Of a DNA stretch of 64,000 nt, positions 1 through 64,000 are shown one piece after another; the stretch's first letter is position 1, and each line of letters begins with the position of its first letter. The notes beneath the pieces are model-generated. The model was not told the DNA's origin, did not search any database, and saw only the letters and a list, made by a program, of their open reading frames with translations. The position numbers and the translations under genes are program-made. The stretch spans positions 3,810-67,809 of the forward strand of contig JAYZJO010000065.1 in assembly GCA_036164375.1 (NCBI GenBank), in the 5' to 3' direction. Origin of the DNA: Chlamydiota bacterium (lineage in GTDB: Bacteria; Chlamydiota; Chlamydiia; Chlamydiales; Criblamydiaceae).

Positions 1-729
1 ATATCGTTTAAGTAAGTAACCATATAAATTATAGGCTAAAAAATTTGAAATAATAATTAAAGCTAAGCCTGTTTCGACAAAAATAGTAAAATTTGACGTG
101 GGAATGGGATCCCAGCTCTCTGTTATCGCCGAATGAAAGAGAGCAAAACTTCCCCCAATTAACATACTATACCCGTTTGCTGTCAAAGCGGAATATCCAC
201 CATCGCGTACAACCTGACGAAGAATGATCCACCCGTAAACACTTGATATACAAGCAGCGAGCACAGCAATTTCAGCTAAGGAAAAGAAAAAAACATGGTT
301 TAATCCAGTTTCTGATGAGTCTTGAGCAATAAGAATAGGAAGAAACCCAACACATCCTACACTTAATCCTAACCATTTTTTTCGCGAAAGTTTTTCAGAA
401 AATACAAAATAGGAAATGATCGCAGCGGCAAAGGGAGAAAGGCTATAAATAAAGCACGCTTTAAAAGAACTTAAATATTGTAATCCCCAAAACTCAAATG
501 TATTGGTGAGGTAAATATTAAACGTTGCTAGTAGCAAAATTAACTTGAAATGTTTTTTTTGAATCTTAAGGTTTCCAGGGTTCTTAAAATATTCGTAAGT
601 TAGCAATATTGATCCGGCAAGGAGCATGCGAGATCCAACAAGAAAAAAAGGTTGAGTAAACTCAAGCGCTGTTTTCCCAACAGTAAATACGCTTGCAAAT
701 AAAGCAAAAAGGACAAATACGAGTGCCAT
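1..729 (-). CDS. EamA/DMT-family membrane transporter (start codon at 727-729; 3' end runs off the window)
   Basis: My own minus-strand translation from the ATG gives MALVFVLFALFASVFTVGKTALEFTQPFFLVGSRMLLAGS...GLQYLSSFKACFIYSLSPFAAAIISYFVFSEKLSRKKWLG. The frame is open for all 243 codons to base 1. It has multiple hydrophobic helices in an EamA-like pattern. It is missing from the ORF track because the window edge truncates it. Confidence 0.6.
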   Translation of the reverse strand, partial: MALVFVLFALFASVFTVGKTALEFTQPFFLVGSRMLLAGSILLTYEYFKNPGNLKIQKKHFKLILLLATFNIYLTNTFEFWGLQYLSSFKACFIYSLSPFAAAIISYFVFSEKLSRKKWLGLSVGCVGFLPILIAQDSSETGLNHVFFFSLAEIAVLAACISSVYGWIILRQVVRDGGYSALTANGYSMLIGGSFALFHSAITESWDPIPTSNFTIFVETGLALIIISNFLAYNLYGYLLKRY

Positions 730-1211
730 ACATCATTCTTTGATTATAATTTTAACCACACACAAACCGTGTCAAATTAATTTTTAAACTATTTACTTTT
801 TTGATTAAATAGTTTTTTTATGAATTTCCAATTATACTTTTTTTTGAGTAAAATTGAAAGTTCTATTTTTAGACGAACTGATGGTAGTGCTTTTAAAGCA
901 AGTCTGTGAGCAAATATCATACCTTTTCCTTATAACTCGGTTTGTCTCCCAATCTCTTACCTATGCACCACTTAAAACCCGGTTTGCGTCCAAATCCAGT
1001 AGCAAGGCTTTCGTAAAACAGCATTCTGCTGCTTCAGCCATAGCTTCGCTATACCTTTCACAATCTTCCCCCATCTTGCAAGTTCACTTTTTGTAATACC
1101 CCATTCGATTGAAAAAAAAATTTGATTGCGAGTAATTCTTATTAATGTTTTATATTCATATGATAGAGTGTTATTAACACTAGGAACTACCTGGGTTAAA
1201 CTAAACGACAT

Positions 1212-4085
1212 ATGTTACATATGAATAAGAACGCAGATTCTCGCAGATTAACTGCAACTCCAAAAGAATTTTTAAACACTTTCTTACCTCCATCCTTACT
1301 CATTTCTTTTTGCACTTTTGCCAGCATTACAGCAACTCCATTGCAAGTTGTAGCAATGAGTCCTTGTGAAGAGGAAATCCAACACGCAAAAAGAATCACA
1401 GAGCTATGGAAAGAGCAAGAAACAGACCTTGTCATTTCACAAATCGAATCACTTATCAAGAATTATCCCAACAGTGTTTTCAAAGAAAGTTTGCTCGTGA
1501 TTCTTGGAAACAGTCATTGGGTAAATAAAAATTATCAAGAAGCACTAGTTGTTTACAATCAAATCCAGAGTCCTGAATTTCAAGAACGCATCCTCAAGAA
1601 CAAGCTAGATGCCCTCATTAATACCGGGAACTATTCCCAAGCAATTAATGAACTTACCAGGCATGTTCCGCCTGAAGGGATAGCCCCCTCAACAGAGAAA
1701 GAGGAAATTTACACATATTATTATGCAGAAGCGCTCATGCAGACAGCGAAAAATCACCCTACCGCTAAAAAACGTGTAGAAATGTTTGAAGCTGCAGAAA
1801 ATCGATTTATTAGTTTATTTAATGGTACCTATGACATTAATGCCAGAGAAGGAACTGCAGCATTAGCGGCATACAGAGGGGATGCAGCCAAAGCAAGCGA
1901 AATTTATTACGAATTAGCAAAAAAATATCCAGACCAGAAACAAGTGCTCCTTTATAAAGGAGCAAAAATGTTAGCAAAGGTCGATCCTGAAGAAGCGTTA
2001 TTAACGCTTTCAGAAGCACAAAAGCTAAAGGGCCCTCATCAAAGTGAGCTAACTCTTCATAAAGCGCAACTAATGTATAACTTAGGCTATTATTCTCACG
2101 TCATTGAAGAATTTATCGATATGCGTGAAGCCCTTTCAGCTAAACATCTCCCTTTACTCACCTATTACGTTGGAAAAAGTCTCTACCAACAAAAACAGTA
2201 TCAAAAGTCCTTAGCAACTTTAGAGCCTCTCGCAAGAAATAATTTTTTGTATTTATCTGAAGATCAAACAAGGCAAGATGTTTATACTCATATCATCGCT
2301 TGCAGTTATCAACTCGACGATATAACAAGAGGCGACTACTGGTTAATTCAGTATGAAGAACGCTATCCTAACGACAATCAATTTGCTAAGGCTCTTTACC
2401 ATAAAGCTCACAGCCTAGTTAAACATGATCAATCCGAAGAAGCTCTTACGGTATTGGAAAAAATTGTATGGAAATATCCTAATTTTTCACTTATCGATAG
2501 AGTAAAACACCAACGCAATATGATTCAATTATCCCTAGAACAGTGGGAGGTTGCCCGCTCAAATTTTATATCCTACACGAAAACATATCCGGAAAGTCAA
2601 TTTACACCAATTGTCACAAAAAAAATCCCCTATTGCACACAAAAAATGATTCAAAAAGCGAAAAATCACGGGGAAGAAACAAAAGATCTATACCGCCTCC
2701 TACTTGATGATTTGAAATTGATATCTGACGATTCAAAAGTTGTCACAAAAAAAAGTAAACCTTTACTTGTACTTGCTGAATGCGAAGCTCTTTGTGAACT
2801 AGGGATGCACCGCAAAGCATTGCCTAAATTAACACTATTTACAAAAGCCTTTTCAAAACATCCCGAAGTCTACCGAGCCCACCTAATGCTCGCTCAATGC
2901 TTTTTAGAAGGTTTGAAGGATAATAGTAAATTTATTTTCCATGCTGAAGTTGCCATAGGCCTTAATAACAAAGCTGCCAATAATGGGGCTCTCCATTTAA
3001 AACTATTTAATGCCTATATTCGAGAACTTCAAAAAAATCCTTCTATAGAAATAGAGCAAAAACTTGCTAAATTAACACGGGCAACTGATCATTTAAAACA
3101 GGCTTTTCAAATATATCCCGAAGGTATCTCTATAGAAAATAGACTTTGGCTGGCAAATCAACTCATCAACAATTTGGAAAGAGAACAGATCGATTATGAA
3201 TTTGTTTCTTTAACAAAAAAAGAAGAAATCGAAGCGGTTTCAATCGCTATTGCTGCTTTTGAGACGTTATATGAATTTAACTACCTTCCTGAGCTAAAAC
3301 CTAAATATGTTAATAAATACAAACCCACTATTAACGACTATTTTCTAATGGGAAAATTATATGGTTGGATTGGTCAATCTGACAAAACAATAAGAGCATT
3401 AAATCATTATAAATTAAATATGTCTAACAGAAAAAATGACGCCAAATATGCCGAAACGCTATACATTTTAGGTCAGGTCTACGAACAAAACAATAATCAT
3501 GAAAAAGCTCTTTCTAATTACCAAGAGCTTCTTTCTGTCAAAAAAATCTCACCAAAGCTGGAGTTTGCAGCTAAACTACACCAAGCGAAGATCCAACTAC
3601 AAGATATCCCCATCTCTCAAAGAACTGCAGACAATAAAGCGGCTGCAGGACTCCTCAATGATCTTAAAAGATTACAGGTCCATAAAAACATTAAAACCGA
3701 ACCTATTCATCTAGAAGCAGCCATCGAACGCTCGTTATTTGAATCGCGATTCAGCACAGATGAAAAACAACAAATAACTCTACTTAAACTTCTTAAAGAG
3801 ACAAAAAAAGACTTTATCGGCATGGACAATATTAGTGCCAAGGATTACCACACAAGTAGAAAAAAAATTCCAAAAAAAGCAAAAATTTACCAAACATATA
3901 TGATGTTTCTTGACGGCTATATTTCTCACTTGGAATCTAAACTCGCGACATCACGAAAAGAAGTTAAATGGAAAAAAGAAGCTGCGAAAAGTATTTTCGA
4001 AAATATTATTAAATCTGATGATGGAAATACCTCCTACATCACAAAACATGTAAATGAAGCGTTACAATCCTTAAATAACGAATGA
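1212..4085 (+). CDS. Large TPR-repeat protein with an N-terminal hydrophobic/signal-like segment
   Basis: 957-aa ORF. Helical 34-aa-like repeats recur (e.g. NYQEALVVYNQI, NYSQAINEL, QYQKSLATLEPL, NHEKALSNYQELL). A hydrophobic stretch FLPPSLLISFCTFASITA lies near the N-terminus. Its stop is 10 nt before the next gene. Confidence 0.6.
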   Translation: MLHMNKNADSRRLTATPKEFLNTFLPPSLLISFCTFASITATPLQVVAMSPCEEEIQHAKRITELWKEQETDLVISQIESLIKNYPNSVFKESLLVILGNSHWVNKNYQEALVVYNQIQSPEFQERILKNKLDALINTGNYSQAINELTRHVPPEGIAPSTEKEEIYTYYYAEALMQTAKNHPTAKKRVEMFEAAENRFISLFNGTYDINAREGTAALAAYRGDAAKASEIYYELAKKYPDQKQVLLYKGAKMLAKVDPEEALLTLSEAQKLKGPHQSELTLHKAQLMYNLGYYSHVIEEFIDMREALSAKHLPLLTYYVGKSLYQQKQYQKSLATLEPLARNNFLYLSEDQTRQDVYTHIIACSYQLDDITRGDYWLIQYEERYPNDNQFAKALYHKAHSLVKHDQSEEALTVLEKIVWKYPNFSLIDRVKHQRNMIQLSLEQWEVARSNFISYTKTYPESQFTPIVTKKIPYCTQKMIQKAKNHGEETKDLYRLLLDDLKLISDDSKVVTKKSKPLLVLAECEALCELGMHRKALPKLTLFTKAFSKHPEVYRAHLMLAQCFLEGLKDNSKFIFHAEVAIGLNNKAANNGALHLKLFNAYIRELQKNPSIEIEQKLAKLTRATDHLKQAFQIYPEGISIENRLWLANQLINNLEREQIDYEFVSLTKKEEIEAVSIAIAAFETLYEFNYLPELKPKYVNKYKPTINDYFLMGKLYGWIGQSDKTIRALNHYKLNMSNRKNDAKYAETLYILGQVYEQNNNHEKALSNYQELLSVKKISPKLEFAAKLHQAKIQLQDIPISQRTADNKAAAGLLNDLKRLQVHKNIKTEPIHLEAAIERSLFESRFSTDEKQQITLLKLLKETKKDFIGMDNISAKDYHTSRKKIPKKAKIYQTYMMFLDGYISHLESKLATSRKEVKWKKEAAKSIFENIIKSDDGNTSYITKHVNEALQSLNNE

Positions 4086-4095
4086 GGGATCTAAG

Positions 4096-6012
4096 ATGAG
4101 AAACAGCCAGTCTATAGACCAAAAATTTCTGCTTATTGCAGTCATTAGCACCTTAGCACTCCATTTTGTTGCCCTATTTTCCCTTCAAGGTATGAAAATG
4201 AGCTTCGAAACAGCCAATCATGCCTACATGGAAAATCACTTAGCGAAAAATCAAGATAGACCTTCAGACAACGAAAGCAAACTCATCAAAGAGCGAAATA
4301 TCCAATTGAGCGAAGTGTTTGTTGAGCTAACAAAAGAAAAGTACGATATAGACACACCTGAATTCAATCTTCCCACAAGAACCGAAGACTTCCTTTGCAC
4401 AGAAATTTCTAGCGAAGATCCAACAGACCTAACTTTTATTGAAGAAAATAACCTAAATGATGGTGATGTACTCAACGAGGCTTTCGAAAACAGTCAAGAC
4501 TATGCTGCAAATGAAGAAGATGAATCGGGCGAAAATGACACAGATACCTACGCAGTTAATTTACCCGCCGAAATCTCCCAATTAGTTGCTGTTGAAGATG
4601 ACTTAGTAACGACAGAACTCTTGCAAGCAACCGAAGGCCTTCATGGAGAAGTTATCTCGGAAAATATTGACTCCATCACGGAAGCCCCTTGCCTAACAAT
4701 CGGTACAGTCGAAGGAGACGATTCAGAGGGAACTAGTATCGACACTCGATCAGGAATACTGGATGAGGGAGGCTTTGATAAATACCTTTGCAATGAATCG
4801 GATATGCTACCCCCAGATCTTAATGAACAGTACGATGATGCTGATCTTATCGCTTATACCAGTGAGAATGTCAGCCGCGCAAGGAGAATGGCCCCCATAG
4901 AATCGACAAGCACACGGACATACTCCCCTAACAATCCCATGTCCCTGAAAGACAACAATAACAGCGCAGGTCACATTGCAAGTAGTGAAGATTTCAACAT
5001 TAGCTTAGAGTACACCCCACGAAAAAATGAGGATGGCTACTTATTTAGAGTTATTCTTAGTTCTAAAGAAGGCATCGAATTTAGAAAAATCAAACAAAAT
5101 GTGATCTTTCTCATTGACAGGTCACACTCAATTACCAAGGCACGTTTTGAGGCAAGTAAAATAGCAGTCGCAAAAGCCTTAGAGGAGCTTTCTCCCGAAG
5201 ATACTTTTAATATATTGATTTTCGATAAAAATATTACACAATTATCGCCCTTTAACCTTCCCTATAAACCCGAAAACATTGCATTAGCGAATGAATTCCT
5301 TGAAAATGAAAAGCATGGCGGCATGTTTGCTTCTACAGAGCTATACACTTCTCTTGGAACGATCGTTCCCAAAGTCGTCGCTGAAAATGAGGTCAATACA
5401 GCAATACTCCTATCTGATGGAGATACCTACTTAGCGGCAAATAGACAAAGGTCGGCAATAAAAAAATGGACGAACGACAATAAAGGCAAGGTATCACTCT
5501 ATTGTTTAGCTACCGGCACAAACAACAATTTCCCCATGCTAGATGTCATTAGCGTCTTTAACAAAGGCTCTCTTTATGTGGCTAATAACAACCAGCACCT
5601 CGTAAAGGCTATTACTGAGTTAATGAGAGATATTAAACATCCGATAGGTAAAAATATTCTCACAACCGCCATTTCAAAAGATAAAAATGCTGACGTACAA
5701 ATAGGTCCACCGCAACGAAGATCTCCAAATTTATATGAAAATAAAAATTACACTTTATATGGATCTACATCTTCTTTAGAAGATTTTTATATCTTCTTCC
5801 AAGGACGCTACTATGATAAGCGCATTAATATCAAAAGCCTCGTATCCTTCGATCAAGGACGCAAAGTGACTAACACCGAAATCGAAAAATTGTGGTCTAT
5901 GCAAGAGGCATATCGACTATACGATCAATATATGGTCGACGGTGATATTGGCCATATACACGCTGCAAGAGAATTACTTGAAAAGTACGATATCCCTGTA
6001 GCTTTTAATTAA
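4096..6012 (+). CDS. Membrane-anchored von Willebrand factor type A (vWA) domain protein with an acidic linker
   Basis: 638-aa ORF. It has an N-terminal TM segment (FLLIAVISTLALHFVALFSL), a D/E-rich low-complexity region, and a vWA core. The core carries a MIDAS-like DRSHS motif (VIFLIDRSHSITKARFE...FNILIFD...AILLSDGDTY). Confidence 0.7.
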   Translation: MRNSQSIDQKFLLIAVISTLALHFVALFSLQGMKMSFETANHAYMENHLAKNQDRPSDNESKLIKERNIQLSEVFVELTKEKYDIDTPEFNLPTRTEDFLCTEISSEDPTDLTFIEENNLNDGDVLNEAFENSQDYAANEEDESGENDTDTYAVNLPAEISQLVAVEDDLVTTELLQATEGLHGEVISENIDSITEAPCLTIGTVEGDDSEGTSIDTRSGILDEGGFDKYLCNESDMLPPDLNEQYDDADLIAYTSENVSRARRMAPIESTSTRTYSPNNPMSLKDNNNSAGHIASSEDFNISLEYTPRKNEDGYLFRVILSSKEGIEFRKIKQNVIFLIDRSHSITKARFEASKIAVAKALEELSPEDTFNILIFDKNITQLSPFNLPYKPENIALANEFLENEKHGGMFASTELYTSLGTIVPKVVAENEVNTAILLSDGDTYLAANRQRSAIKKWTNDNKGKVSLYCLATGTNNNFPMLDVISVFNKGSLYVANNNQHLVKAITELMRDIKHPIGKNILTTAISKDKNADVQIGPPQRRSPNLYENKNYTLYGSTSSLEDFYIFFQGRYYDKRINIKSLVSFDQGRKVTNTEIEKLWSMQEAYRLYDQYMVDGDIGHIHAARELLEKYDIPVAFN

Positions 6013-6075
6013 TCGAAAGGATATGATCACCTCTACTCTATAACGTTTTAATTATTTTAAACTTAAAGCTTTCCT

Positions 6076-6672
6076 ATGATTATTATTGGCGGAAAATATA
6101 AAGGAAAACGTCTTTTCACCCCTCAAGGACACAACACTCGTCCTACGTCGAGCCGGCTTCGTGAAACCGTCTTCAATATCGTGCAAAATCGAATCGAAGG
6201 CGCATCTTTTCTCGACCTTTTTGCTGGATCGGGTGCTATGGGATTTGAAGCTCTTTCAAGAGGAGCTGCTCGCGCATCATTTGTCGATAGCGATAGAAAT
6301 AGCGCGACATCGATAAAAAAAAATGCCAATGCTATCGGAGTAAACAATCAAGTAAGTACTTTCAGCGAAGATGTCCTCCATTATATAGAAAAACTGGCCC
6401 GATCAAATCAACAATTCGACATTATTTACGTCGACCCACCTTACGAAAAAAACATTTTATACAGAGGGCATCGCGTGATGCTCAGCCTACTAATCCTTCA
6501 ACTAGTCGATACCGGCAACCTCCTTACCCCTAGTGGAATTTTATTTATCGAAGAAGGAACAAAGATAGAGAATGAGGTTCTTAACTTAAAAAACCTTAAA
6601 TTCAAAAGAACAAAAAAGTCTGGCCGCTCCTTTCTTCATGAATATACTACCCTAGAAAATGCAAGTAATTAA
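6076..6672 (+). CDS. rsmD: 16S rRNA (guanine966-N2)-methyltransferase RsmD
   Basis: 198 aa. It has RsmD hallmarks: RPTSSRLRETVFNI, the SAM motif FLDLFAGSGAMGFEALSRGA, and the DPPY motif (IIYVDPPYEK). Confidence 0.85.
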   Translation: MIIIGGKYKGKRLFTPQGHNTRPTSSRLRETVFNIVQNRIEGASFLDLFAGSGAMGFEALSRGAARASFVDSDRNSATSIKKNANAIGVNNQVSTFSEDVLHYIEKLARSNQQFDIIYVDPPYEKNILYRGHRVMLSLLILQLVDTGNLLTPSGILFIEEGTKIENEVLNLKNLKFKRTKKSGRSFLHEYTTLENASN

Positions 6673-7033
6673 CTGAAACAGAATACTCAATAAAGAGAAT
6701 ATACTGAATAAGTTAACTCATTTGTTAACATTCTCTTGCGCTATGATCTCTTTTAGGAATAATTTTCCAGAATATTCGAGATAATTTTTGAGCCCTTGAT
6801 ACTCCTGCTGCGAACCCGATTACTACCCAATAGCCCCTACGGTAATTCAGTATATCTAAATTTCACTCATGGTCTCGGTGACATCTTTGGTAAATCCATT
6901 ATTGATTTTATTCAACATATATCATCATATATAACAATTATTAAAAACAAACAAAATCTTTATACAAATTTAACATAAAAAAATTATAATATTTATTAAA
7001 AATTAAACAAATTAAAAAACAAGGATGTAAAAT

Positions 7034-7828
7034 ATGACAAATGAAGTAAGTGCCATTCCAAATCAAGATATGGTTCAGCTTAGACAACCAACGTACAATC
7101 GCGATGCAAGCCTACGTACCGCTCTTGGAATAAAACTCGTTCACCAAAATTCTCAACTTTTTATGATTTCCGCTACCGTAGCTGCGCTGATTCCAGAAGA
7201 ATGGGCACAATTTATCGAAAATTACTCGGATGAGCAAATCGCAAATGCTTTTGACAAAATGCCCGATTTACTAAAGAAAAATATAAAGGAACTTTACAAA
7301 GGACATACCCTATATAATCTCGCTGGAGCTGAAATTTTCCTAATTACTTCTACAATAAATAGAGGAGAGCAGATCTTAACAGCTAAACTTGCCTTTCAAG
7401 CCATTAATAGAAGCATGAGGCTTAGTAAGAAAACAGAGGAAAACAGCGACAACATCTCTAATGAAAATAAGGCAGTGAGAACTTTCGGCGATAGAATTAC
7501 GGCAGCAGCAAACACGATCGCTCTAGGACGCATGTCTAGCAAAACGATTAATACCTATGCTGCAAGTGCCGGGGCTGGACTAGCCGCTGTTTTTCCTAAA
7601 AAAGCAGAGCCTATTAACGATAAAATTCAAAGTATGATCAATACAGCCTATGAAAAAATGCCAGCAATCGTCAGCTCCTCTTTACCCTGGTTATATTTAA
7701 CTCACGAAGTGGCTTTAGAAGTTGGCTGTCCAATTGGCTACGGCATATCCACATCCATCAAAGGGTTAGAGCTCGGAGTTTCTGCGTATTTTGGTATGCA
7801 AATAATGATGCGCAATAGGAAGCGCTAA
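7034..7828 (+). CDS. Hypothetical protein
   Basis: 264-aa ORF in an otherwise empty interval. An AGGA lies about 7 nt upstream of the ATG. I recognise no domain. Confidence 0.4.
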   Translation: MTNEVSAIPNQDMVQLRQPTYNRDASLRTALGIKLVHQNSQLFMISATVAALIPEEWAQFIENYSDEQIANAFDKMPDLLKKNIKELYKGHTLYNLAGAEIFLITSTINRGEQILTAKLAFQAINRSMRLSKKTEENSDNISNENKAVRTFGDRITAAANTIALGRMSSKTINTYAASAGAGLAAVFPKKAEPINDKIQSMINTAYEKMPAIVSSSLPWLYLTHEVALEVGCPIGYGISTSIKGLELGVSAYFGMQIMMRNRKR

Positions 7829-7873
7829 ACAGAGCCTAATCAATAGAGAACGGTCTAAACGAGCACACTTCAA

Positions 7874-7903
7874 ACTTTGGGATAGCTTTAGCTATTCCAA
7901 AGT
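7874..7903. terminator. Stem-loop between convergent genes (possible bidirectional terminator)
   Basis: actttgggatagc / tt(t)a / gctattccaaagt forms a 13-bp stem with one G-U pair. It sits between the 3' ends of 7034..7828 (+) and 7931..8662 (-). Confidence 0.4.
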
Positions 7904-7930
7904 TCATTCTCCCTGTTGCTTTTTTAACAC

Positions 7931-8662
7931 TCATTTTTCAATAATTTTTTGCCCTACTGGACTTAAAGAAGCTACCCCCGTTAGTTTCTTTTCAATCGTA
8001 GGAGATCCCTTATATTTGATAGAGCTTGCCCCCGAGGCATTAACCGTCAGCTTGTCTTTAGTATTGACAATGACTCTAGCAGCTCCTTTAGCGTTGACAG
8101 TGGCAACGTTACTTATAAGCTCCAAACCTTGATATTGACCTGCACCAGCAACATCGATTGTCTGCCTTTCTATCGCCCCTTTAACATTTACCGTGGCTGA
8201 CCCTTGAATTTTTAATGTCACTTCATTTCCAAAAAGCTGATGAATATTTACGCGACTTGCCCCTGAAGCTTTAATATCTAGAGAATCAACTTTTAAAAGA
8301 TTTACGTTTGAAACCTTTGCAGAACCGCTGACAGATATAGCATTAACATCTTCGACTGCGAGGTAGTACTTTATAGGCTTTGCGGAACGAATAACTCCCT
8401 TCGTTTGAATGAGCAGCTCTCCATCGGTCACCGTAGTCTCGATTTGAGGTATGACTGACTTTTCTGCTTGAATTTTGATAATCTCCTGATTGATATCGCT
8501 AAAAATAAGCTCTCCAATTCCCTTTAAAGTAACCTTAGAAAAGCTAGGAATATTTCTAATATCGAAAGTGACAAAGTTGTTAGTGTTATTTTCTTCTGTA
8601 AATCCACATTTGCAACAAAGCAAGATAGATCCCAAAAAAAATAATTTAGGTACCAATTTCAT
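7931..8662 (-). CDS. DUF2807/GIN-domain (putative auto-transporter adhesin head-like) secreted or lipoprotein
   Basis: 243 aa. The signal/lipobox-like N-terminus is MKLVPKLFFLGSILLCCKCG. It is followed by repeated beta-strand units (VSGSAKV, IKASGASRV, IQGSATV, VAGAGQY, AKGAARV, ASGASSIKYKG) typical of DUF2807. Confidence 0.6.
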   Translation of the reverse strand: MKLVPKLFFLGSILLCCKCGFTEENNTNNFVTFDIRNIPSFSKVTLKGIGELIFSDINQEIIKIQAEKSVIPQIETTVTDGELLIQTKGVIRSAKPIKYYLAVEDVNAISVSGSAKVSNVNLLKVDSLDIKASGASRVNIHQLFGNEVTLKIQGSATVNVKGAIERQTIDVAGAGQYQGLELISNVATVNAKGAARVIVNTKDKLTVNASGASSIKYKGSPTIEKKLTGVASLSPVGQKIIEK

Positions 8663-8680
8663 TTGTTTCCTCGGATTATG

Positions 8681-9013
8681 TTAGTCACCAAAAAGTGAAT
8701 TAAAACGATCTTCAGGTCCTTTTTTATCTTTTACACTATCTTCTTCTGTTTCACCAAATAATTTTTTCGCAACGTCAGTAGCATTTATATTTTTCTCTTT
8801 AATTTCTTCGGTAGGTAAAAACTCTTCGCAGTAGTTAAAATTTTCTCTATCTCGTATGGGATCTGTATTAGGAACCATGCAACTGTTAGGTAATCCTGGT
8901 TTATAAAAACGACACCCGACGCAACAGTGGAGATAACTATCGCACTCTTGACATACAGCCCTAAATCCTACTTTTTTCTCTAGCAGGTTAGCCCCACATT
9001 TCCAACATTTCAT
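8681..9013 (-). CDS. Small Cys-rich zinc-ribbon-like protein with an acidic tail
   Basis: 110 aa. CxxC pairs occur at CWKCG...CQECD...CCVGC...C...C, followed by an E/D/K-rich C-terminus. Function is unknown. Confidence 0.5.
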   Translation of the reverse strand: MKCWKCGANLLEKKVGFRAVCQECDSYLHCCVGCRFYKPGLPNSCMVPNTDPIRDRENFNYCEEFLPTEEIKEKNINATDVAKKLFGETEEDSVKDKKGPEDRFNSLFGD

Positions 9014-9091
9014 TATTATCGCAATTTTTAATTTACTTTGATATCAGCTTCTTCACCGTAATAATAGTCCATTTCATAAATTAAATCACCA

Positions 9092-10258
9092 TCAGCATCC
9101 CATTTCATTTTTTCCATGGAGAACTCTATGATGATAGGTGATTTTCATTTTTACATTACTAGAAGGGAAGTAATCAACTTGTTCTCCCTCAAACTCGTCA
9201 TTATCGTAATGGTACTCTTTCTTTAACACTTCACCAGGATACCACTCCAATAATTCACCTTGGTACTCTCCTTCAACAAGATTGTATTCCGCTCTTTTAT
9301 TTCCTTCACTATCAAATTCTACAATTGGTTCTTTCAATTTACCTAACGAATCATAATTTGCAACGAGAGCATCTCCGCCATTTTCATGCTTACGATAATG
9401 TCTTCCCACTGGGGTTCCCTTAATATATCGTCCCTCGCCTTCAATGATCTCATTTTGAAAATAAAACGATTCTACGCCATTTTTATTTCCGAAAAAATAT
9501 GTGACACAATAACTCACAGTCCCATCGTCATAAAATTTCCTATGTAAACCATGAGCAAGACCATTGAGGTAATGTTTCTCTTCTTGAACTGTTTTATTAG
9601 AATAATATTGGATTGAAGCTGGACTATCATTATCGTCGTGCAACAAGCCGTTAACATAGTTATATTTAGCTTTTAACGTCCCATCTTCATTCCACTCTTC
9701 TTGTATGCCAAAAGGGTGATTTAAAACATAGGTAGCTCGTTCCTTTAACCTCCCATTTTGGTAAAACTGTTCAGCAAGCCCCTGCTTTAATCCATTTTCA
9801 TAATGTATCCTCGAACGAAGTACGCCATCGGAATAGTATTGTTTAGTTGGGCCTCGTAAAAGCCCTTTGTCATACATATAAATGCAATCAATAGATCCTG
9901 AAGAGGTAAACGATATGCAAGGGCCATGTGGCTGAATACGCTCCCCCGTTTCTTTAACAATAGGATCATTTTCGTCCAACAAGATAAGGTCTGTTTCGTA
10001 TGTCAACGCGCCACTGCAGTCATATTCCATTTTTTTTACGGGAATTTTTTGATCATTTGCACGTTCTGATTTATAGAAAATAACAACTTTAGGGGCACCA
10101 CTAGCATATTCTTCAGAAACTGTGAGTTCCCAATCTCCTTGCCGAGAATTTAATTTTATTAAATCTCTAATGCTAGGTAAATCTTTTGATGGCCGACAAC
10201 TAGCTGACGAACTAAAAACGATGAAGATGAAAAAAGACATCAATGTTAATGACTTCAT
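9092..10258 (-). CDS. MORN-repeat-variant (YwqK-like) repeat protein, secreted; 3' end apparently frameshifted
   Basis: 388 aa with a signal peptide (MKSLTLMSFFIFIVFSSSASC). It has many repeats of the Y-x-nG-x-l-x-G type (YYSDGVLRSRIHYENGLKQGLAEQFYQNGRLKE...). The repeat pattern continues in another frame beyond the stop (see findings). Confidence 0.7.
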   Translation of the reverse strand: MKSLTLMSFFIFIVFSSSASCRPSKDLPSIRDLIKLNSRQGDWELTVSEEYASGAPKVVIFYKSERANDQKIPVKKMEYDCSGALTYETDLILLDENDPIVKETGERIQPHGPCISFTSSGSIDCIYMYDKGLLRGPTKQYYSDGVLRSRIHYENGLKQGLAEQFYQNGRLKERATYVLNHPFGIQEEWNEDGTLKAKYNYVNGLLHDDNDSPASIQYYSNKTVQEEKHYLNGLAHGLHRKFYDDGTVSYCVTYFFGNKNGVESFYFQNEIIEGEGRYIKGTPVGRHYRKHENGGDALVANYDSLGKLKEPIVEFDSEGNKRAEYNLVEGEYQGELLEWYPGEVLKKEYHYDNDEFEGEQVDYFPSSNVKMKITYHHRVLHGKNEMGC

Positions 10259-10469
10259 ACAGAAATCTTAAACCTTCAATTATTATTATCAATAAAGATT
10301 TTAACTGAAGTTAAATGATTCTGTCCATCTTCTTTCCCTTAGACCCCAAACTGAAGCTAAACCTTTTTGAAAAAATGTTGTCGATCTATCGATAATTTGC
10401 TATAAAATGTAACAAAGAGAGAATATATAAATAAATTTCCTACTGCACATCTGTAATTAGAGCGCCCCA

Positions 10470-12119
10470 TTGTTAAGTAAAAATTTATTTTTTTATTTTT
10501 TTTTGTTTATTACTAACGGCTTTAGATGCTTCGGATCAACCTCTTTGCTAGAGTCGATGACTATAGAGGAAAAGGTTGGTCAAATCCTTATGGTACATTT
10601 CCACGGGGAACAAGCAAATAACGACGCAAAAATACTTATCTCACAAGCTCATGTCGGTGGTTTTATCTACTTTAACTGGTCTAACGGATTAAACACTCCT
10701 CAACAAGTGCAGAATCTCAGTAATGAATTGCAAGAAATCGCCAATCGAAATTTAAATCCTATCCCTCTTCTTATCGCTGTCGACCAAGAAGGAGGTGTAG
10801 TAGCTCGCCTCAAACAAGGTTTCACTGTATTTCCTGGTAATAGTGCAATTGCAAGGACAAATATCCCTTCTTTTGCTGAAAAATGTGCCTATGCTACATC
10901 AATTGAATTAAAAGCTGTTGGAATAAATATGATTCTTGGACCAGTTGTCGATGTGAATGTCAACCCTCTTAATCCTATAATAGGCGTTCGTTCATTTAGT
11001 AACTCACCAGAAACAGTCACTATCTTTGCAAAAGAAGCCTTAAAAGGTTATGAAAGAGCACGTATAATATCTGTCCTCAAACACTTTCCTGGCCATGGAG
11101 ATGTAACTCTTGACTCTCATGCAGATCTTCCGATTGTTGACAAATCCTTAAAAAAACTCAATGAAACAGAACTTTATCCATTTGCTTCTTTATCTAAATA
11201 TGCTAATGCCATAATGACAGCACATTTATTAGTTCCTGCGCTCGATCCTTTTCGCTGTGCAACCCTTTCAAAATACATTATTGAAAATATTCTTCGAAAA
11301 AATTTCAATTACAATGGAGTTGTTATCACAGACTCTTTGGTAATGAAAGGATTTTTGACTAACTGTCCAAATATAGAAGAGGCTGCCATCAGAGCATTTG
11401 AAGCTGGAAGTGATCTATTAATTTTAGGGGGAAAACAACTTCTCGATGAAGATCGATTTGAACTGACTACAAAAGATACGCTTCGTATATACCATCATCT
11501 TTTAGAAGCTGTATACTCAGGACGCATTTCAGAACAAAGACTCAATGCCTCAGTAAATAGAATATTATCTATGAAACAAAAATATAACCTATTTAATTAC
11601 TCTCCTTCAAAAAGCCAAGATATTGAAAGTAACATAAACACGGATTCACACAAAAAACTCGCAAGAGAAATTGCAAATCTTTCCCTAAACAACGATGCAA
11701 ACAACTGCACTCACCCTCAAAAATTTAATGAAATGCGCGTAGCCGTCTTTGCTCCGAAACTCACAGAATACGAAATTAATCACACAAATATCTCTAGAAT
11801 CGGTAAAGAAACAAAAACTATGTTCTTTGAACAACTTAACCCAACTGAAATAGAGTGCGCTATAGCACATAAACTTGTTAATTGGGCAGAAACAATTATC
11901 GTCTGCACCTACAATGCATGGAAAAATGATCGGCAAGTACAATTTATTAAATCGCTTAAAACACTAAACAAACCTATAACGATCATTGCATTGCGCGATC
12001 CACAAGACGGTAAAGTTTTACAAAATGATGTAAATTTTGTGATTTCTACTTTAAGTCCCGATTCATATTCCATACAATCAGCCATCGATATACTAACTGG
12101 AGTAACAAATGCTTTTTAA
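10470..12119 (+). CDS. Glycoside hydrolase family 3 beta-N-acetylhexosaminidase (NagZ-like), with signal peptide
   Basis: 549 aa with a TTG start in the track. GH3 N-terminal domain motifs are present: VGQILMVHF, IAVDQEGGVVARL, GINMILGPVVDV, KHFPGHGDVTLDSH, VITDSLVM. Confidence 0.8.
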   Translation: MLSKNLFFYFFLFITNGFRCFGSTSLLESMTIEEKVGQILMVHFHGEQANNDAKILISQAHVGGFIYFNWSNGLNTPQQVQNLSNELQEIANRNLNPIPLLIAVDQEGGVVARLKQGFTVFPGNSAIARTNIPSFAEKCAYATSIELKAVGINMILGPVVDVNVNPLNPIIGVRSFSNSPETVTIFAKEALKGYERARIISVLKHFPGHGDVTLDSHADLPIVDKSLKKLNETELYPFASLSKYANAIMTAHLLVPALDPFRCATLSKYIIENILRKNFNYNGVVITDSLVMKGFLTNCPNIEEAAIRAFEAGSDLLILGGKQLLDEDRFELTTKDTLRIYHHLLEAVYSGRISEQRLNASVNRILSMKQKYNLFNYSPSKSQDIESNINTDSHKKLAREIANLSLNNDANNCTHPQKFNEMRVAVFAPKLTEYEINHTNISRIGKETKTMFFEQLNPTEIECAIAHKLVNWAETIIVCTYNAWKNDRQVQFIKSLKTLNKPITIIALRDPQDGKVLQNDVNFVISTLSPDSYSIQSAIDILTGVTNAF

Positions 12120-12897
12120 ATTTTTATTACTTACACTTTCTGGGATTTTTCTTTTACAAGAAGCTCACTCAATCACCATCCCACAAGAAACAGCAAAAAA
12201 GATTGGGCTAAAAATATGGTACAACGAATGTGCTGGGACTCTTTCAGGTTTAAGCACATGGAACGATGGCGAAGAATTTGCTTCAATGGGAATAGGTCAT
12301 TTTATTTGGTACCCCAAAGGAAAAGCCGGTCTTTATAAAGAACAATTTCCAAGCCTCCTTAAGTTTCTAGAAGATAATCAAGTTACGCTACCTAAATGGC
12401 TAAATACGAATAAAGAGTGCCCATGGAAAAACAGAGAGGATTTTTTACAAGATACAGAAAGAGAAAAACTTGTAGAACTGCGCACTCTCCTTGTCTCTAC
12501 GGTAGATTTACAGGTTGTATTTATGACACAAAGGCTTGAGCAAGCACTTCCAAAAATGCTCAAGTCTGTTTCTGAAGAAAAAAAAACTCATATCAAGAGA
12601 CAATTTTACCGCGTATCAGAAAATCCCAATGGATTATACGCTCTTTTAGATTACATAAACTTCAAAGGAGAAGGGGCTTCTGAAAAAGAACGCTACAATA
12701 ATCAAGGTTGGGGGCTTCTTCAAGTATTGGAACAGATGCCTATTCATTCAAAAAGTAGTGCCATAGAGGATTTTATTAATTCAGCAAAAACCGTTCTAGC
12801 ACGTCGGGTTGCTAACTCGCCACAAGAACGTGGAGAAAAACGCTGGCTAAAAGGTTGGTTTAATAGATTAAACTCTTATAAAAATAAAAATTCGTAA
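12109..12897 (+). CDS. Secreted hypothetical protein, translationally linked to the GH3 gene
   Basis: 262 aa with signal peptide MLFKFLLLTLSGIFLLQEAHS. It overlaps the upstream GH3 gene by 11 nt. I can name no domain. Confidence 0.45.
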   Translation: MLFKFLLLTLSGIFLLQEAHSITIPQETAKKIGLKIWYNECAGTLSGLSTWNDGEEFASMGIGHFIWYPKGKAGLYKEQFPSLLKFLEDNQVTLPKWLNTNKECPWKNREDFLQDTEREKLVELRTLLVSTVDLQVVFMTQRLEQALPKMLKSVSEEKKTHIKRQFYRVSENPNGLYALLDYINFKGEGASEKERYNNQGWGLLQVLEQMPIHSKSSAIEDFINSAKTVLARRVANSPQERGEKRWLKGWFNRLNSYKNKNS

Positions 12898-13080
12898 ATT
12901 TCAATAAACTAAACCATCAAAAGATAGTAAAGAATTTAAAAGAAAAAAAAAGCAAATTTTATTGCATTATCTTCATTGATCTGATACATGTAAACGAAGA
13001 GAGGGTTACTAACACAGATACAATAATTTCAGTAGCACTTTCAAGGAAGAAAGAACTTAATCCAGGGAAAGGAGTAAGCT

Positions 13081-13647
13081 ATGAAAAAAATTGATCTTAA
13101 AAAACTGGCTGTGATGGGTATTGCAAGCGGTGCGCTTCTCGCATCTCAGTCAGGAGAAGCAGTAAATTACACTCAGTCATCAGGCCAAGGCACTTACCTC
13201 GCAGGAGGTCAAGGTTGCGGAGGATCCAGTGGCTGTGGTGGAAAAAGTCACGGAAGTGATATGAACAACAGAGCTAATGGCAATGGTAATGGTTCATACG
13301 ACTATAATAATGGAAGTAGAACCAACGACAGCGCTAATGGCACAAACTACTACGAAAATAAAGACAACAGCAACAGCGGAAGTCACTGTGGTGGAAAAAG
13401 CAGTTGCGGTGGAAAAAAAGGAAACATGGATGACAAAGACTCTATGAATGATACTGATCATATGAATGATCAGGATCAAAAAATGGATTCCCAGTCTCTT
13501 CCAAGACCTTCTTATCCAGAATCTTACTCTAGCCAATCTCGTTCAGAACACTTCTCACCACGCACAATCAAACACAACGATAACCCTAGTAAAGCGATGA
13601 ACAACTCATCGTATAATAATACTACGAGAAATCGTTACTATCGTTAA
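13081..13647 (+). CDS. Candidate RiPP precursor: Sec-signal, low-complexity N/G/S/D-rich protein with two CGG-x3-CGGK modules
   Basis: 188 aa. A strong SD (aaaggag) lies 7 nt upstream. The signal peptide is MKKIDLKKLAVMGIASGALLASQSGEA. There are only four Cys, in GQGCGGSSGCGGKSHG (C46, C52) and GSHCGGKSSCGGKKG (C103, C109). It sits immediately upstream of the DUF692/DUF2063 genes. Confidence 0.55.
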   Translation: MKKIDLKKLAVMGIASGALLASQSGEAVNYTQSSGQGTYLAGGQGCGGSSGCGGKSHGSDMNNRANGNGNGSYDYNNGSRTNDSANGTNYYENKDNSNSGSHCGGKSSCGGKKGNMDDKDSMNDTDHMNDQDQKMDSQSLPRPSYPESYSSQSRSEHFSPRTIKHNDNPSKAMNNSSYNNTTRNRYYR

Positions 13648-13654
13648 TATTTTT

Positions 13655-13680
13655 CAACAGAGTCCGAAAGGACTCTGTTG
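13655..13680 (+). terminator. Perfect 11-bp stem / GAAA-loop hairpin just after the precursor stop (terminator or attenuator)
   Basis: caacagagtcc-gaaa-ggactctgttg starts 8 nt after the TAA. There is no clean U-run, so it may be a partial terminator or a stability element. Confidence 0.5.
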
Positions 13681-13839
13681 ACCTATCATTTATCTTTCCT
13701 TCCTAACGAACAGCAAAGAACTATACTGATTATTTAACGAAAACCTTGCTGCTGGATTTGGACACAAACCGAATTTAAATTAACTTGACACTCGAGACTC
13801 TTTTTGAAACATTAGAATTAATCACCAAATTGAGGGCAT

Positions 13840-14721
13840 ATGACAGAAAAAAACCTACCTAATTTAGGCATCGGCATAGGGCTACGCCCCATTCATTATG
13901 AAGCCATTTTTAATAATGAACCTGATATCGACTGGTTTGAAATCATCAGCGAAAATTTTATGGTAGATGGAGGAAAGCCACTATACAACCTAAATAAAAT
14001 CCTCGAAAGATATCCGGTCGTTCAACATGGCGTTTCTCTAGCTATTGGTAGCCCCGATCCTCTCGATTTTGACTATTTAAAGAAATTAAAAGCCCTTACT
14101 AAAATAACCAAAACTCCTTGGGTATCAGATCATTTATGCTGGGGCCACCGTCCTGGATCCCACTACCACGACCTTTTACCTCTTCCCTACACGAAAGAAG
14201 TCATCAAATATGTCGTCGAAAGGGCGCGTATCGTACAAGATTATTTAGAACTCCCTTTTGCACTCGAAAATTTATCCTCATATGTCGGTTTTAAAGCCGA
14301 TGAAATGCCCGAATGGGAATTCTATGGAACAATAGTCGAAGAAGCTAACATTTCAATGATGCTCGATATCAACAACATCTATGTTTCAAGTAGAAATCAT
14401 GGATTCGACCCAAATGACTATATCACCAATATTCCCATTAACCGCGTTATTCAAATCCACCTAGCCGGTCATAGTGATTATGGTAAATATGTTCTTGATA
14501 CCCACGATAACCATGTCTGCGACGAAGTATGGCAGCTCTACGCTGAAATTTATCCAAAAACCGGGGGAGTGTCGACTTTGCTCGAATGGGACGACAATTT
14601 TATTAGCTTCGAAGACACGTGGAAAGAAGCCCTGAAAGCAAAACAATTTCAGGAAAATATTGAATCTAAAATTGATAAGAAGATTCATCTCAACAAACCA
14701 AAAAAAACTGTGAGTCAATGA
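13840..14721 (+). CDS. DUF692-family multinuclear non-haem iron oxidase (MNIO; MbnB/HvfB/BufB-like)
   Basis: 293 aa. Family hallmarks are LGIGIGLRPIHYEAIF...IDWFEIISENFMVDGGKPL...YPVVQHGVSLAIGS...PWVSDHLCW...FALENLSSY...LDINNIYVS...IQIHLAGH...LDTHD. Confidence 0.85.
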   Translation: MTEKNLPNLGIGIGLRPIHYEAIFNNEPDIDWFEIISENFMVDGGKPLYNLNKILERYPVVQHGVSLAIGSPDPLDFDYLKKLKALTKITKTPWVSDHLCWGHRPGSHYHDLLPLPYTKEVIKYVVERARIVQDYLELPFALENLSSYVGFKADEMPEWEFYGTIVEEANISMMLDINNIYVSSRNHGFDPNDYITNIPINRVIQIHLAGHSDYGKYVLDTHDNHVCDEVWQLYAEIYPKTGGVSTLLEWDDNFISFEDTWKEALKAKQFQENIESKIDKKIHLNKPKKTVSQ

Positions 14722-15596
14722 ACAAATACGACGAAAAAGTTCCACAATCTCTAAAAAATCTTCAAGACTGGTTTGCTAGTATCATAACTATGCCTATTGA
14801 TGACGACAGTCAAATGAACGCTATATCTCCTTTTGGAACCCCAATGACAAACGAAGCTGCCAAATACATCACCCCTAGCCCCACATTAACACCCGAAAAA
14901 AGAATTCAACTCTACAACCAGCAATATTGGTGGAGGCTTCTCGCAACCTTACACGAAAATTTTCCGACCGCAACTAGCCTTCTTGGTTATCATAATTTTA
15001 ACGATTGGATTGCTGTCCCCTTCTTAAAAGATAACCCACCAGACAATTGGTCACTAAGCTTGCTCGGAGCCAAACTACCGTTGTGGGTACAGGAAAATTA
15101 TCGTAAAGAAGACCGATTGCTAATACTAGAAACAATCTCTATTGACTGGGCTTATGTCTACAGTTTTTATGCGAGTCAATTGCCTACGTTACAAATTACT
15201 GAAGATGGTGATGTTTCTTTTACAAAACTACACCTTCAACCACACTTACAATTATTCACATTACACCACAACCTGCTTCCTTTTAGAGAAAAAATTCTCC
15301 AAAAAAATCCTGAATATTGGTCTACTCATGATATTCCTCCGTTAGAGTGTAAAAACAAATACAGCTTTGTAATTTATCGCAACCATGAGTATAATGTAGG
15401 CTGGTTACAAATTGATAATTATGAATATTCCCTTCTCTCCCAATTTACTAAAGGCCTCACTATTGAGGAGGCATGCCATTGGATAGAAACAAGGGATCTA
15501 GAAACAAAAAAAACCGCTACCCACAATTTGAAAGACTGGTTTCAAAAATGGACAACATGCGGTTGGCTCGGAATAAAAAATGAAAAAACAAAATAA
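14718..15596 (+). CDS. DUF2063-family protein (HvfC/BufC/MbnC-type MNIO partner)
   Basis: 292 aa. Its start overlaps the DUF692 stop by 4 nt (ATGA). The N-terminal pattern matches DUF2063: LKNLQDWFASII...RIQLYNQQYWWRLLATLHENFPTATSLLGYHNFNDWIAVPFLKDNPP. Confidence 0.7.
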   Translation: MNKYDEKVPQSLKNLQDWFASIITMPIDDDSQMNAISPFGTPMTNEAAKYITPSPTLTPEKRIQLYNQQYWWRLLATLHENFPTATSLLGYHNFNDWIAVPFLKDNPPDNWSLSLLGAKLPLWVQENYRKEDRLLILETISIDWAYVYSFYASQLPTLQITEDGDVSFTKLHLQPHLQLFTLHHNLLPFREKILQKNPEYWSTHDIPPLECKNKYSFVIYRNHEYNVGWLQIDNYEYSLLSQFTKGLTIEEACHWIETRDLETKKTATHNLKDWFQKWTTCGWLGIKNEKTK

Positions 15597-16821
15597 AAAA
15601 ATATCCTGCCGAGAAGCAGCTTATCTAGCATACCTCAACTCTCAAAGAGCTGAATCTTTTATTAGCGACTCTCTAATACAGTGGAAAAATTCTACGGAAG
15701 TCCTTGAAAAAGATTATCGTCTCGCACAAGAAATTGCATTTGGAACCTGCAGAATGGCTGCTGCATTAGAATTTTATGCAAAACAACTTACCGATAAAAA
15801 ATTAACTCTTAAAAGAAAAGAGCGCTGTCTTCTCCACACAGCACTATATCAATTTTTTTTCTTAGATAAAATACCTCTATATGCCATTACAAATGAAAGC
15901 ATCTCAATCTCAAAAAAATACTGTCATAACACTTTCACTAAATTTTTAAATGCTGTTCTTCGTAAACTTCCTTCTACTAAATTAACGCTCCCTTCTAACG
16001 ATTCCATAAACTCTTTAGCAATCAGAAATTCTTACCCTACGTTTTTTGTGGAACAACTTATCAAAAGCTATGGGTTAGAACAAGCAAAAGATATATTACA
16101 CTCAGGTAACCTTCCTGGAAAAGTTTTAGCAAGAGTACGCTGCAAAGAACCAACCCTCGAAAAATTTGAAAATAACCAAGTTAATATGGTTCATGTTGAA
16201 AATTCTATAGACCTCCACAAAATAGCCAATACTCCAGACTATTATATTCAAAATATCACTCCTGTTTTACTCCTTAATACTCTAGCACAAAACTTAAATC
16301 CCCCCTCTTCAATCCTAGACCTCTGTTCGTCACCCGGAGGCAAACTTATTGCCTGCCACGATCTATACCCAAATAGTAAGCTGTTTGCGAATGATATATC
16401 CCCACATAAACTCGAAATACTCAAAAAAAATCTACACACATATTCGATAAAAGCAACAGTCACAGAAGGGCCTGGACAAGACTACTCGACTCATGAAAAA
16501 TTTGATTTAATCATTCTTGATGTCCCCTGTTCAAACTCTGGCGTTCTCAATAAACGTCCTGAAGCGCGGTGGCGACTAAGTACAGAAAGCTTAAAAGATC
16601 TCAATACAACACAAGTAAAACTTCTCAACAAAGCCAAAGACCTCCTTAGCGAAAAAGGTGAAATATGGTTTATGACCTGTAGTATCCTTCCCGAAGAAAA
16701 TGAAAAACTCATCGAAACTTTTGCAAAGGAAAACCAATTCAACATACGTACATCAAAGATGATTCTACCAAGTAGCGACGGTTACGATGGAGGATTTGCC
16801 TGCGCTCTCTCGCGTTCTTAG
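15580..16821 (+). CDS. rsmB: 16S rRNA (cytosine967-C5)-methyltransferase RsmB/Sun
   Basis: 413 aa. A NusB-like N-terminal domain is followed by a methyltransferase core with DLCSSPGGK, ILDVPCSNSGV and a TCS motif (FMTCSILPEENE). Confidence 0.8.
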   Translation: MKKQNKKISCREAAYLAYLNSQRAESFISDSLIQWKNSTEVLEKDYRLAQEIAFGTCRMAAALEFYAKQLTDKKLTLKRKERCLLHTALYQFFFLDKIPLYAITNESISISKKYCHNTFTKFLNAVLRKLPSTKLTLPSNDSINSLAIRNSYPTFFVEQLIKSYGLEQAKDILHSGNLPGKVLARVRCKEPTLEKFENNQVNMVHVENSIDLHKIANTPDYYIQNITPVLLLNTLAQNLNPPSSILDLCSSPGGKLIACHDLYPNSKLFANDISPHKLEILKKNLHTYSIKATVTEGPGQDYSTHEKFDLIILDVPCSNSGVLNKRPEARWRLSTESLKDLNTTQVKLLNKAKDLLSEKGEIWFMTCSILPEENEKLIETFAKENQFNIRTSKMILPSSDGYDGGFACALSRS

Positions 16822-16988
16822 GTAGATTTTATACCCGGCAGGCTCTTGCATAAATAGGAAATTTTCATCGAGATCACAAGTTTTAACTTTTCTCTCTAAA
16901 ATTTATTGGGATTGGTATTATTGTTTGTTAAGATTGTAGTTTTTCGGTATTCTCATTAGAACTTTAAACCTCTGAATAGGATAATCTA

Positions 16989-17729
16989 ATGAATGTCGAC
17001 GCCACAAAATCAGAAAACTTTCCCTTAATTGTCATTTTGTCTAAAGAAACCGATTTTAATGAAGAGTTTTACTCTTTTTGTACTGAAACCTTCAAAAACA
17101 AAGCTGAAACAAACGAAGATTGTCTTTGGGATAAACTTGCTGATAAATATTCTATATTACCATGTCCCGACAATGAATTATTCCCCACCGTTTTATCCTT
17201 TCTCGAAAACTGGGATTCAAATACGCTAACATCGATCGAAAAAAAACAAGAACGAAAACTCTACGACTGTTTTTTTATGAGTCAGCACAATCCCGACTAC
17301 AAAACTAAATGTATCTCATGGATAAAAAAGGATAAGACCATAAAATATAACCTACGTCTACGAGGGACAAATCAGTATGAGTTCGTTCAAGAACAGTTCG
17401 CTGAGCTATTAAATTGGCCTCTAACTCCTAAAGAAGCTGAAAAGCAATTTGCATTGGAAAAACAACTACTAATTCAAAGGAAATATCCACTAAACTCAAA
17501 AGTTACTGTGAGCTCAGAAACCTATTTTTCTGGTGAACATCACGAAAAAATTGAATTCAATACCGATACCTCTATCAGTCGTATTTATACGGATTTTCAA
17601 AAACTCAAAGACTCGACACTCCCCAGCCCAATAACATTGAAGAGATTTAGCTTAACCCCCTCAATTTCTCAAATAACAAAAACAATAATCACTAAAGAAA
17701 AAGTAAAAGTTATACAAACGCTTACTTAA
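16989..17729 (+). CDS. Hypothetical protein
   Basis: 246-aa ORF in AT-rich DNA with no recognisable domain. Confidence 0.35.
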   Translation: MNVDATKSENFPLIVILSKETDFNEEFYSFCTETFKNKAETNEDCLWDKLADKYSILPCPDNELFPTVLSFLENWDSNTLTSIEKKQERKLYDCFFMSQHNPDYKTKCISWIKKDKTIKYNLRLRGTNQYEFVQEQFAELLNWPLTPKEAEKQFALEKQLLIQRKYPLNSKVTVSSETYFSGEHHEKIEFNTDTSISRIYTDFQKLKDSTLPSPITLKRFSLTPSISQITKTIITKEKVKVIQTLT

Positions 17730-17760
17730 CTCTCAGTAAAAACTGATAAAACCTCTTCTC

Positions 17761-18441
17761 TCACAATTTGTCTTGCCTCTTCATAGGTGTACTCATACAA
17801 ATAAGCCCCGTTCCCATTCTGCGTTCACACTTTTTAGGGGTATCGATAAATTGGTGCATATTCAAATCCACTTTCACCTGATTAACTCTTGGATCTGTCA
17901 TTAATTGATACCTAATAGCATCAATAGCGGGATGGTTAATTTCACGTGTCACCAATGCTCGATAGTGGGTGTATAACATCGAAATTCGAATGTCACTATC
18001 TTTATGATATTGACAAAACCCTTGATAACCAATTAAATAAGAAATGATATAAAATCCAGGGGAATGCTGAGTGCGAAAATTAATAAAATTTTTACTTGTT
18101 TTATCGTCAATAATTCCCGGAGTTAAAATGTTTTTATGTTTATTAGGATCGAACTTCTCTAGCACTGTTCCCTTGTATATTTTATTTTTGGCAAATTAAG
18201 AAGCAACGATACCAAATTGTTCGTCATCGTCAATTAAAAAATCGAAATACTCCGTCCAATAGTTATGTCTATGTAAAATAAATATTTTTTCAGTCATAAT
18301 TTTCACAGTTCTCCAAAAAAACATATAACATAGTGCGTAAATAGATAAAATACCTTGTCTCAAAGTTAATTTTTCTTCATAATTAGGGGCGTATGAGTTA
18401 GATATAGTATGACATAAGTAAAACATAATTAATAACAACAA
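17761..18441 (-). pseudogene. Single reading frame interrupted by one in-frame TAA (track ORFs 18196..18441 and 17761..18165)
   Basis: Both track ORFs share the same frame. The junction reads ...FGIVAS-TAA-FAKNKIYKGTV(GTG)LEKFDP..., so the only interruption is the TAA at 18196-18198. Function is unknown. Confidence 0.4.
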
Positions 18442-18462
18442 TAAATAATAATAAGAGAAGCT

Positions 18463-20220
18463 TTGATATTAAATACCCCCGAAAAACGCATACACGCAAG
18501 AGGATATAAAAAACTTTCCTCATTTACGTATCTGAACGTCACCCAATTTCTTGGAGCGCTCAATGACAATATTTTCAAGCTTCTGCTTGTCTTCTATTTT
18601 ATACAAATTGAAGGAATAGAAAACAGTCATAAAATATTAGCTGCTTCAGGAGCTACTTTTGTAGCCCCCTTTTTATTATTCTCGACATCATCCGGAATAC
18701 TTGCCGACAGATTTAGCAAGCGTAATATCATTATTCTTACTAAAGTCATGGAACTTATCATTATGATATTGGGGGTTGCTGCTTTCTACTACCAAAGTAA
18801 GCTGGGATCCTTTTCAATATTGTTTCTACTTGCTACTCAAAGTGCTATTTTTGGACCCTCTAAATATGGAATCATCCCTGAAATTGTCCAGGAAAATAAA
18901 ATCTCCAAAGCAAATGGCTTAATGACTTCATTCACATTTCTTGCGATTATTCTTGGAACATTTTTAGCTTCTTTTATTCTAGATATTACAGATAAAAACT
19001 TCATTCTCGCTGCATCGATGTGCTCATTTTTTTCCTTAATTGGCCTAGTAACAAGCCTTTGCATCGAATACACACCCCCTTCAGGTTCTTCAAAAAAACT
19101 TACTTTGCTGTTTATTAAAGAAATTGGGGAGTCGCTAAACATTGCACGGCAAGAACCCTCACTTTTATTAGCGATTGCCGGCTCGGCATTTTTCCTTTTC
19201 CTCGGAGCATTTACTCAGCTAAATATGATTCCCTTCGCAGTACAATCGCTGCACCTCACAGACATTCAAGGAGGATACCTCTTTCTTCTCACAGCAGTAG
19301 GTATAGGTACGGGATCGATGATTGCAGGAAAACTTTCTGGTCACAATGTCGAATTAGGACTTGTTCCTTTAGCAACTATTGGAATTACCATCTCTCTTTA
19401 TCTGCTCGATTTTTTCTCTGATACCTTAATCGTAATCATTCCAATGGTAGTCATCGTGGGCCTTTTAGGAGGTATCTACCAGGTGCCATTAGATTCATAC
19501 ATTCAAGTTGCAAGTCCCAATAAACACAGAGGACAAATCGTTGCTGTTACCAACGTATTTAGCTTCTTAGGAGTATTGGCCGCATCGGTAATTGTATACA
19601 TGGTTACTGAAGTGTTTGGACTACACGCTGACAAAGGGTTTTCTCTCGTTGGAAGCATATCACTTTGTGTCAGCGTTGTATTTATGTTTCAGTTTTTTGA
19701 TTATCTGACACGCTATATATGCATGATACTTTCAAAACTACACTTTCAATCGACAATTACGGGGCTCGAAAATATTCCTGCAAAATCTGCTGTCTATGTA
19801 TGTCAACATACAGCATGGAACGACACCCTGTTGATGCTCGGCGCGCAAAATCGTCGCGTCCGTTTCTTTATCGAACAAGAGCAACATCACCATAAGTTCT
19901 TTAGTCGACTTTACAAGCTTCTTAGAGTTTATATGCTGCCATCTATCGAACCTCTTGAAAACAACGAGTCAACTCTAAAAGCTATCAAAAAAACCCTCAA
20001 CAAAGGGATTTCAGTCTGCATCTTTTTTGAAAATGAAGATATTGCCGATGAAATAGCAAAGCTCGAAAAATCTTACCATTTTAGAGAGATTCTCGAAGAA
20101 ACAAATACAGAAATGGTTCCTGTCACGATTGAAAAAGGAACAAAAGATAAACAATCTCGTTTCTTCACGAAACTCATGCAGAAAATTCGCGTACCGGCAG
20201 CGATCAATTTTGGCGAGTAG
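18463..20220 (+). CDS. MFS lysophospholipid-transporter-like domain fused to a PlsC-type acyltransferase domain
   Basis: 585 aa. About 12 TM segments form an MFS-type N-terminal ~400 aa. The C-terminal domain has an HX4D acyltransferase motif (CQHTAWNDTLLM). A non-ATG start (TTG) is assumed by the track. Confidence 0.65.
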   Translation: MILNTPEKRIHARGYKKLSSFTYLNVTQFLGALNDNIFKLLLVFYFIQIEGIENSHKILAASGATFVAPFLLFSTSSGILADRFSKRNIIILTKVMELIIMILGVAAFYYQSKLGSFSILFLLATQSAIFGPSKYGIIPEIVQENKISKANGLMTSFTFLAIILGTFLASFILDITDKNFILAASMCSFFSLIGLVTSLCIEYTPPSGSSKKLTLLFIKEIGESLNIARQEPSLLLAIAGSAFFLFLGAFTQLNMIPFAVQSLHLTDIQGGYLFLLTAVGIGTGSMIAGKLSGHNVELGLVPLATIGITISLYLLDFFSDTLIVIIPMVVIVGLLGGIYQVPLDSYIQVASPNKHRGQIVAVTNVFSFLGVLAASVIVYMVTEVFGLHADKGFSLVGSISLCVSVVFMFQFFDYLTRYICMILSKLHFQSTITGLENIPAKSAVYVCQHTAWNDTLLMLGAQNRRVRFFIEQEQHHHKFFSRLYKLLRVYMLPSIEPLENNESTLKAIKKTLNKGISVCIFFENEDIADEIAKLEKSYHFREILEETNTEMVPVTIEKGTKDKQSRFFTKLMQKIRVPAAINFGE

Positions 20221-20336
20221 CGCCTTTTGAACGCTGTCAGTATCCAAATCGAGCAGTAAGGTAATCTTCGGTCCCCACACACAAAAAACATGCACCCGCG
20301 AAAATACTCTTAGCCATAATTTTTTTGACAGAAAAT

Positions 20337-20663
20337 ATGAGAAAATGAAACGCAAAGACGCAAAGAAATTTTATAATCAGTGATCACTCTACTCAATTAT
20401 GTCTCATACTCTTACGAAAGGAATAATTCTCCTTATCGTTATATCGTTATATCGTTATATCGTTATATCGTTGAGAACTATTTAAGTTTGCCATTACACT
20501 CAAGTACATTTTTATTAAAAATAAATATCCTTTGTAGACAAGCTATCACAACCACATCAGAACTTTAGCTACGTAAGGTGAGTTAGTCAGAAAGCATAAC
20601 TTATTATTGGTCACGAGTTAGGCTTGATTTATTTCTTTGCGTCTTTGCGTTTCATTTTCTCAT
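20337..20663. repeat. 33-bp perfect inverted repeat pair (20337-20369 / 20631-20663) enclosing 261 bp
   Basis: The left arm is atgagaaaatgaaacgcaaagacgcaaagaaat. The right arm is its exact reverse complement. Imperfect arm similarity extends outward to about 20291 and 20712. Confidence 0.85.
20433..20472. repeat. 8-bp tandem repeat (ATATCGTT) x5
   Basis: ttatcgtt atatcgtt atatcgtt atatcgtt atatcgtt is read directly from the sequence. It lies inside the inverted-repeat-bounded segment. Confidence 0.9.
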
Positions 20664-20966
20664 GATTTCTGTTAAAAAAGTTATGGGTAAAAGTATGCCC
20701 GCGAAGAGGGTGCCGGAATAATATCTCAGTGCCTAAACATTTAAACGATACTCATTTTCTAAAAACTCCACAGCCTTTTTACCATTGAAAAACTCACACT
20801 TGTGGAGTTGAAATTACCATCTATTTACATGAACTTTTTTTATAGTCGATTAAATCTAAAATTACGTACTTTATCTTGCATATTAAAGAAAAGCATGGTC
20901 GATTGTCTATGAAAGATTTTTAAGATATACAGAAGTAAAAAAATTAAATAGTCAAAATTATAGGAT

Positions 20967-20998
20967 AAAAAAAACCTCTCACAAGAGTTTGTGAGAGG
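20967..20998 (-). terminator. Rho-independent terminator of the porin-like gene
   Basis: On the minus strand, cctctcacaa-actc-ttgtgagagg is followed by an 8-nt U-run. It lies 16 nt downstream of the stop at 21014. Confidence 0.7.
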
Positions 20999-21013
20999 TA
21001 TAAATATAATAAA

Positions 21014-22312
21014 TTAGAATGCGTAGATAACTTCGCACTTAACTTGTGAAAAAGAGTGCTTGCCACCGAAATCTTTATCGATCTGACGTGACCAGGCAGC
21101 TTTTACATCCATTGTAATATTATCTGTGAAAGCATACAGAGCTTCAAGTCTAAATCCTTTGAAGTTTGTATTGCCTTTTCCACCATTTGTGAAACTATTG
21201 TGCTGAACATTTCCGTTACCGATACCAGAAACATCATCATCTGGAATAGACTTAGCTTCTACCCACTGGTACTGAGCTTTAAATGCATAGTCACCACGGC
21301 GAACAACTTCACCCACAGTAAATCCAGCAAACCATGCACAATTAGCTTTTGAGTCTATATTTCCTTCAGAACTCACGGTCTCTTTTGAAGCGTCGTGATT
21401 AATAAGGAATGCTCCAAAAACGTTTGCTGGTACGCAAAGGTAGTCAGGTTCAAAATTATAAACGAGAGAAACCTGTGAGTTCATGAAATCTGCGCCAACA
21501 GGATTTTTTACTCCACAACGATTTGTTCCATTTTTTCTCCAGTCAATGAAACTATATTTAACATCAATAGATGTATCCATTACATCGTTAAGGCCACCTT
21601 CAATAACCCAAGCGTAGTGGTTACAAGTGTAGTCAACAATAAATCCACCAAGACGTACATAGTAATCACCTACACAGTCAAAACAGCTATCATACTTCAG
21701 TAAAGCACCATCAAAGCGACTTAGGAACTGAACTTCGGAATAAAATACTTGGTAAAGACGTCTACGGCCAACTTCGAGATCAAAACGAGTACATCCATCA
21801 CAAAGTAGATTATAACCTAAGTATGCTTTCTTTAAATCTACATCGCACCCTGAACCACTACCATGAAGACCTTCAGGATCATTTTTACAGCTATGATCAT
21901 TAGCAACACCAGCACCATTGTCAAATGCTAGATGTGCTACAGACCATGCTCTATCGCAAACATAGTCAAAACGCAAGTTAAACTCTGCATCAAAATCATT
22001 ACGGCCAACAGCTTTGCCCGCTGCATTGACAGCATTACCACCGCGAAGTCTTCTACCGTTATCTTTTTCACATCTATGACGCCAGTCAACACGAACGTCA
22101 CCACTTAGAGTCAAATTGCATGATTTTTCGTTAACGTTAATTGTTCTTTTCGTATTGATATAGTCGTATAAAGCATCCCAATCTCTTTCATTAAGGTCTT
22201 GATCGTATTGTGAGATATCACTAGCATCGCATCGAACATCGTCTGCATGTACTACAGGCTGCGCAAAATTCATTATCGCTACTAAGGGCAGAATAAATTT
22301 CAATAATTTCAT
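21014..22312 (-). CDS. Cys-rich outer-membrane beta-barrel porin (chlamydial MOMP-like family, tentative)
   Basis: 432 aa with signal peptide MKLLKFILPLVAIMNFAQPVVHA. It has about 16 Cys, alternating beta-strand patterns and a C-terminal aromatic residue (..VIYAF). Confidence 0.55.
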   Translation of the reverse strand: MKLLKFILPLVAIMNFAQPVVHADDVRCDASDISQYDQDLNERDWDALYDYINTKRTINVNEKSCNLTLSGDVRVDWRHRCEKDNGRRLRGGNAVNAAGKAVGRNDFDAEFNLRFDYVCDRAWSVAHLAFDNGAGVANDHSCKNDPEGLHGSGSGCDVDLKKAYLGYNLLCDGCTRFDLEVGRRRLYQVFYSEVQFLSRFDGALLKYDSCFDCVGDYYVRLGGFIVDYTCNHYAWVIEGGLNDVMDTSIDVKYSFIDWRKNGTNRCGVKNPVGADFMNSQVSLVYNFEPDYLCVPANVFGAFLINHDASKETVSSEGNIDSKANCAWFAGFTVGEVVRRGDYAFKAQYQWVEAKSIPDDDVSGIGNGNVQHNSFTNGGKGNTNFKGFRLEALYAFTDNITMDVKAAWSRQIDKDFGGKHSFSQVKCEVIYAF

Positions 22313-22463
22313 TGTTTTCTCCGATTTTATATTTTTTACTCATTGAAAAATCATTTTTTCAGTTAATGAGTTTTTTTGTCGTAAACATGAAATCTTTTGT
22401 ACATCAAATTTTGAAAAAAGTCAACGAAAAACTAGACACAGGAGTAACTTAAGAAATATAAGA

Positions 22464-22490
22464 ACCTAAAAAAAGCATGTTTTTTTAGGT
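22464..22490 (-). terminator. Hairpin immediately after the stop of 22491..23432
   Basis: acctaaaaaaa-gcatg-tttttttaggt forms an 11-bp A/T-rich stem. Confidence 0.4.
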
Positions 22491-23432
22491 TTAGAAATCC
22501 AATCTAAGACCTATGGTTAGCTGAAGAGAGTTCCATTTAAAGTCATCAATATCGAAGATTTCGTTATCGATGTTTTTACCTCTACCACACTCTAGCTCCC
22601 ACATTTGGTAGGTTCCATGAATAAATCCATTCCATCCACGGCATAGCTCTACATCCATACCAGCATTAAAAACAAGTCCATATCCCCATCCACAATCATT
22701 CCTTTTCCTCTCATCGAAAGTAACGTTATTGATAGTGATTCCTTTGCTTTTAAACTCGCCTTCATAACCAGACCAATGAAGTTCGACACCGAAAAATAAA
22801 TCCCACCCTCTATAGTAGTCAAAATACGTATCGAAACCTATCCATGGACCATACCACCAACCACAATACTCCTCTTCAAGTCCGGTAATACAAAGACCAC
22901 TTGTCAAGTCAGTAAAAGTATCAATTTTGATATGTTGATTTTGAGAGACAATATCTTGATAATGCCAAGAATACCCGACCAAAGGAGTGATTCTATACCC
23001 ACAATAATCCACAGAAGATATCGCGCCAAAGCCGAGAGTAGCGTCCCAAACATTACATCCATCAATACACCCCTTTCTTGTTATAGTGAGGTCATCGATA
23101 TTTGTAGTTGTCTTTGAATCACCATCTACAAGCCAACCGTAATTAAACCGCCCCTTGACCAGCATATTGTCGAAAGTAATAAAATTACCAAAAGCTGAAA
23201 TTTGATGAATTGTCATCTTATCAAAACAGTCTTGAATATCTTCTTTAATAGCCCAACAGGTTTGTTCAAGCTCATAATCAATTTTGTCACACCGATACGT
23301 ATATCCCACTCGAAAATCAGCGTTTGCAAAAAAGGTGTCACAACACCCCGCTGCTGAAAGAGAACTATTCGTTGATATCACTGTTGTGACAAAAAAGAAG
23401 ATGTATTTAAAGTAATGATTCATAGCTACCAT
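22491..23432 (-). CDS. Cys- and Trp-rich outer-membrane beta-barrel protein
   Basis: 313 aa with a signal peptide (..TNSSLSAAGCC), about 14 Cys and many G/W/Y strand motifs. The C-terminal Phe (..GLRLDF) is typical of OMP beta-barrels. Confidence 0.5.
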   Translation of the reverse strand: MVAMNHYFKYIFFFVTTVISTNSSLSAAGCCDTFFANADFRVGYTYRCDKIDYELEQTCWAIKEDIQDCFDKMTIHQISAFGNFITFDNMLVKGRFNYGWLVDGDSKTTTNIDDLTITRKGCIDGCNVWDATLGFGAISSVDYCGYRITPLVGYSWHYQDIVSQNQHIKIDTFTDLTSGLCITGLEEEYCGWWYGPWIGFDTYFDYYRGWDLFFGVELHWSGYEGEFKSKGITINNVTFDERKRNDCGWGYGLVFNAGMDVELCRGWNGFIHGTYQMWELECGRGKNIDNEIFDIDDFKWNSLQLTIGLRLDF

Positions 23433-23488
23433 TCCAATAGACGTAAAAACTAAAACTTTAAATTATACAACTTTTACCATCAACCTTT

Positions 23489-26458
23489 TTATTTACCTAC
23501 ATACTCCCGAGGCTGTGTAAAAACTCCCCAGTCTGGTTTCTTTCTCGAGCCATCAAGCCAATGTTTCCAAGAAACCATTGGCACGCCATCGACACCTAGA
23601 GGGTCAACTCGCCAAAATTCTACAGCTCCCGTTCCTGGATTGACGACGAAAGCAAAATCATCTTTCACCCAATTGGTATCGGCAAAAACAATAGGTCGAG
23701 GCATTGAAAATTTTTCTTTTTCACAAATTTGTTTTACCAAAGCATGATAGTCATGTGGAAAAGACGTTTGTTCTGTTACCAAGCAAATAAAAGCCTTACA
23801 AACTTCTTGAAACTGTTTAGCCCCCATAACAGTTTCCCCTAAAACTTTAGCTGTAAACTCATCAAAACATTGAGTAGCCTCGTTAATACTCTTCTCTGAG
23901 AGATCCGGAAGCTGCTTGAGTACAATTTCCATTCGCTCTTTTACTTTATAAACAGGAATGATGGGTAAACAAGCGTAAAGTTCGCTGTCGATAACATGAC
24001 TAGAGAGGACCGGATTTCTTCGATATTGTAAACCAGGATTAGACTCCATTCCATACACCAAGTAGTCGCGAAAAACTTGAGGCGACATAGACCCTTTTAA
24101 ACCCCCAAAACTTTGATGAAAGTAGTGTTGATAATCAATAGGCACTTTGGGAAGCAAACGTTTGACAATATACTGCATAGCATCCGCATTCAAAATTTGA
24201 TCGTCGATAAAACGTTCCATAGGAAAAATCATCTTATCGCGAATAAACGTATAAGAGTATTCGTCGTTATCCCACGCTTCAAGAAAAGGGCTGTCTCCAG
24301 GTTTTAGTAAAAATGCATGTGTAGGTGAATGCATAAGCATCGATTTTTTAGGGTTTTCTTTGTACTCATCAGCAAGAGTATAGGGAACTTCTTTTAGTGT
24401 ATCGACCAAAAACACAAGTAGCTCCTGAGGGTTTTCCACCCAACGCGAAATTGATTTTGGCTGATGTTCTCTGTGGAAATAGACACTAACGAGGGTGTTG
24501 AGATTTCCTCCAGAAGTATAAATCCACGGTTTTTTTGTCACCTTCTCTAAATTTTGTAACGGATTTTCCACTTTTGGCTGGTTATGCGCTGCTGCCATCC
24601 GATGAAAGGTTGACTCCAAAAATTCCTCTGTACGTATATGACTTACAATTTCAGTCGTTATCTCAGTCAGAGCTTTGTCTAACCCTTTAAACCTTTCCTT
24701 TCCATCCATTTGCCTTTCGGCTGCAATAAAAAAACTTACGAGAGCTTCAATAAATTCTTGAGGAGAATTAATAACTGTCCATTGGGATGTGTTTGATCGG
24801 CCATGCTTACATAAAAGCCTAAAACCGGCTGGCGTGTCATCATAAGGACCTACTTCGACATCGACAAGTTCAGGATCATAAACCTCCTGAAAAAATTCGG
24901 GAAACAGGTTTATATAAAAATCTATTAACACGTCAAAAAAATTGGCAATCCTTTGGGCATTTGCGTGAGCATCATCGCGCAACCCTTGAAGGATTCCAAG
25001 CTCCGTAGCTTTTGCTCTGTAGTCAATCTTCAACCAACGCGCCTCATCCTCCGAAGATGCATTTTTAAGGCGCCGCTCGAGTATTTTCACTTGAGCGAAC
25101 ATTTGCTCATATTGAAATTGATAATCTTCGACTTTCGAATTAAACTCTTCTAATTTTTTTTTGAGTATTTCAAAAAGGCAAGAACCTATTCCTCCGACAT
25201 CGTCATGCCGAAGTCCAAGGCTAGAATATAAGTTCCACTTCGAAAACTCACCTTTAGTTTCTGCAAAAGATGCCAGAGTGTACTCCCAACAACGAAGCAA
25301 AGCATTGTCACTAAATTTTTTATATGATTCCTTAACAGATTTATAAGCCTCTTTATACTGAGGGACCAATAACCCTTTACCCGTAGGGCGCTTTCCTGCT
25401 TTGGGAGCTTGCATCATCAAGTTACCGTGAGACATCCCCGGTATGCGACTGTCGTACTCTAAGATATCATCTGCCGTAAGAGAAAAGTGATTTAATAAAA
25501 TTCCCTTAAAAATCTCTTCTGCAGTGATAATAAACTGGGTCCCTATTGGACGTTTTTCTATTAAAAATTCTTTAATCAGAGCTTGAAGTTGTAATATTTT
25601 ATTTTTTATGGGTGCTTCAGGAGATATAACCCCTTCATTTTCCAAAGCTGTAATTAAACCGGGTTGACTACAAATCTCTAGGGATCCTTTAACTGGATCT
25701 GTCGACATAATAAAAGGGCGTTTTAAATCCCCCGCACCGGTACTCGCACTAAAAGGAACTGAATATTCTACCCCTCCAAACACTCTCTTTAATTGCCCTG
25801 AACTAAACAGCTGACTAATATCTGACAAAAATTGCAGGGGTTGCTCGTCGTGAACAATGATAGCCGGTGCTGTTGCAAAGCACGACCCGAGAGCTTGCCT
25901 CAGATAGCACATGAGCGCACAAAGGGCAGCTCGACGTGCATGAGCATTATTAACGGCATGTTTTGGAGGTAAATCTAAAGTTTCTCTAATAATTTCATCG
26001 GCAACAGGATGCATATAAGGTTTTTGGATAGCCTGTAATGCATGATTTAACTCTTTACTCTCCGCAAGCATTTCTAACACTTTCAAAATATGTTCTTGGC
26101 GACGAGTATCGTGCTGGCGATCGGGCCCTAAAAAGTAAAGGTGTTCTTTAAGCCTTTCAATAAGGATCTCTAGTGTGTTTTTATCAACACTCCCGTTTTC
26201 GTTAATAACGAGGTTAGCAATCCTTCTAGTTCGCTGATTATTTCGTACAGCAGAACTATCTTGCAAGCTATTACTATCAATACGTACACTGAGGCCATCG
26301 TACTCTTCAGAACAAACACGTTTCAGGTTATCTGAGTCGAGCTTCTGCTCTATTTTCCGTTGCCTTACCACATAGGAATATATTTTTGAATAAAACTCCG
26401 GAGCTTCAACAGTACACTTGATAAAAGACTTTATTTTATTAATTGCATCGATTAGCAC
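23489..26458 (-). CDS. Large (989 aa) conserved-looking hypothetical protein, cytoplasmic or secreted effector-like
   Basis: It is one long uninterrupted ORF with no TM segments. A Cys-centred motif RQALGSCFATAPAII occurs at C193. I identify no domain securely. Confidence 0.5.
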   Translation of the reverse strand: MLIDAINKIKSFIKCTVEAPEFYSKIYSYVVRQRKIEQKLDSDNLKRVCSEEYDGLSVRIDSNSLQDSSAVRNNQRTRRIANLVINENGSVDKNTLEILIERLKEHLYFLGPDRQHDTRRQEHILKVLEMLAESKELNHALQAIQKPYMHPVADEIIRETLDLPPKHAVNNAHARRAALCALMCYLRQALGSCFATAPAIIVHDEQPLQFLSDISQLFSSGQLKRVFGGVEYSVPFSASTGAGDLKRPFIMSTDPVKGSLEICSQPGLITALENEGVISPEAPIKNKILQLQALIKEFLIEKRPIGTQFIITAEEIFKGILLNHFSLTADDILEYDSRIPGMSHGNLMMQAPKAGKRPTGKGLLVPQYKEAYKSVKESYKKFSDNALLRCWEYTLASFAETKGEFSKWNLYSSLGLRHDDVGGIGSCLFEILKKKLEEFNSKVEDYQFQYEQMFAQVKILERRLKNASSEDEARWLKIDYRAKATELGILQGLRDDAHANAQRIANFFDVLIDFYINLFPEFFQEVYDPELVDVEVGPYDDTPAGFRLLCKHGRSNTSQWTVINSPQEFIEALVSFFIAAERQMDGKERFKGLDKALTEITTEIVSHIRTEEFLESTFHRMAAAHNQPKVENPLQNLEKVTKKPWIYTSGGNLNTLVSVYFHREHQPKSISRWVENPQELLVFLVDTLKEVPYTLADEYKENPKKSMLMHSPTHAFLLKPGDSPFLEAWDNDEYSYTFIRDKMIFPMERFIDDQILNADAMQYIVKRLLPKVPIDYQHYFHQSFGGLKGSMSPQVFRDYLVYGMESNPGLQYRRNPVLSSHVIDSELYACLPIIPVYKVKERMEIVLKQLPDLSEKSINEATQCFDEFTAKVLGETVMGAKQFQEVCKAFICLVTEQTSFPHDYHALVKQICEKEKFSMPRPIVFADTNWVKDDFAFVVNPGTGAVEFWRVDPLGVDGVPMVSWKHWLDGSRKKPDWGVFTQPREYVGK

Positions 26459-26708
26459 AAAATTTCCTTATTATCTCTATAGGGTTCCTACTTTATTTTA
26501 AAGAAATTCGCTATAAAGGAAAACCCTAGATATTACTAACTTATATTTTCAGTTAAGATATAGCTTTCCATGCGCAATATTTTATTCTTTAACAGAAATG
26601 TGTCGAAAAGCGCAAAATCTCCAATATACTGAATGAAATTTCTATTACCCCCGTCTTTCCAAAAAAAAATTTATTGAAACATCCTTCATTTATTCTTTTT
26701 GAAAAGTA

Positions 26709-26736
26709 GTGACAAATCCCAAAATTAATGTATAAT
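26709..26736 (+). promoter_or_regulatory. Putative sigma70-type promoter of thrS with extended -10
   Basis: gtgaca, a 16-nt spacer, then tg-t-ataat (TGnTATAAT). The -10 lies about 48 nt upstream of the thrS ATG. Prediction is by eye only. Confidence 0.35.
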
Positions 26737-26783
26737 ACCAGCATAAATTAAAATCACTAGTATCTCAAGGAAGGCAATTTTCC

Positions 26784-28706
26784 ATGTTCATTAAACTAAA
26801 AGATGGATCATCCATAGAGCTACCCGATGGTAGTACAGCTCAAGACCTCGCTAATCAATTAAATCTCAAGGGTCCAGAACAAGCCCTCGCTGCATGCATC
26901 AACGGCACAACGCGCGACCTCGCAACCCCCCTCAGTGACGGCGACGAAGTCATCATTTGGAATTTTGACGACAAAGAAGGTCAAGAAATTTTTTGGCACA
27001 CTTCCGCTCACGTTCTCGCTCAAGCAATTCTTCGCATATGGCCCGATGCTAAACCAACAATTGGTCCACCTATTGAAAGTGGATTTTACTACGACTTTGC
27101 TAACTTACAAGTCTCTGAAGACGACTTTCCTCGCATAGAAAAAGAAATGCAAAAAATCGTCAAAGAAAACCACAAATCGAAACGCGAAACCTTTTGCTCA
27201 AAAGAAGAAGCTATCGAAGCTTTCAAAGATAATGAGTACAAAATAGAGCTTATCAACAGTTTCGAAGACGATTCTGAACTCAGTGGCTATCGCCAAGGAG
27301 AATTTTTCGATCTCTGCCGTGGGCCACACCTTCCCAATCTCGGAAAAATAAAAGCCCTTAAGGTTCTCAAAACATCGGGAGCCTACTGGCGTGGAGACTC
27401 TGAAAATGAAATGCTCACTAGAATCTACGCAATCACCTACCCAGACAAAAAACTATTAAAAGACTATCTATTCTTCTTGGAAGAATCAAAAAAGCGCGAC
27501 CACAAAATACTAGGTCCAAAACTCGATCTTTTTTCTCTCAAAGAAGAAGCGCCAGGTATGCCCTTCATTCATCCGCACGGAATGATGATTTGGACAGAAC
27601 TGACAAGATATATCACCTCTCTCCTTGTCAAACACAACTACCACGAAATCAAAACGCCAGCCATGATGGCGCGCGAGCTGTGGGAAAAGTCGGGACACTG
27701 GCAAAACTATCGCGAAAACATGTTCACTTCCGAAATTGAAAAACGCGATTACGCCATTAAACCGATGAACTGCCCAGGAGGCATGCTATTCTTTAAATCG
27801 AGTGTTCACAGCTATCGAGAGCTCCCTCTTCGCGTAGGAGAAATTGGTAATGTACACAGAAACGAACCCTCAGGAGCCCTTTCCGGTCTGTTCCGCTGCA
27901 GAAGCTTTCACCAAGACGATGCCCACATTTTTATGCAGCCCAAAGATATCAAAAGTGAAATTATCGGCATCCTCGAACTTGCCGACGAAATATACACAAC
28001 CTTTGGGTTAACCTACCGCCTAGAACTGTCAACCCGCCCGGAAAAAGATACGATCGGTACCGATGAAGACTGGGAAGTCGCAACAAAAGGACTTCAAAGC
28101 GCACTTGACGAGTACGGCAAGGAATACCGTATCAACGAAGGCGATGGCGCTTTCTATGGCCCGAAAATTGACTTCCACATCCAAGATGCCCTCAAAAGAA
28201 CATGGCAATGCGGAACAGTACAGCTCGACATGGCTTTACCTGAACGTTTCGAACTAGAATACACTGCCGACGATGGGACTCGCAAACGTCCGGTCATGCT
28301 ACACCGCGCTATTTTTGGATCCATAGAAAGATTTTTCGGTATCGTCATCGAACATTACGGCGGAAAATTCCCGCTATGGATCAGCCCACGACAAATCCGC
28401 ATACTCACCGTTGCCGACAGACACCTTCCTTACGGTCAAGAGATCGCAAAGCAACTAAAAGATGAAGGATTCCATGTTACTGTTGATGACAGTAGCGAGT
28501 CAGTTGGTAAAAAAGTGCGTACAGCGCAATTAGATCAAGTCAACTACATGATCACCCTTGGTGATAAAGAAGTTGAGAACAAAACGATCAACCTAAGGAC
28601 ACGCGACAACGTGGTTCATGGAGAATTAAATTTTGTCGATTTCCTACAGAATATCAACGACGAACGGAAACAACGACTAGAAAGGTCACCTTATTCTTCC
28701 AAATAA
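26784..28706 (+). CDS. thrS: Threonine--tRNA ligase
   Basis: 640 aa. It has a TGS domain N-terminus, the editing-domain HTSAHVLA motif, a class II core (MNCPGGMLFF, FRCRSFHQDDAHIF, GAFYGPKIDF) and an anticodon-binding C-terminus. Confidence 0.95.
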   Translation: MFIKLKDGSSIELPDGSTAQDLANQLNLKGPEQALAACINGTTRDLATPLSDGDEVIIWNFDDKEGQEIFWHTSAHVLAQAILRIWPDAKPTIGPPIESGFYYDFANLQVSEDDFPRIEKEMQKIVKENHKSKRETFCSKEEAIEAFKDNEYKIELINSFEDDSELSGYRQGEFFDLCRGPHLPNLGKIKALKVLKTSGAYWRGDSENEMLTRIYAITYPDKKLLKDYLFFLEESKKRDHKILGPKLDLFSLKEEAPGMPFIHPHGMMIWTELTRYITSLLVKHNYHEIKTPAMMARELWEKSGHWQNYRENMFTSEIEKRDYAIKPMNCPGGMLFFKSSVHSYRELPLRVGEIGNVHRNEPSGALSGLFRCRSFHQDDAHIFMQPKDIKSEIIGILELADEIYTTFGLTYRLELSTRPEKDTIGTDEDWEVATKGLQSALDEYGKEYRINEGDGAFYGPKIDFHIQDALKRTWQCGTVQLDMALPERFELEYTADDGTRKRPVMLHRAIFGSIERFFGIVIEHYGGKFPLWISPRQIRILTVADRHLPYGQEIAKQLKDEGFHVTVDDSSESVGKKVRTAQLDQVNYMITLGDKEVENKTINLRTRDNVVHGELNFVDFLQNINDERKQRLERSPYSSK

Positions 28707-28708
28707 TA

Positions 28709-28774
28709 GTGTGAATAGAGTAAATTTGTAATGCATTTGGGTATCCAAATGCATTTTACTCACACTGTTTTTTG
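28709..28774 (+). terminator. Rho-independent terminator after thrS
   Basis: The structure is nested. The inner stem is aatgcatttgg-gtat-ccaaatgcatt. The outer stem is agtgtga/tcacact. It is followed by gtttttt. Confidence 0.65.
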
Positions 28775-28782
28775 AGGAATAA

Positions 28783-29559
28783 ATGGGAAAAACACAAATC
28801 ATTTCTATCAGCAGCTTTAAGGGCGGGACAGCAAAAACTTCGTCAGTGATCCACTTAGGTGCCGCTCTAGCTCGATTTCATAAGAAAAAAGTACTGCTCA
28901 TCGACTTCGATGCACAAGCAAATTTAACAACCGGACTCGGATTCGACCCGGATGAAAACGACAGTATGGCGCCGGTTTTACAAAACAAAAAAAAACTCGA
29001 CGACGTCATCATCAAGACCGAATACAAAAATTTAGACCTCGTCCCAGCAGACACGTGGCTCGAACGCGTAGAGGTTTCCGAAAACCTTGCAAGCGACCGT
29101 TACTCCCACGAGCGCCTGCGTGATATCATCAAAGACACCGCCTACGACTTTATTATCATCGACACTCCTCCATCCCTCTGCTGGCTGACAGAGTCTGCGC
29201 TTATTGCCGCTCACCACACTCTTGTTTGTGCTACACCCGAATTTTATAGCGTCAAAGGACTAGAGCGCCTATCGCAGTTTATCGACAGTATCGATCAGCG
29301 TCACCCCTTAAACATACTCGGAGTGCTCCTCTCTTTTTGGAATGCTCGCGGGAAAAACAACTCGGCTTTTTTAGAGGTTATCGAATCAAGCTTTCCAAAA
29401 AAAGCTTTCGACACAAATGTTCGCAGAGACAGCAAAGTTGCTGAAGCCTCCATTTACGGAAAACCCGTCTTCGACACCTCGCCGAAAACACGCGCTGCCG
29501 AAGACTACAAAAGTGTGACAAAACAAATCATAAAAAGACTAAAACTATTGCAGGTGTAA
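28783..29559 (+). CDS. ParA/Soj-family ATPase
   Basis: 258 aa with a deviant Walker A (SSFKGGTAKTSS), LIDFDAQANLT and IIIDTPPSL. Confidence 0.85.
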   Translation: MGKTQIISISSFKGGTAKTSSVIHLGAALARFHKKKVLLIDFDAQANLTTGLGFDPDENDSMAPVLQNKKKLDDVIIKTEYKNLDLVPADTWLERVEVSENLASDRYSHERLRDIIKDTAYDFIIIDTPPSLCWLTESALIAAHHTLVCATPEFYSVKGLERLSQFIDSIDQRHPLNILGVLLSFWNARGKNNSAFLEVIESSFPKKAFDTNVRRDSKVAEASIYGKPVFDTSPKTRAAEDYKSVTKQIIKRLKLLQV

Positions 29560-29584
29560 AGCTGGTTTACATCAGGGGAGATCT

Positions 29585-30322
29585 ATGGGAAAAATACAAA
29601 ACCTATTGACTGAACGCTTAAAGAAAAAAGATAAGTCTAACAAAATGGAAAAAATGTCAAAGCAGTCCGCAAGTGGTAATTTGACAAGTTTTTCAGGAGT
29701 TTTCAATATTGCAGAGCTCAGTTCTCACGAAAAAGACGCTCTACAGAACATTCTTTTAGAGTACAGCAGGGAAACTGAAAGCATCTCCACAGACTTAAAC
29801 ACCTTAATATCAATAACATCTGAAGTTAAAGCAATCACCAACCAAGCAATTCTCCTTCACGGTGAACGCATCAAAAAAGCGCAAACAATCCTCAAAAACT
29901 ATCAAGAAGGGGCCTTTACCGCGTGGTTAATAACCACTTATGGTAACAGGCAAACTCCCTACAACTTCCTTCAGTACTTTGAATTTTTTAACGCCATCCC
30001 CCAAACGCTGCGTCCCCAACTAGAAAAAATGCCGCGGCAAGCGATCTACACTCTTGCAAGCAGGGAAGGCGAGCTCACAAAAAAACAGCAACTGATCGAA
30101 AATTACAGCGGCGAAACAAAGTCCGAATTACTCACAATCATTCGCGACCTATTTCCACTATCGGAAGACGACAAACGAAGACAAAATTTTGGTGAAACGA
30201 CAATTACGACACTAAAACGATTGTCAACAACACTCACAAAACGCACTGGCAAGCTAAACAAGAAGCAAAAAGGTGAAATTGCCGAACTTCTAGACAACAT
30301 CTATGAAATGCTAAAAACATAA
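29585..30322 (+). CDS. Putative ParA partner; pGP6-D-like (chlamydial plasmid partition-associated family), tentative
   Basis: 245 aa, directly downstream of parA. From memory, the thrS-parA(minD)-pGP6-D-related order is conserved in Chlamydiaceae chromosomes. No search was run. Confidence 0.45.
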
Positions 30323-30333
30323 AAAGGGGTTTT

Positions 30334-31776
30334 ATGAACAACCATGAACAATACCAAAGCCCACTCACTGCTCGCTACTCCAGTAAAGCAATGTCAAAAC
30401 TTTTCTCCGCGCAGCACAAGTCAACCCTCTGGCGAAAACTTTGGATCGCTCTCGCCGAAGCTGAAAAGCAGCTAGGACTCCCCATCACCGACCAGCAAAT
30501 TGCTGAGCTAAAAAAACATAGCGACTCTATCGACTTTGAAAAAATTGCTGATTATGAAAAAGATCTCCGCCACGATGTCATGGCACATATTCACGCCTAC
30601 GGCGACCTCTGCCCATCAGCGCGCCCTATTATTCACTTGGGAGCAACCTCATGCTACGTTACAGACAACGGCGACCTCCTGCAAATCCGCGACGGCTTAT
30701 ATCTGATAGACAAAAAACTTAGCCTAGTTATCGAACAACTTTCCACATTTGCTAGCAAGTATGCCGCACAAGCAACGCTCGGTTTCACACACTTCCAACC
30801 CGCTCAGCTGACGACAGTTGGAAAGCGCGCGTGCTTGTGGATTCAAGACCTCATTATCGATCTCCAAGAAATAAGGCTACGCGCAGAAAAACTCCGTTTC
30901 CTCGGAGTTAAAGGAACAACAGGTACCCAAGCGTCATTTCTCGCCCTGTTTGAAGGAAATCACGAAAAAGTCAAACACCTAGACGCGCTCGTTTCCGAAA
31001 AAATGGACTTCTCCGACAAGCTCTCCATTTCAGGGCAAACATACACGCGAAAGCAAGACACGATGGTTATCAACGCTCTTGCAGGCATCGGCGAATCCGC
31101 ACATAAATTTGCAACCGACTTGCGCCTTCTTGCAAACTTAAAAGAAGTGGAAGAGCCGTTTGAAAAAAATCAGGTGGGCTCTTCCGCAATGCCCTATAAA
31201 CGCAATCCCATGCTCTCTGAACGCATTTGCTCCCTAGCGAGATACCTAATGGCATTATCAGAAAACGCGGGATACACGCACGCTACGCAGTGGTTTGAGA
31301 GGACACTGGACGACTCTGCAAATCGACGCTTATGCATTGCCGAAGCATTTTTAACCTGCGATGCCGTCATCAATTTGCTCCTCAGAGTGACCAACGGCCT
31401 TGTTGTTTATCCAAAAGTGATCGAAAAACGCGTCGAACAAGAGCTTCCCTTTATGGCAACAGAAAACATTCTAATGGCTTGTGTCAAAAAAGGGGGCGAC
31501 AGACAAGACCTTCACGAACTAATTAGAGCACACAGCATCGCGGCATCCAAAAGAGTTAAAGAAGAGGGACTCGATAACGACCTCATCAAACGGATCGCTA
31601 AAGACACTCACTTTGACCTCACACCCGAAGAGTTACACAACCTATTAAAAGTGGAAGAGTTTGTTGGGCGCGCTCCCGAGCAGGTTTTAGAGTTTATCGA
31701 CAACGAAGTGAACGTTATTATCGACGCTAACAAAAACGACGCATTAACAGAACTGTTAGATGCTCCCGTTGTATAA
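30334..31776 (+). CDS. purB: Adenylosuccinate lyase
   Basis: 480 aa with the fumarate-lyase signature [23 protein letters not shown] at the N-terminus, and [12 protein letters not shown]. Confidence 0.9.
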
Positions 31777-31868
31777 TCCTATAAAATTTACGGCAGCGCC
31801 CTTCGTTTTAACAAACAAAGTAGTTGCCAATTTACCCATCCTAAGCAATACTTGGATAAAGACTAAAC

Positions 31869-32075
31869 ATGGAGACTCACATGCTAGGAACAGCAGAAAT
31901 CCTCGTCATCCTCTGCATCGTCCTTCTCCTTTTTGGAGGGAAAAAGCTTCCTGAACTTGCACGGAGCCTAGGTAAAGGTATTCGCGAGTTCAAACATGCC
32001 TGTCAAGGTGTCTCCGACGAACCAGAACCCCCAGAAAGCAAGCGCCCCCCTTCCGAACATGAAGAGCCATCCTAG
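31869..32075 (+). CDS. tatA: Twin-arginine translocase subunit TatA/E
   Basis: The sequence [38 protein letters not shown] is followed by an acidic/Pro tail. The true start may be the ATG at 31881. Confidence 0.8.
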
Positions 32076-32943
32076 CCACGCTTCATTTTGGGATCATGTC
32101 GACGCCTTAAGAGACACTTTTATCAAAATCCTCATCACCATCTCTGTTGGCTCTTTCGTCGCTTTTATTTGTTCCCCCATCATTTACAGTAGCCTCATAG
32201 ATCCTTCCCTTGAAAAAAGTCTCACCCCCCTTTCAGAAATAAAACTCGAGCGCGTGCGCATCACCAACAACAGCAAAAGCACCCAAACAGTAAATATCTC
32301 CTCGAATCAAATAAAAAAACTCCCTCCAGGCGCATCCGTAGATGTATGGAAAGAACAGAAAAAAAACCTGCAAATTCTTTCGCCGACAGAAGGAATGATA
32401 ACAACTTTTAAACTGGCTCTTTGGATCGGCATCGTTGCCACCTCTCCAATTTGGCTATACCAACTTCTCTCTTTTATTTTGCCCGCCCTACACTCCGATG
32501 AAAAACGGGTCGTCTTCCCTATATTTACCTCATCTATTCTCTTATTTAGCTTGGGACTCCTCTTTTGCCACTCTGTTACTCTTCCCATCGCCAATGAGTA
32601 CCTTGCAAACTTCAACGAACAGATTGGATTAAACACGTGGTCATTAGATAACTATGTAAACTACTCTATTATTTTAATGTTGGGAAACGGACTAGCTTTC
32701 GAAGGAATCGCCATCTTATTTTGCCTAGTCCACTGGCGCATCATCGGCTCACAAGGGATGAAAGAAAAGCGAAAACACTTCGCCGTTGGCGCCTTTATCT
32801 TAGCAGCTATCGTTACCCCACCCGACATTTTCACCCAAGCCATGCTGGCTATTCCACTTATCTTACTTTACGAACTGTCTATTTACTATGCCATGATCCG
32901 CGAAGGATTTAAAACAAAATTGCACAATAAATTAATTAAGTGA
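32059..32943 (+). CDS. tatC: Twin-arginine translocase subunit TatC (start chosen at MKSHPSH; the track start 31996 overlaps tatA by 80 nt)
   Basis: It has the [16 protein letters not shown] (HL-ELR-like) N-terminus, six hydrophobic helices, and [17 protein letters not shown] after the first loop. Confidence 0.75.
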
Positions 32944-33044
32944 ACTTTTATTCTATTTATAATATAATAATAAATAGAGGATAAACCTCATAATAATTAA
33001 TGCTTTTATTAATTTTTCATTAACTATCACATTATAGGTATGTT

Positions 33045-33449
33045 ATGTTAGTTGAAAGGGAGTTACAAAAAATTTTTCAAGAACTTATGGCCAACGATTC
33101 AGTCCAGATTTTTCTAGACGGTTACGACGTCTCGGTGCAAGTTTTTGACGACTCCTCCAAACTAGCAATAACGACGCCCGTCTATTTTGGGGGAAACTAC
33201 ATCCCAAAAAGTGTTCGTGCGGGGATCAAAAAATCTCCCCCCTTCGATAGAAGCCAAACAATTAAAACGACACTGAATATCAACGAAGAAACCTATCGCA
33301 TTTTTTTAAATTACCTTGGATCCACCGAAACGTTCAACAACAACAAGTTCAGCCAACTTCTCGACGATTTTTGTCATTTAGCAGAAGAGTGGCGCATTTA
33401 CCTCGACGAACAAGACAAAAACGACAGAGTCTACGTCAATGCAATCTAA
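33045..33449 (+). CDS. Small acidic hypothetical protein (size and charge resemble a type III secretion chaperone; speculative)
   Basis: 134-aa ORF. There is no motif support beyond size and composition. Confidence 0.3.
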   Translation: MLVERELQKIFQELMANDSVQIFLDGYDVSVQVFDDSSKLAITTPVYFGGNYIPKSVRAGIKKSPPFDRSQTIKTTLNINEETYRIFLNYLGSTETFNNNKFSQLLDDFCHLAEEWRIYLDEQDKNDRVYVNAI

Positions 33450-33478
33450 GGTATTGCCGGACTAAATGCATATAGAGA

Positions 33479-34195
33479 CTATAAACTCCAGTCGATAGGT
33501 TCTTTATCCATCTGCTCGAGCAACGCGTTAATCTTGGAAAAATGTTGACAACCGAAAAATCCACGGTAGCAAGAGAGCGGCGAGGGGTGCGGGGCTGTTA
33601 GAATAGGATGTTTTTTGTTGCCGCCTTCGGCGTTCAAAATTTGACCGCATTTTTTTTGGGCATTGCTCCCCCACAACACAAAAATGACAGGATCTTCTCG
33701 CAAAGAAAGAGCCCGAACAATCGCATCCGTAAAGAGCTCCCACCCTTTGCCATGGTGCGCCATAGGACTCTTCTCTACGACCGTTAAAGTTGCATTTAAA
33801 AGAAGAACTCCCTGTTCCGCCCAAGGAATCAAACACCCATGGTTGGGGATCTCAAAACCGAAATCGTCGCTCATCTCTTTATAAATATTTCGCAGCGACG
33901 GAGGGATAGCTACCCCCTTATTTACACTGAAGCTAAGACCGTGAGCTTGACCAGGGCCATGGTAAGGGTCTTGCCCCATGATGACAACTTTCACACTGGG
34001 AAAGGGAGTTTTCCACAATGCTGTGAACATTTGTTCGCTAGGTGGATAAACAGGGACTCCAAGCGAGCGCTCTTGCTCAACAAAGCGAGCGAGCTCGCAA
34101 ATATATGGCTTTTCGAGCTCTCCTTTCAAAACCTGAGCCCAGCTCTCTTCAAAATTAAAGGGATATTTAACTTTTTTTTCTTGATTTATCATCAT
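33479..34195 (-). CDS. ung: Uracil-DNA glycosylase (family 1)
   Basis: 238 aa with GQDPYHGPGQAHGLSFSV, VLLLNATLTV and HPSPLS motifs. Confidence 0.9.
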   Translation of the reverse strand: MMINQEKKVKYPFNFEESWAQVLKGELEKPYICELARFVEQERSLGVPVYPPSEQMFTALWKTPFPSVKVVIMGQDPYHGPGQAHGLSFSVNKGVAIPPSLRNIYKEMSDDFGFEIPNHGCLIPWAEQGVLLLNATLTVVEKSPMAHHGKGWELFTDAIVRALSLREDPVIFVLWGSNAQKKCGQILNAEGGNKKHPILTAPHPSPLSCYRGFFGCQHFSKINALLEQMDKEPIDWSL

Positions 34196-34329
34196 TAATC
34201 TCTAAAAAATTTTATAAATTACTACACAGCTTACCGAAAAACATAAAAAATTCACAAACAGAAAATTGACGAGAAACGCTAAGATTGTGTATATTATCAT
34301 TCTCGAAACTACTTTAACGGAAGTGCATC

Positions 34330-34584
34330 ATGAAAAATATTTCTGAAAATAACCTGATCCGATTCAAAAATATTCAAAAAAAGAAAAACGGTGTCTTTGC
34401 CAACTTCCTTGTCACTGGTGTTCGTGGGGGAACGACAATTCGCGCGTCCATCGCCATTGACATCGCCGCTGCTGAAGTCGATCTCGCCGATCCAATGGAA
34501 AAAATCATCGAGGAATGTGCTCGCATTGCAGCAAAAGAAGTCAAAAGCACAAATTATGAATTCGAAGGGCTACAAGCTCTCTAA
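34330..34584 (+). CDS. Small hypothetical protein
   Basis: 84-aa ORF ending 12 nt before tRNA-Pro. No domain is recognised. Confidence 0.3.
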   Translation: MKNISENNLIRFKNIQKKKNGVFANFLVTGVRGGTTIRASIAIDIAAAEVDLADPMEKIIEECARIAAKEVKSTNYEFEGLQAL

Positions 34585-34596
34585 AAAATCTCATAT

Positions 34597-34671
34597 CTGG
34601 GTGTAGCGCAGCTTGGCCAGCGCACTTGCATGGGGTGCAAGGGGTCGGAGGTTCGAATCCTCTCACCCAGA
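34597..34671 (+). tRNA. tRNA-Pro (anticodon GGG)
   Basis: A manual cloverleaf fits. Acceptor is CTGGGTG/CACCCAG. D arm is GCGC-AGCTTGGCCA-GCGC. Anticodon arm is CTTGC-AT GGG GT-GCAAG. Variable loop is GGGTC. T arm is GGAGG-TTCGAAT-CCTCT. The discriminator is A and no CCA is encoded. Confidence 0.85.
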
Positions 34672-34761
34672 TATTTTTAACCAAACCACTTATTCTCATT
34701 TTTTTTTATTCTCTAAAGTATCTAGAACATAAACGTAATAAAAACACCAAAACGATTTTTT

Positions 34762-36159
34762 ATGACAAGCCCGAATGTAACAAATCGACCTCCAATAAAC
34801 ACATATACAAGCCAACACTTATCTTTAATTAAAAAAAACGATCCTGTTATTTTTTCTGAATTAAGGGGGATCGAATGGGTAAAAATATGTACTCAACAGT
34901 ACCCTGAAATTCTCTGGTTGGCTGATACCGAAGTACGCGAAACACAAGAGGGGCAAGCAACTGAAAACAGTCCTTACTCAGAACAACTTTTTCACAATAA
35001 ATTCATTGAATTCGACAGAACGATTATGACACTTCGCTGTTTGCAGTTGATCCTTGATGGAGGCGAAAATGCTTATCAAGAATTTACAGCCGCTCAACAA
35101 AGTGGGGTAAAACTATCAAGAACGAGCTTTGAAAGTCTACACGCACAAGGCACTTGTTTAATAAAGTCTAATTATATGGGCATGTCTGAACTAGAAATGA
35201 TTCAAGCCATGGAAGCTTCTCTTATACTTGGAGATATGGGCAAGAGCACCAAAGCAAGGGAAACCTTTAATTTTTATGGCGCTACAGCCCCTGATCACGA
35301 CGATTTTCATGAAGAAGCTATGAAAATTTTGGAAATCTACCCCAACCTTTGCCCCACATTTGATAAACTGACTCCATTAACTAAAAAGCTACTTACTCAA
35401 ACGGCAAACCTTGCTCACTATGGTCATGTGACACACCTTGAAGGTGGGCCCAACATGTTTTTTAAGCTGAAACAAAGTTCCTTTCTTTCTTCTTCTCCTA
35501 TAGCGTTCAGATTTGATTTTTTTGTACATACCTGTGATGTTGCTGGAGCTCTAGGGCATGTAAACAATCAATCTTCTTTAGTCTATACAGAGTCTTCTCA
35601 TCAAGCCATGCAAGCCGTTATGGCTGCGTGCAAGACTCTTGCTGATTCAGAAAAAACAGAAATCGACGCCTATAACACCTACTTAAAAATTAGAGCTGAC
35701 TTCCTTGGTCTCAATGATCAGATTAGAATTGATCGAGCCTTAACGCGCTTGGGAGCAATGCTTCGATTATTTACCCCTGAAGACGGCATGCTTTTAAAGA
35801 AGGCTGTTCTCGAACTGGACTCAAAAATACAAACCAATATATTCACGCAGTTAGACATAAAAGAAGATAACAAACTCGAACGTACACCAACATACATGCC
35901 TGCTGTTCTAGTGAACCTTTCTAACAACCTTGAACTAGGAGCTACCCGAGAGGATAGAATTTCTAAAGCTGTTATTTTAGGGCTTCCATTTCTTGCAAAA
36001 GTTTTAGAAAAACATAGGCAAACTATTTTCAAAAGCAAGATAACCCCAGACATCCCCTTGAACTTTAATCTTGCTGCAGGAGTCGCAAAAAATACACCTT
36101 ACGCCCTTCTTAATGAGTTTACTATTGATCAAGAGGGAAATGTGTGTATTAAAATATGA
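34762..36159 (+). CDS. Orphan hypothetical protein (465 aa) between tRNA-Pro and its partial copy
   Basis: It is a long clean ORF with no TM segments. His-rich local motifs occur (APDHDDFHEE, HYGHVTHLEGG, HTCDVAGALGHV). No family is recognised. Confidence 0.45.
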   Translation: MTSPNVTNRPPINTYTSQHLSLIKKNDPVIFSELRGIEWVKICTQQYPEILWLADTEVRETQEGQATENSPYSEQLFHNKFIEFDRTIMTLRCLQLILDGGENAYQEFTAAQQSGVKLSRTSFESLHAQGTCLIKSNYMGMSELEMIQAMEASLILGDMGKSTKARETFNFYGATAPDHDDFHEEAMKILEIYPNLCPTFDKLTPLTKKLLTQTANLAHYGHVTHLEGGPNMFFKLKQSSFLSSSPIAFRFDFFVHTCDVAGALGHVNNQSSLVYTESSHQAMQAVMAACKTLADSEKTEIDAYNTYLKIRADFLGLNDQIRIDRALTRLGAMLRLFTPEDGMLLKKAVLELDSKIQTNIFTQLDIKEDNKLERTPTYMPAVLVNLSNNLELGATREDRISKAVILGLPFLAKVLEKHRQTIFKSKITPDIPLNFNLAAGVAKNTPYALLNEFTIDQEGNVCIKI

Positions 36160-36290
36160 ATAACGACTCAGCCTAGCTGCTGAATAAGGCCATACAAACT
36201 TTCTCACATCAAAGTAAAACAACTAGGGCTAAGAATCAATAATATAAAACTCTATTTTAAGAAAAAACAAGGACATTTTTACCCCAAAAA

Positions 36291-36352
36291 AGCTAGCGTG
36301 GAGTGCAAGGGATCAAAAGCCCAAGCCCTCTCACCCAGATGTCTTTTTGACC
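36291..36352 (+). repeat. Degenerate direct copy of the 3' half of tRNA-Pro (anticodon arm to 3' end plus flank)
   Basis: The segment agctagcgtggaGTGCAAGGGaTCaaaagcccaagccCTCTCACCCAGATgtcTTTTTgACC is compared with tRNA 34625-34682, cttgcatgggGTGCAAGGGgTCggaggttcgaatcCTCTCACCCAGATatTTTTaACC. The blocks of 9 and 12 nt are identical. Confidence 0.6.
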
Positions 36353-36411
36353 TACAATACTACGATAAAAATTGCAGAAGGCCTGCGATCGCAGGCCTTA
36401 CTGAAAGCTGC

Positions 36412-38025
36412 TTATCTACTTTTTCCTACAGTAACGGTTGTTCCGTCAAACTTTGTGAGCGTGAACCCGTTAAATGCTTCGTTATATAGAAACCCCTCGT
36501 TGTTTAACACATCGATAGCTATCTGCTCACCAAGCAGCATGCCGTCTGATCCGTCGCAGCGATAGTGAACGCCTGCGTGATCCCTACCGAGGCAGATATT
36601 TGAAGCTAACTTGTTAAGCTCTCCACCGACTGTTAAATCTCCACCTGTGTAAGCTTCCAAAGAGGTATTGGTGACATCCGGCTGCAGAGGATTAGGAATC
36701 ACAAAGTCCTCGTTGAAAAAAGCTTTTAGCACGGTAACAGCAGCGCCAATCGCAACAGCGTGCCCTGCGGGATAAGAGGGGTGAGTTGGCGATCCCTCCG
36801 GGTAAGCTTGAGGAAGGAAATATGATCCATAAGTCGAAAAGATATTAGAAACGGCGGTAGAGCTTGTTAGCTCAGAAGAAATGCCCAGACTTTCGCCGTC
36901 AGCAATTTGCTTTTGGACATAAAATCCATATTCTTCGGGACGCAACCTACGGTTTACTTGCCACTTGTGATACCAAGCCCCCTTTAACCCTTCGTTTACA
37001 GCTTTTGCAAGCACATCAAAAAATTGATCTGTTCCAAAGGTCACAAACCCCTGCTGAGTTGGATTGTTTAAATAGGGGTTGTTTGGGTCTAAGGCATCAT
37101 TACCATAGGAGAGAAGTTGAAGAAGAGCGTTTACAGCTCCCTGACCTGGATAGTCTCGATGCACCCAAGCCGCTAAATCCCTCGCAGTGCGAAGAAACCT
37201 GGCCACCGGATCTACCGTGGTAGATTTTCCAGTTGAGCCCCCACTAACCACCTCAAACCAGTCCGTAAATGTCGTCATGAAATCATTTGTTGTTCCTTGT
37301 GTGGGAACAGAGATCTCGGGAGCAACAGTAGCTGGACCGTAAGGAACCGTTTGGTATAAAAACTGAGAAATATAGGGGCCAACCAAGTCACCTGGAGTCA
37401 ATCCCCTTAAAAAGGTTCCACGTGTGACCACTCCCCCCACTTTGGGTCCTCTAAAATCAGAAAGCGTGTTTAGCTCCGCAACAGCGCTTCCGACAATCGC
37501 GTTGGCGTCGTACTCATTAAAGGGCACGTCGCGGGCAAGCGCAGTCCAATAAAGCTCAACCATTTCACCGGCAGCTTGTGCCGAAGAAAACTTGGGAGCT
37601 GGGGGAATAGCATTAATCCAAGAATCGTTTCCCGAAAGAGAAAAAGCTAAACTCGCCTGTGGATTTACAAGCTTCCTTACTGTAGAACCCATGAGGATTT
37701 TATCAAAGTCGGAAGGTTTTCCTGAAAGCAAGGCAAAAACCAGCTGGTTAAATGCTACGGTATCAATAAACCCATTGGACTTATGTAGTAAAGATTTTCC
37801 AAAACTCCCGCGCTTATCGGCATATAAAGCTTCGTCACCGTTTTGTGTTTGATTTGGAAGTTTTGTTTTCTGATCAAAGCGTGCAACAGCTGTTTTTACT
37901 GCATGCGAGTCCACCTGCCTTTGGGAGCGGATCAACTTAAAAAAAGCTTTATCACTTATAGCTTCACTCTGATAAGGATTAAGCAGGCATACGCCCATTG
38001 CTAAGGCTACGATATAATGTTTCAT
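36412..38025 (-). CDS. PAP2-superfamily vanadium-dependent haloperoxidase-like protein, secreted
   Basis: It carries the signature PTHPSYPAGHAVAIGAAVTVLKAFF plus LGRDHAGVHYRCDGSDGMLLGEQIA (acid phosphatase/vanadium haloperoxidase active-site motifs). The signal peptide is MKHYIVALAMGVCLLNPYQSEA. I chose the start at the second Met, because the track start 38049 overlaps the upstream gene. Confidence 0.65.
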   Translation of the reverse strand: MKHYIVALAMGVCLLNPYQSEAISDKAFFKLIRSQRQVDSHAVKTAVARFDQKTKLPNQTQNGDEALYADKRGSFGKSLLHKSNGFIDTVAFNQLVFALLSGKPSDFDKILMGSTVRKLVNPQASLAFSLSGNDSWINAIPPAPKFSSAQAAGEMVELYWTALARDVPFNEYDANAIVGSAVAELNTLSDFRGPKVGGVVTRGTFLRGLTPGDLVGPYISQFLYQTVPYGPATVAPEISVPTQGTTNDFMTTFTDWFEVVSGGSTGKSTTVDPVARFLRTARDLAAWVHRDYPGQGAVNALLQLLSYGNDALDPNNPYLNNPTQQGFVTFGTDQFFDVLAKAVNEGLKGAWYHKWQVNRRLRPEEYGFYVQKQIADGESLGISSELTSSTAVSNIFSTYGSYFLPQAYPEGSPTHPSYPAGHAVAIGAAVTVLKAFFNEDFVIPNPLQPDVTNTSLEAYTGGDLTVGGELNKLASNICLGRDHAGVHYRCDGSDGMLLGEQIAIDVLNNEGFLYNEAFNGFTLTKFDGTTVTVGKSR

Positions 38026-38038
38026 TGATTGATTTCTC

Positions 38039-38803
38039 CTAATACACAAAGCTTGCTAAAATTTGAAGTCCGACACTCCAGTGAGAATACTGGGGTATAT
38101 TCACTGGTACACCTAGAGAATTTGTATCGCTCCCTCTTCCAAAAACATTAATTTCATAAAAAGGGTTAATATGTAACCGCACAGCTTTTTGACAAACCGG
38201 CACACAAATTTCGTTTAACAGCTCGGCTCTAAAAGCGTATTTAGACTTGATGTTGACGCCCGTTGAGTTGACGTCTAAGCAAGAGTAAACATCCGGTTTA
38301 ACTTCCAGCTGGAGCCCATATCTGTATCGAGGACCGTAGGTGTTTTTAACAATAACCCCTACAGGTACAAAGACCTTCTTATATTTATATTTCAAATTAG
38401 CAAGCCCCGGACTTTGCTTGTCTTCAAAATATTGACCTCCGACCCCAACATAGGGGATAACCTCTTGTAAACAACACAAGCTACCGCGTGAGTTGTTCTC
38501 AAAAGCGTAGCCTACTTTCCAATCGAGCGTATAATCGGAAAGCGAGCTTTCTCGACAGGTAGAACCTGTTATTGAAGTAATATTCCACGCTCCGGAAAAC
38601 CGAACGTCGGTGTATATACACCTTTTTGAATAAGACGCGCCAGCGACAACTCCCCCCATAAAGCCATCTAAACTTGAGGAGCCGCTCTCTCGAGTCGACG
38701 TATAATAAAACTGGGGACCTATATAAGGTTCTATCGATGAGTAAACATCCGATCCGACTAGCACACATATATAGGACAATAAACACAAAATTTTCTTAAA
38801 CAT
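38039..38803 (-). CDS. Small Cys-containing outer-membrane beta-barrel protein
   Basis: 254 aa with a signal peptide (MFKKILCLLSYICVLVGSDVYS), alternating strand pattern, about 10 Cys and a C-terminal aromatic (..ASFVY). Confidence 0.45.
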   Translation of the reverse strand: MFKKILCLLSYICVLVGSDVYSSIEPYIGPQFYYTSTRESGSSSLDGFMGGVVAGASYSKRCIYTDVRFSGAWNITSITGSTCRESSLSDYTLDWKVGYAFENNSRGSLCCLQEVIPYVGVGGQYFEDKQSPGLANLKYKYKKVFVPVGVIVKNTYGPRYRYGLQLEVKPDVYSCLDVNSTGVNIKSKYAFRAELLNEICVPVCQKAVRLHINPFYEINVFGRGSDTNSLGVPVNIPQYSHWSVGLQILASFVY

Positions 38804-39003
38804 CTTTACACCTACCTAAAAAAAACACTTTAACAAAGTGCAAACCTAAATTTCAAAAAAAAAACACTTTTGTATAAATATTTTAGATAAAACCAGATTT
38901 CACCAAAGATCTCACACGCGAAAAAAGTAAAAAAGTTCGGCAAAAAACGGCTACACTATAAAAGCAGACTTGCGTTGATTATAACCCGTTCACCGACGCT
39001 ATT

Positions 39004-39195
39004 TTTTTTGTCGACAAAGACCCACATTTCGTTCATATGTTCAAAAGTCGCAACTTACCAACAACCCTTCAACAAATTATAAACATCACAATCTCTCAGG
39101 TAAAACCCCGCACTTATAAACATTTCCACACCGCCTTATAAAGAAGAGATATTATATACATACTTTATAGTACTCTTAATGGGCAGTGGAAAGTT
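39004..39195. repeat. Intergenic modular repeat, copy 1
   Basis: It contains the perfect palindrome TTTGTCGACAAA (39006-39017), CATTTCCACA (39120-39129), taaagaagag, an AT-rich spacer, and inverted CAGTGGAAAG (39183-39192). Confidence 0.7.
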
Positions 39196-39234
39196 TAACA
39201 AACAAGCTCTAATCTGAAAATCTAAAAATGTTGA

Positions 39235-39462
39235 AAGTTTGTCGACACTCCTAGGGATGCAATGTTCATAAAAATAGACGACAACATTGTTAATAACTCA
39301 AACTCGTCGATAACCCCTCACTTACAAACAGCCCGTTAACAAAAGATACACAACCATTTCCCCTTGGGTTTCCCTAGAAGGCTATCGACATTTCCACAGC
39401 GCCCTAAGAGTAGGAAGTAAAATATACTTATTATTTATTTCTAATAGAAAGGTGTTGAAAAT
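39235..39462. repeat. Intergenic modular repeat, copy 2 (more diverged)
   Basis: It contains TTTGTCGACA (39237-39246), CATTTCCACA (39388-39397), ctaagagtaggaag, an AT-rich spacer and gtgttgaaaa (39451-39460). Confidence 0.6.
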
Positions 39463-39513
39463 ATCTACTTTCCTAGAGACACTTGGCTGTAACAGATTTA
39501 GATAGGAGATCTC

Positions 39514-40146
39514 ATGTCCGCACTACACCCCAATAATTTTTTTGCATTAGAACATTACGACCATGCCGAACTGTTCAAAGATTGTGAATATGTATGGCAA
39601 GCCCTTCCTAAAATCGAAACTTATCTACAGTCTCACGACTTTCATATCGATATTGAAATTCCCAACGGCGTACACTTAAAAAATAAACACCAAATCACCA
39701 TCGGCAAAGGAACCGTTCTTGAGCCGGGCGCTTATATCGTAGGCCCTTGCATCATCGGTAAAAACTGCGAAATTCGCAAAAATGCCTACATCCGAGGGAA
39801 ATTTATTTGTGGAGACGGGTGTGTTGTTGGTTGTGAGGTCAAAGGGGCCATCTTCCTCAACGAAGCCAAAGCTGCCCACTACAACTACATCGGCGATTCT
39901 ATTCTCGGTAATAAAGTCAACCTCGGAGCGGGAACCAAGACGGCAAACTTGCGCTTCGATAAAAGGCCTGTACGGGTTCGTTGCGGCGATGGGTATGTCG
40001 ACACAGAGCTCAAGAAGTTTGGAGCCATTTTCGGCGATCTCTCGCAGTCTGGATGCAATTCAGTGACGAATCCGGGAACCCTCTTGGCAAAGGGCGCCAC
40101 AATTTTATCTTGCGCCAGTGCAAATGGATTCATTGACGCTCAGTAA
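39514..40146 (+). CDS. Left-handed beta-helix (hexapeptide-repeat) transferase-like protein
   Basis: 210 aa. It has a run of hexapeptide units (IGKGTVLEPGAYIVGPCIIGKNCEIRKNAYIRG...IGDSILGNKVNLGAGT), resembling the LbH domains of GlmU and sugar-nucleotidyltransferases. Confidence 0.6.
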   Translation: MSALHPNNFFALEHYDHAELFKDCEYVWQALPKIETYLQSHDFHIDIEIPNGVHLKNKHQITIGKGTVLEPGAYIVGPCIIGKNCEIRKNAYIRGKFICGDGCVVGCEVKGAIFLNEAKAAHYNYIGDSILGNKVNLGAGTKTANLRFDKRPVRVRCGDGYVDTELKKFGAIFGDLSQSGCNSVTNPGTLLAKGATILSCASANGFIDAQ

Positions 40147-40185
40147 ACTAGCTTATAAAATTTTGAAAATTTAATGGGAGTTGTT

Positions 40186-40965
40186 ATGAAAATTGCAGTT
40201 ATCGGAACGGGCGTTATGGGAAGTGGGCTTGCTCGCGTCTTGGCAAAAAACAATGAAATCATACTCTTTAACCGAACTTCAGATAAAGCAAAAGCGTTAG
40301 CAAAGGAAATTAACGGTCAAGTCGCCACCTCTTTAGAGGACGCTATTGAAAGCGCTGATCTTATTTTGCTGACGGTTAAACCTAAAGATTTAAAAAATGT
40401 ATCTAATCACCTCAAAGGAAAAATAGGGCCTGACCAAGTTATTGTTAGCGCACTATCTGCAACTCCCCGAGATGTTCTAGTGGCCCACTTAGGAACAAAC
40501 CATGTTTTGAGAATGATGCCAAACACGCCTTGTTTTTATGGAGCCGGCGTTGTGGTTTTGGGGGAAAGCAAGAGTATTTCCAAAGATCAGTGCGTTAGAT
40601 TTGAAGAGCTGTTTAGCGTTCTCGGAAAAGTGCACTGGGTGAAGGAGTCTCTTTTTAACGCTGCAACAGCGCTTGCTGGATCGGGCCCCGCTTTTATATT
40701 TGTCATTTTAGAGTCCCTAGTGGACGCGGGAGTTAACATGGGGCTCCCACTTCAAAAAGCAAAAGAAATGGCAATACAGGTCATTTTTGGGGCCATGACA
40801 AGCGTTGAGCAAAGCGGCAAGCACCCCGGCGAACTGAAGTGGGAGGTTACTTCACCGGGAGGATGTACGATAGCGGGGCTTACTTGTATGGAGGATGAAG
40901 CAGTTCGTTCGGGCCTTATCAACACCCTTTTAACAACATATGATCACCTTTGCAGTTGTCAATAA
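40186..40965 (+). CDS. proC: Pyrroline-5-carboxylate reductase
   Basis: It has MKIAVIGTGVMGSGLA (Rossmann fold), ILLTVKPKD, RMMPNTP, and the C-terminal PGELKWEVTSPGGCTIAGL signature. A GGGAG SD precedes the ATG at 40186. The track start is 40174. Confidence 0.85.
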   Translation: MKIAVIGTGVMGSGLARVLAKNNEIILFNRTSDKAKALAKEINGQVATSLEDAIESADLILLTVKPKDLKNVSNHLKGKIGPDQVIVSALSATPRDVLVAHLGTNHVLRMMPNTPCFYGAGVVVLGESKSISKDQCVRFEELFSVLGKVHWVKESLFNAATALAGSGPAFIFVILESLVDAGVNMGLPLQKAKEMAIQVIFGAMTSVEQSGKHPGELKWEVTSPGGCTIAGLTCMEDEAVRSGLINTLLTTYDHLCSCQ

Positions 40966-41014
40966 GTGCTATGAAAACCCCAGTTTTTTTGTTTATTGCT
41001 TTGACGATAACTTC

Positions 41015-41180
41015 ATTTTGTCGACAAGTGACGACTTATGATCGATGTATAGACAGATTATTAACAAGGAAGTTGCCCTCGAAGAATGGGTCAGTTATAC
41101 ACATTTCCACAGCACATTAATAAGAAGAACAAACATAAGTATATATATATTATTAGTTATAAGAGACAGTGGAAAACTTG
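41015..41180. repeat. Intergenic modular repeat, copy 3
   Basis: It contains TTTGTCGACA (41017-41026), CATTTCCACA (41102-41111), taataagaagaac, an (at)n spacer, and inverted CAGTGGAAAA (41167-41176). Confidence 0.7.
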
Positions 41181-41292
41181 ATGATATCGTCGATAAGTGC
41201 AAGAAACTATAGATTTATTTCGACGATCACAGTAGAAAAATATTGAATTGAGTAACAGAAGAGCTATAAAAAAAATATAGGGAAGCAGGAGA

Positions 41293-42012
41293 ATGAACGA
41301 TTGGTTAGCTATTTTTATTTTAATGTTGTCAACGGGGTTATCTATGGTTTTAGGTGCAGCCATAGCTTCTGTAGAGCATATAAGCAATCGCTGGTTAGAA
41401 AGCGAGTTTCGTCATACTGTAATCGCTTTTGGAGGAGGCGTTCTTGTTTCAGCTATTTCGTTACTTCTTGTTGAAGAAGGAATGAAAAACCTTTCTGTGT
41501 TTTCTGCAGTTTTGTGTTTTGGTGCCGGAGGTCTTTTTTTTATGGGAGTTGATGTTTTGCTCGACCTATGTCACGAATCTGCTTCACAGTTGATTGCCAT
41601 GCTTGCTGATTTTGTGCCCGAAGCTATTGCTGTGGGCGCTTTATACATTTTAGATAAACCACATGCTATACTTTTATCTTTTCTGATCGCTCTTCAGAAT
41701 ATCCCTGAGGGGTTTAATTCATATCTTGAGTTGTGTAAAAGCGGTAAACATACTGGAAAAAGTATTTTGAAACTGTTTTTAATGATGTCATTTGTTGGTC
41801 CTGTTTCCGGCCTTTCGGGATATTATTTTTTGACAGACTATCCTGGGATTGTTTCTGGGATTATGATGTTTGCTTCGGGAGGGATTCTTTACCTCGTTTT
41901 TCAAGATATTGCTCCGCAATCTAAAATGCAAAACCAAAAAATACCCGCTCTTGGTGCTGTAGGTGGGTTTTTGATAGGTATTATTGGAAAAATGTTTGTC
42001 GAAAATATTTAA
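41293..42012 (+). CDS. ZIP-family divalent metal (zinc) transporter
   Basis: 239 aa and multi-TM. It has the ZIP signature region LIALQNIPEGFNSY and a Gly-rich C-terminal helix. Confidence 0.8.
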   Translation: MNDWLAIFILMLSTGLSMVLGAAIASVEHISNRWLESEFRHTVIAFGGGVLVSAISLLLVEEGMKNLSVFSAVLCFGAGGLFFMGVDVLLDLCHESASQLIAMLADFVPEAIAVGALYILDKPHAILLSFLIALQNIPEGFNSYLELCKSGKHTGKSILKLFLMMSFVGPVSGLSGYYFLTDYPGIVSGIMMFASGGILYLVFQDIAPQSKMQNQKIPALGAVGGFLIGIIGKMFVENI

Positions 42013-43035
42013 GATTTCTATTTTCTATTAAGACAATAAGGTTGTTTTAGATGTTTTTAGAAAATATATAATGTTGAGTTTTTGCAAAAAGAGGAACTCG
42101 TTCAAAACTGCTTCTCAAATAATCTAGGAGGCTTTTTATCTCTGTTAAATGTTCGATGAAGGTCCAAGTATAACCCCTTGGTAGTTAATATAGGTGTTGA
42201 TTAATTTTTTTAGGGGGTAGTAATAAATGTGCTTAGACACCGTTTAAGGTGGAAATATGTCTATATAATATCTTTTCGAATCAGAACGAGAGAGTATTAT
42301 GAACGACTATCCTGCACTGGTTTATGATATTAGTGATGGTAAAACAATTGATTTCGGATTCAGGGTATGTTCTGAGTGATTTGAGCGTTATAAGGGAAAT
42401 GGAATTAAGTGTTCCGTTAAGATCTAAACTTTTTTCTGGTGGTGTGTATAATTGCTTTGAACTTGGAGATCTTTTTGGAAATCATAATATTCAATTTCAT
42501 CTCAAAAGAGGTTTTAAATCTCAAAATCAAAAGTATTCTGTAAACGAAGAAAAAGAAATAAGTAGCATATGAAAAATAGTTGAAACTTCCTTTAGATATG
42601 TTTTGGAGGGGTAATCGAAGTTTTAGAAGGTTTTGTAAATTTTTTTAAGGTGAAAAATGAAATTAAAGAAAAAAGTTCTAAGCATAGTTTTAGATAAAGA
42701 AACACCTTGAAAGATAGATAAGAAGGTCTTTAATTAAAATGAGCGCGGTAAAAATGGTTCATTAAAAGCTCGTTGAACGCCCTATAAGACGTTTTTGCAT
42801 TATTGTTGATGGTTTATCTTCTCTAACCAGGCATCAACTTAGCTAAGCGGTCCTGGGGTGGTCTGGTGGATTGTTTTATTCGCCCTTTCGCCTGAGGACT
42901 ATTAGCGATTATCAACCTTATATTCAGCTCAGACTATGGTTTTGAGACTTGGGGCTTTCCTGATTTAACACTTTTTCTATAGGTGAATTTCTAATCCGTT
43001 CAGCCCACAAGAATTCTTTTTGGATAGGGGACTAT

Positions 43036-43284
43036 TTACTTTGCTGTATCTTCGTTTACATAGGGGGTGGTGGTATTTGCTGCTTTTTGCAGCTCTCCCC
43101 AATATCCTCTGTCGAGCCAACCAGAGCTGCCATTCCAATAAAGGAAAAACCAGATAATCCCCCAGATTGGCATAACGATATATACCCATTTTAGCCATGT
43201 GGGCACTTTTGCGTCGGCGGAGGTGATTGATCCGTCAGCATAAACATCTAAATCTTCGTTTTTGTGGTCTTCACTTTTTGTCAT
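43036..43284 (-). CDS. Stand-alone CcoP/FixP N-terminal membrane-anchor domain protein (no haem motif)
   Basis: MTKSEDHKNEDLDVYADGSITSADAKVPTWLKWVYIVMPIWGIIWFFLYWNG matches the FixP_N pattern (D-DG...P-WW-w-f). There is no CxxCH. I chose the start at the internal Met, which overlaps the upstream gene by 14 nt. Confidence 0.5.
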   Translation of the reverse strand: MTKSEDHKNEDLDVYADGSITSADAKVPTWLKWVYIVMPIWGIIWFFLYWNGSSGWLDRGYWGELQKAANTTTPYVNEDTAK

Positions 43285-43474
43285 TATTACCTTCTTGATC
43301 GTCTGTATCATCTTCTAGCATACGCTTGGCTGGGGTTTCGTCCATATCGAGCCGCCCTTTTCTCCATAGATAAATAAAGATTAATAGAGCTCCACCAAAA
43401 AAAGCTGCGGCAAATGCAAAATGTAAAAGCCCTCCATAAACACCTATACCATCTAAAGTCTTTGCAATCATCAT
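43271..43474 (-). CDS. Small membrane protein, FixS/CcoS-like (or CcoQ-like)
   Basis: 67 aa with one TM segment, then YLWRKGRLDMDETPAKRMLEDD, which resembles the FixS/CcoS W-x3-GQ-DD..R.L.DD tail. It has a 4-nt ATGA overlap with the ccoO stop. Confidence 0.45.
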   Translation of the reverse strand: MMIAKTLDGIGVYGGLLHFAFAAAFFGGALLIFIYLWRKGRLDMDETPAKRMLEDDTDDQEGNNDKK

Positions 43475-44739
43475 GGAAGTTTTCTTTTTCCTTCAATAAT
43501 TTCTTTTGTGTTTATTGGATCTTTTCCTAGCCACCACGCTTGTGTGGGAGGGGTTATTCGCGTGCCCTTAGTCATTAAATATTGATATATCGCTTCGAAG
43601 CGGTAATTTGGGATTCCTATTTTGGAACTACCAGTACCTCTAGGGTCATCGTCGAAGAAATGATAGAACGCTGGCATGATAGAACCTTTACTTGCTGTTT
43701 TTGGTGACCAAAAATGGCTCTTATGCCAGTCTCGGCTAGGTCTTTTGATTCCTACGCGAGAAAGGTCGGGGCCAATTCTTCGCGTTGCAGGAAAGGTGAT
43801 TTCTTGGTAGATGTATTCGTTTGCCGAAGAGGGAGGGGCTGGATAATCTTCGTTTCCGTTTAAAACGACATCCTGAACGAGGGTTCGTGTTTGATCTGAG
43901 TGACAGTACCAACAACCTTCAATTGCATATATGTGTTCACCTTCAAAAATAAGCTCGTGGCGCGATCTAAAACCTAATTCGTGGCTTTTAAGTTCTTCTA
44001 CATTGGCAATTATTTCGCCTTCAGGGTCATATGTCCATCCTTCTTCTGGCCCAAATTTATACCTTGAGACTCTATACTCAAGAGGGTTTAAGACGTAAAT
44101 GACGCCGGGGTCTTTATGATAGTCTTGACGCGTGCTTTCATCTAAAATGGTGTAATTTGTGTCGACCCAATTTTCTAAAACTCCTTCCGATGAACCAAGA
44201 GAAAACCCTTCGTCACTACTTGGCTTGAATAATTCCCAGATGATAAAACTAGGCTTTCGAGAGTCCTTGTTGTCTGTTTTTTCCCATTCAGACTGTAAGT
44301 TTTTTACAAGTTTTTCAGCTTCAGCTTTAGCGTTAAACGCTCCGTCGGCCTCTTTTGGTTCGCGTAGCAGGAGTAAGTCTGAAGTAAGTTTTAATGTAGG
44401 ATCATCTTCTTTTGTAATATATTTTTGTAGATTTTCGGGGGCAACAAAACGTACTGAAGGGGATTCTTGAAAAGCTAAAAGAGTGTACTTGTCTTTGATA
44501 TGATAGACAAACTGTAGCTCGGAGCCTCCTTTGCTTGTATTGCTACTAATGTAGAGATTGGGGTCAGCGACTTCATACATTTGTTTTTGGTAAGCGCTAC
44601 TGGGATTGATCCAGCTTGGATCTAAGTAGGTGGGAGCAACTATAGTGATACTGACAGCTATTGTGAAGAGAATTAAGATGCCAATGACTGTAACTACTGC
44701 TGACCACTCTAGTTTGTAAAAAACATTTTTTCCACTCAT
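43471..44739 (-). CDS. ccoO: cbb3-type cytochrome c oxidase subunit II (CcoO) with a large N-terminal insertion
   Basis: 422 aa with an N-terminal TM segment. The CcoO core is EGCWYCHSDQTRTL...RRIGPDLSRVGIKRPSRDWHKSHFWSPKTASKGSIMPAF. CxxCH sits at residue 276, whereas I recall about 60-70 in canonical CcoO. Confidence 0.7.
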   Translation of the reverse strand: MSGKNVFYKLEWSAVVTVIGILILFTIAVSITIVAPTYLDPSWINPSSAYQKQMYEVADPNLYISSNTSKGGSELQFVYHIKDKYTLLAFQESPSVRFVAPENLQKYITKEDDPTLKLTSDLLLLREPKEADGAFNAKAEAEKLVKNLQSEWEKTDNKDSRKPSFIIWELFKPSSDEGFSLGSSEGVLENWVDTNYTILDESTRQDYHKDPGVIYVLNPLEYRVSRYKFGPEEGWTYDPEGEIIANVEELKSHELGFRSRHELIFEGEHIYAIEGCWYCHSDQTRTLVQDVVLNGNEDYPAPPSSANEYIYQEITFPATRRIGPDLSRVGIKRPSRDWHKSHFWSPKTASKGSIMPAFYHFFDDDPRGTGSSKIGIPNYRFEAIYQYLMTKGTRITPPTQAWWLGKDPINTKEIIEGKRKLP

Positions 44740-46175
44740 GATTCACCCTCGGACTCAACAATTCTTGGTTTTAGAACGATCGTATTAAATATATTGATCA
44801 CGAACAAGATGTTAGCAATAAGAATAATGCTTCCGCCTATTGCTCTTAAAGTCCACCATGGTCGCATTTCGGCAACTGTTTCTAGGAATGGCATCATCGT
44901 TAAATTGTTATGAAATTGTGCATAACTTGTTCCATCAGCCCAGGTTGCCCATAACATTCCTTGAAAGAACCCGCCAACCCATAAAGCGGTAATAAACGGA
45001 AGGCTCCCCAGCAAATTTAGGGAGAAATGCCAGTCGGCTAGTCGCTTAGACCAAAGTGGCTTTCCTGTCATACCCGGGAGAGCTTGATAGATGCCGGCAA
45101 TTGCAAAGTAGGTAAAACTTCCGTATAGGGCAATATGTGCATGACCAATAATCCAGTCAGTTTTTGAGGTAATTTCGTTGATGTTTCTTAAAGCTTGAAC
45201 GGGTCCTTGTATGCACGTTAAAAGATAAAAGACAGTACCGATCATGATAAAGCGAACGGGGGCACTTTGAGTATATTTACTCCACTCTCCTCGCATCGTT
45301 AAAAAGAGGTTGGTAATAACTGAAAACACGGGAATGAATAGCCATAAAGAAAAGACGATCGATGTCGTTTGAAGCCATTGTGTCATTGGGCCGTGAATAA
45401 TGTGGTGAGCTCCGACCCAAGCATAGACAAAAGCAATCGACCAGAACCCGATCATCGAAAGCCTATGACTGTAAATTGGAGTGTTTACTAGCTTAGGTAA
45501 GGAATAATAAGCAGAGGCTAGCCCCATAGGTGTAAAAATAAGACCGACTAAATTATGAACATAGAAAAAACTGAGGTTTACCCGAGATATTCCCCCGGGA
45601 AGAAGATACATTGCCCAGCTACCAGCAACAAATGTGAATGTTGTCCAAATTGCTGTACCCATTGTGTACCAAAGGGAAACATACATTTGCTTGTACTTTC
45701 TGTTGGCGATTGTCATGAAGATGTTGACGACGACTAAAAGCCAGGCAAGGGTTACCATCGTTTTAACGGGAATAATCCATACAAAGTTGGGAAGCTCAGC
45801 ATATTCCCATCCATAGTTTGTGCCCCAGGGGTATGAAAATTCCCCTAATATTAGACCCGGCCACCAAAGGGCAGCGCTGAGATAGGCGAGTTTTGGGCTC
45901 CAAAGTCCCACACCACACAGTCTTTGTATAAAGTAGTAGATTAAGCCGATATCGGCAGAAAGCAGCCACAGCAGTGTCACAGTACCTACGTGTGTAGGTC
46001 TTACGCGCCCAAAGTGTACGTATTCTCCTTGAAAGTAGTCGGGAAACACAAAGCCATTAAAAGCGATGAATACCCCCACAGACATGCCCACAACCATAAA
46101 AAGTACGGCTGGAAATATCATTAATTTACTTGGTAAGTCGTTGTATGTTGTTGTCATATCCCAATCCTCAGTCAC
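44736..46175 (-). CDS. ccoN: cbb3-type cytochrome c oxidase subunit I (CcoN)
   Basis: 479 aa with about 12 TM segments. Haem-copper oxidase His motifs are present (GAHHIIHGPMTQWLQT, GHAHIALYGSFTYF). Its stop overlaps the ccoO start (ATGA). Confidence 0.85.
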   Translation of the reverse strand: MTEDWDMTTTYNDLPSKLMIFPAVLFMVVGMSVGVFIAFNGFVFPDYFQGEYVHFGRVRPTHVGTVTLLWLLSADIGLIYYFIQRLCGVGLWSPKLAYLSAALWWPGLILGEFSYPWGTNYGWEYAELPNFVWIIPVKTMVTLAWLLVVVNIFMTIANRKYKQMYVSLWYTMGTAIWTTFTFVAGSWAMYLLPGGISRVNLSFFYVHNLVGLIFTPMGLASAYYSLPKLVNTPIYSHRLSMIGFWSIAFVYAWVGAHHIIHGPMTQWLQTTSIVFSLWLFIPVFSVITNLFLTMRGEWSKYTQSAPVRFIMIGTVFYLLTCIQGPVQALRNINEITSKTDWIIGHAHIALYGSFTYFAIAGIYQALPGMTGKPLWSKRLADWHFSLNLLGSLPFITALWVGGFFQGMLWATWADGTSYAQFHNNLTMMPFLETVAEMRPWWTLRAIGGSIILIANILFVINIFNTIVLKPRIVESEGES

Positions 46176-46323
46176 ACAGTAATTTTAAGATATTTCTTGA
46201 TGCAAGACAAGGTGTTTTTTGGATTTATCGCAATCTCATTAAAAATCTATCTATTAAAACTCGGTTCGAGCAATCGTTTAGAAACTTTTTTTGTAAGATC
46301 TTTAGTATTGTTTTCAAGCGCCG

Positions 46324-49300
46324 CTACTGTTTGTTGCTTTCAAACCTTTTAACCAGTTCAGCCTGACGCTGCTCCGATCTTACAGAGGCGCCTATCGATG
46401 AGATCGTTTTGATTTTTAACTTTTGTAGAGAGTCTGTTTTACTTTTAATCTCATCTATTTTTTCTTGAACCTCTGGGGATTGTATTTTTCCCTGTTCTTG
46501 TGTTTTTTGTTTTTCAAGTGACTCTATTTTCCTGTCGATGTTTTCGATCATGCTGTTCTTTATCTCAGCGATTTTTTCTTCGGGTAGTGTTTTTATTCCT
46601 AGGTTGCCGTCGATATATTGAAACTGTTCGTTTTCAAGGTCAACTAGTCGATAGAAGTCTTGAGTGATCTCATCGGCGTTTTGCTGTGAAATTACAGCTA
46701 ATCCGAGATCCATCATAATCGCTTTTTCATTTTTTATTTCTTCAATCAATTCCTGAAGAGTTTGGTCGATAACTTCAAGCTTTTTGAGTTGTAGTATCAA
46801 TGCGAGTTCTTTTTGATACGCTGCTAAGGCTTCAGAGCTTTCAGCACTACCCGTTTTCACTTGAGAGTGTAGGGCTACTTGATTTTCTTTTGTTTCATCA
46901 AGTTCTTTTTGAACTTTAGATAGTTTGGGGTACTCCTGAATGCGGATATTTTCAATAAGAATTTCTGATTCATTGAACGCTTTGTAGAGCGATGTTAACA
47001 ACGCCCCGCGTTTTTTTGCTTCTGAACTCAATGTGCGTATATACATCACCAGTTGCATCCGTTGCAGGGAGCTTGTTTGGTCGCCCCAAGGCGTCATAGA
47101 GGTTCCTTGAACGCCGTATTTAATTGAACGTAGAAGTCTTAAGTCATCTCTCGTATCGAGCCAGTCTAGGTTAGTAAGCATTCGAGGTTTGGCGTCGACC
47201 ATAGCTCCGGCTCTATCTCCCGTACCATCGGCTTCTCGACCGTGGCACACCGCACAGTTTAACTCAAAAAGGTACTGCCCTCTTTCTAGATTTTCTGGAG
47301 TGTAGAAGCGTTTTTTTATATAGTATCCATCTTCAGTTTTGTTGACGGGGTGCGGGATGATATCAAAGTACTCTTGTACCCCACTGTTTTGGTATACTTT
47401 TGGGTTAACATCGACGAAATAGTCCTCTTTTAGTTTGAGGCACGATAGTTCGGGGGATGGTGATTTCGACTTTTTATTATCGCTATCACTTTCGAGCTTG
47501 GTGCCTTCTTTTTTCATTTCGTTAATGACGTCTTCTGCTGTGTATTTCCACTTTGGTACATCTTCAGAGGTTCTGATGACTTTTGCCCCTGGCAATGATG
47601 AGTAAATCCAATCGACAAGTTGTTCGGTTTCATCGTTGCTGAGTACTGGTATACCGTCGGCCATCGGTTTGTCTTTACCAACTTCTCCCCAAGGAGGCAT
47701 AGGAGTTCCTTTGACTCCATGAACAATTGATTCGTAGACTTTTTCACGTGTTAGATTGCGTAGGAAGTCTGCATTTCTGAGGCTCTTTGGTATTGGATAA
47801 ATCCACTCTGATACCGGACCATTTCCTTGAAGAAATTCTCCATGGCACTGTGCGCAGTGGATGTCGTATGCTTGTTTTGGGTTGAATCCTTTGTTTTCCC
47901 AAATTTGTCGCACTTCGTCGCGGTTTCTTACTCCAAGCACGTCGAGCATATAGGTTAATGCATAGAATTTATTGTTGCTAAAGGGGAGTACAGGCATAAT
48001 TGAGCGTGCAACGTGTGAGCTAGGATTTTTAAAGTGTTCCATTAGCCATTCGTCGGTTCTGTAGACACCTGCCCAATTGGGGCGTGGGCCTATGAGCCTT
48101 CCAAGCCCGTATTCTTGTACATACATCATGAGAATGCGGTGAACTCGCTCTTTCCACACCTTTTTTGCTTCTTCATCGTTTTCGAGCTCTGTGTTTTTAG
48201 CTCTTGAGGCAAATCTAAAGTTGGAGTAAAGGGAATCTATACTTTCGGGGTGCTTTTCTTTAATTTTTTCTAAGATAGAGTTTTCACGGACACCGTCGAC
48301 AATGCGCGCATCGATTTCATCTTTATGCTTTTCAATCGTGTGTACAATTTGCGATCCAGCAATTTCTTCGGGGAAGAGCTTTTGGAACCACTCTCTTTCG
48401 CTATATAGCGTTTCAAAGTCTACATCGGTATTTTTTTCTATTGCATAACCTACATCAGAGGTGTAGCCTTTTAGTCGATGACACGCAGCGCATCCCTCTA
48501 CAGCAAAAACCTCCATTGCATAGTCGAGATCGTGCATTTGAGCGGGCGAAGTGGGCTGCTCCCAGCTCATCAGCTTACCTGCTTCCCACTGTTGAATGGC
48601 GACTTTGTGGCCTGTATCGGACTCCATCTTTCTTTGCCCTTTTTGAGCCAACAGAAACGTCATTAAAGCTTCGAGCTCTTCGTGGTCGAGGTGAAAGTTG
48701 GGCATTGTCGAAGTTTTAAGGTCTGCTTGGGGCCAAGTCATCGATTCTTTAATAAACCAAGGATATTTATTGCCCTCTTCTGTCAGTTCGGGGCCAATCC
48801 CACCTCTAGAAAATCCAGCTATCCGATGACATGCGTAGCAGGCTTGAGAAATGTACAGTTTCTTTCCCCGCTGGTACGTTTTAGTTAAAAGATCGACATC
48901 AGAAACCATCGCAGAGATTGCTTTACGATCAGATGCGGCCTTTTGAAAGGATTGATCCGTATCCTGAACATGTTGAATTATCATTTTTTCTAAATTGATG
49001 GCCTCAGCTTTTTCAAAAAGAGAGCCTGTGGCACCTTCGCTTTCTTTGTTTGTGGCGATAAAGTTCTCTATTTCTTCGTCTGTAGTTACTCTCGACTTGA
49101 TCAATTTTTCAGCAAGAAGTTTTGACCCTAAGATATGAACAATGTCGTTGTTGATTTTGTCGATAAACTCTTTGGGGTTGCCTTGGTTTCTTCGCATGAT
49201 CTTGACTTGAGCTGCGATCTCTTCGAGTTCTTTCTCAGGAAGCGTATAGTCTTTTTCTTTGGAGCGTAGTTCACTGAAGGTCGTTGCAAAACCCTTATCA

Positions 49301-50298
49301 CTAATAGCTCTTTGCAATGTGATTAAAGATTGTAGCGAGTTAATTTCTGTCGTGTACGACTTTTTGATCGCATTAAATTTTGCAAGCCTTTGGTTGGCCG
49401 TGATGTTTGCGATATCGTACGCGCTTTGTAGCGCTCCGGCGCTGGTGTTGTGGCACTGTACACACTTTGACTCAATCAGCGATCCTACAAGAATAGGTGT
49501 TGTTTGAAAGAGGAGTTCGTGTCCGGGTTTATGATTAAAAACAGTTGAAAAAGTAGGATCGTTTTTAGGATCTTCCTCGAGAAATTGAGGCTCCGGTCCC
49601 ATAAACTCTTCGTGGTATTGACCATCAAATACTGGCCCGTGAGCTTTCGGGGTCGTAAGACCTCGGCCGTTTCCTCCGTGGCAGGAGGTACATCCGTATT
49701 CTTCGATGGGGTGTAAGTCAAATGGGCGCGTTTCTCTTCCTATGAGAGGGTGCATTGCTAGCACTTTCGTAACGTCGTAGGTTTGATCGCCAACAGTAAC
49801 AGTTTTTAGAGATTCATATTGATCGGCTTGTTTTAGGCGGCTATTAACTTCGCTTTGTTTTCCCTCTGCAATTAGCTGTTCGTTGGTTTGTTGATCTCTG
49901 AGATTGCTGATCGCTTGATCAAGTTTTCCCCATACATAATTTTCATTGGGAATCAGTATTGGAAAACCATCCGAGTCGAGGCGCATGTTGCCGTTAATAT
50001 CATAGTCGATTTTTGTTGGAGAAAAATGTTGAAACTTTAAGGCGACATGACAAGAAGTGCAGCGATCAATTTCTACAGGTCCATTATTTTTACTTTCCAG
50101 AACAATTTGCTTAACACCTTTAGCAAAAGGAGGAGGCGCTTCACCGGTGTATGTGGAGCGAAACGCCTCGAGGGCGACGTAATCGTTTTGGTATTCGCGG
50201 TATTCAGGGTAAATCTCTCGAAATAAAAACACGCCAAAAAGAGCGGCACAAATGACCCCCAAACTTATCAAAACAATCTGGTAGAGTTCTCCCCGCAT
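46324..50298 (-). CDS. Membrane-anchored heptahaem c-type cytochrome with a C-terminal coiled-coil tail
   Basis: 1324 aa with N-terminal TM segment LYQIVLISLGVICAALFGVFLF. There are seven CxxCH motifs (CTSCH x2, CVQCH, CYACH, CAACH, CAQCH, CAVCH). The last two domains resemble the CcoP dihaem module. The final ~234 aa are heptad-like and E/K/Q/L-rich. Confidence 0.8.
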   Translation of the reverse strand: MRGELYQIVLISLGVICAALFGVFLFREIYPEYREYQNDYVALEAFRSTYTGEAPPPFAKGVKQIVLESKNNGPVEIDRCTSCHVALKFQHFSPTKIDYDINGNMRLDSDGFPILIPNENYVWGKLDQAISNLRDQQTNEQLIAEGKQSEVNSRLKQADQYESLKTVTVGDQTYDVTKVLAMHPLIGRETRPFDLHPIEEYGCTSCHGGNGRGLTTPKAHGPVFDGQYHEEFMGPEPQFLEEDPKNDPTFSTVFNHKPGHELLFQTTPILVGSLIESKCVQCHNTSAGALQSAYDIANITANQRLAKFNAIKKSYTTEINSLQSLITLQRAISDKGFATTFSELRSKEKDYTLPEKELEEIAAQVKIMRRNQGNPKEFIDKINNDIVHILGSKLLAEKLIKSRVTTDEEIENFIATNKESEGATGSLFEKAEAINLEKMIIQHVQDTDQSFQKAASDRKAISAMVSDVDLLTKTYQRGKKLYISQACYACHRIAGFSRGGIGPELTEEGNKYPWFIKESMTWPQADLKTSTMPNFHLDHEELEALMTFLLAQKGQRKMESDTGHKVAIQQWEAGKLMSWEQPTSPAQMHDLDYAMEVFAVEGCAACHRLKGYTSDVGYAIEKNTDVDFETLYSEREWFQKLFPEEIAGSQIVHTIEKHKDEIDARIVDGVRENSILEKIKEKHPESIDSLYSNFRFASRAKNTELENDEEAKKVWKERVHRILMMYVQEYGLGRLIGPRPNWAGVYRTDEWLMEHFKNPSSHVARSIMPVLPFSNNKFYALTYMLDVLGVRNRDEVRQIWENKGFNPKQAYDIHCAQCHGEFLQGNGPVSEWIYPIPKSLRNADFLRNLTREKVYESIVHGVKGTPMPPWGEVGKDKPMADGIPVLSNDETEQLVDWIYSSLPGAKVIRTSEDVPKWKYTAEDVINEMKKEGTKLESDSDNKKSKSPSPELSCLKLKEDYFVDVNPKVYQNSGVQEYFDIIPHPVNKTEDGYYIKKRFYTPENLERGQYLFELNCAVCHGREADGTGDRAGAMVDAKPRMLTNLDWLDTRDDLRLLRSIKYGVQGTSMTPWGDQTSSLQRMQLVMYIRTLSSEAKKRGALLTSLYKAFNESEILIENIRIQEYPKLSKVQKELDETKENQVALHSQVKTGSAESSEALAAYQKELALILQLKKLEVIDQTLQELIEEIKNEKAIMMDLGLAVISQQNADEITQDFYRLVDLENEQFQYIDGNLGIKTLPEEKIAEIKNSMIENIDRKIESLEKQKTQEQGKIQSPEVQEKIDEIKSKTDSLQKLKIKTISSIGASVRSEQRQAELVKRFESNKQ

Positions 50299-50314
50299 AC
50301 AATCACCTACTTAT

Positions 50315-51640
50315 TTAATGCCTTGCAAATGTTTCGGTCCATGGCCATATCCAACCCCAGTTAGCACCGCGGAAAAATGTACCTACAATAATTAAAAGCC
50401 CTTGAAAAGTCATAAATGCCGTATATAAAAATATCGCTAAGTAGCGGCTTCGGTGAAACCACACCCCTTCCCCCTTGGGATTTCGATCTAGGTAGGGGAT
50501 TGCCATCAATCCAACGACTATTATTGCAGGAATTGCAACACCTCCCCAAAAAGCGTTGTAGGCGACCAGTTCTTGAAGGCCTAAAAAGTACCAAGGAGCT
50601 TTAGATGGATTCGGTGGGTTACTTGGGTTTGCCGGCTCTTCAAGAGGAGCATTTATAAATGCTAATACGAGAACAAGGGCTAGTGTTGCCATAAAAGCGA
50701 CGAGTTCAGCGCGGATGAGGTGTGGCCAAGTGAACACAAAATTATAGGGCCCTTTATCGACTGTCGGGCAAGTGCCGCGAACAAGCTCCATTAACCCGTA
50801 GGTGCGTTTGACGCCGGGGGCAAAAGATTCTTTGGTATCAGATCGCTGTATGACGCGGTAGGGGTCAGGGCGTAAGCGGTCGGGAGGACGCGATAACCCT
50901 CCATCTTTGCGGATGCGCCAAAAGTGCACACCGATAAGCGTTCCAGTAACGAGAGGTAAGAGCGCCACATGAAGGACGTAGAAACGAATGAGCGCATCCT
51001 GTCCAACCTCTGTCGAAGCGAGTAGCATGACTCTGTTGATATTATGTTCAAAACCCGGAATGTTAGGAGCGTATCCGGCAATGTTTGATCCGACGGTGAT
51101 CGCCCAAAAAGCTAGCTGGTCCCACGGAAGAAGGTAGCCTGTAAATGAAAGGAGCAGTGTCATCACCATAAGGATAACACCAATTACCCAATTAAACCTG
51201 CGTTCGCCTTTGTACGATCCGGTATAGAAGACGCGCGACATATGTAGAAACACAAAGAGCACCATCATATGCGCGCTCCAACGGTGCATATTTCGATACA
51301 TCATTGCAAAAGGAGTCGTGTCTTGCCAGTCTTTCATGATCTGATAGGCGCGGTCTTCAGCAGGTACGTAGTAGAACATCAAAAGGATGCCTGTGAAGAC
51401 AAGAATTAAAAAAAGGCTCGTCGTAATCGCTCCAAGGCCGAGAGTGTAGAATGGATCGAGAGAATTTTTATGGCACTTTACCGGGTGAAAATGGAGAAAG
51501 AAATTCTTAAAAACAATTTCAGATCTATCGACATCGTTATTTGGGTAGTTGTGACGAAAAATCGACCTAACGATAAGTTTGGGTAGGTTGGCGATATATT
51601 CAGGCCACGTTTCGCGGCGCTTCCCTTGAAAGACTGCCAT
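50315..51640 (-). CDS. Cytochrome b (fused b6-like N-terminal part plus subunit IV-like C-terminal part)
   Basis: 441 aa. Motifs are [44 protein letters not shown], and a PEWY-region analogue ([14 protein letters not shown]). Confidence 0.85.
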
Positions 51641-51667
51641 ATTGTTGAGCTCCAGTTTTCTATTATC

Positions 51668-52180
51668 TTATGCTGTTGGCGTATACCACGCCGCTTCCCA
51701 GTCTAGTGTTGTTTTTGCTTTGTCCACAATCAAGTCGCCAGAGGCCCCTTGGTAAACCGTATAAAAGTTGAGGTCTTGAGGGGCCGGACCCCCTGTAACT
51801 CTTCCCCATCGGTCGTAGGTCGATCCATGACAAGGACATGAGTATCCTGTTTCTACTGCATTAATTGTGCATCCTAGATGTGTACAAACAGCAGTTTGTA
51901 CGCGAACCTTTCCAGCTTTTGTTTCGACAAAAACTTTTTGTTTTGGATCAAAAACTTTTCCATCTTTTGCAAGAACCTCTTCGGGGCGTCCCAAAGAAAA
52001 AGAGCTTGGAGGCACTTTCATTGCATTTGGGTAAAGAAATCCAAGCATCGAAGCGCCAAACATTTGTCCAGCACCAACGAGGCAGGCCCCCACGCCCATA
52101 AGTGCGAGGAATGAACGTCTAGAGATTTTTGGATCCTTATCATCGGAATCAACATTGAGTGAGTTTCTATGTTTTGGCAC
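51668..52180 (-). CDS. Rieske [2Fe-2S] protein with a twin-arginine signal
   Basis: 170 aa with the Tat motif ISRRSFLALMG (coded at about 52106-52123). The cluster boxes are CTHLGCT and CPCHGS. Confidence 0.9.
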   Translation of the reverse strand: MPKHRNSLNVDSDDKDPKISRRSFLALMGVGACLVGAGQMFGASMLGFLYPNAMKVPPSSFSLGRPEEVLAKDGKVFDPKQKVFVETKAGKVRVQTAVCTHLGCTINAVETGYSCPCHGSTYDRWGRVTGGPAPQDLNFYTVYQGASGDLIVDKAKTTLDWEAAWYTPTA

Positions 52181-52189
52181 TACGTCTAC

Positions 52190-52327
52190 CTATTTGTTTT
52201 CTTCTTCTCGGAATAGTTGATATTTTACGTCTTCATTGTCATCAAACTGCCCTTGTCGCAGGTAGTAGATGTATGTTGCTATTCCCGCCAACCCCATCGC
52301 TATGGATATTGCAATATATACGATCAT
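52190..52327 (-). CDS. Unannotated 45-aa FixS/CcoS-like cbb3 maturation mini-protein
   Basis: My own translation is MIVYIAISIAMGLAGIATYIYYLRQGQFDDNEDVKYQLFREEENK. One TM segment is followed by the characteristic R-x-GQFDD motif. It is too short for the ORF track and sits 10 nt upstream of the Rieske gene. Confidence 0.6.
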   Translation of the reverse strand: MIVYIAISIAMGLAGIATYIYYLRQGQFDDNEDVKYQLFREEENK

Positions 52328-52389
52328 CGTTGTTATTTCTATTAAAATTTTAATTTTTGGTTTCTAACATCCATATTTACAAAAACCTC

Positions 52390-54264
52390 CTAGCCGATCC
52401 ATCGGAATGAGTAGTTCATCGCATCCATTGTCACTGCCTGGGTAGGACATTTTTCAGCACATAGCCCGCAGCGGATGCACAAGTCTTCATCTTTGAGCAT
52501 AGCCGACCCCATTACAGCGAGTTGCTCTTCTGTCATTTCTGAGCTATCGACACCATAAAAATTATCTGTTGCTCTTCGTAGGTTCCCTTCGCCGGCGTCT
52601 AAGTTAAGTTTGCTGATCGGAACGAGTTTTAGGCAATTACAAGGACATACATCGACACAACCGTTGCATTTGATACAGAGCTCTCCATTGAAGACGGGGC
52701 TTACGTGACACTGTAAGCAGCGGTTGGATTGCTCGTGTGCTTCCTCGTCGGTATAGTTGTTTTCAACCATATTATTATTGAGGACGCGTAGTTTTTCTGG
52801 CTGGTTACTCGGAAGTTGCCACTTTGTTCGTAAGTATGTTTTGTCTCGATGAGGAGATAACTCAGTAAACTCTCCGACAAACTCTTTGTAGGGACGTGTC
52901 CCTTGTAAGTCCGAATCGATAGCGCGCGCAGCTTCTTGACCATGACGTATTGCGGTAATAAATAGGGCGGCACCAAAAGCGGCGTCGCCACCCGCATATA
53001 CTTTATCGACAGTTGTTCGACCTGAGCCGATTTCGGTTTTGATAATGCCGCGATCGACAACTAGTTGGTCGCGTTTACTCCATCCCTTGAGAAAGCTCAT
53101 ATCCATTCCTTGACCGATAGCAAGAGCTATTGTGTCGCAAGGAATGACGTATTCGGCGTTTGGAACCATCTGCGGAGAAAATCGGCCGTTGTGGTCAAAC
53201 AGGGAGGTGATCTCTTGAACTTTCAGTCCGACAACTTTACCACTTTCATCGCGCATAACTTCTTTGGGGGCGAGACGATTGATCGTTTTGATTCCCTCTT
53301 CCATGCCATCTTCAATTTCAAATTCATCGGCAGTTTGTTCATCGCGGGTTTCTAAGCAGACCATGGTGACCGTTTTGGCTCCATTTCGTACAGAAGAGCG
53401 AGCGACGTCGTAAGCGACGTTACCGCCGCCGACAACAATAACATTGTCGCCAATTTTCCATTTCTGCTCAGCGCAACGGACGCGTAAGTATTCTATTCCT
53501 CTAATAATATCGGGCTGGTCGGCCCCTGGTATCGGTAGGTCTCGGGATTTCCATAATCCCACTCCAATAAAGATGGCGTCATATTTTTCGTCGAGCTCTT
53601 CCATGGTGATGTCGCGCCCGACTTTCATGTTGTAGTAGATTTTTGCACCGAGATGTTCGATGGCGCCACACTCAGCGATAGCGATATCATTTTTTAGGCG
53701 GTAGTTGGGAACGCCGTAGGTGAGCATGCCGCCGGGCATCCGCATCATTTCGTAGATATCGACTTCATAGCCAAGGCGTAGAAGGTCGTGCGCGCAGGTC
53801 ATCGATGCACATCCCGCTCCGATACAGGCAACTTTTAGTCCATTGGGTTTTGGTGTCGTTGTTCCGCGAGCATAGCTATATTCGAGCGATTTGATATGCG
53901 CCTCTTTGCTGAGTCCAAACCATTCGTCTAGATAGCGTTTTTGAGCGCGAATTGTGAGCGTTTTGTCGACGCGATCGCGGCGACAAGCCATTTCGCAAGG
54001 GGCCCCACAAATCATTCCACAGATCGATGCGAAAGGGTTGGGACCGCGCGCAATTTTATAACCTTCGAGTAGATCGCCGCGATGCAACGCTAGCATATAG
54101 CCTCTTGGGTCGGTATTTACCGGACAACCATCTCTACAGTCGATCTGCCGAAGATAGTAGTCTAAATCGGGAATGACGACGTCGTAGAGCTCTTTATATG
54201 TTTTTATTATTTCTTCATTATCGTCTGACATGTATCCACTCCAAGTCACAGGACTTATTCCCAA
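52390..54264 (-). CDS. GltD-like NAD(P)H-dependent flavin oxidoreductase fused to a 2x[4Fe-4S] ferredoxin domain
   Basis: 624 aa. The N-terminal Cys clusters are CRDGCPVNTDP and CGMICGAPCEMAC. Two dinucleotide folds are present (VACIGAGCASM, VIVVGGGNVAYDVA). The C-terminal part has CIKCNGCVDVCP and CIRCGLCAEKCP. Confidence 0.7.
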   Translation of the reverse strand: MGISPVTWSGYMSDDNEEIIKTYKELYDVVIPDLDYYLRQIDCRDGCPVNTDPRGYMLALHRGDLLEGYKIARGPNPFASICGMICGAPCEMACRRDRVDKTLTIRAQKRYLDEWFGLSKEAHIKSLEYSYARGTTTPKPNGLKVACIGAGCASMTCAHDLLRLGYEVDIYEMMRMPGGMLTYGVPNYRLKNDIAIAECGAIEHLGAKIYYNMKVGRDITMEELDEKYDAIFIGVGLWKSRDLPIPGADQPDIIRGIEYLRVRCAEQKWKIGDNVIVVGGGNVAYDVARSSVRNGAKTVTMVCLETRDEQTADEFEIEDGMEEGIKTINRLAPKEVMRDESGKVVGLKVQEITSLFDHNGRFSPQMVPNAEYVIPCDTIALAIGQGMDMSFLKGWSKRDQLVVDRGIIKTEIGSGRTTVDKVYAGGDAAFGAALFITAIRHGQEAARAIDSDLQGTRPYKEFVGEFTELSPHRDKTYLRTKWQLPSNQPEKLRVLNNNMVENNYTDEEAHEQSNRCLQCHVSPVFNGELCIKCNGCVDVCPCNCLKLVPISKLNLDAGEGNLRRATDNFYGVDSSEMTEEQLAVMGSAMLKDEDLCIRCGLCAEKCPTQAVTMDAMNYSFRWIG

Positions 54265-54356
54265 AGTATCAAAGCTTTTGTTTTAATGCAATTCTCTGAG
54301 TTGATCAAAAAATGGTCGGATACATTTCTTAACTTGTTTTTAGGAAAGATAATTTA

Positions 54357-54647
54357 TCAGTAGATGATGCGAAAACCTTCGAATTTTTTTTCTTCGTTTA
54401 AAAATTCGATGTCGATGTGTGAAACAGACCCCTTTCCTGGTTCTGCTTTTAGTTTCTCAATAAGTTTTTCTAAAGTTTTAAGCGGGCCGTTCGCACAAAG
54501 TTCTACGGTCCCATCTGCAAGGTTTTTAACAGTGCCATTAAGGTTGAGTGTGTTGGCGTGAGTGCGCGTCGTGGCACGAAAAAAAACGCCTTGCACGTGC
54601 CCATGTATGACGGCGTGTAGGGTAATGTCTCTATCTTCTTTCATCAA
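54357..54647 (-). CDS. Acylphosphatase
   Basis: 96 aa with the VHGHVQGVFFR signature and an NLADGTVE motif. Confidence 0.8.
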   Translation of the reverse strand: MMKEDRDITLHAVIHGHVQGVFFRATTRTHANTLNLNGTVKNLADGTVELCANGPLKTLEKLIEKLKAEPGKGSVSHIDIEFLNEEKKFEGFRIIY

Positions 54648-54740
54648 TAACCCATGATTTTTTTCTAACTTATAACTGTATAGGTAATGTCGTCAATAGA
54701 GATATAAATGTGACACTGATTTTATTTACTACGACTCGTA

Positions 54741-55763
54741 TTAGTCCTCTTCGCCAATAGGGAACTCTTCGATGAGTTTGCGGATTTCGTCGGGATGACT
54801 TGCTTTGCTGATCAGTCCACGGAACGAGCGCGTTCCTGCCGATTTTTTGATATACCAACATCCAACGCGGCGCATGTCGATGGCAACGCGTCGTTCGTTT
54901 TGGTAGGCTAAAGTGTGTAAAAAATGTTCCATTAGCGCTTCGCGAAGCTCTTTGATTCCACGTTCGATGGGTGGTAAACCTTCGCGGTGCCGTAAAATAT
55001 CTTCAGCGATCCATGGTTGTCCCATCGTTCCACGTGAAACAAGTACAGCGTCGCATCCCGTGTGGTCGAGCATCCCTTGAGCCGCTTCCGGACTAAACAC
55101 GTCGCCATTGCCGATGACTTTTATTGTGTTAGCAGCTTCGACACAAGCTTTAATGTAGTCCCAATTTGCAGGTCCGCGATAGGCTTGTTTCCTTGTTCTT
55201 CCGTGAACAGCGATTGCCGATGCACCAGCAGCTTCGGCTATTTCGGTGATTTCGTGAGCGTTGATGCTATTTTCGTCCCATCCGGCTCGTACTTTTACAG
55301 TAATAGGGATATCGACAGCAGCTACCATGTTGGCAATGATGTCGCCGATGACTTTGGGATTTTTCATTAGGCCCGATCCGCTGCCATCTTTTGTTACCTT
55401 ATCGACAGGACATCCACAGTTGAGGTCGATGACATCGAAACCGAGGTCGCGAGCGATTTTTGCCGACTGTCCAGCGAGTTCGGGTTTGCTACCGACGATT
55501 TGTGCGCCGATCGGGTGCATGGACTTGTCGAAATCGAGGATTCGGTAAGTGTTGGGGTCATTGCGGACGAGAGCGTCCATTTTGACCATTTCGCAGTAGA
55601 TGATACCTGGATTATACTTCGCTGCCATCATGCGAAAAGGGTAGTCAGAGCATCCAGCTAGGGGAGAGTAAAGGACATTATTAGGGAGGGTAACGTTTCC
55701 GAGTTGGAAAGGTTTTGGATTAAGTTGAGCTGTATTTTTTTCTTTATTATTAGTCATAATCAT
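54741..55763 (-). CDS. tRNA-dihydrouridine synthase (DusB-like)
   Basis: 340 aa with LAGCSDYPFRMM, IDLNCGCPVDKV and AIAVHGRTR motifs. Confidence 0.85.
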   Translation of the reverse strand: MIMTNNKEKNTAQLNPKPFQLGNVTLPNNVLYSPLAGCSDYPFRMMAAKYNPGIIYCEMVKMDALVRNDPNTYRILDFDKSMHPIGAQIVGSKPELAGQSAKIARDLGFDVIDLNCGCPVDKVTKDGSGSGLMKNPKVIGDIIANMVAAVDIPITVKVRAGWDENSINAHEITEIAEAAGASAIAVHGRTRKQAYRGPANWDYIKACVEAANTIKVIGNGDVFSPEAAQGMLDHTGCDAVLVSRGTMGQPWIAEDILRHREGLPPIERGIKELREALMEHFLHTLAYQNERRVAIDMRRVGCWYIKKSAGTRSFRGLISKASHPDEIRKLIEEFPIGEED

Positions 55764-55831
55764 CTGATGGGTTTATCCAATTATACTATAAAAGAAGGAT
55801 TTAACAAAAGTGATAAATGGGTAAATGATAA

Positions 55832-56104
55832 TTAGAATATTTGAAATATATAGATAACGATGGTTTTGATGATTCGCTCGATAATTCCAAGGCAGAGAAA
55901 AGCGATAATGGGGCTTAAATCGAGCATTCCAATAGGGGGAATGATGCGGCGAAAGAGGTTGAGGTAGGGGTCTGTGTAAAAGGAAATAAACTGTAGCAGT
56001 TTTGTGCCTTGAAGTTCTTGTATCCACGAAGCGAGAATTCTTCCGAAGAGCATGATCGTATAGGTCATAAACAGGATATCTATAAATTTAAGGACAACGA
56101 TCAT
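55832..56104 (-). CDS. YggT-family membrane protein
   Basis: 90 aa. The YggT pattern is FGRILASWI...DPYLNLFRRIIPPIGMLDLSPIIAFL. Confidence 0.7.
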   Translation of the reverse strand: MIVVLKFIDILFMTYTIMLFGRILASWIQELQGTKLLQFISFYTDPYLNLFRRIIPPIGMLDLSPIIAFLCLGIIERIIKTIVIYIFQIF

Positions 56105-56257
56105 TACTTACTCTACATTCGCTAATTTTCAATATCCGCATGTTAATCGAAGTCAAACATTTATTTCAAGGTTCATTTATTTGTTACCATTGAACTAATA
56201 AACAAAAAGCGTTAATCTAGCTATGACTATAGTAAAGCAAACAACCAAAGTGTAAAG

Positions 56258-57712
56258 ATGAGTGAACCTAAAGAAGTCAAAGTAAAAATAGCGCCAAATT
56301 CCAAAGAGTCAGAGATGATGGTACTTGGGTGCATGCTCACAAGTGTCAATTCTCTCAATGTCGGAGCGGATTCACTTGAAGACACTGAATTTTACTATAC
56401 GGAACACAAGGCCATTTTTGGTGTTTTGAAGGCGGCATATAAGCAAGATAAGCCGGCGGATGTGCACCTTGTTTGTGAAGAGTTGAAGCGTATCGACAAA
56501 TTAGACGCTGTCGGGGGTCCTGGGTATATTACAACACTGGCTCAGTATGCCGGTACATCGGCGCATATCGAGGAGTACTGTCGCCTTATTCGCGATAAAG
56601 CAGTCTTAAGAAGTATGATTAATGCTGCTCAAGTTGTTGAAAAAGAAGCGTTAGAAGAACCGCAAGATGTTTATGAAACACTCGATAATGCTCAACAAGC
56701 CTTTTTTAAAATTAGTCAAAGCGCAAACCAAGAGACCGGAAAGCTCGTCACCGAAATTTTGAGTGGTGTTAGATCGGAGTCACAAAAACCCTATCTAAAA
56801 GAACTTCAAGAGCGGCAAGAAGAGTATCAAATTAAGGGGCCCGAAGAGGCGGGGGTTTCTGGGATTCGTACGCAATTTCATGATATGGATAAGATGCTCA
56901 ACGGCATGAATAATTCCAACATGATGATTTTAGCTGCTAGACCTGCTATGGGTAAAACGGCTCTTGCTTTAAATATAGCGCAAAATATTTGTTTTAGATC
57001 AAACATCCCTATTGGTGTCTTTTCACTAGAGATGAGCGCAGAACAACTTGTTCATAGAATTATTTGTTCTGAAGCAGAAGTTGAATCCGACAAAATAAAA
57101 ACCGGCGCTATCAATGGTGTCGAATACCAACGTGTTGTTGCGGCCGTCAATGAGATGCAAAACCACACGATGATCATCGACGATCAGCCCGGACTAAAAA
57201 TTACAGACCTTAGAGCTCGCGCAAGGCGGATGAAAGAGGCTCATGGGATTGGATTTTTGGTGATCGACTACTTGCAGTTGATCTCAGGTTCAGGGTCAGG
57301 TCGAGGGAACGAAAGTCGTCAGGTAGAAATTTCTGAAATTTCGCGTATGCTAAAAAACTTAGCGAGGGAGTTAGATGTTCCCCTGCTTGTTTTATCACAG
57401 CTTTCGCGTAAGGTAGAAGAAAGGCAGGGACACCGCCCTATGATGAGTGACCTTCGGGAAAGTGGTAGTATCGAGCAGGACTCAGATATTGTTATGTTCT
57501 TGTTGCGTCGCGAGTACTATGATCCCATGGATAAACCGGGAATGGCAGAACTTATTGTTGGAAAAAACAGGCACGGCCCTGTCGGCAGTGTTAACTTTAC
57601 TTACCGTAAGGAGTTTGCCCTATTCCAAAACTACACTCCGCTCGACTATGAAAATATGGCAATTCCAAGCCCAGAGGCTGATGAAGCTTTTAGTCAGTTT
57701 ACTCCCGCTTAA
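56258..57712 (+). CDS. dnaB: Replicative DNA helicase DnaB
   Basis: 484 aa. It has Walker A ARPAMGKTALALN, LEMSAEQL, LVIDYLQL, QLSR and DLRESGSIEQDSD. Confidence 0.95.
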   Translation: MSEPKEVKVKIAPNSKESEMMVLGCMLTSVNSLNVGADSLEDTEFYYTEHKAIFGVLKAAYKQDKPADVHLVCEELKRIDKLDAVGGPGYITTLAQYAGTSAHIEEYCRLIRDKAVLRSMINAAQVVEKEALEEPQDVYETLDNAQQAFFKISQSANQETGKLVTEILSGVRSESQKPYLKELQERQEEYQIKGPEEAGVSGIRTQFHDMDKMLNGMNNSNMMILAARPAMGKTALALNIAQNICFRSNIPIGVFSLEMSAEQLVHRIICSEAEVESDKIKTGAINGVEYQRVVAAVNEMQNHTMIIDDQPGLKITDLRARARRMKEAHGIGFLVIDYLQLISGSGSGRGNESRQVEISEISRMLKNLARELDVPLLVLSQLSRKVEERQGHRPMMSDLRESGSIEQDSDIVMFLLRREYYDPMDKPGMAELIVGKNRHGPVGSVNFTYRKEFALFQNYTPLDYENMAIPSPEADEAFSQFTPA

Positions 57713-57887
57713 TACAATTACTTTTTTTATTTTCTAAATGTTTAGTTTAATTGATTTTTAATTGTTTTTTTTTGTAAAATCAGACATTGCTAAAAAAATA
57801 AAATCCTTGAGTTAGTTAAGGTAGAGTTAGATATAATTTTTTATCGCTTTATCTTTTGCAAGAGGTAATCACTATAGGTGTAAGTTA

Positions 57888-58433
57888 ATGTCTCAAACGA
57901 TACAATTGTTAAATCAGTCTGGCTCAATTCTGTGGCAAACAGAAATCTCCGATGACGAAGCTCAAGAATTAAAGAAATGTTTTTCTGGTGAAACTAGAGT
58001 AAAAGATGTAGGATTTCTGACCTCGTTGTGTATGCCTGTGAGAACTTATAATATTAAATATTTTGCCAAAGACTTTTTTCTTCCTATAACCCTGAATACA
58101 GCGATTAAAGTTAAATCTGTTATACTGAGGTTATTTGCTGTTTTAATTTTAGGCGCGGTAGATTTAATAACCTTTCCTTTGAGGTTGGTTACGTGTATCC
58201 CACGCGTTATTTATAATTCACAAAAAAAAGAACATCCGCTATTGAAATTTTTGAGAGAAAAAAATGTTAACTTGAACTTTAAGATGCACTATGTATTTGT
58301 AAAGATTGTTTGTGACACAGATCCCAGAAATTCAGGTAGTTCCACCTACAAACAGGGTTTTGTCAGTTTTGTTGACTATCCTAGGTTAGATCTGCAAATA
58401 CAAGCGGTGAATGTTTTTTCGAGTGGAAGTTGA
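57888..58433 (+). CDS. Hypothetical membrane protein in AT-rich DNA (Inc-like hydrophobic hairpin is possible)
   Basis: 181 aa with a central ~30-aa hydrophobic block, VILRLFAVLILGAVDLITFPLRLVTCIP. There is no other support. Confidence 0.3.
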   Translation: MSQTIQLLNQSGSILWQTEISDDEAQELKKCFSGETRVKDVGFLTSLCMPVRTYNIKYFAKDFFLPITLNTAIKVKSVILRLFAVLILGAVDLITFPLRLVTCIPRVIYNSQKKEHPLLKFLREKNVNLNFKMHYVFVKIVCDTDPRNSGSSTYKQGFVSFVDYPRLDLQIQAVNVFSSGS

Positions 58434-58679
58434 TAACATAAGGTTTTCTATTGTTTGATGCTTTTCGGGGGTTGGGGAAGATGTGGTTTTACCGCTCTCT
58501 GCCCCTTTATTCTTTATTTTTCGAAAAGTTAATTGTCTACGAGTTTTTCTGTGGCAAAATTTTCACTTCCAACTTTAACTTATTCAAAAAAAATAGCAAC
58601 AGCCCTTTACTTTTTATTGTTAATCGATTAAGATCACTTAGTACTATACAGATATTTACAACACTTTTGGAGATTCGTA

Positions 58680-58772
58680 ATGTCCTCAGTTAAAAAGAAA
58701 CGCCGTTATAAGATCGCTAAACACAAACGTAAAAAGCGTAGCCGTAGAGATAGGCACAAAACAAAAAAATAA
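58680..58772 (+). CDS. Unannotated 30-aa extremely basic peptide, bS22/AURKAIP1-COX24-like (candidate small ribosomal protein)
   Basis: My own translation is MSSVKKKRRYKIAKHKRKKRSRRDRHKTKK. A GGAG lies 7 nt upstream. It sits 46 nt upstream of mnmG and is too short for the ORF track. Confidence 0.4.
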   Translation: MSSVKKKRRYKIAKHKRKKRSRRDRHKTKK

Positions 58773-58818
58773 TTAACTAGTTATTGCCTAAGGTAGTAAT
58801 AAAATTTAAGTTTAATCG

Positions 58819-60642
58819 ATGTGGAAGTATCCTGAAATATACGATGTTATCGTTATGGGTGGTGGACACGCTGGATGTGAAGCAGCTTTAGCAGCTGCGC
58901 GCATGGGCGTACGTACCCTCTTGCTCACGATGAACCTCGATACAATTGCTAAAATGAGCTGTAATCCCGCTGTCGGCGGTATCGGTAAAGGCCATATGGT
59001 TAGAGAAATCGATGCTATCGGCGGTGAAATGGCTAAAGTAATCGATTGTACAGGAATCCAATACCGCATGCTCAATGCTACCAAGGGGCCAGCTGTTTGG
59101 GCACCACGTGCCCAAGCAGACAAAGTTGCTTATCAATTTGAGATGAAAAGCAGGCTCGAACGCACCCCAAACCTCGAAATCAAACAAGGTACTATCGAAG
59201 ACCTTATCGTCGAAGAGGGAAGCATCAAGGGAGTCATCACAAAAGAGGGAATTATCTACAGCTGCAAAACGCTGATTATTTCATCGGGAACTTTCATGCG
59301 CGGCCTTCTTCATATTGGAGAGCAAAATTATTCGGGCGGTAGGGCTGGCGATCAGCCTGCTGTTGGAATTTCTGGTTCTCTAGAGAGGTTAGGTTTTAAG
59401 CTTGGACGCCTTAAAACAGGAACTCCAGCGCGTATTCATGCTCGCTCCATCGATTTCAGTTTATGTGAAGAACAACCCGGTGATGAAGGCGTGCGATTTT
59501 CTTTTGATTCAGAAGAGAGCAAGCGTTTAAAGCAGGTTTCTTGTTACATCACGTACACGACACAAGAAACGAAAGAAGTCATTCTCAAAAATCTCCACCG
59601 GTCCCCCATGTATTCGGGGACTATCGAAAGCGTTGGTCCAAGGTACTGTCCGTCGATTGAAGATAAAGTCGTGCGCTTTGCCGATAAAGAGCGTCATCAG
59701 ATTTTTTTAGAGCCAGAAGGCCTTAATACAGAAGAGGTCTATGCGAACGGAATCTCATCTTCGCTCCCTCTAGATGTGCAGTATGATTTCATGAGAAGTA
59801 TTCCTGCGTTGAGAAATGCTGAAATCATGCGTCCCGCTTATGCAATTGAGTACGACTATGTCGAGAGCGGCCAATTCAAGCCCTCATTAGAGACAAAGCT
59901 CGTGGAAGGACTGTTTCTTGCTGGACAGATTAATGGAACCACTGGATATGAAGAAGCGGCTGCTCAAGGGCTTATGGCAGGTATTAATGCGGTAAAAAAA
60001 GTCAGAGGGGAAGAAGCTTTTATTCTAAAACGTTCTGAAGCTTATATTGGAGTCATGATTGACGACTTGGTGACCAAAGGTTTGACAGAGCCTTATCGCA
60101 TGTTTACAAGTCGCGCTGAACATCGCCTCCTTCTTCGTCAAGACAATGCAGACTTGCGTTTGCGTCGCTATGGTTACGAGCTTGGACTCATCGACGAGGA
60201 ACGGTATCAAAAGCTTCTTAAGAAAGAAGAAGCTCTCGAGACTGAAGGGAAGCGGTTAGCTAAAATTTATAAGCAAATGAACGGCAAAGGGTTTTCCCTA
60301 GCGCAGATCCTCAGTCGACCGGAAACAACCTATTGTCAGCTTTTGGAACTTTATCCTGGTGACGTGGTCGATTATGGAGAGGATATCAATTTTCAAATAG
60401 AGCTTAATCTGAAGTATGCAGGATACATCCAAAGGCAGAATGCAGAAATTGAAAAACTGTCGAACATGGAAAATATGAAGATTCCTGACTGGTTTGATTT
60501 TTCTAATGTAAAGGGCCTTCGCAACGAAGCAAAAGAGAAGCTTTCTCATCATGGACCTAAAAATTTAGGTCAAGCCTCTCGAATTTCAGGAGTATCGCCC
60601 GCCGATGTCTCTGTTCTAATGATTGCTTTAAACAGCCGATAG
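58819..60642 (+). CDS. mnmG: tRNA uridine-5-carboxymethylaminomethyl synthesis enzyme MnmG (GidA)
   Basis: 607 aa. Motifs are [73 protein letters not shown] and [14 protein letters not shown]. Confidence 0.95.
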
Positions 60643-60704
60643 GTCTATCCAAACTTTGCAAAAAGAAACATAATAAGTTTTAAACCGGGTCTGAAATATT
60701 TTTG

Positions 60705-60752
60705 AAGAGACCTTGCGTTTTATTTATATTTTGGTAACTGACAAGGTCTCTT
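60705..60752. terminator. 11-bp stem / 26-nt loop hairpin between convergent genes
   Basis: aagagaccttg ... caaggtctctt is followed by tttg. It lies between the mnmG stop and the stop of 60769..62022. Confidence 0.4.
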
Positions 60753-60768
60753 TTGAAGAATTTAAATG

Positions 60769-62022
60769 TTAATAACTAATCGCGAAGTTGTGATTGTCAG
60801 TTGCGGTCCAGTTTTTGATTTGACGATTGGCAACAAGAGCGTCAAGAATCGTTGGTATCCATTCTTTTTTAAGGTTCTTAATAGTGTTTCTAGTGGGAAG
60901 GACAAAGTAAGTTTTGTCTAATGTATTATCGGAGATATCAATCTCAATACCTTCGTAATTGTAGATATTGGCATCATATTGAATCTGATCCGTCCCCTCT
61001 GGTTGGTCAGCAATAGCCATGTTTAGCCTGTCGATAAGTTGAGTAGCAACTTCAGTAGGATAAATACGCACAGAGTCAAAATTTTCAGTGTCGATAGTAC
61101 CATCCTCATTTGTTATTGGAACTTGGAGTATCGCGCTTTTCTTTGAGAGGCTTTGTTCTAGATTTAGTTTTGTTATGATTTCTATCTCGATACGATGGCT
61201 ACTTAAATTATCGTCAGAACTCTCGTCATTATTTGGAAGCTCTATTTTAAAATAGAATTTGTAGTTCGGGGAAGTATCATCGAGAACAAATTTGTCTTTA
61301 AATAGATCGATTGCAGCCTCTGTCCATTCTTTTTTCATTTGTTTAAGAGACTCTATAGTTGTGGTAAGAAAATTAGTTGCCACGTTACTATCCGATATAT
61401 CGAGTACATTTTCATTGAGATGAAGAATATTGGCGTCAAATTCGATATAACAAGGTTCGTTTGAAGGAGCGTCCGCATTTTCCTTAACAGCATCTTTAAC
61501 AGCATCGTTAACCCTTTCGATGAATTGAGTTAAATATGCTTCAGGGGTGATTTCTTTATAGTCACTCAAAGAAGGGGGGTGTTGTCCTGGAATTAAAATT
61601 TCCGGTTTTATATCTGACAGTTTACTTTTGTATTCATCTATATTGACATCATCGACGTTGATAAAACATTCATTTTTGTTTTTTTCTTTTGAGCCTTTAG
61701 CTTCTGCAGTAACAGAGCGAATACCAAAGCGAATGACTTTTGTGTTTTTAAAATAACCTCTTACTTTTTCAGAAAAGAGTGCTGCTCCAAGTGATATAAT
61801 CGTTAATACAACACCTAAAAATCTTCTACCGAACTTTTCTTTTGTAGTATACTTTCGCTCTCTTACAGCTACCAATCTATATAGGCGGCCATTGTACTCG
61901 GCTTTTGGAGTTTCTCCACAATTATTGACAATATTTTCAGCGGACTCAAAGCCTTTTACCTCGTTCCACTTATTTGAGAGGTTGATTTCATCTATACTAT
62001 TTATTATTTTAAATTCTGTCAT
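60769..62022 (-). CDS. Hypothetical single-TM protein with an internal tandem domain duplication
   Basis: 417 aa with TM segment FLGVVLTIISLGAALF. There are two ~90-aa homologous modules (see findings). It lies in AT-rich DNA. Confidence 0.45.
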   Translation of the reverse strand: MTEFKIINSIDEINLSNKWNEVKGFESAENIVNNCGETPKAEYNGRLYRLVAVRERKYTTKEKFGRRFLGVVLTIISLGAALFSEKVRGYFKNTKVIRFGIRSVTAEAKGSKEKNKNECFINVDDVNIDEYKSKLSDIKPEILIPGQHPPSLSDYKEITPEAYLTQFIERVNDAVKDAVKENADAPSNEPCYIEFDANILHLNENVLDISDSNVATNFLTTTIESLKQMKKEWTEAAIDLFKDKFVLDDTSPNYKFYFKIELPNNDESSDDNLSSHRIEIEIITKLNLEQSLSKKSAILQVPITNEDGTIDTENFDSVRIYPTEVATQLIDRLNMAIADQPEGTDQIQYDANIYNYEGIEIDISDNTLDKTYFVLPTRNTIKNLKKEWIPTILDALVANRQIKNWTATDNHNFAISY

Positions 62023-62236
62023 TTATTTTCCTTTGTGGGATTGATTATTTTAAGGTATTTTAAAGAATAATAAAATTGTTGTCAATTTTGTTTATAAAAC
62101 ACATTGTTTTTTTTATATTAAGTACGGTTTTTAAGAAATGAAATTGATTAGATGTTTTAAATTAGGGATAGAATTTAAAACAACAAGCAGTATACTGAGA
62201 GAGTTTTATAGATGTAATTGAAAGGGGAAAAGACTT

Positions 62237-62944
62237 TTGGATTTCCATATACTCGAACTACATAAGACTCCTATTTGGGAGCAGTTACAAATTGAAGAGG
62301 CTCTCTTACGATCAGACAACAGAAATTGGTGTGTCATTAATAGAGGCTCACCGCCAGCAATTGTGATGGGAATTTCTGGAAAGCCAGAGGTTTTACTTAA
62401 TGCGTCTCTCGTTGAACAATATCAAATTCCTGTATGGAAACGATTTAGTGGTGGTGGAACCGTCGTTATCGATGAAAACACACTATTTGTTACGTTTATC
62501 TGTAATACAGAGGATGTAGGGGTCCATGAAAGACAGGATAAAATTCACTCTTGGGCTGAGAGTGTTTATCGCGAAATTTTTCCGTCCAATCAATTTCGTC
62601 AGCGGGAAAACGACTATGTTTTAGGCGATAGAAAGTTTGGTGGCAACGCGCAATACTTAAGAAGGGGGCGTTGGTTGCATCACACATCTTTTTTGTGGGA
62701 TTTTGATATCGATAAGATGCAATGTTTGTTAATGCCCCCCACAGCTCCCGATTATCGAGTTAATCGCTCTCACGACGATTTTTTGTGTCGATTGAATGGG
62801 GTTATGCGAAGTTCTGATGAGCTATTTGATCGTTTAAAAGGGACACTTGCCTCTAGGTATACTCTTTCTGAAAGCAAAGTGGAAAATGTTTTTAAATTGT
62901 TAGATAAAGATCATCGAAAAGCCACAAAGCAAGTAGAATTATAA
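62237..62944 (+). CDS. Lipoate-protein ligase A / octanoyltransferase-family protein (catalytic domain only)
   Basis: 235 aa with a TTG start in the track. Motifs are KRFSGGGTVVIDENTLFVTF and RKFGGNAQYLRRGRWLHHTSFLWDFD (lipoyl/biotinyl protein ligase fold). Confidence 0.7.
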   Translation: MDFHILELHKTPIWEQLQIEEALLRSDNRNWCVINRGSPPAIVMGISGKPEVLLNASLVEQYQIPVWKRFSGGGTVVIDENTLFVTFICNTEDVGVHERQDKIHSWAESVYREIFPSNQFRQRENDYVLGDRKFGGNAQYLRRGRWLHHTSFLWDFDIDKMQCLLMPPTAPDYRVNRSHDDFLCRLNGVMRSSDELFDRLKGTLASRYTLSESKVENVFKLLDKDHRKATKQVEL

Positions 62945-63198
62945 GAAAAGACACCGCTAAAAGGGTGATGAGATGTGCACATCAACACACGTTTGTGCAA
63001 GTGGGTCCGCTTCCCAAAGTTCGAAACTCTCCCTTTGGCGTTACGATCCCCTAAAATATAATATCGTCGATAGGCTTAATCGTCTCACCTGCCCCAAAAG
63101 CAGTGCCATTACCTTTATTGTATCAGAAATACCCTTTCTTTTCATGTAAAATAGTAATTATAACTATTTTACAACAAAAAGAGGGGGCAAAGGAAATA

Positions 63199-64000
63199 TT
63201 AGTATAAAACAAAATTTTTAGGCTCTTTTCCATTATAATTTTTACACTTGAAAAGTAAAGCAGCTTTACAAGGTTCCCCATAGCAATCGAATATTGGATA
63301 ATAGCCTAGGTAATCTATGCGTTCAAAGTAAGGAGATAGCTTTACAATAAGATTGGGCACTTGTAGGCGCAGTTTTTGGAGATGAGGAGCGTTATCGGTG
63401 ACTACGTATATACCGGTTTTACCTATCTGTTCCTCTGCCATTGGTGGCCAAAATGAGAATTGATTCTTTCTAACGCCGTGAATATTTAAAAAATAGGTGC
63501 GATTTTGCTCTGGGCCATAGAAGTTGAGAATGCTGCTCATCTGATACTTACTGCTGAAAAGAAACTCCTCATTAGGGTTATATCCTACAATTTTCAAAGC
63601 TTTTCGAAGGTTTTTCCATCCAACATTGTGTCGAAAGGGATTAAGTTTATAAGGAATTTTAAGTGTTGGATATAAATTTAAAGCCTGTGCATGAGGGATC
63701 GTAACTGCAAAAAGGCAGAGAAGTATTGATAATGCGACTCCTATTTCCATTAGGCGCTGTTTCCATTTTATTTCATCACAAGCAAACCAGGCGATCACGA
63801 CAAAAGCTGTTGGGTAGGCATAATCCACCCAGTTGCCCTGTACTTTTTTGAAAAGGGAAAGAGCGGTTACGAAGGTAAGTAAAGTCGCAGTTGTAAATGC
63901 GCAAAATAGAAGGGATCGCTGCGTCTGGTTTTTATGTTTGTAGATGGAGTAAAGTGCCATTAGTAATAAGATAAAAAGTATGGGAGAAACAAGAGCAAAT
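63199..64000 (-). CDS. Polytopic membrane protein, C-terminal part; possibly a GT-C (ArnT/PMT, GT39-like) glycosyltransferase; 5' end outside the window
   Basis: The frame stays open upstream of the track Met (FALVSPILFILLL-MALYSIY...), so the gene continues past base 64000. TM helices are followed by a ~150-aa soluble C-terminal domain. The family call is weak. Confidence 0.35.
   Translation of the reverse strand, partial: FALVSPILFILLLMALYSIYKHKNQTQRSLLFCAFTTATLLTFVTALSLFKKVQGNWVDYAYPTAFVVIAWFACDEIKWKQRLMEIGVALSILLCLFAVTIPHAQALNLYPTLKIPYKLNPFRHNVGWKNLRKALKIVGYNPNEEFLFSSKYQMSSILNFYGPEQNRTYFLNIHGVRKNQFSFWPPMAEEQIGKTGIYVVTDNAPHLQKLRLQVPNLIVKLSPYFERIDYLGYYPIFDCYGEPCKAALLFKCKNYNGKEPKNFVLY

What the first reader, a model, noticed from the sequence alone, without database searches (positions are those of the whole stretch)
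13081..15596. Precursor + DUF692 (MNIO) + DUF2063 cluster: a bufferin/HvfA/methanobactin-style RiPP system in a chlamydia-like genome
Seen in the sequence:
- Three consecutive + strand genes occupy this interval.
- The first is a 188-aa protein with a Sec signal. Its only four cysteines sit in two near-identical modules, CGGSSGCGGK and CGGKSSCGGK.
- The second is a textbook DUF692 protein (GIGLRP..DWFEIISENFM..HGVSLAIGS..SDHLCW).
- The third is a DUF2063 protein whose ATG overlaps the DUF692 stop (ATGA).

Established knowledge: DUF692 enzymes are multinuclear non-haem iron oxidases (MbnB, HvfB, BufB, TglH, ChrH). With a partner protein (MbnC, or DUF2063-type HvfC/BufC) they oxidise Cys residues of ribosomal precursors. 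The products are oxazolone/thioamide or thiooxazole metal-binding groups, mostly copper-related.

Inference: this locus makes an exported, Cys-derived metallophore-like peptide or protein. Several things look unusual:
- The host lineage appears to be an obligate intracellular Chlamydiae-type organism.
- No DoxX (BufD-like) gene, transporter or copper gene lies adjacent.
- The cluster is wedged between a peptidoglycan hydrolase pair and rsmB, which overlaps the DUF2063 gene by 17 nt.
- The precursor fits neither the DUF2282-type nor the EGKCG-repeat precursors as I remember them.
Basis: partly seen in the sequence, partly recalled or inferred. Interest (0 to 1): 0.85.

Follow-up and report, generated by a model that had tools for sequence, protein, structure and literature searches.

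The report
Chlamydial bufferin-type locus, unclassified precursor
This is a bufferin/captophorin-type gene cluster: an iron oxidase and its chaperone that turn cysteines of a secreted protein into copper-binding rings; such clusters prove common in amoeba-associated chlamydiae, and the only new thing here is that the sole adjacent substrate protein fits none of the described precursor families.

Summary
Three co-directional genes encode a 188-aa Sec-signal protein with four Cys in two CGG…CGGK modules, an MNIO enzyme that passes NCBI's BufB equivalog cut-off, and a DUF2063 partner. The partner's AlphaFold model best matches NGO1945 (3DEE), the archetypal PME-type-1 partner.

Most features called unusual are ordinary:
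- BufB at 75-83% identity occurs in more than 100 protein clusters; the named ones are Chlamydiota (Parachlamydia, Waddlia, Estrella).
- The order GH3 – 262-aa protein – precursor(s) – bufB – bufC – rsmB recurs across these relatives.
- Published censuses already count MNIO-PME1 clusters in Parachlamydiales.
- The Caulobacter buf2 cluster also lacks DoxX.

The precursor is new. It belongs to an undescribed family found only in chlamydial loci ("a-type"): a conserved signal peptide, then YLAG-GCGGxxGCGG, then a disordered N/G/S-rich tail. In most relatives it sits beside, or is fused to, a BufA2-like 6-Cys precursor ("b-type"). This window and one relative (L019) carry only the a-type.

Most likely BufB/BufC convert the Cx5C cysteines to 5-thiooxazoles before Sec export, giving a periplasmic copper buffer. 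The chemistry and the metal are inferred, not shown.

Verdict: a known kind of system with a new precursor variant; moderate interest.

The parts
13070..13074 (+). Shine-Dalgarno AGGAG, 6 nt upstream of the precursor ATG
   Evidence: Read directly from the sequence.
13081..13647 (+). Precursor gene (a-type, 188 aa): a Sec signal peptide, two Cx5C CGG modules and a disordered tail rich in S, N, G and D
   Evidence: ORF. No Pfam or NCBIfam hit. A full HMMER scan found 31 relatives at E<=1e-3, all sharing the signal peptide and the first module. Orthologues lie directly upstream of bufB, or of a b-type gene and bufB, in L018, L019, L021/22, L004, L009 and L024.
13081..13161 (+). Signal peptide, residues 1 to about 24-27 (MKKIDLKKLAVMGIASGALLASQS|GEA). 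It is conserved between a-type and b-type precursors of the clade.
   Evidence: Hydropathy profile and N-terminal alignment of 22 precursors. The cleavage site is inferred; no SignalP was available.
13216..13245 (+). Cys module 1, CGGSSGCGGK (Cys46, Cys52), preceded by the conserved YLAG motif. Proposed MNIO target.
   Evidence: Cys46/Cys52 with Cx5C spacing recur at the same positions in L018a, L019a and L020ab. The same motif follows the signal peptide of several b-type precursors.
13387..13416 (+). Cys module 2, CGGKSSCGGK (Cys103, Cys109). Proposed MNIO target.
   Evidence: L018a has a matching second module, GCGSKSGCG, with Cx5C spacing. Second modules also occur in P0138, P0143, P0144 and P0149.
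13423..13485 (+). Met/Asp/His-rich tract MDDKDSMNDTDHMNDQDQKMD just after module 2. It may supply auxiliary metal ligands (inference).
   Evidence: Translation. P0141 has a comparable D/H/M-rich tract.
13654..13681 (+). 12-bp stem with a GAAA loop, 7 nt after the precursor stop codon. It is likely a partial terminator or mRNA-stabilising element that raises precursor transcript levels relative to the enzymes (inference).
   Evidence: Terminator-like hit. Minimum free energy -21.1 kcal/mol, z = -6.2, 0 of 200 shuffles as stable. The T-tail is weak (CCTATCATTT).
13840..14721 (+). bufB: MNIO (DUF692) oxidase of the BufB type
   Evidence: PF05114 at E 4.8e-104. NF050167 MNIO_BufB 325 bits against a cut-off of 310. 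Best PDB match 3BWW at E 4.6e-51. The motifs HG(63), SDH(96-98), E143, D176..N179, H207/H211, D220-x-H222 and E249-W-D251-D252 are intact.
14718..15596 (+). bufC: PME-type-1 partner (DUF2063 domain plus an RRE-like C-terminal domain), translationally coupled to bufB through an ATGA overlap
   Evidence: PF09836 at 44.1 bits; PF22106 NGO1945_C at E 5.9e-4, below its cut-off. AlphaFold2 model with pLDDT 94.4. Best Foldseek PDB hit is 3DEE NGO1945 (E 6.7e-7, target TM 0.71), followed by TglI.
15580..16821 (+). rsmB (16S rRNA m5C methyltransferase). It is a conserved downstream neighbour, not part of the system.
   Evidence: Pfam NusB plus Methyltr_RsmB-F. rsmB follows bufC in L001, L003, L004, L006, L010, L011, L012, L020, L021 and L025.
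10470..12897 (+). Conserved upstream neighbours: a GH3 (NagZ-like) gene at 10470-12119 and a 262-aa secreted protein of unknown family at 12109-12897
   Evidence: Pfam Glyco_hydro_3. The same gene order occurs in L018, L021/22 and L024. The 262-aa homologue stays next to the cluster in L019, where GH3 is absent.

Best explanation
The locus is a bufferin/captophorin-type RiPP cluster (precursor – bufB – bufC) of the lineage-conserved kind found in environmental Chlamydiota.

Proposed mechanism:
1. The 188-aa precursor is translated in the cytoplasm.
2. BufC, a DUF2063 + RRE-fold PME-type-1 partner made in 1:1 coupling with BufB, binds the precursor's conserved N-terminal region (the signal peptide and the YLAG segment).
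3. BufC presents the Cys residues to the multinuclear-iron oxidase BufB.
4. BufB uses O2 to carry out a four-electron oxidation of each target Cys, giving a 5-thiooxazole (−4 Da each).
5. The modified protein is exported by Sec and its signal peptide is removed.
6. The paired heterocycles of each Cx5C module, possibly helped by the adjacent Met/Asp/His tract, chelate copper in the periplasm. This would buffer copper stress such as amoebal or phagocyte copper poisoning.

Shown here:
- Gene identities, family membership of both enzymes and intact catalytic motifs.
- The fold of BufC.
- Conservation of the precursor family, its Cys modules and its linkage to bufBC.

Inferred:
- That the CGG-module Cys, rather than only the C-K Cys of the b-type paralogue absent here, are substrates.
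- The thiooxazole chemistry.
- Copper as the metal.
- The physiological role.
For: Enzymes:
- BufB passes the BufB equivalog cut-off and matches PF05114 over its full length.
- Its motifs align with those of 3BWW. They include the residues aligned to HvfB N175/D242/H244 and to the catalytic base FonB-D249.
- BufC carries the DUF2063 signature. Its confident model matches NGO1945 (3DEE), TglI and MbnC, with RRE proteins further down the list.
- The 4-nt bufB/bufC overlap is conserved in relatives.

Precursor and linkage:
- All 16 chlamydial loci with upstream DNA have signal-peptide, Cys-bearing ORFs directly before bufB.
- The a-type module is conserved in position, and the same module also sits inside b-type (BufA2-like) precursors.
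- Its Cx5C spacing and C-x-G pattern equal the repeat of the BufA2 6-Cys domain (spacings 5,5,6,5,5).
- The two a-only loci (this window and L019) keep intact BufB at 80-83% identity to loci with both types. This argues that the a-type alone sustains selection on the enzymes.

Published chemistry:
- Bufferin Cys are converted to 5-thiooxazoles by MNIO + DUF2063, the product is exported by Sec, it binds copper, and the genes are induced by copper (PMC11626156).
- The captophorin enzyme FonBC prefers a Cys-Gly dyad and modified an NVCGG motif once (PMC13097082).
Against: - BufB carries Asp252 at the FonB-Phe250 site. This is the signature of MNIOs whose substrates have a Cys-Lys dyad, yet every Cys of this precursor is followed by Gly-Gly.
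- A b-type gene elsewhere in the MAG, outside the 64-kb window, cannot be excluded.
- In L023, a-type and b-type genes sit without an adjacent MNIO.
- The precursor matches no curated bufferin or oxazolin model.
- No copper-responsive regulator, DoxX or copper gene lies nearby.
- There is no experimental data for any chlamydial system.
Confidence: 0.6

Rival explanations
1. The a-type protein is not an MNIO substrate. BufB/BufC serve a BufA2-like (b-type) precursor encoded elsewhere in this genome. The 188-aa protein is merely a co-located secreted, disordered protein whose Cys form disulfides or bind metal as plain thiolates.
For: - BufB keeps the Cys-Lys-type Asp252 signature, while the a-type protein has no C-K dyad.
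- Most relatives do carry a b-type gene.
- Published work notes precursor genes away from MNIO genes in some genomes (PMC12452194).
- L023 shows that precursor genes can be unlinked from bufBC.
Against: - No b-type domain, CKG-type motif or family-type signal peptide exists anywhere else in the 64-kb window.
- The a-type gene always occupies the canonical precursor slot, in the same orientation.
- It shares the b-type signal peptide.
- The CGG module also occurs within b-type precursors and fused a+b proteins, which are bona fide substrates by homology.
- Its Cys are the only strictly conserved residues outside the signal peptide.
Confidence: 0.25
2. The cluster is a decaying remnant. Loss of the b-type gene marks the start of pseudogenisation in a reduced intracellular genome, and the products no longer function.
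For: - The b-type gene present in the closest syntenic relative (L018) is missing here. It is replaced by a 192-bp spacer with no detectable homology.
- Chlamydiaceae have lost the system entirely (Table S4 of PMC12452194).
Against: - All three ORFs are intact.
- BufB is 83% identical to L018 and has every catalytic motif.
- The translational coupling, the Shine-Dalgarno sequence and both Cys modules are preserved.
- An independent locus (L019) shows the same a-only arrangement.
Confidence: 0.07
3. The enzymes do modify the a-type protein, but the product is not a copper buffer. It could bind another metal, act in redox or sulfur stress, or be an envelope or inclusion-lumen protein whose heterocycles serve a structural or host-directed role.
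For: - No copper gene or regulator lies adjacent.
- The bufferin authors themselves suggest roles with other metals and stresses (PMC12452194).
- The long, disordered N/S/G-rich tail is unlike compact bufferins.
Against: - Every characterised member with a PME-type-1 partner (Buf1, Buf2, oxazolin, fontiphorin) is a copper-binding thiooxazole peptide.
- The Met/His/Asp tract is compatible with copper binding (inference).
Confidence: 0.08

Closest known systems
Bufferin 2 system of Caulobacter vibrioides (bufA2-bufB2-bufC2; BUF_6/12Cys precursor; the 'Cys-Lys' captophorin group)
   Same: - A three-gene cluster without DoxX, with a Sec-signal precursor.
- The MNIO passes the BufB equivalog cut-off and carries the Cys-Lys-type Asp after the catalytic Asp.
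- The partner is a PME-type-1 protein.
- Relatives of this locus encode a 6-Cys domain that hits the BufA2 model at E about 1e-10.

   Different: - The window's precursor lacks the 6-Cys domain and any C-K dyad. It has two isolated Cx5C CGG modules in a disordered 161-aa mature protein.
- Even the chlamydial b-type domains score below the BufA2 cut-off (27-41 bits against 60) and carry an extra helical N-terminal extension.

Oxazolin/HvfA-HvfB-HvfC of Haemophilus influenzae and fontiphorin FonABC (EGKCG-repeat, 'Lys-Cys' captophorins)
   Same: - The same MNIO + PME-type-1 + Sec-signal precursor logic.
- The modified Cys is followed by Gly.
- The substrates are repeat-like, Gly-rich and probably unstructured.

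   Different: - There are no EGKCG repeats and no Lys before Cys.
- BufB scores 244 bits against the HvfB cut-off of 360, and BufC scores 23.5 bits against the HvfC cut-off of 142.
- BufB has Asp where Lys-Cys enzymes have Phe, and one Arg instead of two.
Bufferin 1 (DUF2282 BufA1 with BufB1, BufC1 and DoxX BufD1)
   Same: The same enzyme pair, Sec export and thiooxazole copper-binding paradigm.
   Different: There is no DUF2282 hit, no DoxX and no SigF/NrsF regulators nearby.
Methanobactin MbnA-MbnB-MbnC
   Same: The MNIO superfamily and oxidative conversion of Cys to a metal-binding heterocycle.
   Different: - The MbnB model scores 46 bits against a cut-off of 325.
- The partner is DUF2063/NGO1945-like. 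MbnC is only a weak structural hit (E about 0.2).
- The precursor has a Sec signal rather than a leader peptide, and no TonB or MATE export genes are present.

Membership tests
MNIO superfamily / BufB (NCBIfam NF050167, Pfam PF05114) | Full-length match to the family profile above the curated cut-off | tested here: met
   PF05114 at 347.7 bits (cut-off 25), covering model positions 1-262 of 263. NF050167 MNIO_BufB at 325 bits against a cut-off of 310. HvfB, ApyH, ChrH and MbnB are all below their cut-offs.
MNIO superfamily / BufB | Conserved iron-ligand and catalytic-base residues | tested here: met
   H63, H98 (in SDH), E143, D176, N179, H207/H211, D220, H222, E249 and D251 are present. They are identical to the aligned residues of 3BWW where that alignment covers them. 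Published essential residues are HvfB N175/D242/H244 and FonB D249. The mapping is by motif alignment only, not by a structure with bound metal.
MNIO superfamily / BufB | O2- and iron-dependent four-electron oxidation of substrate Cys | not testable with these tools
   This needs co-expression or in-vitro reconstitution followed by mass spectrometry.
PME-type 1 partner (BufC/HvfC; DUF2063 + RRE fold) | DUF2063 Pfam signature | tested here: met
   PF09836 at 44.1 bits against a cut-off of 27.2, covering residues 16-123.
PME-type 1 partner (BufC/HvfC; DUF2063 + RRE fold) | Two-domain fold like NGO1945 (PDB 3DEE), with a C-terminal RRE-type domain, and a length of about 250-300 aa | tested here: met
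   The protein is 292 aa. The AlphaFold2 model has pLDDT 94.4 and pTM 0.89. The top Foldseek hit is 3DEE (E 6.7e-7, probability 1.00, target TM 0.71), followed by TglI; RRE proteins (TbiB1, lasso B1) appear lower in the list. PF22106 NGO1945_C is sub-threshold here (20.6 bits against 27) but was pre-computed in many close homologues.
PME-type 1 partner (BufC/HvfC; DUF2063 + RRE fold) | HvfC equivalog (NF050145) score | tested here: not met
   23.5 bits against a cut-off of 142. The protein is not an HvfC equivalog. NCBI names one chlamydial homologue 'HvfC/BufC family peptide modification chaperone'.
Bufferin 1 precursor (DUF2282) | DUF2282 profile match with four conserved Cys | tested here: not met
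   No Pfam family at E<=0.01.
Bufferin 2 precursor (BufA2, NF050166 / BUF_6/12Cys) | Profile match, with 6 or 12 Cys in a C-K-G-type knot | tested here: not met
   The window precursor has no NCBIfam hit at E<=0.1 and only 4 Cys, none followed by Lys. The relatives' b-type proteins hit at E 1.5e-10 to 3.9e-6 but score below the cut-off.
Buf_EGKCG / oxazolin (HvfA) precursor | Repeated EGKCG (Lys-Cys) 5-mers | tested here: not met
   The sequence has no K-C dyad and no EGKCG. Its motifs are GCGGS, GCGGK, HCGGK and SCGGK. No NCBIfam hit. The published Buf_EGKCG HMM itself was not available to run.
'CxxxxC' precursor family (PMC12452194) | Conserved Cx4C motifs, often with a Lactamase_B_2 gene in the cluster | tested here: inconclusive
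   The spacing here is Cx5C, and no Lactamase_B_2 gene lies nearby. The authors' HMM was not available.
Captophorin / bufferin-like BGC (class level) | MNIO + PME-type-1 + adjacent Cys-bearing precursor with a Sec signal peptide | tested here: met
   The signal peptide was judged from sequence features only. The arrangement is conserved in 16 of 16 chlamydial loci with upstream DNA.
Captophorin / bufferin-like BGC (class level) | 5-thiooxazole product that binds copper | not testable with these tools
   This needs mass spectrometry, UV (about 305 nm), NMR and metal-binding assays.

The most novel reading that the evidence does not exclude
The a-type proteins would be a fourth, so far chlamydia-only class of MNIO/PME-1 substrates. 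They have a conserved signal peptide, then YLAG-GCGGxxGCGG, then a disordered N/G/S-rich tail. Each minimal two-Cys 'CGG' module would be converted into a thiooxazole pair. In lineages like this one, they would have replaced the compact BufA2-type bufferin as the only product. The enzyme would therefore accept Cys-Gly-Gly sites despite its Cys-Lys-type active-site signature. Amoeba-associated chlamydiae would then secrete an intrinsically disordered metallophore protein into the periplasm to cope with host copper.
Probability: 0.45. Interest if true: 0.55.

Novelty: new variant of a known kind. Interest (0 to 1): 0.4.

Why it matters
If the CGG modules are modified, the substrate range of bufferin-type MNIOs widens. 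It would then include minimal two-Cys sites embedded in long disordered proteins, and the proposed link between the enzyme's Asp/Phe site and the residue flanking Cys would need revising.

The result also closes an annotation gap. Published precursor HMMs return zero precursors for Protochlamydia and Waddlia, although both carry the enzyme pair. NCBI's BufA2 model misses even the chlamydial 6-Cys domains.

Biologically, it points to copper buffering as a conserved trait of amoeba-associated chlamydiae. Chlamydia trachomatis and C. muridarum genomes have none of these genes in that table, and Simkania lacks the enzyme pair. The trait is testable in cultivable species such as Estrella lausannensis and Waddlia chondrophila.

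The system type itself is already well known, so the advance is incremental.

Tried and rejected
- Lost or displaced BufA2-type gene in the window. tblastn with 16 relatives' precursors at E<=10, plus a regex scan of all six frames, found only the 13081-13647 ORF.
- Remnant of the b-type gene in the 192-bp spacer between the precursor and bufB. No homology to the L018 b gene or to the L019 spacer, and no Cys-rich frame.
- Sequence search of BufC against the PDB, with the single sequence and with a 6-sequence profile. No hits. The fold was established by AlphaFold2 and Foldseek instead.
- Word-indexed homologue search with the precursor. It returned only the precursor itself and one relative. 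The exhaustive HMMER scan was needed to find the family.
- Lipoprotein reading of 'LAG..GC'. Rejected because the Cys lies about 20 residues beyond the hydrophobic core and the -3 to +1 positions do not form a lipobox (sequence inspection).
- Identity of the 262-aa upstream protein. No hit in Pfam, NCBIfam, PHROGs or PDB sequences. It remains unknown.
- Promoter scan upstream of the precursor. No sigma-70-like site on the + strand above background.
- Literature search for chlamydial MNIO work. No dedicated paper turned up, only counts in census tables.


Full report
**Observation.**
- The first ORF (13081-13647, 188 aa) follows an AGGAG Shine-Dalgarno sequence. It begins with a typical Sec signal: a Lys-rich n-region, a 13-residue hydrophobic core and an SQS/GEA c-region.
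- Its only cysteines are residues 46, 52, 103 and 109. They lie in CGGSSGCGGK and CGGKSSCGGK, so each module is a Cx5C pair and every Cys is followed by Gly-Gly.
- Shuffling the mature sequence gives two equal short Cys pairs in 0.3% of trials and never gives four CGG contexts.
- The rest of the mature protein is S/N/G/D-rich and strongly hydrophilic. A Met/Asp/His-rich tract sits directly after module 2.

**The enzymes.**
- The second ORF (13840-14721) matches Pfam MbnB_TglH_ChrH over the full model at E 4.8e-104.
- It passes NCBI's curated equivalog cut-off for the bufferin maturase BufB (325 against 310 bits). It falls below the cut-offs for HvfB, ApyH, ChrH and MbnB.
- Its closest solved relative is the DUF692 protein 3BWW at E 4.6e-51.
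- All conserved metal-ligand and catalytic motifs are present. These include the residues aligned with the published essential positions HvfB N175/D242/H244 and the catalytic base FonB-D249.
- The third ORF (14718-15596) overlaps the bufB stop codon in ATGA. It carries the DUF2063 signature above threshold and the NGO1945 C-terminal domain just below threshold.
- Sequence searches against the PDB found nothing for this protein. An AlphaFold2 model built on 41 homologues is confident (pLDDT 94.4).
- Its best structural match is NGO1945 (3DEE), the archetype of the DUF2063 + RRE 'PME-type 1' partners. TglI and, weakly, MbnC follow.
- Both enzyme assignments are therefore confirmed.

**Comparative context.** The system is not an oddity of this genome.
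- The window comes from a Chlamydiota MAG and encodes a Protochlamydia-type Pom porin.
- BufB homologues at 75-83% identity fill the 120 best-scoring of 7,991 hits. The named ones are from Parachlamydia and from unnamed Chlamydiota/Chlamydiales MAGs.
- A scan of species-representative genomes with BufC returned 13 chlamydial loci, including Waddlia and a Parachlamydiaceae isolate (HS-T3), plus distant Verrucomicrobiota and Acidobacteriota loci.
- bufB-bufC-rsmB synteny holds in most chlamydial loci. GH3 and the 262-aa gene lie upstream of the precursor genes in L018, L021 and L022, with two minus-strand genes intervening in L021/L022; L024 has GH3 only, and L019 only the 262-aa homologue.
- The literature already counts these clusters:
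  - The bufferin paper lists the Planctomycetes/Verrucomicrobia/Chlamydia group among MNIO-bearing taxa (PMC11626156).
  - Table S4 of the landscape paper gives Protochlamydia amoebophila and Waddlia chondrophila one MNIO and one DUF2063 each. The Chlamydia trachomatis and C. muridarum genomes seen in that table have none (PMC12452194).
  - The captophorin paper tallies 11 MNIO-PME1 clusters in Parachlamydiales (PMC13097082 SI Table S3).
- The absence of DoxX is also normal, because the characterised Caulobacter buf2 cluster lacks bufD.

**The precursor is the new element.**
- It hits no Pfam or NCBIfam model. A word-indexed search found only itself and one relative.
- Reading the DNA upstream of bufB in the related loci shows two recurring precursor types that share one strongly conserved signal peptide, MKKxD[FL]KKLAxxG[IL]xxG.
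- 'b-type' proteins end in a 6-Cys domain with spacings 5,5,6,5,5 (C-x-G-x-N-x-C-K-G…). This domain hits NCBI's BufA2 model at E 1.5e-10 to 3.9e-6, yet below the curated cut-off of 60 bits.
- That explains why the published HMMs report zero precursors in Protochlamydia and Waddlia.
- 'a-type' proteins have the signal peptide, a YLAG motif, a GCGGxxGCGG module about 20 residues after the cleavage site, and a low-complexity tail that often carries a second Cx5C module.
- The window protein is an a-type. Its closest syntenic counterpart is L018a (128 aa), which has Cys at 46/52 and a second GCGSKSGCG module.
- Fused a+b proteins exist (L001, L020, L012, L007), and several b-types carry the CGG module after their signal peptide.
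- An exhaustive HMMER scan of 1.84 billion representative proteins, using residues 1-126, found 31 members at E<=1e-3. All share the same N-terminal architecture and have variable tails.
- One member is annotated only as 'hypothetical/putative secreted protein' in the cultivable Estrella lausannensis. There it sits in GH3 – a – b – bufB – bufC.
- Of 16 chlamydial loci with readable upstream DNA, all have a Cys-bearing signal-peptide ORF next to bufB. About 12 have the a-type module and about 13 have the b-type domain.
- Two loci, this window and L019, have a-type only. The divergent L013 and Waddlia (L011) loci also lack the 6-Cys b-type domain.
- No b-type domain, CKG motif or second family-type signal peptide exists elsewhere in the 64-kb window. 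The 192-bp spacer before bufB keeps no trace of one.

**Mechanism.** By homology with characterised systems, the following sequence is most likely.
1. BufC binds the precursor's N-terminal region. The bufferin authors report preliminary evidence that the signal peptide is part of the recognition sequence. The near-identity of a-type and b-type signal peptides fits this.
2. BufB oxidises the target Cys to 5-thiooxazoles.
3. The Sec system exports the product, which chelates copper.

Several observations support the CGG-module Cys as targets:
- Their positions are conserved while the surrounding sequence diverges freely.
- Their Cx5C / C-x-G pattern is the same as the BufA2 repeat.
- The module occurs inside bona fide b-type precursors.
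- BufB and BufC remain intact and highly conserved in a-only loci.
- Another captophorin MNIO, FonBC, prefers a Cys-Gly dyad and modified an NVCGG motif once.

The main counter-evidence concerns the active site:
- 97 of the 120 best-scoring BufB homologues, and 14 of the 15 chlamydial loci where the motif was found, carry E-W-D-D-N; this window's BufB is among them. The second Asp sits at the FonB-Phe250 position. That signature is reported for enzymes whose substrates have Lys after Cys, and this precursor has none.
- A b-type gene outside the window cannot be excluded.
- L023 shows precursor genes unlinked from an MNIO.
- I therefore put about 0.9 on 'bufferin/captophorin-type cluster' and about 0.5-0.6 on 'these four Cys are modified and bind copper'.

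A strong hairpin lies 7 nt after the precursor stop codon (−21.1 kcal/mol, z = −6.2). It would fit differential expression of the precursor and the enzymes, but its T-tail is weak.

**Comparison with known systems, and verdict.**
- At class level the cluster meets the definition of a bufferin-like/captophorin BGC: MNIO + PME-type 1 + Sec-signal Cys precursor.
- The enzyme is a BufB by NCBI's equivalog test, and the partner is PME-type 1 by signature and fold.
- The precursor fails every tested precursor family: DUF2282, BufA2 and EGKCG. The CxxxxC family could not be tested.
- I rate it a new variant of a known kind.
- What remains is an undescribed precursor family known so far only from chlamydial loci, and a natural 'a-only' configuration. 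The latter gives a clean test of whether bufferin-type MNIOs accept minimal CGG sites in a disordered protein.

Noticed in passing
window 12109-12897 (+); L018 2011-2802; L019 2514-3320; L021 9-788: A 262-aa secreted protein (motifs GIGHFIW and GWGLLQVLE) has no hit in Pfam, NCBIfam, PHROGs or PDB sequences. It overlaps the GH3 stop codon here. In L019 it stays next to the buf cluster even though GH3 is absent there, so it may be functionally tied to either neighbour.
   Followed up: partly
window 13654-13681 (+): A perfect 12-bp stem with a GAAA tetraloop lies immediately after the precursor stop codon (−21.1 kcal/mol, z = −6.2). Its T-tail is weak. It may act as an attenuator or mRNA stabiliser between the precursor and the enzyme genes.
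   Followed up: partly
L004 4714-5130, L006 4523-5005, L009 4697-5146, L018 3486-3974, L021 3384-3866, L024 4033-4479: Chlamydial b-type precursors combine a conserved helical segment (GYHLMTEDELLLELN.EG…LA.KVAS) with a BufA2-like 6-Cys knot. They score 27-41 bits on NF050166 (cut-off 60). Published HMMs report no precursors in Protochlamydia or Waddlia. This is an annotation gap.
   Followed up: partly
proteins P0123, P0128, P0129, P0133, P0140, P0142, P0151: These family members keep the signal peptide, the CGG module and the helical 'LALKLA…DKN.AVK' domain but lack the six Cys of the knot. The Cys knot therefore looks like an insertable or losable element.
   Followed up: no
L023 3501-5190: The a-type and b-type precursor genes are followed by an OmpR-type response regulator instead of bufB/bufC. 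No MNIO lies in the 2.1 kb of contig downstream of the a-type gene or in the 3.5 kb of the locus upstream.
   Followed up: no
L011 4192-4524 (Waddlia chondrophila MAG): The ORF upstream of bufB is a 110-aa signal-peptide protein with a single C-terminal Cx5C (CKSTPGC). It is possibly the minimal substrate of the clade.
   Followed up: no
window 13840-14721 and 120 homologues: 97 of the 120 best-scoring BufB homologues carry E-W-D-D-N, and 119 have a single Arg in G-I-G-[ILV]-G-L-R, where 3BWW, the enzyme's closest solved relative, has Arg-Arg. This is the 'Cys-Lys' specificity signature of PMC13097082. It is retained even in loci that have only CGG-type precursors.
   Followed up: yes
window 28783-30322 (+): A ParA-type ATPase gene (AAA_31/CbiA) is followed by a UPF0137 gene (E 3e-94). 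From memory, UPF0137 is associated with chlamydial plasmid pGP6-D-like proteins. Here the pair sits within what looks like chromosomal context.
   Followed up: no
window 43471-46175 (−) and 51668-52180 (−): FixO-like and COX1 subunits suggest a cbb3-type haem-copper oxidase, and a Rieske protein lies nearby. The organism therefore has a periplasm-facing copper demand about 30 kb from the buf locus.
   Followed up: no
window 9092-10258 (−); L019 1-1252: MORN-repeat proteins lie near the buf neighbourhood both in the window and in L019.
   Followed up: no

What the first reader, a model, noticed from the sequence alone, without database searches (positions are those of the whole stretch)
13081..13680. 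Atypical precursor: long low-complexity N/G/S/D/H-rich body, two C-x5-C modules, strong SD and a post-stop hairpin
The signal peptide is MKKIDLKKLAVMGIASGALLASQSGEA. After it, the protein is almost free of hydrophobic residues and is dominated by N, G, S and D. His, Asp and Met cluster around the Cys modules (KSHGSDMNN; GSHCGG; DSMNDTDHMNDQDQKMD), which are plausible additional metal ligands. The two Cys modules are 57 residues apart, and each reads CGG-x3-CGGK. The C-terminal 60 aa (PRPSYPESYSSQSRSEHFSPRTIKHNDNPSKAMNNSSYNNTTRNRYYR) have no Cys.

The gene has the best Shine-Dalgarno in the neighbourhood (AAAGGAG). It is followed by a perfect 11-bp GAAA-loop hairpin, then a 159-bp gap before the DUF692 gene. 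That gap contains a perfect TTGACA hexamer at 13785-13790. This layout is the classic RiPP arrangement, with the precursor expressed in excess over its modifying enzymes.
Basis: seen in the sequence. Interest (0 to 1): 0.65.

Follow-up and report, generated by a model that had tools for sequence, protein, structure and literature searches.

The report
Chlamydial disordered copper-peptide precursor gene
This is a real gene from an environmental chlamydia that most likely encodes a secreted, floppy protein whose cysteine pairs are turned by the two enzymes next door into copper-binding rings; the chemistry is known, but this family of precursors has not been described.

Summary
ORF 13081-13647 (188 aa) has a Sec-type signal peptide and a mature part that is 53% N/G/S/D. 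Its four Cys lie in two CGG-x3-CGGK modules. It has an AAAGGAG ribosome-binding site and a 12-bp GAAA-loop hairpin after the stop.

Downstream lie a BufB-type MNIO (above NCBIfam's curated cut-off) and a DUF2063 partner. This pair installs 5-thiooxazoles in bufferins/captophorins.

The precursor matches no known precursor profile (DUF2282, BufA2, HvfA). It belongs to an undescribed family from environmental chlamydiae:
- A conserved signal peptide is followed by "YLAG-x-G-C-x(2-8)-C-GG".
- The tail is hypervariable and of low complexity.
- The two Cys are the only invariant columns in 26 aligned N-termini, and 17 of 18 database homologues keep them.
- At least seven other loci have BufBC but no 6-Cys domain nearby.

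Post-stop hairpins follow 45% of precursor genes in relatives, against 8% of control genes.

Close relatives carry a second, BufA2-like precursor between this gene and bufB. The window has none, and no remnant of one.

The TTGACA hexamer has no matching -10 element. Modification and copper binding are inferred, not shown.

Verdict: a new variant of a known kind, of moderate interest.

The parts
13068..13074 (+). Shine-Dalgarno AAAGGAG, 6 nt upstream of the ATG
   Evidence: Read directly from the sequence.
13081..13647 (+). Precursor gene, 188 aa including the signal peptide. It belongs to the chlamydial 'SP + YLAG + Cys-pair + low-complexity tail' family.
   Evidence: ORF list. It scores 70 bits against a local N-terminal HMM; the window's own N-terminus is among the 26 sequences that HMM was built from, so that score is partly by construction. 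Exhaustive phmmer gives 18 non-self homologues, all matching the N-terminal part only. dN is 0.24 with saturated dS against L001. There is no Pfam or NCBIfam hit.
13081..13161 (+). Predicted Sec signal peptide (residues 1-27, MKKIDLKKLAVMGIASGALLASQSGEA). Cleavage after G-E-A is inferred.
   Evidence: The family consensus is MKKxDLKKLALxGxAxG. The aligned relatives end in A-x-A-type sites. The -3/-1 rule was applied by eye. There is no RR motif and no lipobox Cys. No SignalP run was possible.
13192..13245 (+). Conserved N-proximal module TYLAGGQGCGGSSGCGGK (residues 38-55; Cys46 and Cys52). It is the proposed primary BufBC target and recognition stretch.
   Evidence: C46 and C52 are the only invariant columns, and A41 is at least 90% conserved, in alignment A1 of 26 N-termini. 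The pair is kept in 17/18 exhaustive-search hits.
13384..13419 (+). Second module HCGGKSSCGGKK (residues 102-113; Cys103 and Cys109). It is probably an internal duplicate of module 1.
   Evidence: Direct-repeat family D1 covers 13216-13246 and 13387-13417 at 71% identity. Second modules also occur in L001, L019, L046, L047, L058, P0017 and P0023.
13426..13488 (+). Met/His/Asp-rich stretch MDDKDSMNDTDHMNDQDQKMD (residues 116-136). It contains an 18-nt tandem duplication. It may supply auxiliary metal ligands (speculative).
   Evidence: Tandem repeat at 13443-13478, period 18, 2 copies. The stretch is not conserved in L001 or L081.
13654..13681 (+). Post-stop hairpin: 12-bp perfect stem, GAAA loop, weak T tail. 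It is a putative partial terminator or mRNA 3'-stabiliser between the precursor and bufBC.
   Evidence: Hairpins follow 33/74 precursor stops in relatives (z < -3) against 12/150 control stops. Hairpins also follow the distal precursor in L081, L083, L084 and L087.
13840..14721 (+). bufB: a multinuclear non-haem iron oxidative enzyme (MNIO, DUF692) of the bufferin type
   Evidence: NF050167 MNIO_BufB scores 325 bits against a cut-off of 310. PF05114 gives E = 5e-104. PDB 3bww gives E = 5e-51. It carries the EWDD motif.
14718..15596 (+). bufC: the DUF2063 / PME-type-1 partner protein (its RRE-like C-terminal domain is weakly detected). It overlaps bufB by 4 nt.
   Evidence: PF09836 gives E = 2.5e-11. 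PF22106 NGO1945_C gives E = 6e-4, below the gathering score. NF050145 HvfC gives E = 4e-5, below the cut-off. It co-occurs with BufB in 67 of 80 loci.

Best explanation
The ORF is a genuine gene of an uncultured environmental chlamydia (Parachlamydiales-like). It encodes the substrate protein of the adjacent BufB (MNIO) / BufC (DUF2063) pair.

Proposed pathway (all steps inferred unless marked):
1. The 188-aa pre-protein is made in excess over the enzymes. It has a strong SD, and a stable hairpin directly after the stop attenuates read-through into bufBC or protects the precursor mRNA's 3' end.
2. In the cytoplasm, BufC docks the unfolded precursor. The docking site is probably the conserved hydrophobic 'T-Y-L-A-G' stretch just before the first Cys pair. 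In BufA1 and HvfA the signal peptide itself is dispensable for modification.
3. BufB uses its iron cofactor and O2 to convert the Cys of each CGG-x3-CGG module into 5-thiooxazoles, losing 4 Da per Cys. This is the chemistry shown for bufferins, fontiphorin, and the revised oxazolin.
4. The modified protein is exported by Sec and cleaved after G-E-A27.
5. In the periplasm, each pair of thiooxazoles forms one high-affinity Cu site, giving two sites per molecule. The nearby His/Met/Asp residues may assist.
6. This would buffer copper for a bacterium that lives inside amoebal vacuoles.

The N/G/S/D-rich body is an intrinsically disordered, fast-evolving spacer or solubility tail, not a folded domain.

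What is shown: the gene, its family, its linkage to BufBC, the Cys conservation and the hairpin. What is inferred by homology of the enzymes: modification, export, Cu binding and attenuation.
For: Enzymes
- The MNIO passes the curated BufB equivalog cut-off (325 vs 310 bits). Its partner is DUF2063, with 4-nt overlapping reading frames.

Family
- BufB-centred loci from about 60 Chlamydiota MAGs carry 1-3 signal-peptide ORFs upstream.
- Many of them share MKKxDLKKLALxG...[YFLM]LA[GA]xxC-x(2-8)-C(GG) at residues 40-60.
- In alignment A1 the two Cys are the only invariant columns.
- An exhaustive search of 1.84 billion representatives finds 18 homologues. All match through the N-terminal part only, and 17 of them keep the Cys pair.

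Linkage seen from the precursor side
- P0023 and P0018 lie directly upstream of MNIO + DUF2063.

Independence from BufA2-like domains
- At least 7 other loci (L026, L027, L028, L035, L039, L042, L063) keep BufBC although no linked precursor has a 6-Cys domain.
- In those loci the N-proximal pairs, and any scattered Cys in the tails, are the only Cys available.

Chemistry precedent
- MNIO + PME1 pairs broadly install 5-thiooxazoles.
- FonBC needs two Cys motifs in tandem and a small residue after Cys (PMC13097082).
- The window's Cys come in pairs, and each is followed by Gly-Gly.

Export precedent
- Bufferin and oxazolin precursors use Sec signal peptides that are dispensable for modification (PMC11626156; PMC11252979).

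Hairpin
- z = -5.7.
- Hairpins follow 45% of precursor stops against 8% of control stops in the same loci.
- The L081 and L001 hairpins share the CAGAGT/ACTCTG core with the window's.

Disorder
- Composition. AF2 gives mean pLDDT 46.8 and no secondary structure.

Ecology
- Bufferins slow killing by Dictyostelium (PMC11626156).
Against: - No experiment was done and none exists for any member. Modification, export and copper binding are all inferred.
- The window's BufB, like almost all the chlamydial ones, has EWDD at the position where Lys-Cys/Cys-Gly-type MNIOs have D-F. PMC13097082 links the Asp to a Lys right after the Cys (BufA2-type CK motifs). Here Lys sits at +3, not +1.
- Close relatives (L001, L081, L083, L084, L087) have a BufA2-like 6-Cys precursor between this gene and bufB. 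That could be the real substrate, with the distal gene merely co-located.
- Some chlamydial bufBC loci have no upstream precursor at all (L004, L009, L011, L029, L043, L045).
- One family member is stand-alone, far from any MNIO (L085).
- One homologue has lost the Cys pair (P0009).
- The hairpin's U-tract is weak, so termination efficiency is unknown.
- The precursor matches none of the published precursor profiles.
- Only 64 kb of the genome is visible, so a BufA2-type gene could lie elsewhere.
Confidence: 0.62

Rival explanations
1. The ORF encodes a secreted or periplasmic low-complexity protein that BufBC does not modify. Its Cys pairs form disulfides or bind metal directly as thiols, helped by His/Met/Asp. 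The true BufBC substrate in this lineage is the BufA2-like 6-Cys protein, which this genome has lost from the locus or encodes elsewhere.
For: - The chlamydial BufBs carry the EWDD (Cys-Lys/BufA2-type) specificity signature whatever the neighbouring precursor type (PMC13097082).
- The nearest relatives all have a BufA2-like gene directly upstream of bufB.
- HvfA's own N-terminal C-x4-C pair is a disulfide, not a modification site (PMC11252979).
- A stand-alone family member exists away from any MNIO (L085).
Against: - The distal genes are tightly and repeatedly linked to bufBC in the same orientation.
- The Cys pair is the only invariant feature in otherwise hypervariable proteins.
- At least 7 other loci retain BufBC with no 6-Cys domain nearby.
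- In several of them the C-terminal BufA2-like domain persists but has lost all its Cys, while the N-proximal pair is kept (L010 distal, L014 distal, L026, L027, L028, L035, L042).
- Many proximal BufA2-like proteins also carry the same N-proximal module, for example L001 3486-3974, L033 3320-3928 and P0002.
- The published landscape found no Buf2 genome-wide in Protochlamydia amoebophila, although MNIO and DUF2063 are present (PMC12452194 Table S2).
Confidence: 0.22
2. The locus is decaying. After deletion of the proximal BufA2-like precursor, the distal ORF is a drifting remnant on its way to becoming a pseudogene, and its low-complexity body reflects slippage rather than function.
For: - The proximal precursor is absent, and tblastn finds no remnant of it.
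- The tail shows recent short duplications.
- The tails are unalignable between relatives.
- One homologue has lost its Cys (P0009).
Against: - The ORF is intact, with a strong SD.
- bufB and bufC are intact, and bufB scores above the equivalog cut-off.
- The N-terminal region is under purifying selection: dN is 0.24 with saturated dS.
- An identical 188-aa protein with the same gene order was assembled independently from another sample (L082).
- Both Cys modules are retained in the window and in L001.
Confidence: 0.08
3. The ORF is not a gene. It is a chance open frame in a compositionally biased stretch.
For: - Low-complexity DNA leaves other frames open: 13294-13536 on the minus strand (80 aa) and 13277-13447 on the plus strand (56 aa).
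- There is no Pfam or NCBIfam hit.
Against: - The signal peptide and Cys module are conserved across dozens of genomes at the same position relative to bufB.
- dN is far below dS.
- The SD sits at the right distance.
- Gene callers in public assemblies call the same ORF.
Confidence: 0.02

Closest known systems
Bufferins / captophorins: the class of Sec-exported, Cys-derived 5-thiooxazole copper-binding RiPPs made by an MNIO plus a DUF2063 (PME-type 1) partner (Leprevost et al. PNAS 2024, PMC11626156; Gadgil et al. ACS Chem Biol 2026, PMC13097082)
   Same: - Same operon logic: precursor, then MNIO, then DUF2063.
- The MNIO passes the BufB equivalog cut-off.
- The precursor has a Sec-type signal peptide rather than a classical leader.
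- The conserved Cys are the obvious modification sites.
- The precursor is protein-sized.
   Different: - The mature part has no folded bufferin domain (neither DUF2282 nor Buf2). It is predicted to be disordered and of low complexity.
- There are only two Cys pairs.
- No DoxX gene, sigma/anti-sigma pair or copper gene lies in the operon; rsmB follows instead.
- The host is an obligate intracellular chlamydia.
HvfA / oxazolin and FonA / fontiphorin (Buf_EGKCG, 'Lys-Cys' precursors; NCBIfam NF050137 KCGExKCG_twice)
   Same: - Paired Cys-Gly motifs a few residues apart: KCGEGKCG there, GCGGSSGCGGK here.
- Gly-rich, probably unstructured context.
- FonBC needs two motifs in tandem and a small residue after Cys.
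- One relative's module (L033 GKCGAGKCGG) hits NF050137 at E = 0.01, just below the cut-off.
   Different: - The window protein does not hit NF050137 even at E <= 1.
- The spacing is C-x5-C, not C-x4-C.
- There is no Glu/Lys frame and no 17-residue repeat array.
- The enzyme has the Asp (BufA2-type) residue rather than the Phe (HvfB/FonB-type) specificity residue.
BufA2 (Buf_6/12Cys; NCBIfam NF050166)
   Same: - The enzyme type matches.
- In relatives, the same signal peptide and N-proximal Cys module are fused to a BufA2-like 6-Cys domain (P0002, L003, L005, L007, L033). These hit NF050166 at E = 1e-7 to 1e-9 but score below the cut-off.
   Different: - The window protein lacks the helical region and the 6-Cys CKG domain altogether.
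- It gives no NF050166 hit.
'CxxxxC' precursor family and the unclassified signal-peptide ORFs of the MNIO landscape paper (PMC12452194)
   Same: - Signal peptide plus a conserved short Cys-x(n)-Cys motif, next to MNIO/DUF2063.
- The paper explicitly expects 'hundreds' of further ungrouped precursors with 1-18 Cys.
   Different: - The CxxxxC BGCs usually include DoxX, and 54% include a Lactamase_B_2 gene. Neither is here.
- That profile is not available to test.
- The paper's Table S2 lists Protochlamydia and Waddlia as having MNIO + DUF2063 but zero recognised precursors.
TIGR04222 membrane proteins with Ser/Gly-rich, Cys-interspersed C-terminal tails (PMC12452194)
   Same: A low-complexity, unstructured, periplasm-facing Ser/Gly-rich region with a few Cys, genetically linked to MNIOs.
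   Different: - Those are multi-pass membrane proteins without a signal peptide, and they pair with PME-type 2 partners.
- This is a soluble signal-peptide protein with a PME-type 1 (DUF2063) partner.

Membership tests
Bufferin/captophorin class (MNIO + PME1-modified, Sec-exported Cys peptides) | An adjacent MNIO of the BufB/HvfB clade | tested here: met
   NF050167 scores 325 bits against a cut-off of 310. PF05114 gives E = 5e-104.
Bufferin/captophorin class (MNIO + PME1-modified, Sec-exported Cys peptides) | A DUF2063 / PME-type 1 partner encoded next to the MNIO | tested here: met
   PF09836 scores 44.1 bits against a gathering score of 27.2. The gene overlaps bufB by 4 nt. The HvfC equivalog model is hit only below its cut-off.
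Bufferin/captophorin class (MNIO + PME1-modified, Sec-exported Cys peptides) | [quoted passage not shown] | tested here: inconclusive
   The sequence features are classical: KK n-region, 15-residue hydrophobic core, G-E-A at -3/-1, no RR and no lipobox. They are conserved across the family. No signal-peptide predictor was available and there are no export data.
Bufferin/captophorin class (MNIO + PME1-modified, Sec-exported Cys peptides) | Conserved Cys residues that serve as modification sites | tested here: met
   C46 and C52 are invariant in 26/26 aligned N-termini and kept in 17/18 exhaustive-search hits. Conservation is shown; their role as modification sites is inferred.
Bufferin/captophorin class (MNIO + PME1-modified, Sec-exported Cys peptides) | Cys converted to 5-thiooxazole, and Cu(I)/Cu(II) binding by the product | not testable with these tools
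   This requires co-expression, MS, UV or NMR, and metal titration.
BufA1 (Pfam DUF2282, PF10048) | A match to the DUF2282 profile | tested here: not met
   There is no Pfam hit at E <= 1.
BufA2 (NCBIfam NF050166, Buf_6/12Cys) | A match to the BufA2 profile, i.e. a 6-Cys CKG domain | tested here: not met
   The window protein gives no hit at E <= 1. Relatives' proximal or fused domains hit at 27-37 bits, below the cut-off of 60.
HvfA/oxazolin (NCBIfam NF050137 KCGExKCG_twice; Buf_EGKCG) | Repeated (E)GKCG motifs matching the profile | tested here: not met
   The window protein gives no hit at E <= 1. The relative L033 2871-3233 scores 15.6 bits against a cut-off of 19.5.
Methanobactin (MbnA/MbnB/MbnC) | An MbnB-type MNIO and an MbnA-type leader/core peptide | tested here: not met
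   TIGR04159 MbnB scores 46 bits against a cut-off of 325. The precursor has a signal peptide, not an MbnA leader, and matches no methanobactin-precursor model at E <= 1 in NCBIfam.
'CxxxxC' family (PMC12452194) | A match to the authors' CxxxxC HMM; BGC with DoxX and often Lactamase_B_2 | not testable with these tools
   The profile is not public in the libraries available. The spacing here is C-x5-C, and the flanking genes scanned with Pfam and NCBIfam (12109-12897 upstream, rsmB 15580-16821 downstream) are neither DoxX nor Lactamase_B_2.

The most novel reading that the evidence does not exclude
In environmental chlamydiae, the conserved ~55-residue N-terminus (signal peptide + YLAG + Cys pair) is a portable cassette. 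It lets BufBC install a thiooxazole copper clasp on full-length, intrinsically disordered secreted proteins of 70-360 aa.

Their hypervariable tails (N/G/S-rich, Q/S/T/P-rich, D/E-rich or Met/His-rich) would then evolve rapidly under host-driven selection. They could act as periplasmic or inclusion-lumen metal sponges, or as host-interaction surfaces inside amoebae.

On this reading, MNIO chemistry acts here as a protein-tagging system on a diversifying family of disordered proteins, rather than as the maturase of one defined peptide. The post-stop hairpins would be a conserved device that sets the stoichiometry between several tandem precursors and one enzyme pair.
Probability: 0.15. Interest if true: 0.7.

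Novelty: new variant of a known kind. Interest (0 to 1): 0.45.

Why it matters
- It would give the 'orphan' chlamydial systems a substrate. Published genome-wide surveys list the MNIO/DUF2063 pairs of Protochlamydia and Waddlia with no recognised precursor.
- It would extend bufferin/captophorin chemistry to a disordered, low-complexity scaffold with a minimal two-Cys module. That is useful for defining the minimal recognition and modification unit of BufB-type enzymes.
- It would point to copper buffering as a conserved need of chlamydiae that live in amoebal vacuoles. The pathogenic Chlamydia genomes whose rows were seen in the same table (C. trachomatis among them) lack the system.
- A probable cultured source exists: the assembly GCA_900000175.1 carries P0023, a two-module member. 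I recall this assembly as Estrella lausannensis, but did not verify that. If correct, the prediction is directly testable.
- The recurrent post-stop hairpins offer a clean comparative case of precursor/enzyme stoichiometry control in RiPP operons.

Tried and rejected
1. Pfam and NCBIfam scans of the precursor at E <= 1 gave nothing meaningful; the only row was a TafF fimbrial model at E = 0.46.
2. The word-indexed homologue search with the full protein found only the protein itself plus P0002. With the N-terminal alignment it found only 5 proteins. The short profile pays a heavy E-value penalty in a database of 5.8 billion sequences. The exhaustive phmmer search was more useful.
3. I looked for a lost proximal BufA2-like gene. 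tblastn with the L001 and L006 proximal proteins, plus regex searches over all window ORFs, found no remnant in 13648-13839 or anywhere else in the 64 kb.
4. TTGACA at 13785 as an internal promoter: no -10 element lies at 16-18 nt, and TAGAAT lies 22 nt away. I rejected it as a recognisable sigma-70/66-type promoter. No + strand promoter-like site was found upstream of the precursor either, so the transcription start remains unknown.
5. DNA alignment of the post-stop intergenic region with L001 and L081 was essentially unalignable apart from the hairpin core.
6. My first regex classification of loci undercounted BufA2-like domains. I replaced it with local HMMs.
7. I checked whether BufB specificity residues differ between loci with and without 6-Cys precursors. 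They do not; almost all have EWDD.
8. An Rfam scan of 12700-14000 found no family. The only row was a chance snoRNA match at 19.7 bits against a gathering score of 40.
9. Single-sequence AF2 gave low confidence throughout. This is compatible with disorder but is weak evidence on its own.
10. Literature searches for DUF692 or bufferin together with chlamydia found only taxonomic tallies: 11 Parachlamydiales loci in PMC13097082 SI, and the Table S2 rows in PMC12452194. Neither analyses the precursors.
Full report
OBSERVATION

- ORF 13081-13647 (+, 188 aa) translates exactly as quoted.
- After a classical signal-peptide-like N-terminus (residues 1-27), the 161-residue remainder has only five V/L/I/F/W residues.
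- It is 53% N+G+S+D. N, G and S are each 2-3 times the level in the window's other long ORFs.
- The four Cys (46, 52, 103, 109) sit in two modules, CGG-SSG-CGGK and CGG-KSS-CGGK, 57 residues apart.
- At the DNA level the modules are in-register copies at 71% identity over 31 nt. The tail also contains an 18-nt tandem duplication and another 31-nt repeat. The body therefore grows by short duplications.
- AAAGGAG lies at 13068-13074, 6 nt before the ATG.
- The hairpin has 12 bp (13654-13665 / 13670-13681), a GAAA loop, dG -22.6 kcal/mol and z = -5.7. Its T-tail is poor.
- TTGACA at 13785-13790 exists but has no -10 partner at 16-18 nt. The promoter scan reports nothing on the + strand in the 192-nt gap.

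THE NEIGHBOURS

- 13840-14721 is an MNIO. It passes NCBIfam's curated cut-off for the bufferin maturase BufB (325 vs 310 bits), matches PF05114 at E = 5e-104, and matches the Histophilus DUF692 structure 3bww at E = 5e-51.
- 14718-15596 overlaps it by 4 nt and is a DUF2063 partner protein (PF09836, with weak NGO1945_C and HvfC hits).
- rsmB follows, overlapping bufC by 17 nt.
- The precursor itself matches no Pfam or NCBIfam model, including DUF2282 (BufA1), NF050166 (BufA2) and NF050137 (HvfA).

ORGANISM AND RELATIVES

A scan of GTDB species genomes with BufB returned 80 loci. The top ~63 (60-83% identity) are almost all Chlamydiota MAGs: Parachlamydiaceae, Waddliaceae, Rhabdochlamydiaceae and Protochlamydia. 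The window therefore comes from an uncultured environmental chlamydia.

Upstream of bufB these loci carry one to three same-strand ORFs with very similar signal peptides. Three building blocks recur.
- (a) An N-terminal cassette: MKKxDLKKLALxGxAxG, about 10-20 variable residues, then [YFLM]-L-A-[GA]-x-x-C-x(2-8)-C-(G-G), at residues 40-60.
- (b) A low-complexity middle of wildly different composition and length.
- (c) An optional C-terminal unit: a helical stretch (..TEAQLLSxLNxxGKxxYxxLxxEGKxLAxxLAS..), then a BufA2-like 6-Cys domain, then DKNLAVK.

In an alignment of 26 N-termini, the only invariant columns are the two Cys that correspond to C46 and C52 of the window protein. A41 and A10 are at least 90% conserved.

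Local HMMs for blocks (a) and (c) classify the ORFs.
- 'Window-type' proteins (cassette plus tail, no C-terminal unit) occur in 13 other loci. These include the closest relative L001 (83% BufB identity), whose protein also has two modules, GCGGASGCGG and GCGSKSGCGN.
- The C-terminal domains hit NF050166 (BufA2) at E = 1e-7 to 1e-9 but stay below the cut-off. This may be why a published genome-wide survey lists Waddlia with MNIO + DUF2063 but no precursor; for Protochlamydia the linked C-terminal domains have lost their Cys (PMC12452194 Table S2).

An exhaustive phmmer search of 1.84 billion cluster representatives found only 18 non-self hits at E <= 1e-3.
- Every hit aligns through the N-terminal 50-150 residues, always from residue 1.
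- 17 of the 18 keep the Cys pair. P0009 has lost it.
- The tails are unrelated: N/G/S-rich, Q/S/T/P-rich, strongly acidic or Met/His-rich.

Looked at from the precursor side:
- P0023 (NCBI assembly GCA_900000175.1) and P0018 lie upstream of a proximal BufA2-like gene, an MNIO and a DUF2063 gene.
- P0024 and P0017 are followed by a proximal precursor before their contigs end.
- P0019 is a stand-alone copy next to hc1.
- An identical copy of the window protein, with identical gene order, exists in an independent assembly.

WHAT DIFFERS IN THE WINDOW

The nearest relatives (L001, L081, L083, L084, L087) have this order: distal window-type precursor, hairpin, proximal BufA2-like precursor, bufB. 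The window has no proximal gene.
- Only 158 nt separate the hairpin from bufB.
- Neither tblastn nor motif searches find a remnant there or elsewhere in the 64 kb.

This is not unique. At least seven other chlamydial loci (L026 Protochlamydia, L027, L028, L035, L039, L042, L063) keep bufBC although no linked precursor has a 6-Cys domain. In several of them the C-terminal unit persists but has lost every Cys, while the N-proximal pair is retained. This is the strongest argument that the N-proximal pair is itself a BufBC target.

MECHANISM

Established knowledge from the literature:
- MNIO + DUF2063 (PME1) pairs convert Cys of Sec-signal-bearing precursors into 5-thiooxazoles that bind copper. 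This is shown for bufferins (PMC11626156), and for fontiphorin, gonophorin and the revised oxazolin (PMC13097082; bioRxiv 10.64898/2026.07.17.739211).
- The signal peptide is dispensable for modification in BufA1 and HvfA.
- FonBC modifies a substrate only if it carries two Cys motifs, and it strongly prefers a small residue after Cys.
- The window's Cys come in pairs, and each is followed by Gly-Gly.

From this I infer the following.
- Each CGG-x3-CGG module is a minimal double site, converted to two thiooxazoles in the cytoplasm.
- The protein is then exported by Sec and cleaved after G-E-A27.
- In the periplasm it offers two Cu sites.
- The conserved hydrophobic T-Y-L-A-G stretch is the best candidate for the element that BufC's RRE-like domain recognises.
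- The Met/His/Asp stretch after module 2 (residues 116-136) resembles Met/His copper motifs. It is not conserved in L001 or L081, so it is at most a lineage-specific auxiliary.
- The body is predicted to be disordered, from its composition and from AF2 (mean pLDDT 46.8, no secondary structure).

A caveat on specificity. By alignment to 3bww, the window BufB has G-L-R-P where HvfB-type enzymes have R-R, and E-W-D-D where they have E-R-D-F. Almost all the chlamydial BufBs have EWDD. PMC13097082 associates this Phe-to-Asp change with 'Cys-Lys' (BufA2-type) substrates. The enzyme is therefore tuned to CK motifs, and whether it also takes CGG(K) is untested. That keeps a real rival alive: the distal protein could be an unmodified, co-located secreted protein.

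THE HAIRPIN

Folding the 70 nt after the stop of 74 precursor ORFs in the relatives gave z < -3 in 33 cases (45%) and MFE <= -15 kcal/mol in 51 (69%). For 150 stops of long ORFs in the same loci the figures are 12 (8%) and 41 (27%).
- Many of these hairpins carry proper U-tracts.
- L081, L083, L084 and L087 also have 11-16-bp hairpins after the distal gene.
- The L081 and L001 hairpins share the CAGAGT/ACTCTG core with the window's.

A hairpin after each precursor gene is thus a family trait. It is consistent with attenuation or 3'-end stabilisation giving precursor excess. Its effect on transcription is not shown. Rfam recognises nothing here.

COMPARISON AND NOVELTY

The system works like a bufferin/captophorin operon and meets the class-level genomic criteria: BufB-clade MNIO, DUF2063 partner, signal-peptide precursor and conserved Cys.
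- The precursor is not a member of BufA1, BufA2 or HvfA. The profiles were tested and not met.
- The published 'CxxxxC' profile could not be tested.
- The literature I could search records chlamydial MNIO/PME1 loci only as counts. PMC13097082 SI lists 11 Parachlamydiales loci. PMC12452194 Table S2 lists zero recognised precursors. PMC12452194 also states that hundreds of ungrouped signal-peptide ORFs probably are new precursors.

I therefore rate this a new variant of a known kind. It is an undescribed, chlamydia-centred precursor family with a minimal conserved Cys-pair cassette on a disordered hypervariable body. The window is a case where it is the only linked precursor.

VERDICT

- Observation: confirmed.
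- Interpretation: supported in its core. Not supported for the internal promoter. Unproven for the auxiliary ligands.
- Interest: moderate (0.45).
- Confidence in the main mechanism: about 0.6.

Noticed in passing
window 14718-16821; loci L002-L069: The gene order bufB-bufC-rsmB is conserved in 22 chlamydial loci, including loci with no upstream precursor. In the window, rsmB starts 17 nt inside bufC. This suggests co-transcription of a 16S rRNA methyltransferase with a RiPP maturase pair.
   Followed up: partly
window 12109-12897 (+) and 10470-12119 (+): A 262-aa signal-peptide protein with no Pfam or NCBIfam hit lies directly upstream of the precursor and is syntenic in L001 (66% identity) and L081. 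The 549-aa ORF before it (10470-12119) is 65% identical to its L001 counterpart, and a gene with a precomputed Glyco_hydro_3 (PF00933) hit occupies the same position in L083; the window ORF itself was not scanned. Whether either gene is linked functionally to the buf locus is unknown.
   Followed up: partly
L085 4001-4798 (protein P0019): This is a stand-alone member of the precursor family (signal peptide + YLAGGSCGGHGGC + a 200-aa D/S/K-rich tail). It sits between hc1 (the chlamydial histone-like protein gene) and a tRNA U5-methyltransferase gene, with no MNIO within 4 kb.
   Followed up: no
proteins P0004-P0007; L018 1386-1643; L031 807-1022; L039 3696-3992: A short sub-family (70-100 aa) has the motif VIAKPSCKAHGGCGG followed by a strongly acidic D/E tail. 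It uses the same signal peptide but has a very different tail chemistry from the window protein.
   Followed up: no
protein P0009 (87 aa): This close homologue of the L001 and window N-terminus has YLAGDGYAGSGNS in place of the Cys pair. It may be a decayed copy or a Cys-less variant.
   Followed up: no
L010, L014, L026, L027, L028, L035, L042 (distal or proximal ORFs): These ORFs retain C-terminal BufA2-like units (helix + ...SYRDKNLAVKEAQRRM) in which all six Cys have been lost, while the N-proximal Cys pair persists. The domain seems to have a Cys-independent role.
   Followed up: partly
window 13654-13681; L081 2095-2129; L001 ~3455-3485: The post-stop hairpins of the three closest loci share a CAGAGT...ACTCTG core, although the surrounding intergenic DNA cannot be aligned. 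This hints that the hairpin is conserved by descent or is a small mobile palindromic element.
   Followed up: partly
window 8681-9013 (-) and 9092-10258 (-): There is a 110-aa Cys-rich ORF (CxxC...CxxC...CCxGC, zinc-ribbon-like). Next to it is a 388-aa signal-peptide protein made of repeats that look MORN-like by eye (YxNGxxxG...). Neither was examined.
   Followed up: no
L004, L009, L011, L029, L043, L045: These chlamydial bufB-bufC loci have an unrelated housekeeping gene immediately upstream and no precursor-like ORF within about 1.3 kb. Their precursors must be encoded elsewhere, or the enzymes are orphaned.
   Followed up: partly

Follow-up and report, generated by a model that had tools for sequence, protein, structure and literature searches.

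A decayed half-copy of tRNA-Pro beyond a native DUF6829 gene in a marine chlamydia, most likely the scar of an integration

Does a pair of tRNA-derived repeats around a single gene mark an eroded foreign islet, or can such repeats come to enclose a gene that belongs to the chromosome? This question is raised by a locus in the window, as we call the whole stretch of DNA analysed here (64,000 nucleotides), in which an intact tRNA-Pro(GGG) gene is followed by one gene and then by a degraded copy of the 3′ half of the tRNA. Integration at tRNA genes classically leaves a duplicated tRNA 3′ end behind, and a previous sequence-only reading of the window had interpreted the locus as the relic of an integrated element that carries a single orphan gene. 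Overall, that interpretation is partly supported by the results described below. The source organism is a marine chlamydia from a seawater sample. The two copies of the repeat and the tRNA gene are located as follows:

34596..34672, plus strand: intact tRNA-Pro(GGG) gene (ARAGORN; Rfam tRNA, 57 bits, E=9e-11)
34625..34684, plus strand: first repeat copy, from the anticodon stem to the tRNA 3′ end, with about 12 nt of flank (repeat family D1; att HMM, E=2e-19)
36293..36352, plus strand: decayed copy of the tRNA-Pro 3′ half, from the anticodon arm to the 3′ end, with a short flank (40/54; att HMM, E=1e-13; left boundary as in the attR of the related loci L002, L003, L064 and L065)

The downstream segment is a genuine, decayed second copy of the 3′ part of tRNA-Pro. 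A repeat search revealed a 54-nt direct repeat (34625-34678 and 36293-36346), whose copies have the same orientation, lie 1668 nt apart and share 74% identity. When both strands of the window were scanned without gaps, the half-copy matched at 40 of the 54 positions and the runner-up at 29; in 200 windows generated from a first-order Markov model, the top score was 33 and the mean 28.7. A profile HMM built from tRNA-Pro 3′ halves also detected the half-copy (nhmmer, E=1e-13). Thus, the same-orientation repeat that the sequence-only reading described is real, and its similarity remains significant against shuffled sequence. The details given there were also recovered, namely a scrambled T-arm and the segments GTGCAAGGG and CTCTCACCCAGAT, which the two copies share unchanged. 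The retention of the flank TTTTT-ACC was confirmed in part: it is in register in both copies but has no significance by itself (p=0.43). This weak flank is what could be said in favour of a chance match, an explanation that the scores above, the shared orientation, the location 1.7 kb from the tRNA and the type of substitutions effectively refute, so that we assign it a negligible probability.

Within the tRNA, the duplicated part comprises the last 48 bases (the copy being at 36293-36340), and its left edge is sharp and coincides with the first base of the anticodon stem. In the repeat alignment, 13 of the 14 mismatches between the half-copy and tRNA-Pro are transitions, which fits the mutational decay of a true copy. 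The decay is uneven, with 10 of the 14 changes being located in the T-arm.

The gene between the copies, together with the two genes that anchor synteny on the left, is described in the following lines:

33479..34195, minus strand: UDG-family gene, left synteny anchor (Pfam UDG, E=7.5e-17; orthologues upstream of tRNA-Pro in L001 and L046)
34330..34584, plus strand: 84-aa gene, left synteny anchor (directly before tRNA-Pro in L001, L002, L046 and L071, with 46-58% identity)
34762..36159, plus strand: DUF6829 gene, 465 aa (Pfam PF20717, E=4e-37)

The 465-aa protein had been considered to lack a recognisable family, which is not the case. It matches the DUF6829 model with 128.3 bits (the cut-off being 27), from residues 57 to 422 and over model positions 20-378 of 408, and it has homologues with 55-82% identity across Chlamydiota. 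In L001 and L071, the DUF6829 gene directly follows tRNA-Pro, and there is no repeat downstream. In the DUF6829 tree, the window's protein nests in a clade with 100/98 support, eight of whose ten members are linked to tRNA-Pro, and its nearest sister is that of L071. Its pairwise divergence from the relatives is that of the flanking 84-aa and UDG genes, its GC3 is ordinary (z-score of -0.74), and only two deviations are found among 133 conserved columns. Additionally, DUF6829 and an overlapping HAD gene form a pair that is also found in distant chlamydiae, and that occurs as a fusion protein as well. Taken together, the tRNA-linked clade, the flank-like identities, the ordinary GC3, the retained residues and the widespread pairing with HAD indicate that, as judged from these comparisons, DUF6829 is native, being the ancestral right-hand neighbour of tRNA-Pro in the window's clade.

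This conclusion changes the interpretation of the locus considerably. The comparison with related genomes, which had been set beforehand as the refuting test, found DUF6829 to be ancestral and syntenic without repeats, so the gene is a conserved neighbour of tRNA-Pro rather than the single orphan of an islet. Neither does it behave as retained cargo, as it lies outside the islets of L002, L003, L064 and L065 and has diverged as the flanking genes have. A foreign composition, for which a check had also been proposed, is ruled out by the ordinary GC3 and composition of the gene.

In spite of this, the 1.67-kb segment might be a true eroded islet if DUF6829 had arrived with the element and had replaced a lost native copy; for instance, an imprecise excision might have captured it from a related chlamydia, in the manner of specialised transduction or of a cis-mobilisable element. 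The layout is exactly that of a left att copy, cargo and a right att copy, and the novel N-terminus and missing HAD partner of the gene (see below) are what would be expected of a captured gene fragment. Moreover, the left arm of the L002 islet holds about 75 nt copied from the region downstream of a chlamydial tRNA-Pro, so such elements may pick up flanks, and a homologue in one Burkholderiaceae genome (L056) suggests that the DUF6829 family can move. By contrast, the ancestral location beside the tRNA, as in L001 and L071, the flank-like identities, the ordinary composition and the position in the tree next to L071 all argue against an import, which would also require the earlier loss of the native gene from the same spot. 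Consequently, we consider this explanation unlikely.

The relatives are informative with regard to the origin of the half-copy. Their islets occupy the space between tRNA-Pro and DUF6829, with a tRNA half-copy upstream of the latter; thus, in L002, L003, L064 and L065, DUF6829 is found to the right of the right-hand tRNA copy (attR). In L002, a 53/54 copy located 4 kb past the tRNA bounds an AbiEi/AbiEii islet that has no integrase. In L003, the tRNA copy follows an island that encodes a 433-aa integrase (Arm-DNA-bind_3, Phage_int_M and Phage_integrase domains), a P4-type tyrosine integrase whose gene is 1.4 kb away from a half-copy that is bounded like that of the window. The copies are decayed in L064, where the copy follows a type I R-M island, and in L065. 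Among the cargo of the relatives' islets are AbiE, a methyltransferase and a type I R-M system. A P arm of about 105 nt, immediately to the left of the tRNA half-copy, is common to these islets (the P-arm HMM matches L002, L003, L064, L065 and L072 with E values of 1e-19 to 1e-25), and L003 and L046 have a repeated arm motif of the TGTGGCAGGTAA type, of which L002 contains a variant. On these sequence comparisons, we regard it as proven that tRNA-Pro is a landing site for islets in this chlamydial clade.

In the four relatives with a right-hand copy, the partial tRNA starts at CTTGC, the 5′ strand of the anticodon stem, and is preceded by an A-run. The half-copy of the window starts at the same base of the tRNA, and here too an A-run precedes it. 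Given the islets of the relatives at the same tRNA and this shared start, the half-copy is most likely an integration scar that formed in the window's own lineage, and the proposal that the repeat is the footprint of integration at a tRNA gene is upheld. As for its age, the half-copy bears tRNA states that are specific to the window (GCAAGGG and CACCCAGAT) and not those of its sister L071, and it has diverged by about 25%, with flanking proteins that are 46-59% identical between the window and the relatives' genomes. Both observations indicate that it is younger than the split of the lineages.

The same repeat might have been formed in the absence of any mobile element, through tandem duplication of the unit made of the tRNA 3′ half and DUF6829 (by slippage or unequal exchange) and the later deletion of the second unit except for its first 50-60 nt. 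The locus is indeed prone to duplication, as the 5′ end of DUF6829 contains a tandem duplication of 112 nt in L071 and L001 has a smaller one, and neither a P arm, nor an integrase, nor an arm motif is found around the half-copy. However, the probability that a left edge would equal the attR edge of four relatives to the base, and also follow an A-run, by coincidence is roughly 1-2%, the window retains nothing of a second DUF6829 copy, and the 133-nt spacer that precedes the half-copy matches nothing at the locus. Such a duplication is therefore rather improbable.

For the integration scar, we propose the following sequence of events. A Campbell-type integration at tRNA-Pro(GGG) in the window's lineage, of the kind that would be carried out in the relatives' islets by a P4-type tyrosine integrase with an identity block starting at the anticodon stem, would have produced the att copy that is now decayed at 36293-36340. 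As standard integration cannot place a native downstream gene between two att copies, at least one extra rearrangement must be assumed; DUF6829 would not have been imported but enclosed by the repeats through a secondary remodelling of the locus. Among the likeliest routes, the element could have been excised and, using the repeated tRNA segment, re-integrated beyond DUF6829, or DUF6829 could have been transiently duplicated and then reduced by deletions. The 5′ end encoding the signal peptide, the overlapping HAD gene and all genes of the element would have been lost in this remodelling or shortly afterwards. In agreement with this, an N-terminal comparison showed that the window's DUF6829 lacks the signal peptide present in all close relatives, the Shine-Dalgarno sequence of their DUF6829 genes is missing too, and no remnant of the HAD gene that accompanies DUF6829 in the relatives was found in the window. 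The window is alone in having neither signal peptide nor HAD remnant, which points to local remodelling. We infer both the integrase origin of the half-copy and the order of the rearrangements, and we give the whole account, from an att copy in the window's own lineage to the remodelling that enclosed a native DUF6829, about an even chance of being right.

Against the scar, the window has no integrase, element gene or arm-type motif, and only the boundary and the A-run tie the half-copy to the element family of the relatives. The lack of an integrase noted by the sequence-only reading was corroborated, as the integrase of L003 and other islet proteins gave no tblastn match below E=0.1 in the 64 kb. 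The P-arm HMM had no match at positions 36190-36292, where just a 6-nt A-run aligns; its only match in the window (60542-60590, E=0.015) is inside a coding region with no att beside it and was discarded. Near the tRNA and the half-copy, the TGTGGCAGGTAA motif matched nothing better than chance, and its count in the whole window is that expected by chance. A scan of viral contigs with a 17-mer of the P arm returned nine matches, all of which were attributed to chance, having neither a P arm nor an att site. In the contigs of three sequencing runs, neither a joined nor an excised form turned up. The Logan assembly of this organism has a contig break at 34625, which was examined as a sign of a second junction and rejected, as it results from k-mers of the tRNA that are shared with other organisms of the seawater sample.

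The region to the right of DUF6829 was also inspected, and contains the following features:

36160..36292: 133-nt spacer, from the DUF6829 stop codon to the half-copy (no similarity to the fetched loci)
36374..36399: G+C-rich hairpin, likely a terminator (minus-strand terminator-like site; dominant stem when the RNA of 36280-36415 is folded)
36412..38049, minus strand: vanadium-haloperoxidase-like gene of the PAP2 superfamily (homologues with PF22778/PF01569, up to 67% identity in chlamydiae)
38039..38803, minus strand: gene for a small OMP-like beta-barrel, sharing an operon with the haloperoxidase-like gene (weak OMP_b-brl match)

The spacer contains nothing like the start of the HAD gene that follows DUF6829 in relatives, and has no similarity to their P arm, to any fetched locus or to the rest of the window; the same comparisons of the flanks also gave no significant match. 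The hairpin sits between the convergent DUF6829 and haloperoxidase-like genes. In other chlamydiae, the OMP-like and haloperoxidase-like genes are conserved as an operon of two genes, the context of which is variable, and a gene of 246-251 aa precedes the haloperoxidase-like gene in L067-L070. These genes suggest another explanation, namely that the half-copy is the left junction of the DNA to its right: an element with a tRNA-Pro-like att would have integrated at a secondary site after DUF6829, destroying HAD, and the OMP-like and haloperoxidase-like genes would be cargo or a replacement. The half-copy lies exactly at the synteny break, given that relatives have DUF6829 followed by HAD, and here DUF6829 is followed by the copy and the haloperoxidase-like gene; also, the pair is found in differing contexts, in L069 near AbiEi and HTH_17 genes. 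Against this, the intact primary site is a mere 1.6 kb away, and the DNA to the right contains neither a second junction nor a P′ arm motif nor any element gene. Furthermore, no tRNA-Pro or att-like sequence was found near the haloperoxidase-like gene in L067-L070, nor tRNA-Leu repeats near that of L069, and both genes have an ordinary composition in the window. An insertion on the right is thus quite improbable.

Several known systems resemble the integration scar proposed here. Among the environmental chlamydiae, Protochlamydia amoebophila UWE25 has a 100-kb island that lies beside tandem tRNA-Gly genes and has 17-bp direct repeats (PMC548262). The window shares with the tDNA islands of tyrosine integrases a direct repeat of a tRNA 3′ part in the same orientation and, as in the relatives' islets, an identity block that starts at the anticodon stem; additionally, relatives carry an integrase and defence cargo at the same tRNA. 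By contrast, the window encloses a native conserved gene instead of foreign cargo, lacks integrase and arm sequences, and has a repeat decayed to 74% around a segment of just 1.67 kb. CIMEs, the integrase-less, att-flanked deletion derivatives of integrative elements known from the ICESt1/ICESt3 family of Streptococcus thermophilus, are also similar, being short segments that have an att-type copy at either end and carry no recombinase gene. Although the 4-kb AbiE islet of L002, with its 53/54 repeats and no integrase, is a good fit to a CIME, the second copy of the window is degenerate (26% diverged, with a scrambled T-arm) and its content is a chromosomal core gene, so mobilisation of this segment in trans as a CIME looks unlikely from its sequence. 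The enzyme of the L003 island has the domain architecture of P4-type (Arm-DNA-bind_3 or DUF4102-type) tyrosine integrases, which target tRNA genes, whereas no such gene or remnant exists in the 64 kb of the window.

The scar is ordinary in kind and unusual in geometry. The comparison shows that, across a clade of uncultured chlamydiae, one tRNA-Pro gene is a common landing site, still in use, for small defence islets that mostly lack an integrase. This is a group generally regarded as poor in mobile DNA, and genetic tools for it are lacking. Since the repeats enclose a native core gene here, att-like repeats alone are no proof of foreign DNA, which calls for caution with automated island callers. 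A more far-reaching and very doubtful possibility is that environmental and marine chlamydiae have, from tRNA-Pro(GGG) to DUF6829, a clade-wide landing pad that is used by one family of islets with P4-type integrases to shuttle AbiE and type I R-M systems, and that this machinery enclosed the native core gene of the window between att sites. If so, the enclosed chromosomal gene would be mobilisable in trans, offering a route for the exchange of core genes between obligate intracellular bacteria.

Regarding the DUF6829 protein itself, no function, paper or solved structure was found in the literature and structure databases. There is no NCBIfam match, a search of PDB sequences gave no match below E=0.06, and Foldseek gave none below E=0.4; the predicted model is confident and all-helical, and has no structural relative in the PDB. 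From its distribution, DUF6829 emerges as a phylum-wide chlamydial protein, predicted by its signal peptide to be secreted in the relatives and with a conserved HAD phosphatase as its partner. The window's protein differs from the Pfam family members in its close relatives by the lack of that signal peptide. Decay of the gene into a pseudogene was rejected for most of its history, since the conserved columns are intact. Nevertheless, one codon is polymorphic:

35650..35652, plus strand: codon 297, which is GAA (E297) in the window and TAA in a different assembly of this organism

Together with the loss of the signal peptide, this nonsense allele, seen in one sample, suggests a recent relaxation of DUF6829. 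The other assembly (L066) shares 99.989% identity with the window and carries a T at 35650, so that the called product is 296 aa long; the contig of sequencing run X1 also has a T at this position, and that of run X2 a G.

The only tRNA in the window is a tRNA-Pro(GGG), called by ARAGORN with Rfam in agreement, and a repeat search returned a direct repeat of its 3′ half 1668 nt away, on the far side of a 465-aa ORF. The features concerned are:

34596-34672: tRNA-Pro(GGG)
34625-34678: first member of a 54-nt direct repeat (3′ half of the tRNA)
34762-36159: 465-aa ORF, DUF6829 gene
36293-36346: second member of the repeat, in the same orientation (the half-copy)
38804-39600: region of the cumulative GC-skew minimum, with the repeat-rich spacer

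The two members are 74% identical. When both strands were scanned without gaps, the half-copy matched 40 of 54 bases, the runner-up position in the window 29 and the best match in 200 Markov-shuffled windows 33, and an HMM of the clade's tRNA-Pro 3′ halves detected it at E=1e-13; the repeat described in the sequence-only reading is thus genuine. Its left edge is sharp and falls on the first base of the anticodon stem; from there it extends as far as the 3′ end of the tRNA, past which TTTTT-ACC stands in register in both copies (a match that is not significant alone). Thirteen of the 14 mismatches in the repeat alignment are transitions and ten lie in the T-arm. The half-copy carries the variants of the window's own tRNA (GCAAGGG, CACCCAGAT), not those of the window's sister, L071.

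The enclosed gene had been taken for an orphan of no family, but it matches Pfam DUF6829 (E=4e-37) and has 357 matches among the 5.8 billion proteins searched; those listed show 57%-82% identity and, with few exceptions, belong to Chlamydiota assemblies or to MAGs that probably are chlamydiae under a wrong label. Nor is its composition atypical, as its GC3 (0.32, z=-0.74) falls inside the window's range. In a 70-sequence tree, it is the sister of L071 in a ten-sequence clade (support 100/98), and it departs from 2 of 133 highly conserved columns, similar to its relatives. The family is phylum-wide in chlamydiae and very highly conserved, with ~130 columns invariant in a set of 20 diverse members, among them those of PDHDDFH, HYGHxTHLEGG and FVHTCDVAGALGH; such His/Asp motifs suggest a putative metal-dependent hydrolase. 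AlphaFold gives a confident all-helical model (pLDDT 83.5, pTM 0.84); searches of the PDB gave no fold match below E=0.4 and no sequence match, and no mention of the family was found in the literature. Additionally, a homologue with 39% identity in a betaproteobacterial genome (L056, Trinickia sp., Burkholderiaceae; 6001-7248) groups in the tree with a long branch of chlamydial sequence, possibly after transfer out of Chlamydiota.

We compared 61 loci from species genomes, 14 from metagenomes and several contigs obtained by exact protein look-up. Among these, DUF6829 is linked to tRNA-Pro in the window's own clade only, where the order UDG, 84-aa gene, tRNA-Pro, DUF6829 is found in L001, L046 and L071 and partly in L002. 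In L001 and L071, DUF6829 directly follows the tRNA and the downstream tRNA copy is absent; a half-copy downstream of DUF6829 is peculiar to the window. L002 carries a near-perfect copy of the tRNA 3′ half (53/54) at 4 kb past the tRNA, directly upstream of DUF6829, and the repeats enclose an AbiEi/AbiEii pair and small ORFs without an integrase. Decayed copies also lie upstream of DUF6829 in L065 and, directly upstream and after a type I R-M island, in L064, and the contigs of L062 and L063 begin within a half-copy just upstream of the gene. L003 has a copy at this place too, with an island to the left whose genes include one for a 433-aa tyrosine integrase (Arm-DNA-bind_3, Phage_int_M and Phage_integrase domains), while in L046 a methyltransferase gene and a broken aminopeptidase gene stand between tRNA and DUF6829. 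Every partial copy in relatives shares its first tRNA base with the window's copy and is preceded by an A-run; the ~105 nt to their left are mutually homologous in L002, L003, L064 and L065; and, past the half-copy of L064, the sequence runs on into the same flank as lies beyond the intact tRNA of L001. Judging from these islets, copy boundaries and shared left sequences, the interval from tRNA-Pro to DUF6829 is an integration hotspot for one element family, and DUF6829 is the conserved host gene that borders the islets on their right.

The islets of this family at tRNA-Pro(GGG) in uncultured chlamydiae (L002:1807-5890; L064:1-7940; L003:1-5620; L046:3869-6000) are alike in having a 105-nt right arm that is conserved and a TGTGGCAGGTA-type motif that occurs repeatedly. 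What they carry differs from one to another (AbiEi/AbiEii, a methyltransferase, a type I R-M system accompanied by a Bro-N gene), and of the four only the L003 islet retains a P4-type integrase. Within the left arm of the islet in L002 (1884-1960), ~75 nt, including a terminator hairpin, resemble the sequence downstream of the native tRNA-Pro of another chlamydia, L062 (47-120), more closely than the right flank of L002 itself; the element has apparently taken up DNA flanking its site in a host. In L046 (5011-6873), a truncated prolyl-aminopeptidase-like frame reads stop-free into DUF6829, appearing as a 620-aa fusion in the ORF list; the right end of this islet, tRNA half-copy included, seems to have been deleted.

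Compared pairwise, the DUF6829 sequences of the window, L001, L002 and L046 are 72-78% identical, and the flanking genes of the same genomes follow the same pattern (84-aa gene, 46-65%; UDG gene, 55-59%); the locus has therefore been vertically inherited since these lineages split. Consequently, the proposal that the repeats enclose foreign cargo is not supported, as DUF6829 adjoins the tRNA in L001 and L071 without a downstream repeat and its divergence matches that of its flanks. The split is deep enough to saturate neutral sites, and a neutral 54-nt relic that is only 26% diverged must be much younger.

The half-copy is best read as an att-type scar left by integration at tRNA-Pro within the window's own lineage, and we put the odds that it is such a scar enclosing a native gene at about even. 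Plain integration cannot enclose a native downstream gene, so further rearrangement is required: candidates are excision with subsequent re-integration by way of the duplicated tRNA segment, shifting the element to the gene's far side, or a short-lived second copy of the gene and a later deletion. An integrase origin is favoured over a tandem duplication with no element involved, itself possible, because the boundary of the half-copy coincides with those of the relatives' copies. As no P arm (the ~105 nt beside the relatives' copies), arm motif, integrase or element gene was found for the half-copy or in the window, several histories may be compatible with it; an element could possibly have inserted at a secondary site to the right of DUF6829, or have re-imported the gene.

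Islands at tRNA genes are known in environmental chlamydiae, for instance the UWE25 island beside tRNA-Gly with its 17-bp repeats (PMC548262). The window's feature groups with the att scars of such islands but differs from the islands themselves in two respects, an integrase being absent, as the sequence-only reading had said, and the content not being foreign. Of the islet proposed at tRNA-Pro, what is left is therefore an att-type scar.

Other traits of the locus also vary. The 133-nt spacer before the half-copy matches nothing compared. A signal peptide (e.g., KKLRIFLMIGSLLATPFGMDA), after a GGTGG ribosome-binding site, is typical of DUF6829 in all close relatives; the window's protein begins with 17 unrelated, non-hydrophobic residues, homology starting from about residue 14-18. 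A 112-nt tandem duplication covers the start codon and signal-peptide region in L071 (500-700), and a shorter duplication, GGTGGTGGAT, is found at this position in L001. In L066, a second assembly of the window's marine organism (99.989% identical), GAA is changed to TAA at 35650 (codon 297); the nonsense allele is the consensus in seawater run X1, whose contig carries it, and the intact allele is in the contig of run X2.

DUF6829 overlaps a HAD hydrolase gene in L001, L002, L003, L005, L012, L042, L050, L062, L077 and L084, L008, L065 and L071 retain remnants of HAD, and in one case the two are fused into a single protein; the pair is therefore old. No trace of HAD was found in the window. 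It is truncated in L063, L065 and L071, the region downstream of DUF6829 being unstable in other relatives too. In L064 (9434-10393), an alpha/beta hydrolase takes its place and retains HAD's overlapping start and hydrophobic N-terminal segment, which looks like domain replacement behind a kept signal sequence.

The OMP and haloperoxidase-like genes of the right flank, previously considered accessory, also stand together as a conserved pair elsewhere among the chlamydiae, at 60-67% identity. Their differing contexts indicate that they are relocatable, but foreignness is not demonstrated, as their composition is ordinary and no att-like sequence was found near the pair in other chlamydiae. The repeat-rich spacer may be origin-related and not island-related, because the cumulative GC skew has its minimum near 39.3-39.6 kb (negative on the left, positive on the right), which fits a replication origin there, ~3 kb right of the half-copy. 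If so, most genes at 26.8-36.2 kb would be head-on to replication.
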